Origin: Dicyema japonicum
Lineage: Eukaryota > Animalia > Dicyemida
Assembly: GCA_011109175.1 (NCBI GenBank)
Contig: RDEW01000020.1
Coordinates: forward strand, 242,514-306,513
Length of the DNA stretch: 64,000 nt
Direction of reading: 5' to 3'
In this document: one piece after another, positions 1 through 64,000 of the stretch
Numbering within the stretch: position 1 is the first letter of the stretch
Layout of the letters: every line of letters starts with the position of its first letter
Translations under genes and position numbers: made by a program
Notes under the pieces: generated by a model
Told to the model about the DNA's origin: nothing
Database searches by the model: none
What the model saw: only the letters and a program-made list of their open reading frames with translations

Positions 1-801
1 TATATTTAGAAAATCGTGCGAGGATGCATTGATGGCGCCTTTTAATGACCTTCCTCGATGGAGTGTCTGCTGTCCTTTGGACGTGCAGATCATGTTCTGA
101 TTAAAGGAGTAGCTATTATTTGTCCTGCGGTCTCCCTTCTGATATTCTCAATTTAAACCAAAGTCGGTAAATTAATCTAAGTACTGTAAATGTATCACTC
201 TCATTTTCTCAGAAAAGTAAACTGTTGACTTATCCTTATTTCTCTCTTCACAAAAGAGTTTGTCGTTTTCCACTTAAAGCATCTAAAAAGATATTACCAG
301 GACCACCACATGCCAGTATCATAATATTGAATAACCATTCAACATTTTATTGCGAAGTCTGCTTATGGCCATGACATATTATGTGCCTAGTATTGACCTC
401 AGCTTCGAAGCCTGAAACGTCGGCTCATTCCTGAATCCTAGCAACAAGTGGGATTCTCCGCGTTTGATAACTCTTCCTTTGGCATAGGCAGCCAGAGTAC
501 CTATGCCGCACAGGAGCTTAACGACTCCCTCCTTTGGCGCCTATAACCAACTAGTGTAGTTAGTCCCACTTTAACCAGATTTCAATTTTTATGTCTTTCC
601 TTTCAAAAAAGGCTAAATTAAATCAGAATTAAACTTACCGTTTTAAGCGAAAAATGTGATGTCTTTTCTCGTACTCTCCTTCTCATTTGAGTACTTATAT
701 CTTCAGAATAGATTCCACAAAAGATATGATTAATTTTTTCATATATGACAAGATCTCTAATATATCCTCTAAATTGAGAAATAAAAAATCACTAAATCCA
801 T
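1..801 (-). CDS. Hypothetical intron-containing protein, runs off the left edge; possibly ciliary
   Basis: ATG at 801-799. Mini-intron-like GT..AG segments (gtaagtttaattctgatttaatttag; gttaaagtgggactaactacactag) separate stretches reading HIFCGIYSEDISTQMRRR, FFERKDIKIEI and LVIGAKGG-VVKLLCGIGTL. Several frameshifts are needed and the family was not recognised. Confidence 0.45.
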
Positions 802-930
802 GCTGTTAAAATTAAAAAAATCAGTTAACCCTATTTAATAAATACAATTTGTATTAATTTTTTATTTAGAATTAATGAATTAGTTAATGTTCATAATAGT
901 TACAAAAAAGTCATATTATGTATATCTCTG

Positions 931-971
931 GTTACCATGGAAACAGGTAAAAAACAGGTTGCCCATGTGAC
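931..971. promoter_or_regulatory. Tandem X-box (RFX) motifs
   Basis: GTTACCATGGAAAC at 931-944 is a near-palindromic X-box. GTTGCCCATGTGAC at 958-971 is a second, imperfect one. They lie about 130-170 bp upstream of the minus-strand ATG at 801. Confidence 0.6.
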
Positions 972-1548
972 ATATTATCTAACATTATACACTTGCAGCT
1001 TCTGACATGATCATCCATGTTCATTCAATTTCGGATTGGGAGAGATTCGAGTCTAGGACCTACGTCCGACCGATATCTCCGTTCGAAACATCTGTTTTTC
1101 TCTGTCTCCTATGCTAGTCATATCGTCCATATACTAGAGAGGATAATAAGGGCTTTTTCTATTTGAAGATAATTAGTCACTCAGTGCGATAAAGGTGCTT
1201 CTGACTACTTTAATGCCGATTCTGCCTAACAGAAAATCTTGAAAAAGTACTCAACCTTGGAGATAGTTTCCGTTTCGTCCCAATCGCTTTCAAAAATAAG
1301 GAGCGGATTAAAAAAATGAATCACTAATGAAACTGGCAACCGCGACTCAGAAACCTACGTGAACGAGACGGTTCTCTTATCTTCTTGGAATGCTATCCTC
1401 TACGAGGATTCCTGTTGTCTTTGTTTAAAAAATTAAATAAATATTTGTGTTAAAAAAATTAAAGGATGCGATTCGAAATTAAATAAAAGTTTATTTTTTT
1501 TAAATTAATTTTATAAAATTTAAAAATATTATAAACTTTAAATAAAAC

Positions 1549-3058
1549 ATGAAAATCTTAAAATGCTATTGCAATCCAAGTCATCTCTGTGATCCTCGGT
1601 CTAACATATCAACTTGCCACTACGGAGGAGATTCATGTAAAATTATATTTTCAGTGCTTCGTGGAGCGCGACCTAAGAAATAGCGCCATTTTTAGGCAAG
1701 GATGCCTCAATAGAATCACCAGCAGACTATTTTGCAATCCAACGAAAACAAACATAAAATGTTGCGGTGACCTCAACTTCTGTAACAGACAGTCGGAAGT
1801 TTACAATCCCGGTTAATCATTTAAATTCTAAAATAGGCGACTCCACTGCAATATCGGCTCAAACACGTGCAATAATCTATTCGATCTTAATTCTGGCAGT
1901 CTTGATTATTGGAGTATCGATCGTTAGATCTTAGCATTTCGAAATTCCGTCGGAAATTGAAATTGATTTTTATTTTCTGTTTCGACGATAAGAGATCCTC
2001 CAGCCATGGAAGACTGAATTGCTCCTCTGACGGCGGGAAGCAGTTTAATAGTCATCTGTCAAGCGGAAACTCAGACTTTGACTTAAAATCGAAAACTTTT
2101 GTCGACCAAACACAGATTTTCAAAAGATCGGTAGAACATAATGTTTACTTAGCACGTGGCAGTTTTGGCGATGTCTGGGCGGCCAAATATGGGATCAAGT
2201 CATTGCCCTGAAACTATTCAAGCCACACCAGCAGGCCTGGTGGTTATGCGAGAAAACAGCCTACACCACGTGGTGGTTGGCACACAGCAACGTCCTCGCC
2301 TATATTGCCGCGGATCTCATCTTCCACCAGTCTGAGCTGTTCTATTTTATTGCCACGGATTATTACCCACGTGGCAACTTGCATGATTCCTCTTAACGAA
2401 TGTAATTGATGTCAACCAAATGCTTGTCCTCATGCGGAGTTTGGCGGCTGGTATTGCTTACTTCATTCTTAGGGCTGAGCTACTTGCACGTGGACTACTC
2501 GATTTTCTTCGGGAAGCCCCCGCTCGCTCACAGGGACCTCAAACCGTCGAATATTTTGATAAAGAAGAACAGCGAATGCTGCATTTCTGACTTTGGCATG
2601 TCTATGGTATGCTTAGAGAATTCCTCCCCGAGCAAATGGGGACCCCCGGTATATGGCGCCCGAAGTACTTGCATCAAACAGCCCATATAATCCAGTGCTT
2701 TCAGATTTGTACAGTTTCGGGCTCGTCATTTGGGCCATTGCACGTGGCAGGTCACTGGGTTGGCTCATTTGTTGTAACCTACTAGATGTCGCCCCCTATC
2801 GTTGTATTCCTTATCAGAATTTAATCACCACCACTCCCACGGTGGAAATATGATGCAAATCGTCGTGGTAGACGGCCATAGACCCTTCATGGAAGACAAA
2901 TGGAATGATGAGCTGGTAATTTGGCTGTTACAGTAATTCGGGGGTAGATTATGAAGAGGATTGCCTATTTGATGGAATTACTATGGGACCCTGACTTCAC
3001 GAACAGACCGGAGATGGATGTAGTCAGCAATTTCCTTAGAAATGTGGATAAGACGTGA
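1549..3058 (+). CDS. TGF-beta/activin/BMP family receptor Ser/Thr kinase (type I-like)
   Basis: Ectodomain LKCYC..C..TC..CF..GC..C..CCGDLNFCN; TM AIIYSILILAVLIIGVS; kinase motifs LARGSFGDVW, ALKLF, HRDLKPSNIL, DFG, YMAPE, DLYSFGLVIW. Introns include 1812-1836 and 2451-2472. TGA at 3056-3058. Homopolymer indels must be corrected to keep frame. Confidence 0.9.
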
Positions 3059-3062
3059 CATA

Positions 3063-4457
<1,395 letters not shown>

Positions 4458-4560
4458 CTAAATTAAATATTTTATCGCTCACGTGAAGCCAATCAGGAAA
4501 AAGTTATCAAACCCAATTATTGATAAAATTTATGATTATTTCTTGACAGTAAATTTTATT

Positions 4561-4759
4561 NNNNNNNNNNNNNNNNNNNNNNNNNNNNNNNNNNNNNNNN
4601 NNNNNNNNNNNNNNNNNNNNNNNNNNNNNNNNNNNNNNNNNNNNNNNNNNNNNNNNNNNNNNNNNNNNNNNNNNNNNNNNNNNNNNNNNNNNNNNNNNNN
4701 NNNNNNNNNNNNNNNNNNNNNNNNNNNNNNNNNNNNNNNNNNNNNNNNNNNNNNNNNNN
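4561..4759. other. Assembly gap (199 N)
   Basis: Run of n characters. Confidence 1.
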
Positions 4760-5099
4760 CTGTCGCTTGCATAACACAGAAACCCTAAAAAATTCATATT
4801 TGAATTATGTATAATAAAATTTGGATAGCTTTTAACTAAGGATTTATTTATAGTAGTAATATATTAATATCAAAAATAAAAAGAGAATTTATGGATAAAA
4901 ATTACAATCAATTTAATTAGTGTTCGAACATTGTATTCTGTCAAAAACAACCGATGCTCTAATTCATCCTAACCATTCAAGAAATTGACTTTAACCAAAT
5001 CCATAATAGAAAATAAGAGAATGTAAAAAACATATCTAATTATTGTTGAATTTTTTTAATTCGGGTCTTTGATATTTTCTGTTTGTTTTTTGTAGAATC

Positions 5100-6090
5100 T
5101 TCGACTATGAGAGAGTGCAATTGCTCTTTAATCACTTGGTATTCTCTCTCAAAAAAACTCTCCAATGGGAATTTTCTTGTCAGTCGATTGTTATCAAAGT
5201 CTCTTTTTGTACGTATAAAGTCCCAATATTTATATCTTCCTTTCTGAAATTTTTATTGGCGTTTTCTTTTGTTTTGTTCTTATATTTCTCCAAATGTACC
5301 TCCTTACTACATTCCTCAGTTGACTCATCTGACAGTTTCAAGTCAGATACTTCACCAATTGAAACTTGGCACGAAATAATTTAAACGGCGATTTTCCCGT
5401 CGCACGATGGCAAGACACAATTACATTTGTAAACGGTTTTTTTAATATTAACCCACTTTGTTGATCTTGTTTCGATAGTGTTTTTGCTAACAAATGTTTA
5501 AGCGTTTGGTTATACGTTCGACTTGACCCTGTAATTTAGGATTTCTAGGCCTTCCGTGAATTGAGTTGACTTTCCAATCGCTGAGAAAATTAGTCATAAT
5601 TGAATTACGGAATTCTTTTCCGTTATCAGTATGTAATGACACTGGTGGACCAACCGTCAAAAAAAGATGTTCCAATGAAGTTTTTACATTTTCCGCCGTT
5701 TTATTAAAAGCGGAAATGCCGAGGCATACTTGGAAAAACAATCGATCACTGTTAAAATCCATTTGAATTCATTATTTTTCGAAAATATCTTCTAAGATCG
5801 AAGCAATCAGCCATAAATCGTTCATAATTTTTAGAAACAGTGAGCATTTTAATTTCTTCAGATGTGATTAGAGAATTAAAATTTGAGCAGGAATCGCAAT
5901 TTAATATAAATCTGCGAATGATTAAAAACTCAACCCACAGTGATTTGAAAAATTGTTTCTTCATACGAAGTATGCAATTTTCAACAATAATATAAACGTG
6001 GGAGATACAGTGACAAGTCTCTCTGAACATCAGAATCAGTTATGAGTATAGTTGATTAAAAACTCAACCCACAGTGATTAGAAAAATTGA
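5100..6090 (-). mobile_element. Degraded retroviral-type integrase (Ginger/KRBA2-like transposon)
   Basis: HHCC-like FILNCDSC; rve core LHTDNGKEFRN and HGRPRNPKLQGQVER; frameshifted. Confidence 0.75.
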
Positions 6091-7716
6091 GGAATTGACG
6101 GACAAGCCCAGACCACCCAGTAAATGGAGGGGCAGATCTGTGCCAAGATTGCTTGGAGACAGACTGAGCTGGAAGCACTGGAGGGGCACATAAGTAGTGT
6201 GGCAAGAGGGGTTAAAGGAAAAGCACCGCCTATAGTAAAGGGGCTAATTAGTAAACTACGTGTTCCCAACTGGGACCTCAAAGAGTTGAGTAGGGCAAAG
6301 GTGGAGTTAGAGGGGGCAATAATGGTGTATAAGAGGAAACTCTATACACATGAAAGTCGGTGTAAGAGAAGAGAGAAAATAATCTTTTTGAGTTTAATCG
6401 CAGATTGTTTTACCGTCGCCTACATGAAAATAGCCATAGTGTATATTCCCAGCAGGACGCGGAAATGCTTTCCACATTAGGTAGTATGTGGGAGGCTAAA
6501 CCACCCAGAGGAAATGCGTGGAATGTCCCGTATAGCGCCGCTCATTTCTTAGCGGAATCTTGCAGAATTTTCGATTTCGCAAAAAATTTGAGGCGGTAGT
6601 GAGACATCTCCCTGATTGGAAACGACCGGGGTCGATAAAGTTATAATTTCTTTATCAAAAGATGCACTTCATTGAACGAGTCTATGTGTCGTGTATTACA
6701 GAAAAGCATCACTAACCCGGAAACGATTCCTGATTGGGCATGCACAGGGACAACTTATTTGACCCCAAAGCTGGACAACCCCCAGTCTGCTGCAGATTAT
6801 CGACCGATAACCTGCATGCCAACCCTGTATAAGCTGATGACCAAATTGGTGGCTAATGAGGTCAGGAGCTTTGTAGAAGCAAATGGGATTCTCTCCGATA
6901 ATCAGTTGGGTATTGTGCAAATTGTCAGGGGGCAAAAGAGCAGGCTTTGATCAACAAGTGCCTTTCTGTGTCTCACGGAAACTCACTTTTGTCTATGTGG
7001 GTGGATGTGAAGAAGGCTTACGATTCAGTTGATCATTCTTACCTTGTCGAGTGCCTACACAGTCTGTGTATGCCTGTGTGGTTCATCAGCTTTGTAGTGG
7101 CTGTGATGAATAGGTGGAGTATTCATCTGAACTATAATAGGCACCGGATAAGCGAGGTAAAACTCAAGAGGGGATCCATCAGAGGGATAGCATGTCTCCG
7201 CTGCTCTTTGTTTTCTGTTTGGAGCCATTGAGTCGCCGCCTCAATGACCGGTTTGAGCAAATACCAGTTCATTGTGAAGGGGTCTGTTTCAGTACAAATC
7301 ACCTTCTTTTTATCGATGACCTGAAAATGTATGCTCGAACAGCCGAGGAGCTCTACTCCATGGGGGTCTGTGCCAGGGAATTCTTTGAGAGTATAGGACT
7401 AGATTTGAATTATTCAAAGTTTGCGACTAACACGCAAGTATGTAGCGAGTTGGTAATAGTCCTAGAGGAACACGAAGGATATAAGTATCTGGGTGTTACC
7501 GAATCTCCAAAGTCCCTTATAATGACTGAGACAAAGCGACAAATTACTGAAGGCATCCGTAAAAGAGCAGCGTTATTGTGTAAGACGTCTCTAAATGCAA
7601 GGAATTTGTTCCTAGCATTAAATGAGTATGCTGTCTCGCTGCTAAACTATTACATAGGTGTTGTGGAGCCCAAGGAATGTACCAGCCTCGCTGCTAAACT
7701 ATTACATAGGTGTTGT
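6090..7716 (+). mobile_element. R4/Dong-like (RLE-type) non-LTR retrotransposon RT fragment
   Basis: DYRPITCMPTLYKL, WVDVKKAYDSVDH, MSPLLFV, HLLFIDDLK, GYKYLG, LNARNLFLALNEYAVSLLNYYIGVV; frameshifted and 3' truncated. Confidence 0.8.
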
Positions 7717-8049
7717 ATATTACATATTTTACATAATGCAGGCGGATTTTAACTGTGCTTTTTCTTTCTGTTTGTTCGTACAATAAACTTTTTATGGTAA
7801 AAATTTTTTACATATTAAATTAAATATTAACTATTGTTTTTAAATTAAATATTTTTTGTATTAAATTTTAATTAATATTGCTTGTGATGTCTGGAAAATG
7901 TGTTAAAAGAAGTAGAAAAATTATTATAAATTCTGAGAAGCTTCATGTTTTTTCAGCTGATGGAGACATTCGGAGTCATTAAGACATTCAAGACGTTATT
8001 AAATAAATTCTAATTTATTGAAAAATTGAACTCGGAAAGTCATCAACCG

Positions 8050-8910
8050 AGGCATGTAAAAAAATAGTTTATTTACGAATAAAAATGACAATGAAGTAAA
8101 CTATAAGAAATTTTTATGGATTACAGCCAATGTAGGTATTTACAATCGGACAATGGTAGAGCTCAATAATTTTCATGACAGAGAAAAGAACAACAAAATG
8201 GCGATATGATTAAGAAAATATAAACGTGACAAGTCCCTCAACATCAAAATCAGTTATGAGTATGATGGCCGAATAATGTCTTACTTTTTAAAATGGTCAA
8301 AATAAGCATGTGTTGATTAAAAACTCAACCATTTTCTTATAATCAATGGGAAATTGTACAAAAGGGAGATAAAAAAAATCACAAACTTGTCAGCATATCA
8401 CATGACAGAATGGAGAAATCATCTCAAAGTAGTGAATGGAAAAGCGAATCAGAGATCTTTGCAAGCATAAATCTACCCAATACATGTGACGACCATTAAA
8501 AAGCTCGAACCATATACGAAACCTATTAACACAGGAAAAATATCCAAGAACTAAACAACCTTATTAAGTTTTATGTCGAATCAGCCACAAAAAATTCCTG
8601 AAAGCCAGCCCTTTCTCTTCGACCACGAAGTCAAAAAGATCTTGATTATATTGTTTAACACATTCCGATATTTGGAATCTAATCAAAAATACAAAATCTT
8701 CCCTCTCCTGCGGTCCTGATTTGATTCCGACTATTCTGCTCAAACATCTTCGCCCAATTGGAATAGAAGCGGTCTGGAACAGATTCACGAAAAACACATT
8801 GCGGACATAAAACTCTTGAGAGGATTTGTAAGAAAAGACTTTTATCATCCAACGAACAGTTATTAGAAAAATTGTTTCATCATTCGAAGTATGCAATTTT
8901 CAACAACTTT
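8050..8910. mobile_element. Mixed remnants: integrase fragments and a LINE RT fragment
   Basis: YLQSDNG at about 8135-8160. Blocks shared with 5920-6060 (gattaaaaactcaacc; cgaagtatgcaattttcaacaa). SCGPDLIPTILLKHL at about 8700-8750. Confidence 0.55.
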
Positions 8911-9069
8911 GAAAACTGAAAACATAAAGACCATTTGAACAGAATATATTCCATCAGTTCTAAATTCAGCATATTTGCAGATGAACAATGGAAGGATTTT
9001 TAATCAATAAAATTGATTTTTTCAATTGGGAATTCGGTATTTTAGTAAATATTTCAAGGTACAAGTTTT

Positions 9070-9650
9070 AAACAATTATGGACTAATCTTTTGCTATGTT
9101 GGGCATATTTGAATCTCCATATAGAGAACCAAGAGAAATTACTTAAATTATGTCGAACTAAATTAACTTTGACTGTAGAACTTATCCCAAGAATCCCTCA
9201 ATCCTTGGAGTTCCACTTTGGCGTTCTAGTCACCCGCAATGAAAAGAAGAGTAGAATAATTCAAGCACGCAACGGTCCGGGGACGACGAACTATTTAGAA
9301 TACGTCCAGTTCTTCCGGATCCTTCAAAACACGACCACTATACGTTGACAATAGACATTAATCAACGAGATCCTTTGGGTAATTGATCACTGAGTCTCCA
9401 GAAACAGTATAGCCCATCAACTTCTTATGAACCGCGAACCTTTGTCCATAGTGTCTACGGTCAGCAGGAAGTGAAATTAGTCTGTAATCTTATTCATCAA
9501 GGCCGTCTTTGAATTTCGTCTCTTGAAGGCAACATATTGATTTTCCTTACATAGTCAAGTCTTGACAAGCCTATTCGGCTGGTCGTTGAGAACTTTGGCT
9601 TTGAAGATAAGAATAATTTGCACATTATAGCCATCCAAGCGTGAATCAAA
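9070..9650 (+). CDS. Possible intron-containing gene, product unknown
   Basis: Moderate GC, GT..AG segments of 23-27 nt, and readable stretches (FRIRPVLPDPSKHDHYTLTIDINQRDP; DKPIRLVVENFGF). No family recognised. Confidence 0.25.
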
Positions 9651-9848
9651 TATAGGTGCAAATTGAGAGGCGGCACAGTGTTTTCGATAGCGCTTTAAAA
9701 GTCATCCAGTTCAGACAGATCTTTCGCCACTCTCCCACAATGTGGCGCATAAGACTGCCAAGAGTACAGCAATTTTGCAAAAATGCTATTTTCAGGTAAG
9801 GGTCATTTCTATTGATCTCGTGAGACTTTGGAGGGCCAGTGACTCTTA

Positions 9849-12725
9849 TTATTATTACCCCCAGGATCACTGGGTCAAAGAGAAAGAAATAAAAGTTCTC
9901 ATCTAACTAAGTGATCCCAGACCGACAAAGGTGAGGACGAGTCCGGCGGGGTCGAGAATCCTGAACAGCTCTTCTCATAGGACATGGCATCGGCTCACAA
10001 TTTCTGTATGATTGTAGATAATTCGATAGTATTTGGAATAGAGGGCAGCTCGGTAGAACAGCCTCCTTTAATAGTTTCCGTTGTATTTTAATTAAAAAAT
10101 TTTCAATAGGTTGGATGTTGTGATCTGGTCCAATTAACCTTATTGCAGTTTCCTCGATTGCAGATAACTTCAATGTGGAAGATCGTGACATTTGCATTGC
10201 CCATGAAGGACTTGCATACGTCATCGTTGGTCGGATGAATTGTTTGTAAATCGTGGCAAGGATCCCAGTTTGATCTCTAAATATTTTTGAGAGCACTTTT
10301 AAAATTCTCATTTTTTCAGAGCAGAAGTTACTCTGTTTTCAACATGCCGGATAAAGGTGAGTCCCTGATCAAAGGTTACTCCCAGAATCTTCGGTGTTTT
10401 GTTAATAGAGATAGCTTCGTTCTTCATAAAGACTTTTGGTTCGATACAGAGCTGTCTTTTGTAGGTGGTAAACAGTGTGACAAAGGACTTTGCTGCTGAT
10501 GTGTCAAGTCTCCGCTTCGAGAGCCATAGTTCCAAGTTATCGAGCATTTGTTGAGCCAACTGAGTCGCTGATTGAATGTTTCTGTCCTCGGAGGCAAGAA
10601 TGATATCGTCGGCATATGAGAGGATTAGACAGTTTTCATTACAGGTTTGTGGCATGTCGTTTATGTAGAGATTGAAGAGTTGGGGTGATAGTGGGGAACC
10701 TTGAGGGACTCCATTTGGGAAATAGCGAGATCTTGATTTGATGTTGTTTCAGAGCACTTGTGCTCGTCTTCCATTTAGGAAGTTTCCAAGCCAAAGTTTC
10801 AGGTTCGGATGGATGTTGGTTTCGTATATTTTCTTTGTTAGGAGTTTCCTAGGGACTGAGTCGAACGCTTTTGTGATGTCCACGGATATAAGTACTGTCC
10901 TCTGATGGGGTTTGGAAGAGTTAAATCCTTCCGCAATGAATTGTGTGAGAGGTTGTAAGGTGTGTTGTCGTCGAATGATTGTCCCGGAATCCGTGCTGGG
11001 TCGGTGGTATTGAGATTGAGTCTTGTATTTTTTCCAAAACAAGCCTTTCAAGGATCCTTGAGACCGGACTTAGAATAGATATTGGGCGATAGGAAGATGG
11101 TTCATCTATTGGTTTGTTGGGTTTTCGGATAGGTCTGATTAGAGACTTCTTCCATATTTCAGGGATTGTATTTGTGTTAATGGATAGGTTGAATATATAG
11201 GCTAATAGTTCCAGGGCTCGATGGCCTAGGTGCTTCAGTTCACATGTGGTTATGTTGTCTGGTCCTTTGGCCTCTGAGTTGTTGGCCTTAGATATGGCTC
11301 TGCGAACATCCTGACTAGTAAATAGGATCCAGTCATCGGAGCGTTTCGGTTCAATCTTTTTCAGGAATACTTGGTGTTCTTTTGAAAACTTCCTGTAGGA
11401 TATAGATGTGTAATATTTTATCAGAGTGTCTGGTTTTATGTAGACTTCGACTTTTCTCTCTGGGGAGGGTCTTTTGATGTTTTTGATCCACTTCCACACT
11501 CTTTGCATTGGGGGGTTTTTGTAGAGAGCTTTCGATAGTCTCGTCCATCTATTTGCATTTTCTGTCTTTATGTTGTTGTCGATCTCTCTGTTCAATTCTC
11601 GTATTTTCCTGATGTTCTCTTCTGTTGGCGATTTTACCATCTTTAGATTGTTTCGTTCTCCGATCAGATGTTTCGTCGTTGTGTTAAAACGTTTTGATGA
11701 CGTTGGTTGTCTCCCCATAGGAATGTACTTCTTTTTCGCATCGTTTATAATGGAGTTGAACCATTTCACTAATTGTTCGACGGAGGGAAAAGTGGGGAAA
11801 TTTAATAGTCCAATACAATTATCGACGTATTCCTTGAATCCTTTCCAATTCGCAAGGCTGTAGTTAGTTATTGTTGGGCATTGTCCTTTTATCCGTGACC
11901 TTGTTTTGACCTCCAAAAATATTGGGTTGTGGTCACTACTGGTGTCATACTTCACTGACCAGTCAATAAGTGGGGCCAAGGACGGTGATGACAATGAGAT
12001 GTCGATAGAAGAAGGTTTATCATTACGTCGAGTAGGTGTTCTTGTATGAGATGCAGGATCGTTGAGTATACATAGGCTGTGGAGGTCCTCAATTATCATC
12101 TTCCCTCTTTTGTCGTAGGTTTGTCCTGTCAGCCACAGTGGGTGCTTCGCATTGAAGTCACCACAGATAATCACATCCTTTAGTGACGCGAGAGGAGTGA
12201 GTCTGGGGGCACTGGACGAGCAGGAACTCAGTGGTGGGAGATATGCGTTGACAATTGTTATTGATAGTCTTGGGAATCGTATTTTGGTAACCAAAAGTTC
12301 GAGATTTCCATATCCTTTAAGCATAGTGTAAGCACTGTTGGTTATGTCCTCAAACGGAATGCCGTTGCGGATAACTGTGAGAAGACCCCCACCAAGTTTG
12401 CCAATTCTGTCACGGCGAATTACTGTGAATCCCGGAAATACTGGTGTTGAATTCTTTGGAGAAAGTTTAGACTCTTGAATTAGCAACAGATCAATGTGAT
12501 TTTCTTTCACAAATGTCCGAAGTTCGAGTATTTTGTTCTTGATTCCATTTATGTTCAGTTGGACTATTCTGGCTGGTCCAGGGTTTGCCTCAACGTCCCC
12601 GCAGCGGCGCAGGCCTTCCTTATTGGTCCACCCGTGAAGATAGGGGAAAGTGTGGTTCTTTTTTTTCAAATGCCACCACGTCGTCGGCGAGCCACATGAC
12701 ATTATTTATGATTAAGCCAATAAAT
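9849..12725 (-). mobile_element. Single-ORF APE-RT LINE with N-terminal 2A motif (Ingi/Vingi-like), about 2.9 kb
   Basis: GDVEANPGP then APE (IVQLNING, IQESK, GDFNAKH, SSDHNP), RT (YRPISIL, QHGFR, DITKAFDSVP, SYADD, KILGVTFD), ending SGIT*. (TAA)n tail at 9849-9857. Imperfect TSD CAGTGACTCTTA (9837-9848) / CAGCTACTCTTA (12726-12737). Confidence 0.9.
12574..12597 (-). other. 2A-like ribosome-skipping motif DVEANPGP
   Basis: GAC GTT GAG GCA AAC CCT GGA CCA, an exact match to D(V/I)ExNPGP, directly upstream of the APE domain. Confidence 0.85.
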
Positions 12726-12789
12726 CAGCTACTCTTAAGTCGTATTTGAATTACGCCAATCTTTTCACTACACGCCAAATATGGAGAAT

Positions 12790-13090
12790 GTAAAATGCCA
12801 TTCTTGAATGGATAGCGAATCCAACTCAAATAGTATTGAATCATTGGGTAGACATATCAATCGATATTTTCCATATACAATTACATCACGTACGGCGTCG
12901 TAATTTTCGAAATAGTATTTAACTGCAGCGAGCCAACTACCCCATAGAAAATTTATTCAAGTGAATACCCTGTGGTAGAAACATCTAGAGGACATCCGAT
13001 AACTCTGCAAAAGATATCAGTCGATCATTCTGAATTTCAAATTCGTCTTTGAATCGCAGAGCATATCATCGATTTGTTATATATTTATTG
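12790..13090 (-). mobile_element. hAT-family (DUF659-like) transposase remnant, probably interrupted by the LINE
   Basis: MGSWLAAVKYYFENYDAVRDVI resembles TRWGxWLxAxxYY. The other LINE flank (9680-9836, minus strand) reads KIAVLL..GERSV, like a hAT dimerisation tail. Confidence 0.5.
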
Positions 13091-13139
13091 TTCTTTAATA
13101 TGACAGTTAATCAAACGCGTTTATGTTAATTAATTGATT

Positions 13140-13790
13140 TATTATGGCTTAAAAATTTATAGCATTTATTATTTTTATTATTGAACCAGAAAACCACCGT
13201 CATATCCAAAATAAACAAAATTCAAGTAATCCCAACCTCCCTCAACAGTCTCCGCATATTTTCTCGGTGTTCCGACTTCATTACTGCGCATTTCCGATAT
13301 GGACGGGGTCCGCATAGTCGAATCCTTCGTAGGGGCACTGTTCCAGTCGCCTCTATCAAATTTTCTAATTTCTGGGCAGGATTTCCACACTGGAATATTT
13401 CCTTAGTAGGTTTGCTGCCTTCTCTTGAATGTTGGCAGATCTGTCCAAATTTCGTTTGCAGCAAGGTTAGATCCCTAGACATTACATGCGTATCTTATTG
13501 TAGCCTCGATGAACTGTTTGTATATGACATCCAGTCAACTCGGATATTTTTTGTCTCTTAGGTTTCGCAAGAACGCCTTCAGGAAATTGATTTTTCTCGT
13601 ACAAGTCAATAACATCTTTTCGACATGTTTTGTAAAGGTTAAGGTGTCACACAACTCAATATCAGCCATCCATATCTATCCTTAAGCGTTTCATCAATTG
13701 CATATATCTTTCATGTTTGTTGGATATGGTTTCTCAAACCATCTTTTACCCTATTGTTTGAGACACATAAGACCTCTTTGTCTACTGTAT
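13140..13790 (-). mobile_element. 3' part of the APE-RT LINE family
   Basis: LTFTKHVEK, YKQFIEATIRYAC, ending REVGIT*, followed by a TAA-rich tail. Confidence 0.7.
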
Positions 13791-14299
13791 CATTCTACAA
13801 AGTTAGAAAATTATTCGAAAGCAGATTGATTTGGTTTCAAGAGTATGTGGACGACAGTCTATCCGATTTAGATGTGAAAAGTTTTTCAATTGAAAGGTGA
13901 CAAAGATGGTGTAGTCAGTGATTTCAGATGGTGATAGGATCTTTTTTCCTTTATTCCTATACAGCAACTTTTACCCGAGGTTGTCTTCACGGGCTTTGGC
14001 GTTAATAAAAAACGAGATGTTTTGAGGAAGAACCTGATGAAATTTGAAGACTCTATCATCTTTAAGTTTCTACAATTCAAGAATATTGTTACTAATTTGA
14101 GTCAATTACAGGCAAAAGTAGTACAGTTTCGTGTAAGATTGCCCGAGGTTGTCTTCAATCTTCCATATTTTTGATAAATTTTTCAATACTTTCAGTTTCT
14201 TCTGTTAATGGTACGAGGTACCGGACCAATTATTATTGATTCTAAAAGAAACTTTCTCCTGGCCAGTACCTCCAGTGAATATCATAGACCTGTGGAAGC

Positions 14300-15050
14300 G
14301 TCCAACACTAGTTGCTGGACGCCTGAGGAAAGCCTGTCTCCTAAAAGGTAGCAAGGTCGGGGCATTTCACAAGAATGTATTCTAACTGTGGTGATATGTT
14401 ATGTTGTCCAATTTAGTCGTGTCCGACCCTTGGAGATCTCATGAACGAGTTTCCTCCACTCTCCCGATCCGTTGCAATTTGGAGTAGCCTTGATATAGGC
14501 ATTCCCGTGACGTCTTCCACCGTGGATAGCCACGAGTGTGGTGATAAACAAAGATATCAAGTGTCACACCCAAGATCCTTTGACATTTGTCGAAAGGGGT
14601 GTCAACCCTGTTTAACTTCAAGGTGACTGTCTTCCTTCCCGATTTTTGTCCGATGTAAAAAGGGACGTGGAAAACTTCACCATTAGCCGACGTTAAGTCT
14701 GTCCAGGTTAATTTGTATTCTTTCTGTGGCCTTCTGGATTTCCACATCTCACCGAGCCAAAACAATATCATCTTCATGAGAAAGTAAAACATCATAATCT
14801 GATTGCAGAGTCGGAGATCGGCCAGAAAAGGGTTAAATAGATCAGGGGATAAAATAGATCCTTGAAAGAATCCGTAGGTGAAAGACGTGAGATGGATTTC
14901 AGCACGTCCCCTTCGTCCACTTGGGAAGTTATGATCCAAAGCTTGAACTTGTAGTGCAAAGTATGAGGAAATTGATTGTTCTATCAAAATATTTGTCTGT
15001 GGGCAAAATTTCATAAAGAAACCTAAAGAAAATAGAGAACTTGCAATCTA
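14300..15050 (-). mobile_element. Degraded LINE RT fragment
   Basis: QGSILSPDLFN and RILGVTLD. Confidence 0.7.
14397..14536 (-). mobile_element. 5'-truncated BovB-like RTE 3' end inserted in the LINE fragment
   Basis: 10-bp TSD TGTGGTGATA (14387-14396 and 14537-14546). Nearly identical to 59059-59157. Confidence 0.8.
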
Positions 15051-15248
15051 AAGTTATAAAAGTTTTCCGGGTTCGTGACGGATCCAACCCCTTCGGGTTC
15101 CTCTTTGTGAAAAAAGTACGAAATTCCCCTCCTGTTAACGAGAGCAAGGAATGCTTGGGTTCCCAAGAGGACCACAAACTATTGAAGTAAATTGATAGGC
15201 GTACATAAATTATTAATGAGTATTTAAATAATAAAATGGAATAAATAA

Positions 15249-15861
15249 ATGAAATTATTATTGAAATTCGCATTAGTAACACAATTGGATTACTTATTGA
15301 ATTATTCTTTTAATACTTGGGTATTGGTTATTTAATTAAGCAATTTTACTGATTTTATTGAATACCTTCACTTCACGAAGGGAACGCACCACAAACATTA
15401 AAACCGCCTTTTTTTACCGCAGAAAATGAAAACAAGTACAGGTATTAAAACCACCTTAAATAATTGGAAACCACCAAGTCGCTTGTGAGGACGAGAGAAC
15501 TGACTGTGAGTTTTTTTGAAACGTAGAGGAGACTGTAGTGTTCTGGAATCAGCGATTATGGATGTAGAAAAATTGTAATAATTTGTGATAAACGAAATTA
15601 AAATAACAGAACCTTATGGTGTCTTGATGTTATAATATTAGGGTGTGTCAACTATGGAAGTGATGAATTTTGTGCCTCTGTGGACTGTGACTCTGATCGT
15701 TTGCAAAGATGATAACCTGCAGGAGTACGTGTCAGTCTTGTGATGGTATGAATACTTTAACTATTCAGTTTGCGAGGAACTATGAATTTGGTGCAATACT
15801 TCCACGATTTGTAGTGATGGGTTAAAACATTATTGTCGGATCATGTCACGTTTGTACATAA
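15249..15861 (+). CDS. Secreted protein with 2-3 ShK (ShKT) six-cysteine domains
   Basis: Signal-like MKLLLKFALV. CEDERTDCEF-LKRRGDC...CRK; CVNYGSDEFCASVDCDSDR-KMITCRSTCQSC; intron gtatgaatactttaactattcag; C..WCNTSTICSDGLKHYC--SCHVCT*. Needs several 1-2 nt corrections, mostly in homopolymers. The 5' exon structure is uncertain. Confidence 0.65.
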
Positions 15862-16547
15862 AACTAATAAAGTTGTAAATTAGTTTAATCCACAAAATAA
15901 TAAGCGCCACCCGAAATCAAACAGTTGGGTGATCCAAAGTTCCCCCAACTCTTCGCAATATGAGAAGTTTAGGATTGATCCTCTACTCAGTGAAGCTACG
16001 ACCTATAGATGCGGAGGCAGATTCCTCCACTAAGAAATAAATCCACTTAACCAATCTCTGTTTTGGGGCAAAGGAAAGTCACATTGAACTAATATCCCAA
16101 ATAGACTGGCAAGCACGAAAAGATGCTTGTGGAAGCGATGGAAAACCCAGGATGTAAGATGGCGCAGCTAATTTTGGGAAATGGTATACAATAACGACAA
16201 AAAAATCAGACAATAGAAGATAGATAAGTCCTCGGATGAGCCAACTGACATAAGCAGGTTACAGATTTTTTTTTGTTGCTTATATGATTCTGTTGCTTTT
16301 TGTAAACGAAACAATTTAATATAAATGGAAACTGATTGTGAAGCGAGTAGGAAAATAAAAAAATCACATTGGCCACTTAACCATAAAATTAGTAATTAAA
16401 TACAACGAAGGATTCCTTGTAATGCCTAATTAATAAAAAATAGCAATTATAATATAAAAATGAGTATAATATACTATGATCGTCCCATCTTCTTCATAAT
16501 AAAATCACCTAATAAATATATTATTATAGCGCATAATAATATACCCA

Positions 16548-17745
16548 TCATTCTAACAAATCTACTCCCCTTTCTACTCTCCCCTACCTTCTCCGCACAT
16601 TTCTCAGCTTTTAACAAATATTCCTCCACCAATCATTCATCACTAATCTTACTGTTTTACGAATCCCAACTCTCTCCTTCTTCATAACCTCTACCAGTTT
16701 CGGCAACCAGTGATTATACATTCTCAGAGCCTCCTTCCACTTCCCATCATCTTCCTACAATTATCCACAACCTCAACCAGTCGCCTCACATAATCAAGCC
16801 GACTAACAATCATCTCCAAGTCGGCATCCTTTGATCTACCACTCCACACAAAATTCTCCTTTTCCGACCTCTCCACACCCAAATTAGGGGGACTCGTCTC
16901 CAAAAAATCACATGCAGCCAAATCAGAGTGGCAAAGTCGTTTCGTAGGGTCAGAGACCAAAAGTCCCAGTAAAACTTTCCTGCAGTCATGAGAAGGACCA
17001 CCAGGGATAACTAATCCACCATTCAGGTTCCTCAGGTTGGTAAAGACCTGTTCCCTACTCAATCTGTCAAAGGGAGTCCGTAGAAATACGCACTCTTTTG
17101 TGTCACGACAACCACAACCATATAGAATGACTCCGAGGGACCACAAATCCACCCTCTCATCAAATTTATCCCCCTTTACCAACTCAGGGGCCATATACAG
17201 CGCAGTCCCGCCTACTTTAGTCCCAGATTTCTCCATAAGGACTTTGGCGAGCCCAAAATCAGCGATTTTCACGTCGATAGAGGACCCACTAACGAAGAGA
17301 ATGTTCTGGGGCTTGAGGTCGGAGTGGACGATTTTATGGGCAAACAGAAAGGAGAGACCAGAGACTACAACTTAGGGAAAAAATAACCAATTTGTCTGAA
17401 AATACGTTTCAAGTTAGATTGACTCAATTTCGCTTTGATGTAACGAGACAGGTCACCACCTCCGCAGAACTCCATAATGAGATAGACGTGCTTTTTGTCC
17501 CAGTCAAAATCTTCCAGTTTTATTATATTTTTGTGATTTTTTATGTTTTTTAGAATTTCTATTTCACTGATAATGCTTTCTGAGAGCGCCTTGCTGACGT
17601 TCTCCTTCGATATGCATTTAATTGCATAATTGGTAGAGGACTTGATAAATATTTGCTTTACAGTTTTTAAACGTGCTTTATATACTATTCCAAAGGAACC
17701 ACGACCGACCTGTCGCTCTATTTTGTAATCTTTTATTGACGACAT
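16548..17745 (-). CDS. ULK3: ULK3-like Ser/Thr kinase with C-terminal MIT domain
   Basis: GRGSFGIVYKA, YAIKCI, YLIMEFCGGGDLS, HSDLKPQNIL, KIADFGLA, GTALYMAPE, RVDLWSLGVILY. MIT-like KEALRMY...VEEYLLKAEK. 21-nt intron at 17641-17661. Confidence 0.8.
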
Positions 17746-17859
17746 TTGATCATGACGTGAAGGAACTCGTTCGATTTGTATTATTTAAAATTAATTAATT
17801 TAAAATTAATTAAATTTAATAGAATTTATTTTTACTCTACCAAAGTCAGAACTAATTAT

Positions 17860-18185
17860 TTTTCTGTGAAAACAATCCTCTTCGTTGAAACTATCCGCAA
17901 TCGAGAAAACCCCAATAAGGATAATTGGACCAGAACACAAATTCCAGCTCTTAATCGATGTATAACGGAATCTCTTATGGACGCTAGTTCACCGAGCTGC
18001 CTTCTATTCATACACTATCGAAATATTTACAATCACACAAAAATTTTGAGCCGATGCCATCTCCAATGAGAAGAGCTGTTCAGGATTCTCGTCCTTTCCC
18101 TTGTCGGTCTGGGATCACTTAGTTAGTTGAGAACCTTTTATTTCTTTCTCTTTGACCCAGTGATCCTGGATGTAATAATAATATT
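17860..18185 (+). mobile_element. 5'-truncated copy of the 9849-12725 LINE
   Basis: Aligns with 9849-10190, including gtcggtctgggatcacttagttag...gacccagtgatcc and the (TAA)n tail. Confidence 0.85.
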
Positions 18186-18379
18186 GTGAAAGAATTAGGT
18201 TCATTACTGTGAAACCGGATTGTCTCAGGAACATACAACCAAGCGAAAAAAAACAAGAAGATTCCCTGCCATGTAAACTCGACTGTCTGAGGACTATCGA
18301 AACGCAGGTTTTACTTGCTTTCTGGAACCCGTCGGAGTTGACAAAGATGATAACAAGAAGACATTTGGCGTAACGAATA

Positions 18380-18670
18380 TGCCATGAAGCCAAAGGAAAT
18401 GTCTTGCTTGGGATTCAACGTGCACGGACACTTTCTCTAACGCGAATCTGTTCTAGTAATCGAAAAGGAAGATGTACCTCGTCATTGGGCATTTGGATCA
18501 ACTTCCAGCCGATCCCGTTGATACGTCTAGTTAATCGGGTGGATAGTAGGACGGTGGAAGGGAGAACTGGAATCAACATAAAGGAGTGGGGGAGAACAAA
18601 TGATCTTTTTTCGTGCCGGTCTGGCACTGGGCGCCATCTAGACAGGTGGATCACATGACGCCACTCTAAT
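18380..18670 (+). mobile_element. CRE-like REL fragment plus a LINE 3' end
   Basis: LAWDSTCTDTFS. The 3' block ctgggcgcca..ggatcacatgac..cactctaatag is shared with 28340-28410. Confidence 0.6.
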
Positions 18671-21179
18671 AGAAAGAGAGAGGAGGAACAGACGAACAAA
18701 ACAGAAACTTCAACCAATTAGCTACGAAGCACCACATGATAAGAATGATAAAGTATGTGTATTTGATTATTTAACAAGGATTATTACAAATATATAAAAT
18801 TTAGTAACATTTGTGCAATAAAATGAATTGTTGAAAATATGTGCAATACCTTATATGTGTAGATGATTTTATCTGAAAATTTCACCAAAAATTGAATTAC
18901 TCATACCATTACAATTATTAGATAATATTACCAATTTGAAATATTGTGGGTGCTTGAGGGTATATGTGATAATTATAAATGAAATTAACAACCAAGACAT
19001 CATTCAGAAAACCACCTAGAAAATTGATTTTTCAAAAAAACCTCTAGACTCTGCAACAGTATGATTCAAATCATAATGTTGTTTCAGTAGGACTAAGAAC
19101 TGGCAAACCTTGCAATCACTGACGAATACTAAAATTACTTTAACTCAGGCTATTAAATCTCTTTTCGGTGTAGAAATCATTTACCTTCAATTCTAAATCT
19201 TGGATAGAGAAAAAAGTCGAAATTTTATTTCCCATGTACATGTATACGTGAGAATATTCCTATAAAGAAATCGAATTCTGTACCTCTCCCAACTACATGT
19301 CTCAAGAAAAGTTTATTATTGATAGTCCTAAGTAATGTGGGGAATAAATGCATTAAATAAAAAATCAATTTTAAAACTGAACAGTGACTTTTACACAATC
19401 TATATTATTAAAATATTACACAATCTATGATTACATGTTTCACAAAGACAGGATCTCAACCCCATAGAGCATGTATGGCCTTTATGAAGAATCAATTGGG
19501 TAAAAATCACCCAAAAAATATATCAGAGCTAATATATAAACGAAACAGTTGAAAATGATAAATTGAGAATAAGGAAAATTCTCTGACGGTTTTTCCTTCA
19601 TTAAAATGGCCAATAATCTTCCCTTTTACGAAATCTGATAAATGTTTTTTCCGGGAACCGCACATAATCTCCATCTAGAATTCACGACAAAAGTGATCAA
19701 TTTTTTTGTGTCACGCTATTTTTTAATTTTGCTTTAAATTTGTTAAATAAAGCGAATAATTAATTAAAAAATAAAATTAATAAATTAGACTAAAAACGAG
19801 CTCAAAGATTTTAATTTTATTAATTTTCGAATAAAAAACATGAAAATATTGATGAGCAATTTTCATTGACTGTATGTACTGTGATGTATGCTGAATTCAC
19901 AAAGTCCAGGACTTTCATGTTAAAATGTTGAAGTAATAATTCAAGTGAAAAGGCCCTGTGAAGTATCCAGATATCAAGGTATCAATCAGAATTATTCCAC
20001 ATAACATCAGTCACTTGCCGGAAAACTTGTCATGCGTTATGATCTAAAAGTGATATGTTCATCATGAGTGTTGATTTGATCTTAGAATATGTTTATTAGA
20101 TTAAAATGTCTCATAGTGGATGTATCGATAATAATCTAGATTAAGCAGTCATGTTTCATAAATTTTGTTAAATTGATCATGGGGTGTTGAATTGACCGTA
20201 GGAGAACAGAGAATGCTAGTGATGGATTGTAAACACGACTAGTTAGAGCACATACACGAATATGATAAATGAATCTTCGAATTTGATAAGGGAATGTTTA
20301 GGTTTTAGTTGATTTTCTTATGAAATTATAATCTGGATGATTGAGTGTAAGGTGATCGTTACAGTGAAGTGAGTATTTATATGTAATGTTACACAACCTT
20401 TGCGTAAAATACATAATTAAACATTCAATAACTCATTATTTTGTATTATCAAGTTTAAATTCCAAACTGTTGTAATTAACTGTCCAAATGCTGACCCTGC
20501 AGGACAGATAAAATTAGTAGTTTTCAGCCTCCCAGAACGCTTCCGTTTCGTTCCAATCGTCTTCGAATTGTTTAGAGAGGCAGAAGATTTGGTTAAAAGT
20601 CATGTAATTGCAGTGCTATTCATAAACCATTTTCTGAATGGAGATTGTTCTCACAGCTTCCTGGAATCACTATCGTTTGAAACAACGTTCACTGTCTCTT
20701 GTCAGCTGGTACATAGTTTTAATTATGTATCCCTCCACTTCATAAACGGAGATTTACTTCTCACCATAGCTATCTCGATCGACTTAGCAGCTACGACTTA
20801 CACAGACGTCACGCGGTCTGAGGACGGTCAGACATCTAAAATTGATTATTTAATTTTTCATTCAAATGATGTGTTCTCCATTTGCTAATCGTTAAGTTTT
20901 ACAGTTTATTTTTTTCGCTCCAAACACGTTGAGGTTGAGAGGAGTCACAATTATGACCTTCTTTTATGAGAGCTCTCACTTCTAAATAAGGCAGAAAAAA
21001 AGTTGACGGAATTGGAGGGATCGTCCCGGCTGCAAAAGGTGTACGAATTTGGTTAACAATCATACAAGGTGAGTTCCCACCTCATGAAGGTAAGAATGGC
21101 GTAAGGTTTCTGATATACCTAGTGAATCGTCAATTTTTTTATCGCAGTGACCACAAAGTTAACAGATCTCACATGCCTT

Positions 21180-21560
21180 TTTAACCAGCATAACTGAACT
21201 AAATCAAGACAATATTTGTGATCAACCCCTGCAATAGGCTATGCATGTGCTGCGTGGGGATCTAACCTGTCGGCAACGAACCTAATAAAAATTCAAGAGA
21301 TCCAGTCAAAAGTAATAAATTTACGGATAGAGAAATTATCCCAAGAACACTTGAGTCTATCATAGAGGCAACTAGAGGCAATTTCAGATGGGGGGGATAA
21401 AAGACCCCCGTCCGTATAGAAAATGTGTAAGGTCACGATCAGAGCATCGAGAAAAAATCACGATCATCCGATTTTTGAGAGATGCCGGGATTACTTGAAT
21501 ATTTGTTAGTGGTTAAGACGGTGTTTCTTTGGCTTAAATAATAATAATTAACAATAACGG
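21180..21560 (+). mobile_element. LINE 3' fragment
   Basis: Homologous to 13140-13560 (RPYRKC, DAGIT*), with a (TAA)n tail. Confidence 0.7.
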
Positions 21561-21599
21561 GGAAGATCGGCTGCTGACATTACGGAGTAAGCGTTTTGA

Positions 21600-21910
21600 T
21601 ACATAGGCCCCTCCTCCAATAGACCAATCAGAATCCTCTCTTCCGAGGGACGTCCGAGTAAACTTGGCTCGTCTACGATGTGGGCACCACCCCTATCTAC
21701 CAACGTGAAAGGTCCTCTGTCCCTTTTGCAACCTCTACATCTTTAAACCAAATCACCTATTTGAATGCCATGAATTGGCACAAATTTCCTCCACAATACT
21801 GGGACTGACCGATCTATGGGAGCGACCAACATCTGCTGCGTCCTATTTAATAGCTGCTGGCCTCCTACAAGTTAATGAGGCTGGGGATTACTTTAACTAA
21901 CTAAGTAACT
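21600..21910 (+). mobile_element. LINE C-terminus with Zn-knuckle (Ingi-like)
   Basis: LARLRCGHHP...CPFC...HLFEC...DLWERP..AASYL, then TAAC repeats. Confidence 0.7.
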
Positions 21911-21989
21911 CCGGAGTTCGGAGTTAATCAGAAAGCGTATTCGAGACGTGTCTTTGAAAAAAGGGAGCACCTTGAGAGCACTGGTGATG

Positions 21990-22390
21990 CGAGAAGACTT
22001 GCACGCCTCAAACAGCTGAATGCCTATCTGTGTGCCGATGATGAGGCAGTGAGAATAGCAGCCTCGATACGTCTTGGTCTTATAGTTTGTGCAGTGTGAA
22101 AATGTCTTTGTGGACGTTTGATCGATCCTTATGACTACCATCCACTGTAGTCCAGTTAAAGCGTGGGGCGTTTCCCAAGGCATTCCTGTCTCAACGTGAC
22201 GTTGGAAAACGCACTTCCCTCTACTGGCCACTGCATTTTGGAGCCGACTGGTCTCACTAGAGAGGATGGCAAACGCCAGATGGGATGTCAACATTGCCTT
22301 TTGGTAATAGTGGGAACCTGGTTTGGGACGCTACATGTGTTGATATGTACTTTCAGAAAAAGAGGCCGCTTTAGTCGCGGATCCAGGTAA
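21990..22390 (+). mobile_element. CRE-like 3' fragment
   Basis: DDEAVRIAASIRLG, EPTGLTREDGKR, LVWDATCVD. Confidence 0.7.
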
Positions 22391-22749
22391 GAATGGCTGT
22401 AAAGCAAATACTATCTAACAATGACCAAACAAGCATCAGGAAGAATAGACTCTAAGCAGTTTCTAGTGATCTGAAACTCATCAAGTGGTTAGTGAATGAC
22501 CACGTTTTGCCCATGATGACTTGTAAATCGTAGTTAGACAGGATTTGAGTTGCACCACTTTTGATCCTTGTTATCATAACTTTACATAAATTGTAACCCC
22601 AGCTTTGCTAACTTTAGAAAGACGACGATTACTATAAAGTGGGTCATGACAAAAGTCCCTCGTCAAACATCGAACATTAACTATTAGTCCTAATAGATGA
22701 ACAATTATAATGAACTCTAATAACCTTTAATGAAAATTAAGTAATTAAA

Positions 22750-23300
22750 GTTAAGACCAATCGAGCAACTGATAGACTTTCGACATTATGTATTGATTTT
22801 TATTTTGTTGACATAAAACCACAAATATTACGGAATTAGCGATAAAGACTAAAGTAAACTTTAATGAAAAAGGGGAGATACCACAATTGAAAGTAATTTC
22901 ATGTTGTTGATAAAAGTGGACCAGTTGAGTATTCCAGAACACAACAGAACTATTGAAAACTTTACCATGATGCCAGTGTCACTCTGAGATTTGAAAAAGT
23001 CAGTCAAAAATTTTATTGGATGGTGGATCATGTAACTCACAGTCTTTCCGATCATCACAAAAAACATGACCTGTTTGATTATTAAAACTTACATATGTTA
23101 ATACAAATGTAACAAAATTGACGAGTCTGAGGAATTTTTGATCTCTTTTATATAAAGCGATGCACGTGTCAAACATTTTTGTGAAATAACCGTATTTGTG
23201 ATTATATTCCTAATTCATATTATATTTCCAGTTTATACCATTTTGTAGTTGCGCATCCACCTACTCCATAATATAAGCTTCCATAAATTTAAAGTTTCCA
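22750..23300 (-). pseudogene. Possible small Cys-rich membrane-anchored protein gene or pseudogene
   Basis: Canonical mini-introns (gtataaactggaaatataatatgaattag; gtaagttttaataatcaaacag) separate YGVGGCA, QKC and CHVFCDDRKDC. Hydrophobic C-terminal stretch. In-frame stops remain. Confidence 0.3.
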
Positions 23301-23509
23301 TGTGAAATATATTAGCTTTAGTGATCTAGTAGAAACTCTGATTATTTTAGTACTCCACTAGTAAAACAATCTAATCGATTATAAAAAACAATTCTTGTTT
23401 GTGGACTAACCATCAGAGTATGGCAAACATAAAATAAGGTTAATTAAAACTAAAGGAAAACAGTGAATCCAGAATGATTGAATCCACCAACCACTATTTC
23501 ATTATTATT

Positions 23510-23993
23510 ATTTTTTAGATTAACCAACATTGGTTCAGATTAAACTCACTAAAATCCGTAAGTTTATACATTTAGCAGTTAATAAAGAATATGTGCAATT
23601 CTCTACAAATGATCAAGTTATTTATATTTGATGCGGACTTGATCGTTAATGGAATAAATGTTCTTTATGTAAAAATAAATTTTAATAAAATGTAAGAACA
23701 GAAACAAATTATTAAAAAAGACTCAAACGGTGGAATAACTAATCCCGAAGGTAATCATAATGACAACGAAAATAATAAGAAACTTGAAATGAAGCAAAAT
23801 TTACAATTTTTTGAAGACATTTCATATCCAAGTAGAAGGCTCCCCAATTAAGAACCCCGACGGAAAAGATGGTAACTTCAAAGTAAAATATCACCTGAGT
23901 TTTTTTATCGATCCGAACAGTTCTGTGAAGGTGTGTATTTTCGAATGTGATATAAATTTAAGTAGGATCACTGAGAAAGTGATCTTTTATTAG
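23510..23993 (+). CDS. Possible orphan gene
   Basis: Splicing gtaagtttatacatttag gives an open frame (INQHWFRLNSLKS-QLIKNMCN...). A downstream 60-aa ORF follows. No homology recognised. Confidence 0.2.
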
Positions 23994-24369
23994 TAAATTA
24001 AGTTACAGTGTATACTAAACAAGTGACAAGGTTTGAGAAAAATATTAAATTTCTAGATTGGTTCAGCTTTTCTCTAATTCTTTGATAATTCCCACGAAAT
24101 GGCATTTTCGCGAATAATTTCGTTTTGCGCTTTTATAGTGAATTATTTAATCTAATTTAATGAAAGTATTTGTAATGAATAGAGTCATCACACGTTCCAA
24201 ATAAATATCAGAAGCAGTGAAAATATCTTAACTAGCCATTTTTAGTGATTTTTGACGCATCAATTCCAAAACTTATAAGCTCTCCCTACATAACACGTTC
24301 TCTCAGCGGGGTCTGGACAATGCGGTATGTCAGAACTCTTTTGAAGATCTACTAGTATCATCTAGCCAA

Positions 24370-25040
24370 CATCGCCGTGCCTGTTTGCTGTCAAAGGCGT
24401 CTTCGAGAGCGGTGCCTGACTCAACACCATTCCCAGTGGAGTTTTGGGTACCTTTCTGGATGATGAATGCGTCCGTAATAGGATCTAATTATGATTGGGA
24501 TTAAAAGTCTGTTTTTAACATCCGTGACGATGCGAGACCAGATTCACTGTTTTGGTCTACACTTTCTCTCCTGTCAGAAGAGGGTAGGCAGATTACCCAG
24601 ACATATGGGTTTGGACGAAGTCTTTAGGTGAGTTTTGGTAGCCGCTGAACACCCCTCCATGCTCGAACCAGTCTTTCTTTGCAGGAGTAAGGAAAGCGAC
24701 CAGATGGGATGACAATCTTATCTTTTGAAATCGAGAAACCTCTTTTCTGGTAAGTCACCTGCACCGACACGTTTGCCCCTAGCAACCTACATCAGAGTCC
24801 CTCTGGAGACTTTTATGCTGCAGATAAGGCCGAGAGGTCAAAACAAGCAAAGTACGAGGTCCTACAATAAGATTTTTTGTTATTCCACTTGCCGTTTAGA
24901 AGTCTAGTTCTCTTGCTCGAATTCTTGAGTCGTCTAGCGAATCGGATTTCTAAACTCCCGTGAGCGCTGCTGGTTATGAGAGTGAATAACCAATCAGTCA
25001 GGGCGGCAGCTATATGACTATTTGCTCACTTTTTATCGTT
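24370..25040 (+). mobile_element. CRE-like 3' fragment
   Basis: ESGA-LNTIPSGVLGTFLDDECVR. The 3' end (cagtcagggc..gctatatga...tttgctcactttt) is shared with 43290-43340. Confidence 0.7.
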
Positions 25041-25432
25041 TTATTAAAAAATTCCAAAATGAGCAAATCATCTGATATTGTGAAAAAAGTATCCGAAATT
25101 CATCCGTGAAAATAAATGTTTGTTGAATCTAAGTTCACGGTGTTTGATGTAACTAAATCAACTTGATTAATACAAAATAATAAAATTAACTACTTTTGAG
25201 AATAATTTGTCCGATAACCTGAATTGAGAGACCCTTATCCTGAATTAGACTAAGGAAACATTAATTGAGACGTGTTGCAACAGTTATTAAATTTCTTGAA
25301 TAACGGTATTATTGATTTTAACTTAAGAGTGACTGAAATGGTCTTCCAATACTGAGAATTTATTCAATTACTTAGCAACTGGGCAATATGTCTGAATACT
25401 ACCAATCATCTATTGTGAAGGGCTCCGTTTGT

Positions 25433-26012
25433 TTAATTAACATAACAAGAATATAAATTATCTAATTATTGAATTAAAGATTAAACTTACTAAAGAGCCA
25501 TGCAGTTATTTGTGAGGAATAAAAGAGTGAAACAGGGCCCAACACAGAGAACTAGGTTTACTGGAGGTTAATACAATTTTAATGGATGTTTTTGAATTGT
25601 AGAGCCAAGATGTAAAATTCACTGTCGTCATAAATGCCATGACTCCGGAAAGAAATCCGTCTTGTTTTAAGGCTTCTCGATAACCACCAATGTTAAGAGC
25701 AAATGCGAATAAATGAGACGAAACATCCTCCCACGCTCTTCCTGCGTAGTGCAGAGATAAGATCTATGAGATAGTGATTATGAATACAGCAAATATTATT
25801 GTTGTCACTAAGTTGGTACTTCTAATGAAATTGATGTTTTTGTTAAGATAGTTGTTTATTATTGTTATAGGAAGACAAACAAATAATAATATCCGTCTGA
25901 TTATGTCAAACACTTCTTGACAGAAAGCAGACACATTGTCGCAGTATCTCAGGAAAGTATCAGCATCTAACAACATCTTACAAGTTACGAGATTATTATC
26001 TAAATAAGCCAA
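25433..26012 (-). CDS. Orphan multi-pass membrane protein
   Basis: Three canonical introns (25764-25787, 25552-25574, 25462-25490) splice in frame to give hydrophobic segments ILLFVCLPITII, LVTTIIFA-ILSLHY, GFLSGVMAFMTT, FSVLGPVSLFY. The 5' end is unresolved. Confidence 0.5.
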
Positions 26013-26912
26013 TTATATCTTTGTATTCAAATAATCTTGTAATTCCGAATTCTTAATTATTCTAAGCTGCCTCGATAAATGTAGATAATTTGAGAGATTT
26101 TAAATGAGATTTTCTTAGTGACCTAACTGAATATATTAAAAGTGTTCCATTTTTTAGTTTACTGATCATGTTGACTCTTTAATCTACTGAAATTATAATT
26201 TTGGTTTTTAGGATTATGTTTTTATTCAAGACATTCATCATAACTTTGAATACCCCTTACTGTGACCCATATGCCAGGATGGAAAAGACGAAAGCGACTG
26301 GACGGAGCAACAATATTTTAGTTCGAGGAGAAGAAACTGTTAGTTGGAAGTGCAACATGTATCGACTTTCTTTCCCTCACTAATATCATTGAGAGCTCGG
26401 TAAAGGAATTTTCCGTCGTAGAGAAGGCAGAGAAGAGACTCCTCAGTCGATATACCTTCGCACGATTGCTGACGAGACAACCGCAGCAATAAGCATCAAA
26501 TTCCTGATCTTCCTCAAGAAACCCGGACGTATGACCATGAACCACAATAGCTCATCCAATTGGTCTCCATAGAGCAAAATGGCCTTAAATTATTAGAGAG
26601 ACAATAGAAAAAAATTGCTTCAAAAGAAAAGTTTGTATGAAAACATTCTCTCTTGTTGGAAACTGTTGCATATTACATGAAATTCTTTCACTAATTAAAA
26701 GTAATACTTAACTATTTTATCTCAGGTAATTTCTATTAAATAATTTCAGTCTACTGAAATATTGTACTATGTACTCCAAAATGATGGAATAATTGGATGC
26801 CGTTCAATTGAGAGTAATCTTCGTTATTTTGATAGTAAAATCCAGGCATTCTGAGGCATATAGATGATCTTGTAACCATTAACCAGAACTCTATAAACAA
26901 AAAAGGTTAAAC

Positions 26913-27568
26913 TAGGGGTTACCAAACTTTTTCATTCATACCCCCTTTAGCAAAAACAAAAGCAATATCGCCCCTCACCAATATGAATATATTTCAAAGA
27001 AGTATTGCATCGTCAAGTTTCATACTGAATTTCGTATTTTTCAGTATTAAACAAAAATTAATCTTCACGTGCCATATCATCGATTCGTCTCTGAAATAGA
27101 TCTGAGAAGGTTGGTGCATACTGTTGTCAGTACTTCTAGAATTGATGACATTATCTTTCCCAATTGCATCCGGCTTCCTTGGTGAGTAAAACGATTTGAT
27201 AAGATGCAACATCATCACGTGTTAATTTTTTAAATTTGTTGGAAATATTTTCTCAGTCTATGTTGTATTTTTTCTGTAATTCTTGCAAGAACGTCAAAGA
27301 TTCGTTAGATTTATTTTGATGAACCTTTATACGAACTTATCGTAAATAGTGGTACAATCTGGAAGGTTTCATAGCCTCGTTTGAAAACGACTTTGAGTAT
27401 ATATAGCGAAAGGGAGTTTTTCAGAATTAGGTATGAAACCATATTTGAGGTATTGACGAGTTTTGTTCTGTAGAAACTCTTGTTTCATAGTTGACTAATG
27501 CTAAGATGACTCATGGATAATTGTTTATCGACCACCTGAAGTTGATATGCCTAGTTTGGGAAATCCTG
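26913..27568 (-). mobile_element. Internally deleted hAT (Buster/Charlie type)
   Basis: TIRs TAGGGGTTACCAAACT / CAGGATTTCCCAAACT. 8-bp TSD GGTTAAAC (26905-26912) / GATTAAAC (27569-27576). Residual TRQYLKYGF, SNEAMKPSRL, RRIDDMA, FSMKLDD. Confidence 0.85.
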
Positions 27569-27838
27569 GATTAAACAATAACTATAAGATGATCAAATTT
27601 CCAATAACACATTCTCCATATATCACAACGATGCTAGGATCTCCCAAAAGTGTCTCCGATAGCATCCATATAAAAACTCGATTAGGGTATCCTTTATTAA
27701 GACAGGTTAGATTTTTCTGAAAGGAAGATTGTAATCCTTCATTGGATTTCATGGTTTTTTTATAGACGCATAAAATCAAGACCTTACTAGGAACACGTAA
27801 TAAATCATAAAAATTAAAAAACCTTACATTTTATTGTT

Positions 27839-28063
27839 ATGAACTTCGATAACTGTTGCAACACGTTTCAAGGATCCTGTGAGAATTATAATTTGGAATA
27901 TCTTAATTTTAATGTTCAGAAGACTTGGCTATTTTGGGGAAATTTCGGAGGAGTCTGTTCTGACGATCTCAATAATATTCTAAGGTATCAGTTTTGTATC
28001 AACCCCAGTTTGTTCTCCAGTAATAACAAACTGGGGGAAGCAATTCATACTTGTTATAACTAA
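27839..28063 (+). CDS. Hypothetical Cys-containing ORF with a decayed inverted paralogue near 25170-25300
   Basis: MNFDNCCNT...FCIN. aactgttgcaacacgt is shared in inverted orientation with about 25271-25286. Confidence 0.3.
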   Translation: MNFDNCCNTFQGSCENYNLEYLNFNVQKTWLFWGNFGGVCSDDLNNILRYQFCINPSLFSSNNKLGEAIHTCYN

Positions 28064-28187
28064 TTATTTGTATAGAAGCCTCAACGAAGGAATAGAAGAA
28101 ACCGGAGAATGTAAAATTTCCATTTTATTATAGATCCTCGAGGCTACCAGATCCACTTGATGTATAAATAATAATAGGGTCCTTTAT

Positions 28188-28404
28188 TTGTCAACCTCGG
28201 ATAAACCGAGAAAAAAGTTAAAACAACTAATTAAGTGTATCCAGTTTCCACTTATACAGAAGTCCATACGGAATCAACATAAAGGGTAAAAGACGTCCAT
28301 ACTTGCAGTTGTGGAAACCCCTCCAGTAGAGTTGAGGAGAGCAAATGATCCTTTTTCGTGCCAACTGGGCGCCACCTGGACAGATGGATCACATGACCAC
28401 ACTC
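28188..28404 (+). mobile_element. Short 5'-truncated LINE copy with 16-bp TSD
   Basis: TAATAGGGTCCTTTAT at 28172-28187 and 28405-28420. Ends in a GIT*-like ggatcacatga. Confidence 0.75.
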
Positions 28405-28619
28405 TAATAGGGTCCTTTATGAGATTTTGGTCCCAAATTTTTTAACTTATTTATAAAAAAAATCTATTTTTAGTGGAAAATATAATATTTTAATTTATTT
28501 TTTTCTATTAAGATTTTAGAATTTTATTGTATTTTTTAAATTATCACGATAGTGGGCGTTTGGGGTCGATTAACAAATTAATTACCTGTAAGATCTCTCT
28601 GAATAACTCGGAATTTTGC

Positions 28620-29640
28620 ACCTGCTGTAGATTTTTAAGAGGAAGAGTGTGCATGGAAGCCAGTTTGGGGAGGCATAATTCAGTGTCGTCCTGATGAATT
28701 GCTTTTATAAGAACGTTAGAAACACCTTTTGTTGGTCATGTGACAAGCTACTGCTCGAAGGATATGTGATTTTCTTTTCAGTCCAAAGCTGTTCAATGTT
28801 TTTATTGTTTATGTATAGGACTGTGGTGGTATTGTTACGGTCTGTTGTAAATATGGTTATTGAGGATTTAGGTGTGGGTGGAGACATCCAGTAGGAAAAT
28901 AAATTTAAATATGTTTGGACGTTAGGCCAATTGGACGTCTCTTGATGCAAATATAAGATCATCGGCGAACGACAATATTTCTGAGTAATTGGAATGTCGA
29001 TGAGGTAAAGATCAAAAATCGTGACATATGAGAATAAAAACCTTTTTGACCTAGTGTTCTGAAAAAAAAAATTTGTGAGTCATGAGTACCAAACTGGAAG
29101 GATATTTGATGAACTCATCTTATTTGAGAGGACCACAAGATAAATGCTGTCAAATGCTTTTGTCAGATCGATTGAAGAGTTCTTTCGGGAGATTTGGAAT
29201 TGTTAAAACCGTCGGCAATAAACTGCGTCAAGGTGGAGAGATAAAGTTATATTTTAAGGTCATATTTCAATCATTTTTAAGTTATACTTGTGGTTGGCTT
29301 ATTAATGAGTGTAGGGAGTGGACATGACGATATTGAAAATTATTTCGATCTGGTTATCTGAGGATTTCATGACTGTGTGCCAGGTAGTAAAAGGAAGGGA
29401 AGAATGTATGAAGGTTGCCAGTCCACCACCATGGGACCCATTTTCCAGTTCGCAGCAGAGTACTGAATAGTTTGTAAATCTCAATGTTCGTGAGGTAATG
29501 GATATTCTGGATTCTTGCAGAAAAGCAATATCAATTTGTGTCTCGCCAAAATAGTCTGAGCTCAAGGTGTTTTGGTGTGGTCTCATTAATATTCAGTTGT
29601 AGGATTCTAATTTTTTCGGGGTTGGGCTCAACATACAAGC
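28620..29640 (-). mobile_element. Internally deleted 2A-LINE copy
   Basis: VEPNP-KIRILQLNIN, IAFLQES, GGGL, LSFADDL, YKQFIRTTLNYASP. Confidence 0.75.
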
Positions 29641-29869
29641 AGAAAATAGTGATAAAAATAATTAAAATATTAGCTTTTCTATTAAAAACAGAGGGTCAAG
29701 GGTGACTTACAAGATAGAGGGGGTCTTCTTGGTGAGGATTAATTTATTTTTTATTTTTTTTCTTTGTTAAAAAATTATTTTATTATTAAAAAAATAGAAA
29801 TAAAGTTAATTAAATTAAATAAATTTATTTTTTTATACAAAAATTTTTTTAACAATTGAACAAATGTCA

Positions 29870-32100
29870 GTAGAGGAAGCCTGCTGCGTGGATTGCGAAA
29901 GAGTTCCCTCGGAGTATGGCTATTCCAATATTTTGTCTTAGCCATAACCCTTCTCGTTGATCCCTTTTCTTTCTGGCAAGCAATCCTCCGAGTTCTCGCA
30001 AGAACTAAGCCGTCGTTGGACCAACGGTTACCGATGATTCGGTCGCAACAAGAGTAAATCGGTAGCGATCCCCGAGACAAGAATATTTCTTGATTTTTAG
30101 GTTCTCCGCAGTCGAAGCAGCTGCTCCAGGTGTCTGAACCGATTTAAAAATGTTCGTGCTTGAGAACGTGTCTATGCAAGTTGCGTCCCAGACCAAAGAT
30201 CTTCCAGACGTGAAGGGGAAAAGGGTCATCCCGTCAGGTCTCTTCCCATCTCTTGATCAAGACCCACTGGTTCAAGCTGTGCTGGGAAGCCTGAAGCCTT
30301 CAGAGCTCTGACGATCACATCATTCAGAGCAGCATGACGTGGTCCCCTTCCGGCGCTTTTTCTGCAGGACAGCGGGTGCAGTCCTTTCGCATCGACTGTT
30401 TTCCCGCATCGGCATCGGTGCTCCTGGCAAACGTCTAGTCCCAGCCTTTGTCCGATTCCAATCCTTAAAGAATCGTCGTCCAAAAAGGTCCCGAGGTTTG
30501 GGCAAGGGATTGCACCAAGCCATGCTCCACTCCCTCTACTTGAAGCTGACACCAAACAAGCCAGACGATGTTGATTTGCTTCTTTTTAAGGTCTTCCAAA
30601 ATTTTGGAGCAGACAATGTCATCCCAATTACTTTGCTTTGTTGTGTCTTCTGGATTTTGAGTCCGGACCCGTTCCATTTCCGACAAGCTTCGTCAAATGA
30701 CTCATTCCAGCGAAGTCCAATAGTGTTATGAAGGACTTGCCGTGTCAAATGGCTGCAGCTTGAGAGAGACGATAGATATGCCGGGTACGCAACCTCCAGC
30801 GCCGATCTTATTCCGACACCCCCAAATCCAGAGGGAAGCTTACATTGTTTCCAACCAAGTTCGTCGAAGCGGACGTTAATTAGTGACTCAACAGTTTGCT
30901 TGAGAGACTTGTCTATTGAAAGTAGAGTGTCGTATTGTTCGTAGCAGGGTGAACATCGGAGTAGATATAAAAGCTTGGGTAGTCCGATGTTGTTTCTCAT
31001 CAGGAAGAAAAATGTGTGAGAGTCGAGACATGACAATCTTTTCGCAAGGCGTGTTAATTCTTCATTTTTGGAAAGTAGATGGTTCTTGAGTTCTTCTTCG
31101 CTGAGTGGGCATCCGAGGAAATATAATTTATCAACTGGCACAGTCGGGATCCCAGGAAGCAGTTCGTTAAAAGACTCCTTGATAGAGAGGAAGTCGGTGT
31201 ATGGATATGAGACATTTATTAGCTCTGATTTGTTAACATTGATGTCCAAGCCCAAATGTTTTAAAGCGGGTAACGCTTTACGTAATGAATTGTATGTTTC
31301 TTTGAACGATCCTCCAATTGTGGCATCATCGAGGTACCAGAGATTTAGCTGAGCATCAATTGAACTCACAACCTCATCAATGGTCAAGGCAAATAATAGA
31401 GGTCCGAGCGGATCTCCTTGTTGTACACCCGTTTTTGATTTAATAATTTCATTTTCAAAAACCAAAGACGTATCTTCCCCATAGGATAGATTGACAAGAG
31501 GGAAAAGCTTTGGAGCCCTCTTCCAACACGTTTTCATAATTTCGTCTCTTCTGAGAGAATTAAAGGCATTCGTTATGTCCAACTTGATTCCAATGCATTC
31601 ATTTGAAATATTTTTCTGTGTGAAGAAACGCCTTGCTGCATGAACCGCAACCTCACATCCGTTCTGGATACTAGCACCCATTTGTTTAGGAAAGAACTCC
31701 TCTCCGAGGTGTCGGCTCATCATGGTCGATGCTACTTTTGCTGCAAGTCTTCTAAAATAGTTCCAGACCGCAATGGGGCGGATTCCTCCGTTGGGTTTTT
31801 TGAAAGCAAGTAGCCTTGCAGAGAAGAGCAATTCTCTAGCATATTTTGGGATGTCGCCGTTAACCATTTTCCTGATTAGGTCCGTAATTGATTTGACAAG
31901 ACACCGTCCAGCTTCCGAGGTGTAAGTGGACGTAAGGTCCTTAATATGGCCAGGACGTAACCCTTCCAAGCCTCCACCGCTGCTAGCCGCGAAGGAAGTT
32001 ATTCCGTGGCGCACTTCGGATTCGGTAATGATGATCTCCTGGGTTCCTTCAGGATTCAAAAACTTTTCATAGTCAGGTGCATCTGGATGCTTTAGTATTA
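29870..32100 (-). mobile_element. CRE-like non-LTR retrotransposon (RT + CCHC + restriction-like endonuclease), 5' truncated
   Basis: KHP, SFAASSGGGLEGLRPGHIKDL, KKPNGGIRPIA, QQGDPLGPLLF, WYLDD; CRCG..HPLSC, RH..LND, WDATCIDT, AE..K..KY. 507-aa open stretch. Confidence 0.88.
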
Positions 32101-32179
32101 AGGTATTTTAAAAATTAATATAATTAACAATATTATTAATATTAATTAAATATTTTGATAGCACTAGTTCGTTGTGTGG

Positions 32180-32545
32180 ATGGAAAGTTTTATAAACGCA
32201 TTTTGGAATCAATATACGACGGCGATAAACAGTAGTCGTTCGAACATTCACCAATTATACCACCAAAACGGAGAATTACTGTATCAAGGACAAAAGTTTG
32301 AAGGAATAGAAGCTATACAAAACAAATACAATTCTCTCACGTTTACCAGATTGGAGTACCAAGTCTCTTCTATGGACTGTACTACAGTCGACAATGGTAT
32401 ATTGATCTTCATAACTGGACTACTAAAAACTGATTCTGACAAACCATTCCCATTCTCACAGACTCTTATACTCACCTCTTTCAATAATACAGTCCTCATT
32501 CTAAAGGATATTTTCAGGGGTTATCATCACGATGTTGCTCTCTAA
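32180..32545 (+). CDS. NUTF2: Nuclear transport factor 2
   Basis: F..QY...LY..QGQKFEG.EAI..K..SL.F...GLLKTD.D..FSQ.L.L..DIFR matches NTF2 end to end. Intronless; ATG at 32180. Confidence 0.88.
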   Translation: MESFINAFWNQYTTAINSSRSNIHQLYHQNGELLYQGQKFEGIEAIQNKYNSLTFTRLEYQVSSMDCTTVDNGILIFITGLLKTDSDKPFPFSQTLILTSFNNTVLILKDIFRGYHHDVAL

Positions 32546-32649
32546 TCTATGATTTCTTGGTTTTGTGGTTGTAACATTTGAATAAATTACTATTTCTTTT
32601 TGATATTTCATTTTTTCATGTTGGTGGACCTGTTCCTTGGGTCTTGTAG

Positions 32650-32900
32650 AAACTATGCGAGATGGTCTATGTTAGAGAAGGAGGTAGTCTCGTTCTATTA
32701 TAACGAATGTCGGACGGTTTTCTGAAGTGTTCCAGGAGGAAAGGACATGCCGAAGCTGGTCTCTGTGGAAGAAGTTACTTTCCAGTTTATGTTTTGTGCA
32801 GCCCCAAGTTCCCGCATTATACAAGAGTGTTGGCTTCACAAGTGCATTGTACTAACAGACTCTCGTATCCGCGTCGAGCACTTTACGGGCAAACCGGGTT
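32650..32900 (-). mobile_element. RTE fragment
   Basis: VKPTLLYNAGTWG and FHRDQLRHVL. Confidence 0.7.
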
Positions 32901-34403
32901 TTCTGATTTCCTGCAGTGCGGGATTTACTAAAGTTTTTCAGTTATGTTATTCCTGTTATCTATGGGTTACACCGTGTAATGTTAATTTTTTAATTTCTTG
33001 TTTGAGATATTACATAATATTCTTCTCAATTTTGTAGCAAATCTAAGTACGAAATCACCTAAACACTATTATAAACAGACGTGATTTTACTGTCGTCAAG
33101 TACACTTTTAAATTTTCCAGTTTTAACGCTGAATTTTTGCTGTTATTTTTTAACTTTAATCTTATGATTTAATAATAACTCCTGCTTGAACATAATATTT
33201 ACTGCTATGAACTCACGTTCTTATCATCATTCCACACAGTTGCAAGTATAAAGAAAGGTAAAGTGCTAAAACCCTGCTATAAGCATCAATAACCACATAA
33301 TACCATTAGTAATGAAAAATTATGATTTTCAAATCGACTTGAAATTTTGGAATCTTAAATACCTTAAATGAATATTTTGGTGGTATTGAAAATATGTAAA
33401 ATAATCGACAATCACTTCCTCGATAAAGGAGTTATTTATATATAGAACTTTATGCATTAGTTATTAATATTGTTCCTGATATTCAATATTAAATTAATTA
33501 ATTATTCCAAAGACCACGGGTATACCAAACTAACTATTCCTTGATCCTGATGCATTCAGCAGAACCCTCATCCAAGCACAGTGATCCGGGGAGCTGAGGT
33601 AAATTCAAGAACTCGTCGCCAGGAAGAGAAATTGTTTCCCGGTGGAATGAGTAGATGGATCCTTTTGAATCACGGCCAGGCATTGGCGTCTCCTGAGTCA
33701 GGTGGATCCAATGAGGCCGCTAGAGAAATCTTCATCATTGCAACGTTTCCTTGTAATTTATTATTTTTTAAATAAACAACAGTGGCAAACAAATGATACT
33801 CCGAAATATTTCAGTAATTCTCTTCTGATTTTAGTATTGTCTGGAAGCAAAATTTTTGGAGATGTTTCATCTGCTTGATTTTACTTATGAAATGATTCCC
33901 CATATATATCAATTTTAAAAATAGTCGATCAGCACATTGAAAATTCAAGTACAACGTTCGAAACTTATTTTTAGACAAACGATTGTATTATAAATACATT
34001 TTATTGTTAATGATCTAAAATTGAGAACCTTTGATTGAACTCAAAAGTTCACAGCAGGCACTAATATTATTTAAAACAACCAGTGATTGAATTTAAGTAG
34101 CAACTTTCCACTTCTGAGCAGCATTTCTCTTGAAAAGTCAACTTCTGGTTGATAACGACTAGAAGCATGTAGATAGAGGTGACGCATGGAATATCAACTC
34201 ATTTCACTCACATTTGACTTAACAACAACAATTTTATCTTCTCCGTTTCCAGATTATAGGTATATCTTTCCATTTTTATGACCAACTTTTTGTTTTTTGT
34301 AAATTCTAAATCTTTCTTTTTCTACAAATTTATTAACGGAATTCGCATTAATAAATGTTTAAGACTACTGTATTCTTTCTATTTTAGCGCATTCACCGCA
34401 ATT

Positions 34404-37400
34404 TTTTTTGGCCCATATTTTAGGAGCTCAGGGCTTATGTTGTCCGGCCCAGCACTCTTGTTGTTCTTCAGTTTATTTATCGCTAATTCCACCTCTTCCA
34501 CTGTGATTGGGATTTTTAGCGCCTTTGCTTCTCCTTGGAAAGGGGAAAGTCATTATTTTCTTTATTCAACAGTGTTTCGAAGTGTCGTGCAATCAATTCT
34601 GCTTTTTCTTTCGGGTTACCCACGAATTTTCCATCTTTGTCTTTGATGTGAAGGATGTTTTGTCCTTTCTTTGTCCGCAGCAGCCGCAAAGCCGCATACA
34701 TCCTTGAATTGTCTTTTAGGCATTCCACATCTTTTAATAGGGATGTAATAATTTCCCGTGAGTGTTTTCTGTTCATCTTTTTGATTTTCCACTTTAGTTC
34801 CCTTTGTTGGATATTAAGCTCTTTTTTTTACTCTCGTCTGACGTGTTTGCCGCTTTTAGTCGTAGCTCCCTGCAATGCTTTGCCATATTTGGCACGTTCG
34901 GGTGGTGATCCAATTTTAGGGCGTGATGATTTCGGACTCCAAGGCATATTTTGGCCGACTTGGAGATTGCCTGTTTTGTTTGATCCCACAGAGTTCGTAC
35001 TGATGATTCCGGTGCGGTTTTCACCATAAGAGTCTCGATTTGTTCGTGATATTTAGCTCTACAAGTTGGCTCTAACCACAATTTTTCTGTCTGAAAGTAT
35101 ATATTTGGTCTTTGTCTCGCCTTCTTCGCGTTTTCAATGTATTTTTTCCCAGTCAGGTGCTTTTTTACACAAAGTTTTGCAATGACGATCTGTGGTCGCT
35201 GTCGGTTGTTGTTCCCTGGTAGGAACGTGCATCATTTATCAGGTGTTTATCAGACTTTCGGCAAATAATGTAGTCGATTTGATTATATATATTCACGGTC
35301 TCTCCGACAGAGTTTTTTCTTTGTCCGTGCCACGTCGTCTTGTGGCAAGCTGAGTGCGTAAAGGCCGTGTTGCACAGGAAAAGGCTATTTGCCTCGCAGA
35401 AGTTTACCAGAGAGGCTCCAGATGCATTTCTCCTTCCGCGCCCGTGTCTTCCAATAGAGGATTCTTCGGGCCCCATTCGCATTCCGGCCTTTGCATTCAT
35501 ATCTCAGCAACAAAGACAAGAGACGAGGAAGCATTGTTAGAGTATGTGCTTGATAGTTCTGAGTAGAATTCCTCGAGTTCACCGGGGTTCTTGATTACTC
35601 GTCCACAGTGTGGTGCATAGACATTTATGACGGTTAGTAGACTCTTGGACGGGCATAGTTCATTTAGTTTGACCTGTAGGACACATATTCGGTCGTTGAC
35701 TCTCCAATAGCGATGTAATTTTTTGAGGTAATCCACGTGTAGGGCAAATCCCATGCCGTAGTGTTTGCATTCAGTTGGGAAGAGAATCAGTTGGTAGTTG
35801 CTCCATGTCTCATCGCGTCCATTTTCGATTTTCGTCTCTTGTAGGCAGCCAATAGATATTTTGTATTTCTCGAGATCGTCACAAAGTACTTTTCTTGTCC
35901 AATCTTTCGATATTCCACGTACGTTGAACGTCATTAGCCTGAGTTCTCGATTGTATGATGAGTGTTTTTCAAACATTTTTCTTAACCGTTGTACAGAGAA
36001 GAAACGAGGCACGTCACCACCTCACCAAAAAAAATTGCAAAAACCCTAAATGACATCTTTGAAACTAATACTGATCTAGGACTTGGAGATGGATTACTAA
36101 TACCATACAAAAACCGAACAAATCAAAAGGACCGGTAGAAAATCTCCGCCCGATAATACTACTGAATTCGATACGCAAGGTGCTGGCAAACATTGCACTA
36201 AGCCGGATAAAAGGTGTGGCGGACCTATACCTACCAGCAAGTCAAAGTGGGTTCCGAGAAGGGAGGTCTACGGCGGACATTGTATGGAGCCACAGATAGC
36301 GCTGCACAATGCACCAAAAATTCAAGAGCGCAACGACCGTGTTGGGAATAGATCTCTCCAGAGCTTTCGACTCAATAAGCAGACAGAAACTGATTAATGT
36401 GCTTGAGCAAATACTGGATGAATCGTCGGTTAGAATAATCAGAAACTACTATTGGCGAACACAAGATTATCTGTCAAGATAGAAGGAGCAACTTCCCGCA
36501 GTTTCAAAACAACGATTGGGACACCCCAGGGTTTCAAAACGATTGGGACACCCCAGGTGAAATGCTATATAGGAGAAATAGAAGAGACATCTTATGCGGA
36601 TGATGTGGATTTTGTATCACGGGATGTGACCGCACTCCAACAACTGCTAGAAAATGCACCTGCGGAGCTTGAGAAATGGTTTCTCAGCGTAAATGTTAAC
36701 AAAACTGAAATTACGGAAATCAAAAGAGAAGACGATATTACTCATGAAAGATGGAGACGTACTAATAAGCTCGGCTCTCTACTAGGAGACGCTGAAGATG
36801 TACTAAGGAGGAAAACACTGGCAAATGCGGCAATGGCTAAACTGAAGAAAGGATGGCTAAGGGCCAAAGGACTTGGAGTTGACATCAGATGCAGGCTTTA
36901 CAACGCGTTTGTGAAACCGATCCTACTGTATAACGCTGGGACATGGGGAAGTTCCTTCAAAGAACTATCAAAACTGGATTCGTTCCATAGAAGGCAACTA
37001 AGAAGCTTACTCGGAATGGAGTGGCCACGTAGAATATCAACCACTGGTATCTACAACAAGTGTATGTGTTCTTACATCAGCAAGGATGTGATAGATGCCC
37101 GGTGGAGGCTATTTGGGCATGTACTAAGAATGAACCCGGACGCACCCGCTAACAAAGCGATGGAAGATTACTTTGACAGATGCGAAAAACCCTTCCGCGG
37201 ACGACCTAGATCAGAGCTTTTCAAAAAATAATTCTCGCGGCACACTAATCGTAAAAAAAATAATCCACGGCACACATTAAAAATAAAAAATTAAATTTTT
37301 AAGATGTGTAAAAAGTACAAAAATTGGTAATTTAATGCCCAATTTTTTATTAATAGAAAAATGAAATCTTAATTATAATTGTTTTTGCATATATTCTCCG

Positions 37401-38286
37401 ACAAAGATATCTTCATTATTTTTTGTTCATATTTATGACTAAACATAATCCGAGCAATAATACGACAAGCAGGGATTATCAAGTTTTCGCCAATAGTGTG
37501 AGGTTTTAGTTGTTTTGTTATCAATCCTGATATCAGGTATGAACATTTCAATGATTCCTTTGTGTTTACTAAAGTTTCACTGAACATCATTTGACTAGAT
37601 CTACGATTCATAGTAAAAACTAAATAATAGTTGTGTTGTTTTTTCAAATGGATAAAATAATCCACAGATTTTTCGGAATAGTCCGGATGCTTGGAAGTAA
37701 AATGTCTCTTTAGTTTGCTAAAAACCATAGCATCATTTGCAAAGACTCTCATGCAAATTAGACATTGAGGTAGTTTATTTTTGTCTTTGCATATAAATCC
37801 AAATGACAAAAAAGAATCTTTATAAAAACGACGAACTGATCCATAAGCACGTTGATGCGCACGTTATTAAAAAATTAATAAATAATGGTTAACCAATGTA
37901 AATGTCATTAATATATAATAAAAAATGATTATTTTAATTTTAGTAATTATTTTAATTTGTTTATCTTTTTAAATTAATTAGGTCAAAAAATGATATAAAT
38001 TTATTTAAATTTTTATTTGGCAGGCGGCACACTAGAAATTGTCTCGCGGCACACTTAGTGTGCACACCGTTTGACAACCTCTGACCTAGATCGACACTTC
38101 CGACAGCCCTAAACAAAGACTTAAATCGTGTGAGAAAAAATCTAAAGACGGGAGACGACCTGGACGAATTGAGATCACTCGCATTCGACAGAGGAAGATG
38201 GAAAAGACTAACTATAAATATTGTTTCTTTGAGTGTTGCACATGCGTAATCATTATGGCTTTCGTGAAAGTGCTTTAATAATAATA
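34404..38286. mobile_element. Near-full-length RTE-like LINE with inverted 5' half, interrupted by a hAT
   Basis: APE half on minus (36024 to 34398) and RT half on plus (36025-37211, 38092-38286). (TAA)n tail. TSD TCACCGCAATT at 34393-34403 and 38287-38297. Confidence 0.9.
37212..38083 (-). mobile_element. Internally deleted hAT (Buster/Charlie type) with BED finger
   Basis: TIRs CAGAGCTTTTCAAA / CAGAGGTTGTCAAA. Perfect TSD ACCTAGAT (37204-37211, 38084-38091). PQCLIC..ANDAM..SKLKRH..KH and KPHTIGENLI. Confidence 0.92.
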
Positions 38287-38691
38287 TCACCGCAATTCTA
38301 ATTTAGCGCAAATTAACTAGTATAACCGAATAGCAGAAGAGTGACAGTATTCACCGGTTGTAATGTAAAATTCTAACAGAGTTTGTCTTCTCTCTATGTA
38401 AGTTTCACTCATTCTGCACTACCCGTCGACACAGCTCATGTTTTCAGAAAGCCCTCTACCGAAAAACCATTTTCTTGGACATAACTGAGACGCAAGTAAA
38501 GAAATGACCTATTTAACTATAATGAAGATATGAGTACGAATGTTGTTGAAATAATGGCGATAATAAAATGAACGAATACACTCAATCATGATTGCTTGAC
38601 TTTATGTCCATTCCGTCCTAATAAAACTACTTACCATTCATTTACATCAAAACTAACAAAATAAACAATTCACAAACACATATAGTATAAA

Positions 38692-40354
38692 TCAAACCAC
38701 GTGGTTCCTCCTTGATAGAACTTCTTCCAACACATTAGGGCTGTCAGTCATTCCCACTCTAACACATTACTACAAGCAAATACATAACATTCAACAGAGA
38801 ACATAATTCATAATCACATACACACTCTCCCTTCATATTCAAAGCCACGTGTTCGAGTCCATTCACTACCAGACAATCTCCTTCAATCAAGGATCTCTCA
38901 ATAACCCCAAACAACTCCCGAGGAGACAGGAATGACCAGCTAAAGTTAACCACCAAACAACGTTTAACCACCACTTTGGTCGAGTAGTCACACAAAGCCC
39001 TTCTAATATCGAAAACTGGGGATATTTTATGGACTATCAAAACTAAACCTTGGGCGTCCTCCCTTCTAATCGTAGTCTTGACAATCTCTCTTATTAACAC
39101 GTCATATCTTTTATTAGCTCAACACAACCTTCGTTCAGAAACCTCATTGGGGGAACAATTAGTCAGAAATTTGGGAAGAACGTCATAAACCCTTGCAGTT
39201 ATCAGTTTGGACTAAACTACGTACTCTGAACAACTTTAGGATGAAAAATCAGGACAAACATCAACAAATAACAACAGTCGGAGAGTGACTTTGAAGTTTT
39301 CTTTACATGGTTCGAAAAAGTGGGATATTTCGACGAGTAATCAACAATCATCCTCAAAATCATCAAAACGTTTGAAATTTGGTTATCACCGTCGAATGTG
39401 GGTTCATATATTGACTTTGTGTGATGATATGACTTGGTGATGATGTCAATCAAGGACTTGATCTCAGGACAACTGAAAACATCCTCCAGGCTGGTATAAA
39501 GCGTGTGGATTTGACTAACCACCAGGCCTGAAACAACAACTTTAAGCATCTCAACAACGCTGTCATATATTTTGAAATAATTCTCGGCAATTTCAGGATT
39601 TGAGGAGAATTTGATAAAATCGAGCAAAAACAGCCTATCTCCCACTCTTTTCTCACACAAATAGATATTTTCGAACACCCAAGAAGAGACCAAGCTCATA
39701 AGGTCGGGTTCTTTATTAAAGAAAGAAAGAAAAACCGTCAGAATTTATGGCTTCGTAGAGGTCTTTAAAGGAATTGTCGTTGCTTTGCACAGATTGGTCA
39801 CATGTTGTGGGAGTAATTACACTTCCCTTTGATCTATTGGTTACGTCACCAAATGGGTCACAGTTTGTCTGAACAATAGTACTTTAGCTCTTGAATTTCA
39901 CACTCTTTGAATTTCAATTGATGTTCCATGTTTTGAAGTTCCCTTTGAAGTGCCGACATTGCATCTGAAGTTTTAGCGGAATTCCTCTCGGCTGCTCTCT
40001 CATTCAAAGCCCTTATATTTTCAGCTTGAAGCAGCTTAAGTTTTCCCTGCATTTCTTGAGCCATTCCTTCTGCACAGATAAGCTCGCTTTCAAGCATCTC
40101 CGTTTTTATTTTGGATATTTCTAGTTCTCGAGAGAGAGCCCTGATCTGAGCCTCATTGGAATTCCCATTAGGGCACTCAGAGATGATCACATTCTGGTTT
40201 GTTAATAAGTTGATACTTGAATGGACTTTGTTTTCTCATTCTCAATACGATTACATTCAGATACAATTGCCTGTGTTAGTTCATCCTCTTCCCAATCATC
40301 AAAATTTGGATTAAGTCTCTGTCTTTTATTCCTAAAATAACACATAAAGTACAT
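38692..40354 (-). CDS. ATRIP: ATRIP-like protein (acidic motif, coiled coil, helical repeats)
   Basis: N-terminal FDDWEEDELTQAI. The coiled coil ends LKFKECEIQEL (human ATRIP, recalled: LQFKDAEMNEL). Leu-rich helical C-terminus. Multiple 21-25 nt introns; last exon ends RRNHVV*. Confidence 0.6.
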
Positions 40355-40439
40355 CAACAATAAATTTATTTATTTTTAATTTCAAATATTTTATCTCAAA
40401 TATTTAATAGTAAATTTTTTTAATTTTTGTTAAATGTTT

Positions 40440-41395
40440 ATACAGAACAGCGGTACCCAGGCGAGTTACTAAAACATGCTCCGGTTATTGGTGGGAATAT
40501 AATCACGGATATATTAAACGAGTCGATGGAATTTCACTGTTCACTTCCATTAGGCGATGGGAATACGAAGATATAATTGAATTGTTATACGCGGGTGATG
40601 AATACTTTGTGTGTACTGACCAGCAAAGCCCACTTGACCAAATTTTAGTCCAAGTCGAAATTATTTAAATAAATTGGATCTGCGCATAAATATTACAAAA
40701 ACGGACTACACACGAATCGAACGAGCCAAGTCAAACAATGACGAACTCAGGAGGCATACAAAAAATTCGGCCCACTACTAGGTGACGGCGAGGATAGTTG
40801 TCGAAGAAAAATACTGGCTACCATATAATTCAAAAAATGTACAACATCTGGAATAGAAAAAGACGTGTTTCACTGAAACTTTGTGTCTGATTATACAACA
40901 CGTTTATGAAGCCAATACTGATATACAATTACGAAATATGGGGATCCTCAAAAAACGAATTAGAGGCTAGACATTTTTCACAGAAGCCAAATGCGGATAC
41001 AAACTGGAATTTTATGGCCGAGAAAAATCTCAAATGAGAAACTATTTCATCTATGTAAATCTTCACCAATTGTCAGTCACGTTGTTCTAACGAGATTGCA
41101 ACTATTTGGACATTTTATTAGACTTGACCCGACTACGCCGTGCCATATAATAATGAAAGAATACTTCTACTGAGTCGGAAGTCACGGATTTAGAGGCATA
41201 CCAAGAAATGCATTTCCAATTTGCTTAAAAGATGATTATGAAACAATCAGTCATAAATTGGTGACTGCAGACGACCTGGATGATGTTCAAATGAGGGCCA
41301 GAAGCAAGAAGGCGTGGGCGAGGATGGCGAAGAGGATGGCTCAAGCGAAACCCTTTTAGGGCTACGCGAAGGAGCTTTTAACTAACTAACGCCTA
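40440..41395 (+). mobile_element. Degraded RTE-like LINE with (TAAC)n tail
   Basis: ELLKH, RLQLFGHFIRL, GFRG.PR. Confidence 0.75.
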
Positions 41396-41399
41396 TCTC

Positions 41400-43345
41400 T
41401 GAGCGACGTTCTTCGCGAAGTATCCTGGTGAAGATCTCCATGGTTGTACGCCTTGTCGCTTCGTAGGCTCTTCCCAATACGATCGAAGATGCCATCCGAA
41501 CGAGCGTTATATGGACTTGATGCGCCTTCCGCACTGGGACTTGATCGAGTAGTCACGGAAAGGAGTCTCTTACTGCCGCCATGAGCACCAGTATTCGTTC
41601 TTTTATGGAAGCAACCCATATTCCCATTTGTCTCACAACTTATAACCATACGCGGAGACACATAGTCCGAACAAGGAACAAGAAAGTAGAAATACTGCGT
41701 CTCAAGAGGACTTTCACTTGAAGTTAATCGAACGGGGTATCTGCTATCAGGGCACTTTCCTCAGTGGAACGCAAAAACAGACGCTTACAGCATTTTGCTG
41801 AACGAACATCCTTTTCCGCCCTTCAATTTACACCTATTCGTTCCCACAGCCAAAGTGAGTTCCCTGACTGCATCAAACGATGAAGTTCTCCTTTTAATAC
41901 GGAATATTGCCGGACTCAACGGAATGAGAACTGACTTTCCAAAGACCAAGGACTTTGAAGACCAATATCTAACCTCTTTATCCCTAGAAGACCAAGGACT
42001 TCGTCTTACGAATTCAATTACTTCACTTCTTCTGGACTATTTCCAAAAATATCCGCCACGTCTTGTTTTCTGCCAACTTGATAGCCTTTGATAAGGAGGG
42101 CGGGGAATAGACCGGTTGCGGTTGGGTTCGTCCTCAGTAGGCTGGCTGCTAAGATTGCCTTCAGATAGGGAGAACTATATGGGAAAACAACTGTTACTTG
42201 GAGAAATAGCTTATGCCTATTTGATGTGCATATATAATTATTCCTCATAAGAACAGCCTCAACGTACAGAGGCTTGCATATTTCCTGAGGACTGCTCCCT
42301 ATTTCCCCCAGTGAGGCCAACTCGCATAGATTAGCGGGATCTTCCGTTCGACAGCGGAACGTATATTCAACTTCCGGTTTGAGGATTACTCATGGAAGTA
42401 GCCCACATTGCCGCTAAGGCTCGGAGTGCTTGGAATTCGTAACCATGTAGCATATCTCTGGTCATTAATGGCTTGTAACAACCTTGTCAAGAAGAATCTA
42501 CAATCCTTACATAAATTCTGTACTGGATGCCGTTCATGCTCGAGAGGCCTGAAGTCGTATCTATCGGTTTTCTCTACCTTCCATGTTCTCTAAGATGGGA
42601 TATAAATGATTCTATATGTCGGAAGTCTTTTGAAAATCTGCTAGTTTCATCTAAGCAACAACACCGTGCCTATTTGTTGTGGGGGCGTCTTCTGAGGACG
42701 GTGCCTGGCTCCACGCCATTCCTAATGGAGTATTTGGCATTTTTCTGAGTGAAAAATGCGTCCAAATTAGGATCTCATTACGACTGTGTAACACATCCGA
42801 GCAGATGCAAAAAATAGATCGACTGTTTTGGCCTACACTTTCTATCCTGCAGGAAAAGTGCAGGCAGATCACCCAGACACATGGCCTTGAAAAAAGTCGC
42901 TAGGTGAGCTTTGGATGCCGCGGACAACCTTCCATGTTCGAACCGATCGGTCTTTGCAGGAGTGACAGAAAACGACCAGATGGTGTTATTATCTTCCCTT
43001 TTGAAACCGGACTTGCACACCGATACGTTTGCCTCTTACAACCTACCCCAGAATGCCTCTGAAGTCTGTATTGCAGCTGAGACGACCGAGAGGTTAAAAC
43101 GATAACAGTAAACGGTCCTAACCAAGGAGTTTTTGCTGTCCCAAACGCAGTTAAGACATCTGGTTTCATTGCGACTGCAACATTGGAATTCTTGAGTCGT
43201 CTAGGGAATCGGATTTCTACATGATAAGAAGACCCTTGCTAGCGCTAATGTTATTTGACCGAAACTCGCTCGCCATCCTAAGAGGGAATAGCCGCAGTCA
43301 GGGCAGCCGCTATATGAAAACATTTGCTCACTTTTTACCATAATA
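41400..43345 (+). mobile_element. Degraded, longer CRE-like copy
   Basis: LLNEHP, GGNRPVAVG..RLAAK, EDGAWLHAIPNGVFG, 3' end shared with 24950-25040. Confidence 0.75.
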
Positions 43346-43450
43346 AATAGACAAAAAATATAGAATATAGATATAAATTATGCTTTTATAATTAAAATAA
43401 AATTATGAGTGATTTATTTAAACCATTTAATCAATTTAAAAACAACCAAA

Positions 43451-44618
43451 TTATTCGATTATAGGATAACTGGGATAAAAAGGAAATCTGCAGTTATTTT
43501 CCCCACGTGAAAGTTTAAAATAGCCAGATATACCCCATTCTTTGCCCCATCCATTTTTTATAAGCCAATACTTTTCTCCTTTTGTTGTCCCATAACCGAC
43601 AACAGACATTAAATGATTATATTCAAATTTTAAACAATTTCTGATATGGATATTCCTAAACGTTTCATTTTACTTTTTACCTCGAACATAACCATAAATA
43701 AAATAACCATCAAAATAGACACTTACAGGACCAACATTAGTGAGAACATCCAAAAGCATTTGTTCGTCACCATTATTGAATGTTTTATAACCAATCAATT
43801 TAAATTTAATATCTGGATGACCCTTATATTTACATTTACCCTCCTATAGAATTATTTGTAGAAACAATTACCTTGGCCACATATGGATATCGTTTTTCAG
43901 AATTAATTCCTCCGTTTTTTTTAATATAATCATAAACTTGTGATGGAATTCCACCATAGCATCCATGATGAATTGCACAATCAACTATGTTTTGTTCACT
44001 CATAGATATAAGAATATTACGTTTAATTGCCAAATGTGACTCCACTGTAGCCAACTAAATGCATTAAACATTCGTTAACTGCCCCAAATGCATAGCAACT
44101 CCCACACCAATATCCTTGATTTTTTATAGTAGTAACACAGTTTCGTTTTACCCAACTAAAAGATCTCGGATATCTTTTTTCATTTACATGAACAGTATAA
44201 TCATACAGTAATTCTTCTGTGAATGTATGACTAGAATAAGTATTAAACGTGAATTTGTTTGGCTTGATAAATTCTCTTCTTGTCTACAAAAATATATAGT
44301 AAATAAACCAAGTCAGCAAAATGATTAATTCCCAATTCATACAAATATTTTCCTTGGTTAAAAAGCAGATTGTGGTTGTCAATCGATCTTAAGTTTTCAA
44401 TAAAAATAGCCCTTCTAACTAGGAGTTCTAAACCAGAATATGATTTATCTGTAAAAAAAGTAAAAATAAATTTAACTATATTTTTCTATGAATTTATTCC
44501 ATTGGATTTCATAATATTCATCTTCTTTAAGTGAATACTTGATTGATTCGTATTTGAAATGGATTTTAGATGAAATAAAGTAATTCAAAAATAAAACAAG
44601 GAAAACTGGACTGATCAT
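43451..44618 (-). CDS. Cathepsin L-like cysteine protease (C1A) with I29 propeptide
   Basis: Signal MISPVFLVLFL; ERFNIN-like RRAIFIENL..I.NHN and GINHFADL; NQG.WCGSCYAF; SEQNIVDC; GCYGG; catalytic NH; KNGWG. Introns of about 25-28 nt (e.g. 44055-44079). Confidence 0.9.
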
Positions 44619-44679
44619 TTTAATTAATTCTGTTTATTTTTTATTTAAATATTTTAAAATATTAATATAATTTTGTTTA

Positions 44680-45880
44680 ATTTGCAAACGATAGAGGGCA
44701 GATGCTTGGTTGCAGGGTCCTCGTTATTAATGACGTGGGAAGGAATTGCAACAAAGTACCACAAGGGTTATCTGAAGCAATTGGGGGTAGATAGGAAGCT
44801 CCAGACCTATTTACAGTTCACTGTGTTAAAGCGGACCCTAGAGAGCCTGACACTGTAGTATAGGAGGCAGAGCCCTGAGATGCCATATGGGCAGAGAGTT
44901 CAATTGGATAAGGCGCTCTCGGAGTTGTTTCAGCAACCAGAATCGAACCTGCCTGAGGAGGCTGGAGAACAGGCAGGCGAGGAAGGTTGTTGATTATTAA
45001 ATATATTAACTTTTTCTCATCTGCTGTCCCTTAAAGCATTGTCACTGAGAGTCGATTAGGTAACAGGATCAAGTGGATCTCAATGGTTGGCAACTCTGCG
45101 AAAAGGAGATTCGGGAGAATCTCTCGGGGTGGATAGAGTCTCATTGTCTTGCAATTCAATGCTAGTTTCTCTACTTATAAAAGTGTACTCGGCGTTAGAA
45201 AATTATTGAATGAGAAGCCTAATAAAAAGACGCCCGTGGACTAGAAAAGTTGAGATGCTTTAATCGATTCAGGAGGATCAGAAACAACGTAACAGAAACT
45301 TCTATGCATGGAAGATGCAAAGAAGAATTTTATGTTCAAATTGAGAAGTTAAATCAGTTCCCCGAGATGAAAGGAAACCCACACAAAAGATTCCATACAA
45401 GTTGCTTAAAAAGGATGTTCTTACTACATTAAATGCAGTGATATCAAAATATGTGTCATGATATCCGACAACGGACATGAATGAGATAACTGACATAATT
45501 GATGCTGCACAATGCGCATATGAAAATTTGACTAAGAAGCAATCAGTAAAAAGCTGTTGGAGGGAAAACGTGGAGAAGAGAATTGCAATTTTAAAGAAAA
45601 TTGCGCCTTAGTTTATGGTTTATGGGAAGCAGTTAAGGGAAGAAAGGGAGAAAAAGCTTGATGTTTTATGCTCTTTTGGATACAAGAAATCAAAAAAGGG
45701 AGAACTGAAAAGGATGTCTATCCTAATTGAAGACAGAATCAAGATCATGGAGGATAAATTCTCAATTCATAAATCAAGAAAATCCTTTAGTCGAGATAAT
45801 TTTTGTTTTGAGCTGAACAAGAGGAGGTTTTTTTTAAGAATCGAGTCTAAGAATGATTCAAATCCTTCTATCTAAAACAG
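44680..45880 (+). mobile_element. R4-like element remnants (a C-terminal end and a separate N-terminal part)
   Basis: MTWEGIATKYHKGYLKQLG...LKRTLESL (44673-44858). FSRDNFCFELNKRRFF is homologous to the 6380-6420 region. Confidence 0.65.
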
Positions 45881-45949
45881 AGCTCCTTGTGAGAGTTGGA
45901 AAAACCAACTCAAGAAAATTTGAAACAAACACAAGAAGACTCACTTGCT

Positions 45950-46800
45950 CAAACACTTCCCGGATACATTGTTATCAGGAAGGCAGTATGATCGTGGAGG
46001 AGTTATTACTCTCATGAAAAGTAGAGCGGGCACACAATAACGCATTCAAATTATAATCTTCCGTCTCGATTGGAATACATTGGATTTTCCATTCGTACAA
46101 GAATAGGAAATATCACAATTACGAACATTTACATTCCCCCTGCTAGCTCCTGTCAAAAGAATATAGCTTCTCCCAGGATGTGTTACGCTAATACCAACAT
46201 TTGTTGATATGTGGCGACCTCAATGCGAAACACCTGACCTGGTACAAAAGCAATCTGATGATGCAAAAGGAAATTTCCTCATCTCTTTACTGGATAACTT
46301 CATAATCCTTAACGACTATCGGATGAACACAAGAACACCCTATAGAGCTTATGACAACACGACTTCACCTGATTTGACCCTTGCCATCCCTAAAATTGCT
46401 TCACTTGCCAACTGGTCTGTGATTTATGACTTTTGGAGCGACCACAATCATATTTTCATTCGGAAGAAGGGCACGCTCAGTTCAGATAGAAGATGAAACA
46501 CTATCCTAGATTACATAAACGTTAATTGAAAAAATTTTGCTCATTATGTGGACATGAACTTAGCCGATTTCGACGCAGTACGTTTCACTCGATAATGCAG
46601 TATCTTGTGTTAACAAAAAGATCCAGAAGGCAATGAAGATATTTATTAGGGAAAGATCATTCAAATCCTACATCAAACGTTTTGATCACAAAACGAAGAG
46701 GATTATGAATGAACGTAATCGACTCAAAGGCATCCAAGGGCCAATTATCTACAGAATTCAAGTGCTTGATTAAAAGTACCGTAAAAGATGAAGATGGTAG
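45950..46800 (+). mobile_element. LINE APE fragment
   Basis: LPGYIVIRK, CGDLNAKH, TSPDLTL, SDHNHI. Confidence 0.75.
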
Positions 46801-46999
46801 TGAGAATCACATTATGATCACGCTTGGGTATTTGTGGATTAAATTTATAATTTTAATCTGATCTTTTGCAAAGAACCAACGAACCCATTTTGGGAAAGGG
46901 TTAAGTATATAGAAGAATCTTGTCCTGACAAATTATCAAGTTCCTAGGAAGGCCTCAATCAGATTTCTTATCTTCTCCTCGTGCTCATTCTGGAATACA

Positions 47000-48450
47000 A
47001 AGCAACTTCTCTGTAGGTGGGGTGGTTTGAGGAATAGGAATTGGGGTGATTTATACCTTTCTCATAAGACACGTCGTGGCTGTGTATTGTTGAGAGTTGC
47101 ACTGTCTGCACAGGGTGGCAAATCGTTTTTCTGGGAATAGTTTTTCTAGTTTCCTGAGATTACTAATAGTAGTCCAGGACAGATTGTCGCGGATTCTTTG
47201 TTTGTTCGTCCAGGACAGATTGATTCCCCATGACGTACAGGCATAGCTGAAAGATGGCTCAATGAATTGTTTGTACAACAATTTCAAAGCTGGGAAAGGG
47301 GTTTTAATACTACCGAAAATAGTTTTGATTATCCCTAGCTTTCTTGAGCAGCTTCCAGAGACAGCGTTGACGTGAGATGAAAAGGACATGTGTGTGTCGA
47401 AGGTGATCCCTAAAATTTTCAGTTTCTTCGTGAAAGGCATTTTTGTCTGGTTGATAAATATATCCACTGGCATTTGTCCAAGTTGTTTGTCTGAGGTAAA
47501 TAAGGACGAAGAAGATTTTTCAGTAGATATATCAAGTCGGTTATAATTTAGCCAAATTTGAATCTTGTGAAGGTATTCTTTTAGTCTTTCTGATGCATTT
47601 AGGAGATCTTGATAGCGGGATCCAATTAATAGGTCATCACATATGATAAGAGGAAATCGTCTTTATTATCGTGTTGTAAATCGGACATGTATAAGTTAAA
47701 TAAAGTGGGTGATAAAGGGGAACCTTGTTGGACACCATTGAGTAGTAATCTTGAAACTGATTTGGTCCCATCCATGTATACCCGGGCCCTTCTTCCATTG
47801 ATGAAGTTAGCAAGCCAAAGTTTTATATTGGGGTTGACAGAGAGAACAAACAATTTCCGGGTTAGGATTTTTCTTGAGACAGAGTCGAAGGCCTTTTGTA
47901 AATCGATCGAGCAAATGACTGTTTTGAGGTGACGAGAATTTGTGTTAAAGCCTTCAAGGAGAAATTGGTTGAGGGAAGTTAGGTGAGTAGAAGTTGAATA
48001 ACTCCTTCTGAATCCACGTTGTGAGGATAAAAAGGAAGGGACAGAACGACGGGAAGGGGTCCTTATGTGTTTGTTTGGATTATCAAGTCGTCAAAACTGT
48101 CGAATATGAGGGCTTCTTGTTGATCCAGTGTTGGTTAGCATACCATTGATTACTCTTCGCATTTAGGTCACAGCTAATTAGCGTGCTTTCGAACCTGGCG
48201 AATCGTTTGGGTTCGGGGCTGTGGGTTCCGAAATATTTCTGGCCAATATATGCTTTCTGATTAGGGTAATAAGGTTTCCTCCCTTTGTATGACCTCTGTC
48301 TCGTCTGAAAACGGAATATCCCGGAAAGTTGGGGGTTGGTCGCCATGGGTTAAGTTTTGTCTCTTGGAAAAGAGCTATATCCACTGAGTGTGTTATGAGA
48401 AAACGTTGTAGTTCGATAATGTTTGTTTAATTGGGAAGCCTGACGCGTAT
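47000..48450 (-). mobile_element. Internally deleted APE-RT LINE copy
   Basis: DIALFQETKL, DLQKAFDS, QQGSPLSPTLFN, KILGITFD, YKQFIEP. Confidence 0.8.
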
Positions 48451-48739
48451 TAAAATAAGCTCTTAATAGGTCAGGTGTATTAAAACGTGGAATACTGCAA
48501 GGAGACTCTCTATCTCCCCAACTTTTTGTGTTAGTCATTGATCCTTAACCAAAATTGTATATATCAAAAGGTAATTGATGACTTATTCAACCAATCACTT
48601 TTTATTGATGATCTAAAAATATTTACTGAGAAGGAAATACGTTGGTGAATGATAAATGAGATTGATGAGTATTTCAGTGTGGGTGGGTTCTAGAAGAGTT
48701 TTAAGAAGTCTGTCAGTAATTTGAAATGTATGAAAAATG

Positions 48740-49060
48740 TTTTAATGAATAAGAAAAGGAAGCTATAAAAACTTTCTTCCGAATTAAAATCACTGGATTC
48801 ATCAGTATCACCGATGACAATTATGACTGATTTTGAAAAGGCAAATAAAACAACATTTAGAAATAATTTTCTTGTTGCTATTTTTTTCATTTATGCATAA
48901 TTTTCTCTGTTTAATCACACGATTACGACTATTATATCAGGGATATTCAGAATTCCCTTAAAAATGCAAATGATTGCTAATTTATCCGACATTAAATGTT
49001 GTTTATTATTTTGAACATTTGTGCGATTACAATTTCCCAGAAGCTCAGTTTGTATTGGAT
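48740..49060 (+). mobile_element. MULE transposase remnant
   Basis: PMTIMTDFEKA..F.N.F...FHL resembles the MULE DFE..CxFH region. Confidence 0.6.
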
Positions 49061-49719
49061 CGAACAGTTATTGCTGGTGCAGAAGGTCATACACAAGAGA
49101 ACAAATACAGAGATAATGTCGACGTGCCATGTTAAGGTCATCATGTGTTCTGTGTCACATCAAAGATTTTAAGATCCTTAAAAGTAGCTATGTGTAGATA
49201 TCCAAGGGGACTTGGTGGCAATTTTTAACGAAGATTCGATGAAGGTAGATTTTGATGTTGACAAAGCAATTGATTACGCGATACAATAGAGATATGTCCG
49301 AATTACCCAATGAGGGGAGTCTGTTGCTGGTGGTGATTATAATATATATTAGTGTGTCGAGATCATCAACTTTGGGGCGCCGTCAATAAATAAATTAAAA
49401 AAAAAGCGGAGAGTCCTGTGGAAGTCCATTTTGTAACAGTCAAGATCTCGATCTGCTGTTTCCGAAGATAGTCTTCCACGCCTTTGGGTCAGAATGTACT
49501 CCAGTTATAGAATACAGTGAATATGTCCCACCATGGTTAAACACCAACTTTGAACCGATCTATCCTCATAATTATTTGGTAAAATGTGGTGTTTGAAGAG
49601 ATAAGGGTATTTATCGTTCTTATTGTTGTAAACAATGGGTTACGTTAATATTCAAAAGTACACGTGTTCCAATGGCAGGAGGGGGATTATATTACTTCAA
49701 CACTATAATCGGGAAATAA

Positions 49720-49850
49720 TAAAATATAAGTAGTGTGGCTAGTGAAGTGAAATCAAAAGCACCGCCTATAGTAAGAGTACTTAGTAAATTGCCGCCTACA
49801 CGAAAATGGCCAAAGTGCGTGTTCCCAGTAGGACGCGTAATGCGGCTCCT
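49720..49850 (+). mobile_element. Fragment of the R4-like element
   Basis: aaaagcaccgcctatagtaa and cgcctaca.gaaaat are shared with 6220-6240 and 6417-6470. Confidence 0.65.
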
Positions 49851-50229
49851 TGACTGGATAACGAAATAAATTTTTTTTCTACTAATAAACTAAAAATTTG
49901 GAAACAAGAAAATAAAAAACCAAAATTTAAAAGAGATTATGCCACGTGGTCAATTTGACGTATTTTTGTTGATTTTAACTCAGTAATTATTCTTAACGGG
50001 TGTGATTAAGAAAGTACCTCTATTGTACAAATCAGTAAGCCATTGTCTCCCATTCCCAAAACAGAGTCAACAGCCGAACGACCTCGTACATTCACACATT
50101 ATCCACCAAATACCATTGAAACCCACATAATTTTACCAGCATGACCACCAAGAAATATTACTGAAATAAACGTTCCTTTGACAACATATTTCCTTCAGTC
50201 ATTAGTGATTTGATCCACTAAAAACAAAA

Positions 50230-50950
50230 TTAAATTCCTAAATCTTTATTAAATCAATATTATCTCGGTATCGGCTCCAAAATAATCATGCACTCTATTC
50301 ACCTCCGACCTGCGGTCCAAAGAAGAACCGGAAATCTTCATCGGACATACTCGGATACCTGTCACAAGAATCCCCTCAATCCTGCGAGTACATACAACAG
50401 GCTGCTTAATTTTACCTACCATGCCAAACAAGTCTTCACCAAAGGACTACAGAAATTGAATGTCACTCGGTCCTTCATCCAGAAGACCTCAGCAAATATG
50501 AATAAAGCAATCGGAACCATATACCGCCAGACAATCGCGCCGGCTGTATGCTTCTGCTGCGTGGAGATTCGCGCTATCAGAGGCCACTATCCGAAAACTA
50601 AACTTACTGCCAAGGAAAACAACACGTATGCTGGGACCACAATGTGAAACAGAAATACCTCCTTCGCTGACAAAATCTACAACTCGTAGATGTGGTTCAG
50701 GATTTTTACGCATTTGCGAGGAAGATGGACACCCACTAAGCCTCACTGTTCCACGCAATAGAAAATCGGTTGGCTGAGAAATTTCCTTCCCCAATCGGCT
50801 TCCTCTGCAAGGATCAAAGAAGGCATTTCCGTTCGACAGTGGGATCAATGGAGACGCACAGGCTTATGATTGCATGTTTGGTTGTAGGAACTGAGATCAC
50901 CTAACTAGTTGACTTTGTCTTTCTCGGTGATCATGGGGTTAATAAATAAT
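50230..50950 (+). mobile_element. LINE 3' half
   Basis: KGLQKLN and IYRQTIAP; 3' GATCAC..GTGATC hairpin and TAA-rich tail. Confidence 0.7.
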
Positions 50951-51249
50951 CAATATTATAAGAAAATTAAATCTTTAATATTTTAAACAGTCTACAAATT
51001 CCTCAACTGTAAGATTATACTTCATGTGTTACAACACGTGTAGTAGTTGTACTGAGTGAATTCGGCTTTAACAACACGTTGAAAAACTTTGACTGTTGAT
51101 GGTTATGATATTTGCTGATCTCCCGGGAGATGCGTTAGTTCACTAATAGAGTTATCTCTATTCTACCATATAACAAAAGACACGTGGGTAAGCAATAGAC
51201 ATATGACAACCTAATATAGCATAATAAAGCAGAGCAATTATTAATAAAA

Positions 51250-52273
51250 CAAATAAGGCCATCATTGGAAGCGGGAGCCTCTCTTTGGGATATCCCAACC
51301 TCTGACACAGTAAACAAACCACTCACCCCTCCGTTCTGGCACCCTTAATGGAAACAGGGGTCTCTCCCATCTTCATCGATGAATCACTCGCAGACCCACG
51401 TTCGGGAATCTTAAAGTTATTCTCACCCCCTGTATTCCCTCCAGACTGAGATCTACAATAAAGTCATCTCTAACCCTCGCTGGGGGAGTTCCTGCAAATT
51501 TGACCTTGAGAAGACATCCTTATTATCACCATAGTAATCATCATTCAAAATCTTAAACTTGGAACCCCTCGTGAAATCCACTGGTTCATCGTCTACGAAT
51601 GGATCCATTCATTAACTTTTCTCAAAATTCACGGCTTTTTGTTGACGAACATTACCGTCCGATTCAGAAAATTGGGAGCCCCGGACGCAAAAGGGACCCG
51701 ACTCTGTCTGCGAGAAGCGACCAACGAAGGGGTTAGCCTCATCATCTAAGAATAAGCAGTGACCCAACCACGTGTCCTACCCCGCATTCGACCTAAAATA
51801 AGATACATAAATACCCCTTGACTCGACCTCGAGCTCTTTCGAACAAGGAGCTAAACCGTAACTGACGAAAAAAACCGCTTAAATCCTGAAGACTAACCAC
51901 GATTGAGCGGTTGTGTAGGAGTTCCCCACTGCAGTTTAGGAGTGAAATCAGGTCGGCACGTGAAAAGACCTCAACTTTGCCCATTCCGTTCCAAGAGTCG
52001 TAGAAAGAGAACTAGCTGAGAAAGGCAAGGTACCTTGATCTCCTTGAAGATTTTTCTCAGGTCATCTTCGTTGGCGTTGAATGGAAGATTCTTCAGGTGG
52101 GCGATAAACGGCCCTACGGTGGGGACCTGGTCCTCGTCGATCCCGTCATGGAAAAATGCACGAGGCGCTGATGGGAGAGCAACCTGAGGTTGTTCAACCA
52201 CTCCGAAATCATCCAGGAGGTCGTAAAGTTGGATAACTTTGCCTGCCTTGTTTTTATTTCCTATAGTAGACAA
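51250..52273 (-). CDS. EIF4B: Eukaryotic translation initiation factor 4B-like
   Basis: KNKAGKVIQLYDLL, LPSAPRA, PFIAHLKNLPFNANEDDL (RRM), DPF...PVD. 22-nt intron at 52012-52033. The 3' end is approximate. Confidence 0.8.
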
Positions 52274-52439
52274 TGATTCGAAAGTTTATTATTAAGTAAA
52301 ATGAACACCCACCTCGGCCCATTAATGAAATACTCAATGTCGTTATTTTATTTTATTTAAAATAAAATTTTAATTCGTAAATATATTTAAATTCTGCCTA
52401 CATTTTTAGTCAGTAGACCTAACTTATTTCCCGTACTAA

Positions 52440-52830
52440 GCAACTGCGAAATTATTTGTTTGGTACAGGCTATGGGACAAACGTAAAGCTTCGTTCCCAG
52501 ATTTCTTTAATCAGGTTTGGTAATGTAGAACCTAACACAGGACCAAAGTTATTTCAGGGAAAGCTGAGGATAGAACATCAACGGACTTTCCAAAAAAGTG
52601 TATTGATTTACGTAACTTATTGCATAATCATTGTGTGGGGGTTACTCTTATCCAAGAAAATAAGCTTTCAGCGAAATCAACGACTCCACATTTCAAGGAT
52701 TATTACGTACCCACCGCGCCTCCAGTTCAATTGGGTTGTTTACTTATTCTTGTTCATTTTTTTACTCATTTTATTAAATCTAGCATATCTGAGGATTCTC
52801 ATCCTGTTTGTCTTTAAACAATCGTGATCA
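52440..52830 (+). mobile_element. 5' part of the 2A-LINE
   Basis: GNVEPNTGP (52519-52545), then LIQENKL and PHFKDY. Confidence 0.7.
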
Positions 52831-53069
52831 GGAATGTACACTTTTGTCGTAGTTGTAGATTACTCCATCTAAATGGGAAATACATTTTTGATATTTAATA
52901 AGTTTTTTTGTAACCATCGAGTCACCAGTAGGTTACATTTCCCAATTTGGTAAGAATTGCAGTTGCCTTTGTAAGATTGAATTCTCCACATAGATCATTT
53001 TGACTCACTTCCATTGAAAGCTACAACTGTAAACGGGGTAGAATAGAAAGACTGAGATAAAGACATTTT

Positions 53070-55110
53070 ATTTATTTAACTCCAAGACCACAAAGAAAGA
53101 TAGGTCAAAACTAACTAATTGGGTGATCCCAGCCTCCAACAACATCCGAATTCTCTTCGTTTGGTCTTCTGATGACCCCACCAAATTCCGGAAGCGTTTC
53201 CTCTTCCTTCTGCAAAAGAATTCAATCGGCGTGCACTTTTTTATAACCGACCAAAATTCCTTTGCATGGGCCACTTTTTCCTTGAATAGGTTTTAACGTC
53301 GCCTCATCAGAAACGAGGCCGCCAATGGGGATGTCCGTGTGGTGCATAATTTTCCGCCTGAGAGTTCAAACGATCCACTCTCGAAGAGGGAATCGCAAAT
53401 CTCCAGGCTTAGCAGGCATATTCAATGGTAGGAACGATGACTTGTTGGTAGACCTTGTTGACGCAAGCAGCAGGGGGGTATGGGCTCTTCTTTATGATTG
53501 CTTTTAAAATGTTCAATTTTTGAAGACCCTTGGCAAGCACCTCCTCCACGTGACTCGAGAATGTCATCAGAAAGTCGAAAACTACCCCAAGGATCTTCTG
53601 GGTCCGCGTAGAAGGGATAGAAGTATCTCCAAAAAACAGTTCGACTCCATCCTTAAATCTTCTATCAGTAGTGAAAATGATAAACTGGGATTTAGATGAT
53701 GACACACATAACATATTTGCAGATAGCCAGTCACATACTCGGTTTAGGTGTGACTGAACATTTGCTACAGCCACGGAAAAAGATTTATCTCTTGGGCAAT
53801 AATTAGGTCGTCCGCATAGGATAAAAACATAGTGTCCTGGTCATTGGTAGTAGGTAGGTTATGTAGAAATAGGTTGAAAAGAAGAGGAGATAAAGAGGAG
53901 CCTTGAGGGACCCCATTGGGGAGTAGTCTTGATTTTGAAGTGGTTTTGTCAATACAGACCCTTCCGCGTCGTCCAGTTAAAAAGTTTTCCAGCCATAGCT
54001 TGATGTTCGGATGCAAGTTCTAATTAAAAATCTTATGCGTTAGGAGTTTCCTCGGAACCGAATCAAAGGCCTTCTGTATATCGATGGATACTAAGGCCGT
54101 CCGTAAGTGTGTTCTCATGTTGAAGCCGTCAGTAATAAACTGGGAAATAGAACCAAATGAGTCGTTGTAGAACGGTCTGCCCTGAAACCATGTTGAAACT
54201 CTGGTAATGTAGAACATGAGAGATGCGGATTAATACAAGCTTTTCCAGCACTTTTGATAAAACAAAAGTTATTGAGACGGAGCGGTAAGAAGGAACATTT
54301 TTTGGTTTTCCAGGCTTTAGAATCGGCGTAATCAGGGAATTCTTCCATATATTAGGTAGCGTATGGTAGTTGATAGAGTCGTTGTACAGTCTTGATAGCA
54401 TGGTCCGTCCCTGAGGTCAAGGTGTTTGAGGTGAATAGTGCAAATTCCGTCGGGACCACAAGCACGAGTAGGACGTAGCAATTTAATAACCTTGTCAACA
54501 GCATGGAGGTAAAGAAGGTGGAATACGTTTCTTGTTGCGGCCGGTGCCGTTCAACATGTGTAGAACGAGAAAAATCTTTATGGCTGATCGATACGTAGTT
54601 CTGAGGTGGAATATATATATTACATAGTGTAAAAAGTCTTGAGGTGAGAGAGGAACTTAGATAAAGATTTATTCCAGAATAGGGTCTCCTTCACAAAGAG
54701 AAGATATAAACGGGGTGACATCGGTCAACAAAAGACCCTCCCTAACAAACGTCAATAATCCTCAACCGAGACTTCTTTTCCGGTCTTTTCGGAGTATATT
54801 GTAGCCAGAGAAGCGTGGGGTGACGGCTGACGTGGAGAATTTAGACTCCTGAATAATGGCAATGTCCACTTTTAAACGGGCTAAGAGGGAACGTAGCTCC
54901 AGCAATTTATTACGGATTCCATTAACATTGAGTTGGAGAATGACCAGCGTGGAATCAGGACCCGGGTTTGGTTTGATGTCACTGAAATTGGTAGGCCACC
55001 CTTCCAAAGGACGTAGAGGGGTGGAGAAGTTCGAACGGTTTTCTTTAGTGCATATCTTGCACCAAGCGCCACCACAACAACAGGTGAACCGCATGTCGCC
55101 ACGCTAAAAT
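53070..55110 (-). mobile_element. Internally deleted 2A-LINE copy
   Basis: DIKPNPGP (54957-54980), ILQLNVNG, IIQESK, QHGFR, DIQKAFDSVP, PQGSSLSP, SYADD, EAGIT. Confidence 0.88.
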
Positions 55111-56310
55111 TCAAATTTCCAGTGTCAAACACTCCACCGACAAATTGATTGTTATATTAACTAATAATCAATATTGTACTTTGATAATAAAATAAGCACA
55201 ACTAAAAGAACATTCGAGAATTAATAGTTCCTTTATTCCTCTTCACTTGTTTAGACCATTCGGGATTCTAACCTAGGCAAGAGTGCATCCTATGTATCCA
55301 TTTCCAATTGTTTGCGTATTCGCTATATCCTTAGTCCATTAAGAAGGAAGACGAGATCAGTTTTGAGTTTATTATTGGTCCTATCTTCAGGTAGATGATC
55401 ACTTTATTGATAGAACAATACTATTAATAATGACCAACCAGGCTAAGAGGTACCCTTATTTTCTTGACATCCCCGCGGAACATTTCATGTTGCAACAAGA
55501 AACCTCCCTTTACGTGAAATTAAAGATTTAGCAAACAACTAATAATATGACCAATATGAGAATAAAGTTAACAAGAAAACATTTATTGGCACAACAAAAC
55601 AAAGGAAGGTATATTGATCATGATCTCTCAACCTATGGGTATGGCTCAACCCATTTACCCCGACAAGTGAAGATATAATAACAGAGTCATCGCACTCAAT
55701 ACGAATTCGTAGCAGTAGAAACACCAAAAATAACCATCACTTAATCTGAATTACGTAGAGGCTAATCTGAAATACATAATGAGCCATCTGAGGTCGATTG
55801 AGAGCCATTTTAGCGAAAACTTACAAAATGAAAAGTATGAGTTTAAGGGTGGGACAAAATAATAAAATAAATAATAATTCAGCCTTTCAGCTAACGATTA
55901 GTAATCTTTCGTTATTCATTTCAGCATAGGCAGAACTAAGCGTTATTAAGGAAGTAAATAACAGTCATGCTAACTAATCCAAGGCCAAACATTTAAGGTG
56001 TTCTTAACTTTTTCTTTATTTTCTTTTTTCAGGATTGTGACTCCCCTGTCAATCTGCTACTGCAGTGATTAATCAATGATCACGGGGTCACTTGTCCATC
56101 ACAGAAGCATCGTAGATACTTAGACCGAAATGGACAGCAGCGATATCAGAACTTGGGATCATATAAATTTGATCTGGCACTCATCATACTGGGCCAAGGA
56201 TGGGATAAAAAACCGGATAAAAAACCGGTAAAATAAATAAAATTAAATTTAAAATTATATAAATAATAAATTTAAAAAGTTAAATAAATACAGCGTGCAA
56301 TCGTTTTAGC

Positions 56311-57957
56311 ATGGGTAAGAAGTTTGGTGTTAAGGTATGCCCAATATTAATCAAAGGCTAATAAAATGAACAAAGTCAAGCAGCCGTCCTTCAAGGCTGG
56401 AGGGAAAAAGCAGGTTAAACATATAAAGAATATTCAGAAATTCAATAAGCCCAAGAATAGTCCAGTCTCTCCCAAAAATGGTAAAGAACGCTTCCTTCAA
56501 TTCAAAGAAGGGGAAAAATAAGGTCACCTTTTCCAACGACAGTCAGAACGTAAAAACTGTACTTAGTCTACCTAATTTTCAGCCAAAACAACAAAAGGGT
56601 GTTAAATCCCCCAACACATCCTTCAAAACATCAGTCAGTTCGAGAAAGTCCCTCGTTTCTGAGCGAAAAGCCACTCCTTTCCCACACTCTGACAAATTTA
56701 AGCCCAAGAAGGTCTTCCCCGTAGAGGAAGAGGATGAAGGGTCCGATGAGATGGATGTCTCCCATTCTGAGGGAGAGGGGACTGAGTCAGACGTTTCCTT
56801 CGACGATATGGAGTCATTTTCCGGAGATTCTGCCTTAATCGAGGAAGGGACCGAAGAAGAATTTGAGGAAGAAGTCGAAGAAAAAGTTCAACCGAAAGTA
56901 ACAGAGAAACAACCCGCAGCGAAAAAGAAAGCCAAACCGAATGGCTCTAATATAGTGGAACCCAAGAAAGCCAATGTATGTCAACCGGAGGTAAAGATCA
57001 AGACAGAGACTCCCAAAATAGTTGAAGACAAGGCTGTTAAGAGAAAGCGGGAAATTTTGGCAGAAAAGCCTGCAAAAAAGGTCGCTAAATTGACAGCTGA
57101 GGAGTACACAGGTGGTTTGGTTGTGAATGTTAGACGATAGTGACAAGAAAAGATTGTTTGTGACTAATCTACCTGAAAATGTGACTGATGATGAGGTCCG
57201 GTCTCTTCATCCACAGATTAAGGACTTTGTACTTCTGTGTGCTTTTAGAAAGAAGAAAGGGTGAGCTTAATGGTCAAATATCTTAGTTCTGCTATTCTGG
57301 TGTTTTTGGACGAGTCCTCTGCTGTAAAGGCGAAGGCCGAAATGACTGGAAAGAAGTTAAGGGGGAAGGACATTGTAGTGGACTTTGTCGGTGAAAAGAA
57401 CAGTCGGAAAGATGCCAAGACCCGTATTTGGAGGATTTATGTTTAGTTGGGGCCATAGTGCCGACCAGACTGTATGTTGGAAATATTGGTGAGCATTGTA
57501 CAGAGGCAAACCTCAGAGAGATTTTCGTGGGGGCTACGCTTGTTTCGGTCCCATCTCAGAAGCGACACACGTTGGATTTTTTATGATTCTTAGGTTTGGG
57601 TTCGTGGAATTTGGGGATGCTGATGGAGCAATGGATGCTCTAATTAAGAATAACTATTCTGTCTATAAGGGGGAGAAGATGATCGTTCAGTTTGCACGTG
57701 CTAAGGTGGAGGAGAAAACGAGTTTGGTTTTTGCGGGAATTTTAGACAAAGTAAAGACCAACCCCGTAAAAACTGAGAGTCAAGCTATAGAGATGAATGT
57801 TGAGGACCAAGAGGAGGACAGTGACGGGGAGGAAATTGGAGATGAAGATGAGGATAGTAATGAGGACGATGAGTCTGAAGGAGAGGAAGAGAGTGATGAA
57901 GAAGGAAATAGTGTTGGAGGAGATGACTTGGAGTCATTTGACGATGAGTCTGATTAG
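56311..57957 (+). CDS. Nucleolin/Nsr1/Gar2-like protein: basic and acidic tracts with two RRMs
   Basis: Lys-rich N-terminus and acidic tracts. RRM1 RLFVTNLPENVT; RRM2 RLYVGNI...FGFVEF. 22-nt intron at 56335-56356. Acidic C-terminal tail, no RGG. Confidence 0.75.
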
Positions 57958-58546
57958 ATATCTTTTATCTTTTTTGGTTAATTGTATTTTGTTTTTTACT
58001 CAATGTTATGTAGGCTTTTGATGACTTTATAATTTAGCTTTGTTGGTGTAGTTGATTAAGGTTTCTTGCATAGTTAAATTATCACGTGGCCTGTTGAATT
58101 TCTATTATTGACAATTTTAATGGCCTTTTGCAGACAGTCATGTTTTGACACCTAACAGAGATTGTTTATCATCTTTTGGTCCTAGTTATGGCATGAAAAG
58201 GATATGATTTTTCGCTACACTCTACTAAGCGGTTTCCACAACTGCAAAAATATTTTTTCCTTTCTGCTGGTTTTGTTTCAGGACGGTATCTATTTTGAAC
58301 ACTTGGTTGGTAAATACTATTAATTAGGTATTAACTCTGATATAACATCGATTGGGGGATAAAATTAGTATATAATCAGTACATTTTGAGGGCATAGTAA
58401 TTTATTGATGTCAATTTGGGTTAATAAGCTCTTTTTGATATGATCGCGACATATCTCTTACACGAAACCACATCGCTTAACATTGAAATGTCTCAGACAA
58501 TATGGATAAAATTTCCTCAGGTATATCCGCGGTTATTAGAACAAAT

Positions 58547-59162
58547 TTACAAATATCAAAACTTGTTAAAACGTGTTGTTACAACGTGTTGTTGTGGTGT
58601 TTATACATTCTCTGAAAATTTATAAGAGCTTTTGATGGGGAAAGACCTGACAACCTACTCTATTTAAATGCCAAGAAAATCTTGAGAAAACTCTCCTACG
58701 ATCTAATTGGAAGCAGCGTTACTGCAAAACATCAAATCTCGAGTCTTCGTCACACAGAATCTTACAATTTCGCAACATGGAACGTAAGAGGCTTAAACGA
58801 AGGAAACTAGTAGTCGTAAAAAAAATGACCTGCTTGGAGTAAGCGAACTTCACTGGATCGACAGTGGTTTTTTTCGTTCTGATGATTTTGTCATATATTA
58901 TTCTGGTAACATTAATGCGAAGAGAAATGGAGTGGCCTTCATTGCTTCAAAAAAAATTGCACGTGCTATTGAAAGTCATAGAACATTTAATGATCGGATA
59001 ATACTAATCCACGTCCGTGGACGACCATTGAATATTACGGTCATGCAAGTGTATGCCCCAAGGCTACTCCAAATTGCAACGGATCGGGGAGAGTGGAGGA
59101 AACTCGTTCATGAGATCTCCAAGGGTCGGACATGACTTAATTAAACAACATAACATATATTT
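58547..59162 (+). mobile_element. BovB-like RTE, internally deleted (bipartite), with 18-bp TSD
   Basis: ATWNVRGLN, LGVSEL.W, SDD..IYYSG, RNGVAF, NDRII..GRPLNITVMQVYAP fused to DR.EWRKLVHEISKGRT. TSD GCGGTTATTAGAACAAAT at 58529-58546 and 59163-59180. Confidence 0.85.
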
Positions 59163-60019
59163 GCGGTTATTAGAACAAATATTAAAACTACGGAGAATTT
59201 AATCCTCCTGTCTTGTCTTTTTATCCCATTCTTTGTCTAACATGACACTCTTTCTGAAAGCCCATTAACCTAATATTTATTGATTTGTCTACGAATCCCT
59301 AATGTAGAGTATCCAAGGTCAAGGATTTAATGTGGAAATACGCATTGGTCACAATTTATAAGAGTTTTTGGAATATTATTGAAATTTATATTAAGGTAGC
59401 TCACATACACTGTTGTAGCACCAAGTTCGCTTCTTTCACAGTCTCCCAGCTCCCACAGATGGCTTTACCACATGTTTCTCCATTTTTCCTCATTTTGAAA
59501 ATAAAAGTTTATAGATTCTGTAGGATTTGTCTTTCATTTAACCACATCTATCAAAATAGCTTCAAAAGTGGAATGTTTTGAAGCCTAAAACTTTTTCTAT
59601 AACCGGCTTAATCATCGGATCATCGCAGAATATAGAATAAGCTTGTTCAGCCTAGAGACGGCTCTTTCCTTCTCGGAAATTGAGCATATCAACATTTTCT
59701 GAAAGAAAATTACTTAAAACGAAAGAGAATCGATTCCTACTTTTTTTTCAAACAAGTCGATCAGAGACAATTGCCGATGTTTCCTGTGTTTCTGCAAATA
59801 ACAAGAAAATCCATTTGGAGGGAAAATTATCCATTCGGAGGAATCCCGATCAATTTTGAAGAAAAGCACATCGATCAAGTTCTGTAGAAATTGGACGAGA
59901 CACTTCCGGAACCGGTGGAATCGCTGGCGGACCACTAGAGGAGAGTTTTGGTATATAGCGAAGCATTTTTCTGAAAAACCCAGAGGAATCATTTGAGTGA
60001 TATTTCAAATTTTTTAAAA

Positions 60020-60420
60020 TTATTCTCATTTAAGCCCATCCTCTGGAAACATAGTCTTTCCATTGATGAATACATTCCCAATTGGATTGAGAAATGGTGA
60101 GTAAGGAACATGGAGGTTTACTATTTAAATCTATTCTTTAATGCCCCATCATTAGGAATTAAAAAATTAGTCACTGATGCAAATTCTGCTTCTGATACAG
60201 GAATGTAGGTCCAAGATCCTGAAACAGCTCTTCCACGTCGTGGTTTTTAGGAAACTGAAGTTCCTACCTCACTATAAGATGTTATTTTATCCCATATTTC
60301 AATGTTAAATTATAAGTTGATGGTGGTGAACCCTATATTATTATGGCTCTCGTCAAAGTACAATAATATAAAATAATAGTTGGCATTGATGCAATTTTAG
60401 CTTTTATTTCCCTGATGTGA
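60020..60420 (-). mobile_element. Tc1/IS630-like DDE transposase remnant
   Basis: YFDES, RRGRAVSG, VPYSPFLNPI.NVF. Confidence 0.6.
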
Positions 60421-60439
60421 TTGATGTCATCGTTGTTTG

Positions 60440-60535
60440 ATAGAGGCTACTAGTTTGTGTCGATAGGACTTTCCCACGTCGGTCTGGAGTCACTTAGGAA
60501 CTTTATCTTTTTTTCTTTTAACCTGGTGAATCATA
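60440..60535 (+). repeat. Short 2A-LINE 3' end
   Basis: gtcggtctggagtcacttaggaactttat...ggtgaatc resembles the 9860-9925 terminus. Confidence 0.55.
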
Positions 60536-60849
60536 TATAAATTTTAATTATCTTCAATGGAATGCCCATTTGATTAGGTAAAGGGTGTTGAGATAGTGAC
60601 GTACCATTAATACACGAAATGTCTAAATCTGAGATGAACCTTCCATTTCACATTTCCTACGAATGAACAAAATGATTCACTCACGAGGTTGTGGATATAC
60701 CAAAGAAGCTTCAGATTCACTAACTTTGAATCCCATCTGGCAAAAATTTTGGAGAAACGTGGACAAGTCAACCCTGAAAATAAATAATTACTAAAAGCAC
60801 TTTCACATAACCAAAGAACGTTATATTAACTAAGGTCCCGTTTGTGGCA

Positions 60850-62030
60850 CACGTTTCGAAATTGGTTTCACTAGGCATCTCACCGCCCTCTGCTTTGCGC
60901 ATCTGTCCTTAGATCCTCTAGGTCTTCTGCAGATTTAAGTTTTCTTCCAATTCCATTAAGATCCTATAAATAATAATAATTCTATTAAGATCCTTGTTTA
61001 GAGCCACAGGTAGAGTGACTCTGGGTCTTCCTCTGACCAATGATTTGTTCTCATTGTTAAAGTAATTGTCTATTATTATATTTGCAAAGGCATTTATGTT
61101 CATTCTAAGCACGTGCCCAAATAGTCTCCATCTTGATTAAATAATGTCGATGCTTATTGGCCTCGATTGTGCCACAGAGTATAATTTCTTATTTGAAATC
61201 TTCTTGGGCCAACCTAGGCCCATTAAATTGCGTAATTGTTTTCGATGAAATATATCCATTTTCTTGAGCACTAGCCGAGTTTACATAAGCACCGGTTTTA
61301 TATATGCGTTGTATAGTCTTATTCTTAGATTTGTTTTTATTACCTTTCGTCGACTCCATATCTTCTGCATTTTCTTATACATGGCAGTGGCTAGTACTCT
61401 TCTAAACATCATGTCCTCACTATCACCAAGTGATGATCCCAATTTCCTTTTTTCCTCCAACTTTCATCAATATATTTTAATTCCCTTGTGATTCCTATGT
61501 GTTCAGTCTCTTCCTGTTTAACTCGCAGATACATATTCTTAAATTTTCTCTAAAACAAGTCCAAGTTCCTGATCATTTTATGACACAAAATCTATGTCAT
61601 CTGTATATACAATCTCCATCGGCCTTCACACGACAACTAGAACTATAGATAGAGAGTCCCCCCGATGTATTCCAACTGTTGTCCCGAAAGACATCGATGT
61701 CGTGTTCCCAACCTGTACAGTTAATTCAGTGTTAGACAATAGGAAACGAAAAAGTCTTGTGTTATCCTCATCAAGAAATCTCCCAACAACGTCTATCAAT
61801 GTTTTTTTGTTGACAGAGTCAAACGCGCTGTACATGTCCACTCCCAGAATTTTAAAATTAATCTTGTATCGTTGACACATGGCATAGATCCACCTGTGAG
61901 ACCAAAAAGCATCTGCGCTCGAGCGTCCCCTTCTGAACCCACTCTGTCCCGGCGACAAAAAAATCATAAATATCAGAGATTTCCGACTAAGGGTTATCAG
62001 AGATGTTCTAAGAAATATCACTGGTCTCAG
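60850..62030 (-). mobile_element. RTE-like LINE RT and 3' part
   Basis: QSGFRRGRSSAD, GVDMYSAFDSV, GDSLS, RGRPRVTLPVALNKDL. Confidence 0.8.
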
Positions 62031-62302
62031 ATTTTATTATCGGTCCCTTGTTCTTTCCTGGTTTATGCAGAGAAATTAAAATTCCATCACCAAGTTTCAA
62101 AAGCGAATGTGCTCGAAAAAAACAAAGAAATTAGTTAATTTATTAATTTCGACCAAAATGAGACATAAAGGGATAGTACACATAAAAAATAATATTTTAT
62201 AATTGATAAATTTAATTTATTAATGTAAAGGAAAATAAATATATTTAAATCTGCAGTCTGGTGGTTGGAATTGGTATTTTATATTTGTCAACCAAAATAG
62301 AA

Positions 62303-63123
<821 letters not shown>

Positions 63124-63689
63124 GTGTTATTTACTTTGTGGATTATGTCTTACTGATCTGTCAAACATTATACAAATCTCGTCTGGTCTAACAGTTCTTA
63201 AGAGGGCGCTCAGTGTCCACGTAATGCATTGTTAAAAATACCATCAGCTCACTCCCATCTCAATAAAGACTTTTCGGACGACATCCTCAGTAGCTATATA
63301 GATTCAATTCTACAGTAGTGTCCAGTAGATCCCAAATGGGCTCCAGTAATACTTTACTTTCCATTGGAGAGAATCGGGAGATCGAGTAATACTATTTCTC
63401 GACGTGAGTGTCTTGCATCAAACAGTTTTACTAGAGATTGACTATAGGGATTCAATGGATGCATACTGATTTAAAAAATTGAAATTTAAAAAAAAACTGG
63501 TTCGTGTGAAGGTAAGTTTCTCCAGATTTAAATAAATGTCACTGTCTGGAATAACATCGTTCCACGACAGCTTTTGAAATTTGACTAACACGCGTATCTT
63601 GGTCTTGACTCAATTCTATGACTTTCAGAAGTCCATCCTGCTTTTAAATGGAGGGAAAAGTTCGACTAATCAATCCGCTTCGGTTGAAT

Positions 63690-64000
63690 GGGATTCGAAA
63701 TCCCCATACATCTTAATCCTCCAACTCTCAATTTTGCAAATAAACATCAACTGAATAAAAAACCATCGAACTGAGATCTTTAATAAACAAACAGAACGTT
63801 GACCCGATTCTACTTCAAGAATACATACTTTACTCCACCATGATACCATTGCATCCCTTTAGACCGCCCTAACCGTTGCGGTGGGGGTCTCCTCATTCGA
63901 TTTACTGACGCGCAAAATTACAATAATAAACGATGGGACTACATAGATATCTGAAATTTCCATTACAACCGGATTTGGAGCTCTCAAAATTCAAATATCT
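63690..64000 (+). mobile_element. Degraded 5' part of the 2A-LINE
   Basis: IHLNP-P then ILQININ-IKN..IELR...ILLQE and RCGGGL. Confidence 0.6.

Follow-up and report, generated by a model that had tools for sequence, protein, structure and literature searches.

At this locus in Dicyema japonicum, the two arms of an RTE-like LINE stand in opposite orientations between two exact copies of the target-site duplication (TSD) TCACCGCAATT, and a hAT-like element is nested in the second arm (Table 1). The order put forward in an earlier note on this DNA (TSD, antisense arm, sense arm, TSD) is thus real. Across the window, by which we mean the whole 64-kb stretch of DNA that was analysed, the 11-bp TCACCGCAATT has 2 exact matches against 0.03 expected, and a repeat search for direct repeats bracketing either single arm found none besides this pair. 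The antisense stretch (34404–36034, including the A8 run) contains the APE domain and the linker as far as the start of the RT domain. It starts at an internal point of the element and leads back to the family's canonical 5' end, in agreement with the inverted APE half of about 1.6 kb described previously. It meets the 5' TSD with its internal end and the sense arm (36033–37211 and 38092–38286) with its 5'-proximal end, and AT skew changes from −0.29 to +0.29 at 36000. After the stop codon (38247–38249) and a 26-nt 3' UTR, the sense arm ends in the TAATAATAATA tail of the family (38276–38286), which directly adjoins the right TSD, as had been claimed of a (TAA)n tail; the TTTAATAATAATA end of this copy is the one seen in 10 other copies.

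Table 1. Coordinates (positions in the window) of the inverted LINE copy, its insertion site and later or neighbouring rearrangements.
Feature	Position	Strand	Remarks
T-run, RTE-type split target signature	34382..34385	+	8–11 nt upstream of TSD start
Left TSD, TCACCGCAATT	34393..34403	+	Exact; family TSD length 8–12 bp
Inverted 5' arm, from internal A-run (family GGGCC-A7) back to canonical 5' end GG-TGAGGTGG	34404..36026	-	
A8 run at inversion junction	36027..36034	.	Reverse complement of the variable T-run before GG-TGAGG in full-length copies
Sense 3' arm, part 1: AATTGC (RT domain) up to the nested insertion	36033..37211	+	
Diverged block in sense arm	36035..36530	+	4.9–6.3% from family, about 1% elsewhere
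Second rearrangement scar	36532..36559	+	Alignment with 15 copies
Nested hAT-like non-autonomous element, 872 bp	37212..38083	.	CAGAG... terminal inverted repeats
Sense 3' arm, part 2	38092..38286	+	ORF end, 3' UTR and tail
Right TSD, TCACCGCAATT	38287..38297	+	Exact copy of left TSD

Collinear copies of the family are 3020–3049 nt long and lack an ORF1; their one ORF has an APE-type endonuclease in its N-terminal part and a reverse transcriptase behind it, and all copies inspected carry frameshifts. The APE motifs FNVRG, QETK, DMNA and SDH are readable, and on a sister copy the Pfam domain Exo_endo_phos_2 scores 26.2 bits, just below the 27.4 cut-off, while a match to the L1 endonuclease in PDB was not significant (E 0.4–0.6). 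RVT_1 scores 115.9 bits, and in the sense arm of the inverted copy its matches are split into three pieces. The nearest database proteins, at 40–50% identity, come from molluscs, amphioxus, a sponge and Phytophthora under generic names only, and a word search and the Atlas likewise returned only generic names when a clade name was sought. RTE-clade elements are known to have a T-run upstream of the TSD start as their target signature (PMC6007223). Here a run of at least 3 T within −14 to −8 was present in six of the seven family insertions with a defined TSD, the inverted copy included (window background 0.17; binomial P 0.002 for at least 5 of 7, in a small sample). The family thus resembles RTE-clade LINEs such as Perere-3 of Schistosoma and BovB (PMC8501958; PMC6007223) in its length of ~3.0 kb, its one APE and RT ORF, its 26-nt 3' UTR, the T-run ~10 nt upstream of the TSD start and its microsatellite-like 3' tail, a kind of tail listed for RTE elements in Table 2 of PMC6007223. 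It differs from them in being placed by architecture rather than phylogeny and in that Rfam gave no match to a 5' ribozyme at E up to 1. Architecture and target signature together support an RTE-like identity, and the RTE assignment made earlier stands on the same two grounds.

The anatomy of the junctions becomes clear from comparison with more than 20 collinear copies in other parts of the genome; in 20 collinear copies the breakpoint site reads GGGCC-A7-CTTAGCGACAC-AATTGC. In the inverted copy the antisense arm stops in the A-run, the sense arm begins at AATTGC, and 11–12 nt (CTTAGCGACAC plus or minus A) have been lost relative to the 20 collinear copies; mapped on a natural collinear copy, the antisense arm corresponds to positions 2–1633 and the sense arm to 1642–3047. 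The two arms therefore do not begin at the same point, as had been supposed, and the supposed point itself, GPKKIA, is an artefact of the junction, the family encoding GPKKLSDTIAKT. At the other end of the inverted arm, the CC and A-run at 36025–36034 are the reverse complement of the standard family 5' terminus (T-run, GG, then TGAGGTGG); in 10 of 11 full-length copies a T-run of 3–7 T, in some cases interrupted, and then a G or GG stand ahead of TGAGG. The right-hand ‘CCAAAAAAAATTGC’, taken in the earlier note for a duplicated internal site, is accordingly this 5' terminus, reverse-complemented and fused to AATTGC, and the last two A of the A8 run may instead belong to AATTGC as microhomology. 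The 14-mer noted in both halves does form an exact inverted pair (34398–34411 and 36025–36038), but it is not one internal site present twice. Built into the family, moreover, are 9 nt over which the 5' terminus is complementary to the breakpoint site.

How much microhomology the junctions hold depends on the template. With family-standard RNA the left junction holds 1–2 nt (T) and the inversion junction 2 nt (AA); had the template already lacked the 12 nt, the figures would be 6 nt and up to 8 nt, respectively. Priming of GCAATT on AAUUGC, as first envisaged, does not fit family-standard RNA, on which the inverted arm begins 11–12 nt upstream, in the A-run; for it to hold, the source RNA must have had the 12-nt deletion from the start. 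No collinear copy with this deletion came to light when the entire assembly was scanned for the pattern, which leaves a model with a common starting point without a source. The left junction has no second occurrence in the assembly, and both junctions are unique within it, which argues that the structure is not a propagated variant. A paralogous or allelic empty site is absent from the assembly, the flanks being unique and the reconstructed empty site unmatched, and the ORFs that span the junctions had no match in the protein collection.

The inverted arm is 98–99% identical to collinear copies over 1621–1635 nt. Counted against the per-column majority of the copies, private differences are alike in the two arms, with 14 in 1621 nt of the inverted arm and 9 in 842 nt of the 3' part of the sense arm (about 1% each). 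Given its 14 private differences, the inverted arm is a real individual copy, and we rejected consensus fill-in by the assembler on the same evidence. The sole N run in the window lies at 4561–4759, and there is no gap within 29 kb of the element.

The sense arm has a more complex history. Block-wise difference counts, confirmed genome-wide, delimit a diverged block that is bounded by the inversion junction and the second scar, its divergence setting in within about 20 nt of that junction. Besides about 13 private variants it has 11 (36275–36480) common only to the inverted copy and one other copy (C24), itself a mosaic of the same two lineages; no donor lineage with the private variants was found in the assembly. 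The opening 500 bp of this arm are of a different, rare lineage, possibly put in place by later ectopic conversion. Hypermutation was rejected as the source of the block, since the changes favour neither a strand nor a base and 11 of the variants are common to C24. At the second scar, ~60 nt of family sequence in the RT motif region have been exchanged for a 27-nt near-copy of the adjoining upstream sequence. Farther downstream, the hAT-like element is flanked by an 8-bp TSD, ACCTAGAT (37204–37211 and 38084–38091), and its insertion point is uninterrupted in a sister copy (L004); it entered the sense arm after retrotransposition. An ORF within it (37369–37809, minus strand) has a weak zf-BED match (16.9 bits).

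Several features can be read directly from the DNA: the geometry, the lone TSD pair, the missing 11–12 nt, the target signature and, at the internal junction, the canonical 5' end. In our view they are best explained by one retrotransposition event in which twin priming resolved the insertion of a 3.0-kb RTE-like LINE, a reading to which we assign a probability of roughly 0.7. At the left edge of TCACCGCAATT, ~10 nt downstream of the T-run, the element endonuclease would have made a nick in the bottom strand, and reverse transcription from this first nick would have run from the (UAA)n end of the RNA up to AAUUGC, producing the sense arm. If cleavage of the top strand, 11 nt downstream, preceded completion of this first cDNA, the terminal T(T) of the free ...GCAATT-3' end may have paired with the A7 run of the same RNA, 11–12 nt upstream, and a second cDNA running to the RNA 5' end would have given the antisense arm, ending in CC and the A-run. 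Joining of the cDNA 3' ends via A/T microhomology would then have cost the intervening 11–12 nt of RNA.

Twin priming is favoured because one exact TSD pair, of a length normal for the family, surrounds the whole composite, because both arms make up one element minus the short CTTAGCGACAC stretch, and because the tail abuts the right TSD, as in all other copies compared. The short microhomologies at both junctions and the similar private divergence of the arms point the same way. The T-run at −11 to −8 from the left TSD edge suits a first nick in the orientation of the sense arm, and an inverted arm ending in the normal 5' terminus, T-run included, is what a cDNA running off the RNA 5' end is expected to leave. 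Against this, the 14-nt inverted repeat is an unexplained coincidence under family-standard RNA, combining the GCAATT/AATTGC hexamer with 8-nt runs of the same length; only a source already without the 12 nt would explain it, and none of the other copies in the assembly has that form. The start of the rare-lineage block near the junction also implies that the locus went through more than one step, or drew on more than one template. A single-event 5' inversion, as the earlier note had proposed, thus stays the best reading, shorn of the priming and duplication details that went with it.

The 14-nt repeat raises the question of whether the inversion arose later, at the DNA level. A full-length sense copy at TCACCGCAATT could have had 1.6 kb flipped between short inverted repeats (the 5' junction GCAA-T8-GG and the internal CC-A-run form one of 9–14 bp) through recombination or a switch of template during replication, perhaps as part of one complex repair event to which the second scar and the foreign 500-bp block also belong. 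Full-length copies do have a T-run and GG at the 5' end and CC-A7 at positions about 1620–1628, the inverted repeat sits exactly at both breakpoints, where a breakpoint inside it would be invisible, and a perfect 14-nt repeat is the expected remnant of such an exchange; the nearby scar, with its templated 27-nt duplication and its block of another lineage, also resembles template-switching repair. We nonetheless think a later inversion unlikely, since it requires an extra deletion of 11–12 nt, pre-existing or simultaneous, exactly at one breakpoint, whereas under twin priming a single step accounts for the two junctions and the deletion alike. Events through 9–14-bp repeats are rare, moreover, and none of the other 60–130 copies with the same built-in repeat is inverted there. 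The diverged block might alternatively date from insertion, together with both scars, if the first cDNA passed from a main-type to a divergent RNA at about 36532–36559 while the second primer used main-type RNA. The precise bounding of the block by two rearrangement junctions fits such a multi-template variant of twin priming, and C24, a mosaic of the same two lineages, indicates that lineages recombine in the family. Arms taken from different RNA molecules would, however, have no reason to abut to 12 nt, the assembly offers no donor lineage with the private variants, and the left boundary is equally explained by a later ectopic conversion whose tract stopped where collinearity ends, so that we hold this variant to be very unlikely. 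A fuller version, in which the first cDNA switches between divergent RNAs and pairing of the U-run and GG with CC-A7 also brings the RNA 5' end to the breakpoint, strikes us as quite unlikely; if true, it would mean that RNA architecture steers where an RTE insertion inverts.

An assembly artefact would be a different kind of answer: pieces of a repeat with 130 copies at 99% identity would have been joined or flipped in the hybrid short- and long-read assembly, and the animal itself would have no inversion. The published D. japonicum assembly merged Platanus and Falcon results with gap closing and haplotype merging, it has 49% repeats and 1.24% heterozygosity, and the copy is a mosaic of lineages, all of which count in favour of an artefact. 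The distance of the element from any gap and the private differences of the inverted arm speak against this; a mis-join would not yield an exact 11-bp outer duplication or arms that abut to 12 nt, and inverted repeats of 10–14 bp are far under assembler word sizes. An artefact accordingly has a small probability in our view. Two independent insertions, one sense and 5'-truncated and one antisense, followed by a deletion, could account for arms of differing lineage near the junction, but are scarcely credible: an antisense piece with a 5' end and no 3' end is not a product of target-primed reverse transcription, a single TSD pair surrounds the composite and no second pair was found, and the truncation points would have to coincide to within 12 nt.

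Within the part of the element surveyed, the inverted copy stands alone in its family. Three anchor-pattern scans, compared by eye, covered 63–133 copies over element positions about 700–1790; the survey recovered this copy and no second arrangement of the twin-priming type among about 60–130, a lack of recurrence in this interval that weighs against twin priming. One opposite-strand pair, on C356, was set aside as tail-to-tail, which is not the geometry of twin priming.

5' inversions are a hallmark of mammalian L1. The D. japonicum copy is a new example of a known mechanism, represented by one copy. Twin priming and 5'-inverted insertions were described for mammalian LINE-1 (Ostertag and Kazazian, 2001; accounts in PMC2912911 and PMC5668948), where small junction deletions and microhomology are typical (PMC5668948; PMC2912911). 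The D. japonicum copy shares with them the one TSD pair, a sense 3' arm with a normal tail, an inverted 5' arm joined to the 5' TSD at an internal position, the loss of a short stretch where the arms meet and brief microhomology at each of the two junctions. It differs in belonging to a single-ORF, (TAA)n-tailed RTE-like LINE of a dicyemid, in an inverted arm that reaches the full 5' terminus from a mid-element breakpoint, and in the family's complementarity between these two sites. The frequency also appears lower, at 1 in about 60–130 copies for breakpoints at about 700–1790, whereas 18% of all new human L1 insertions are inverted (PMC5668948). Among non-L1 LINEs, one comparative assay found 5' inversions almost absent: zebrafish L2 gave none, while Nimb-2_DR, also of zebrafish and with a TSD peak at about 12 bp, gave one 5'-inverted insert in chicken cells, and the conclusion was that inversion depends on LINE and host (PMC4245944). 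Our copy resembles that Nimb-2_DR insert as a 5' inversion in a non-L1 LINE, but it is a fixed genomic copy rather than a de novo event, and RTE-type elements were outside that assay (PMC4245944). A clean, TSD-bounded, full-length case in an RTE-like dicyemid element suggests that priming from the second-strand end is also open to a very different LINE in a very different host. 5' inversion has been associated with TSDs of 10–20 bp (PMC4245944), a range that includes the 11 bp found here, and the D. japonicum case fits the idea that a TSD of at least 10 nt permits 5' inversion.

The half-inverted, TSD-bounded insertion described in the earlier note is real. Its limits are exact matches to the 11-mer TCACCGCAATT at 34393-34403 and 38287-38297, the only ones in the 64-kb window; shuffled sequence gave a mean of 0.03 matches and never reached two. 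The right 11-mer is adjoined directly by TAATAATAATA, the 3' end of the sense arm, the AT skew changes at 36000 from about -0.3 to about +0.3, and the closest assembly gap is 29 kb off. The target itself contains a 15-nt direct repeat, TTCTAWTTTAGCGCA (34377-34391 and 38296-38310, with 25-nt spacing around the insertion point), and the TSD sits between its two copies.

Arms of the inverted insertion and the element nested in it (window coordinates)
Feature	Position	Strand	Remark
Antisense element arm	34404-36034	-	between the two 11-mers
Sense element arm, same element	36033-37211 and 38092-38286	+	between the two 11-mers
872-bp hAT-like non-autonomous element	37212-38083		nested in sense arm; CAGAG... 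terminal inverted repeats

The nested element has its own 8-bp TSD, ACCTAGAT, and its uninterrupted site is seen in a sister copy. It contains a 146-aa ORF (37369-37809, minus strand) with weak matches to BED/C2H2 zinc fingers.

Across the breakpoint region, GGGCC-A7-CTTAGCGACAC-AATTGC-AAAAACCC is the sequence of every one of the 20 collinear copies inspected. The antisense arm of the window's copy ends within the A-run (at the left junction the TSD end, ...GCAATT, is followed by six further T and then GGCCC) and AATTGC forms the first bases of the sense arm; therefore 11-12 nt are missing. Full-length sister copies elsewhere in the genome (L002-L012) start with a variable T-run (3-7), GG and then TGAGGTGGTGACG, and their TSDs often end in T. 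Because they open in this way, CC+A8 at 36025-36034 is the reverse complement of an ordinary 5' terminus and not the internal GGGCC-A7 site occurring again. The 14-nt inverted repeat reported earlier (34398-34411 and 36025-36038) is exact and present, but composite, with two different makeups: TSD end, internal T-run and GG on the left, and 5'-terminal GG, T-run and sense-arm start on the right. The peptide GPKKIA, once taken to mark the internal breakpoint, is a product of the junction, the family encoding GPKKLSDTIAKT. The internal CC-A7, which lies near position 1620 of the element, is also complementary to that element's own 5' terminus (T-run+GG).

We consider twin priming, as the earlier note proposed, the best reading of the insertion (probability about 0.7), since the arms sum to one element minus 11-12 nt and both lie inside a single TSD pair of family-normal length. 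Private divergence is similar in the two arms (14/1621 in the inverted one, 9/842 in the 3' part of the sense one). The geometry seen here is the one that defines this mechanism (PMC2912911). The sequence directly shows the geometry, the TSD, the deletion, the 5' terminus and the target signature, and from these we infer the individual mechanistic steps at this locus. The first cDNA would have been primed on the (UAA)n end at the bottom-strand nick, and the second, on the A-run of that RNA, by the top-strand end ...GCAATT-3', extending off the RNA 5' end; the two cDNA ends would then have been joined via A/T microhomology, with loss of the RNA segment between the copied parts.

A later DNA inversion between the inverted repeat built into the element (5' T-run+GG and internal CC-A7) would leave the same borders, but it requires a separate 12-nt deletion, belongs to a rare type of event, and has no parallel among the other copies bearing this repeat, none of which is inverted there. 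Misassembly is a less probable source of the inversion: a mis-join would produce neither the exact outer duplication nor the abutting arms, and the inverted arm has 14 private differences of its own. Two independent insertions are excluded in practice by the single TSD and the missing 3' end: because the inverted arm has its 5' end and lacks its 3' end, it is not an independent target-primed insertion.

The earlier note had the TSD end GCAATT prime on AAUUGC of the element RNA. The sense arm opens with the hexamer AATTGC, the complement of the TSD end; the A and T runs are both 8 long. Such priming needs a source RNA already without the 12 nt, and no collinear copy with this deletion occurs in the whole assembly. 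If the RNA was family-standard, the perfect 14-nt repeat is a coincidence, at odds we estimate at about 1 in a thousand. It may be due to chance; the first cDNA may have stopped where it did because it and the target overhang both end in self-complementary AATT; or the source RNA may already have lacked the 12 nt, in which case priming on AAUUGC would be right and the inner junction would have had a long A8/T8 microhomology.

The history of the locus is more complex than a single clean event. Between 36035 and 36530 the divergence from the family is 5-6% vs about 1% on either side. When signatures were tested genome-wide, 11 variants at 36275-36480 were common to one mosaic copy only (contig C24 of assembly G000, 31-34 kb) and about 13 variants in the block were private. 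Its left edge lies at most about 20 nt from the inversion junction and its right edge at a second scar (36532-36559), where a 27-nt near-copy of upstream sequence stands in place of about 60 nt. Later ectopic conversion, its tract stopping at the end of collinearity, is a possible origin of the block, as is template switching during insertion.

Inversion frequency was surveyed with three 23-nt anchors, compared by eye, at element positions ~700, 1540 and 1790 (63, 88 and 133 matches, respectively). For about 66 of the 88 matches at 1540, the next anchor follows in the same orientation and as far away as expected. Among these 88 and the 100 matches listed at 1790, the window's copy is alone in having the next anchor on the other strand, in the order of twin priming, and the frequency is therefore about 1 per 60-130 copies, a figure that applies to breakpoints in about one-third of the element and sets no bound on those elsewhere. 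An opposite-strand pair on contig C356 is tail-to-tail, and so represents two insertions. At C68:167105-170527, C356:573372-573533 and C319:437685-439535 of the same assembly, the family is arranged on one strand as partial tandems or with internal duplications. The position-700 anchor is present, with no downstream anchor, in about 14 5' fragments, an arrangement not expected of target-primed insertions.

The published Dicyema japonicum assembly, a Platanus/Falcon hybrid, comprises 67.5 Mb in 377 scaffolds and is 49% repeats (PMC6736024). By one anchor the family numbers at least 133 copies, many of them collinear and full-length (3020-3049 nt, 98-99% identity to the inverted arm). Its single reading frame combines APE-type endonuclease motifs with a reverse transcriptase (RVT_1, 115.9 bits; Exo_endo_phos_2, 26.2 bits, slightly below cut-off), followed by a 26-nt 3' UTR and the (TAA)n tail. 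The near-identical 'full-length' copies that were inspected (L004, L009, L012) all lack an intact frame, each being broken into 3-4 ORFs, which is odd given many copies 98-99% alike. Database relatives at 40-50% identity bear generic names only; those of the RT piece (41-47% identity) are annotated in Phytophthora species, molluscs, amphioxus and one sponge, a patchy spread that may stem from horizontal transfer or contamination.

In six of seven family insertions, the window's copy included, the TSD is preceded at 8-14 nt by a T-run (P ~0.002), and such a split target signature is known from RTE-clade elements (PMC6007223). Because architecture and target signature both fit, membership of the RTE clade is supported. 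Twin priming would here be a known mechanism in a new example, in which element and host are unusual. Small deletions and microhomology are typical of L1 inversion junctions (PMC5668948), and inversions are associated with TSDs of 10-20 bp (PMC4245944), a range that the 11-bp TSD of the window's copy fits.
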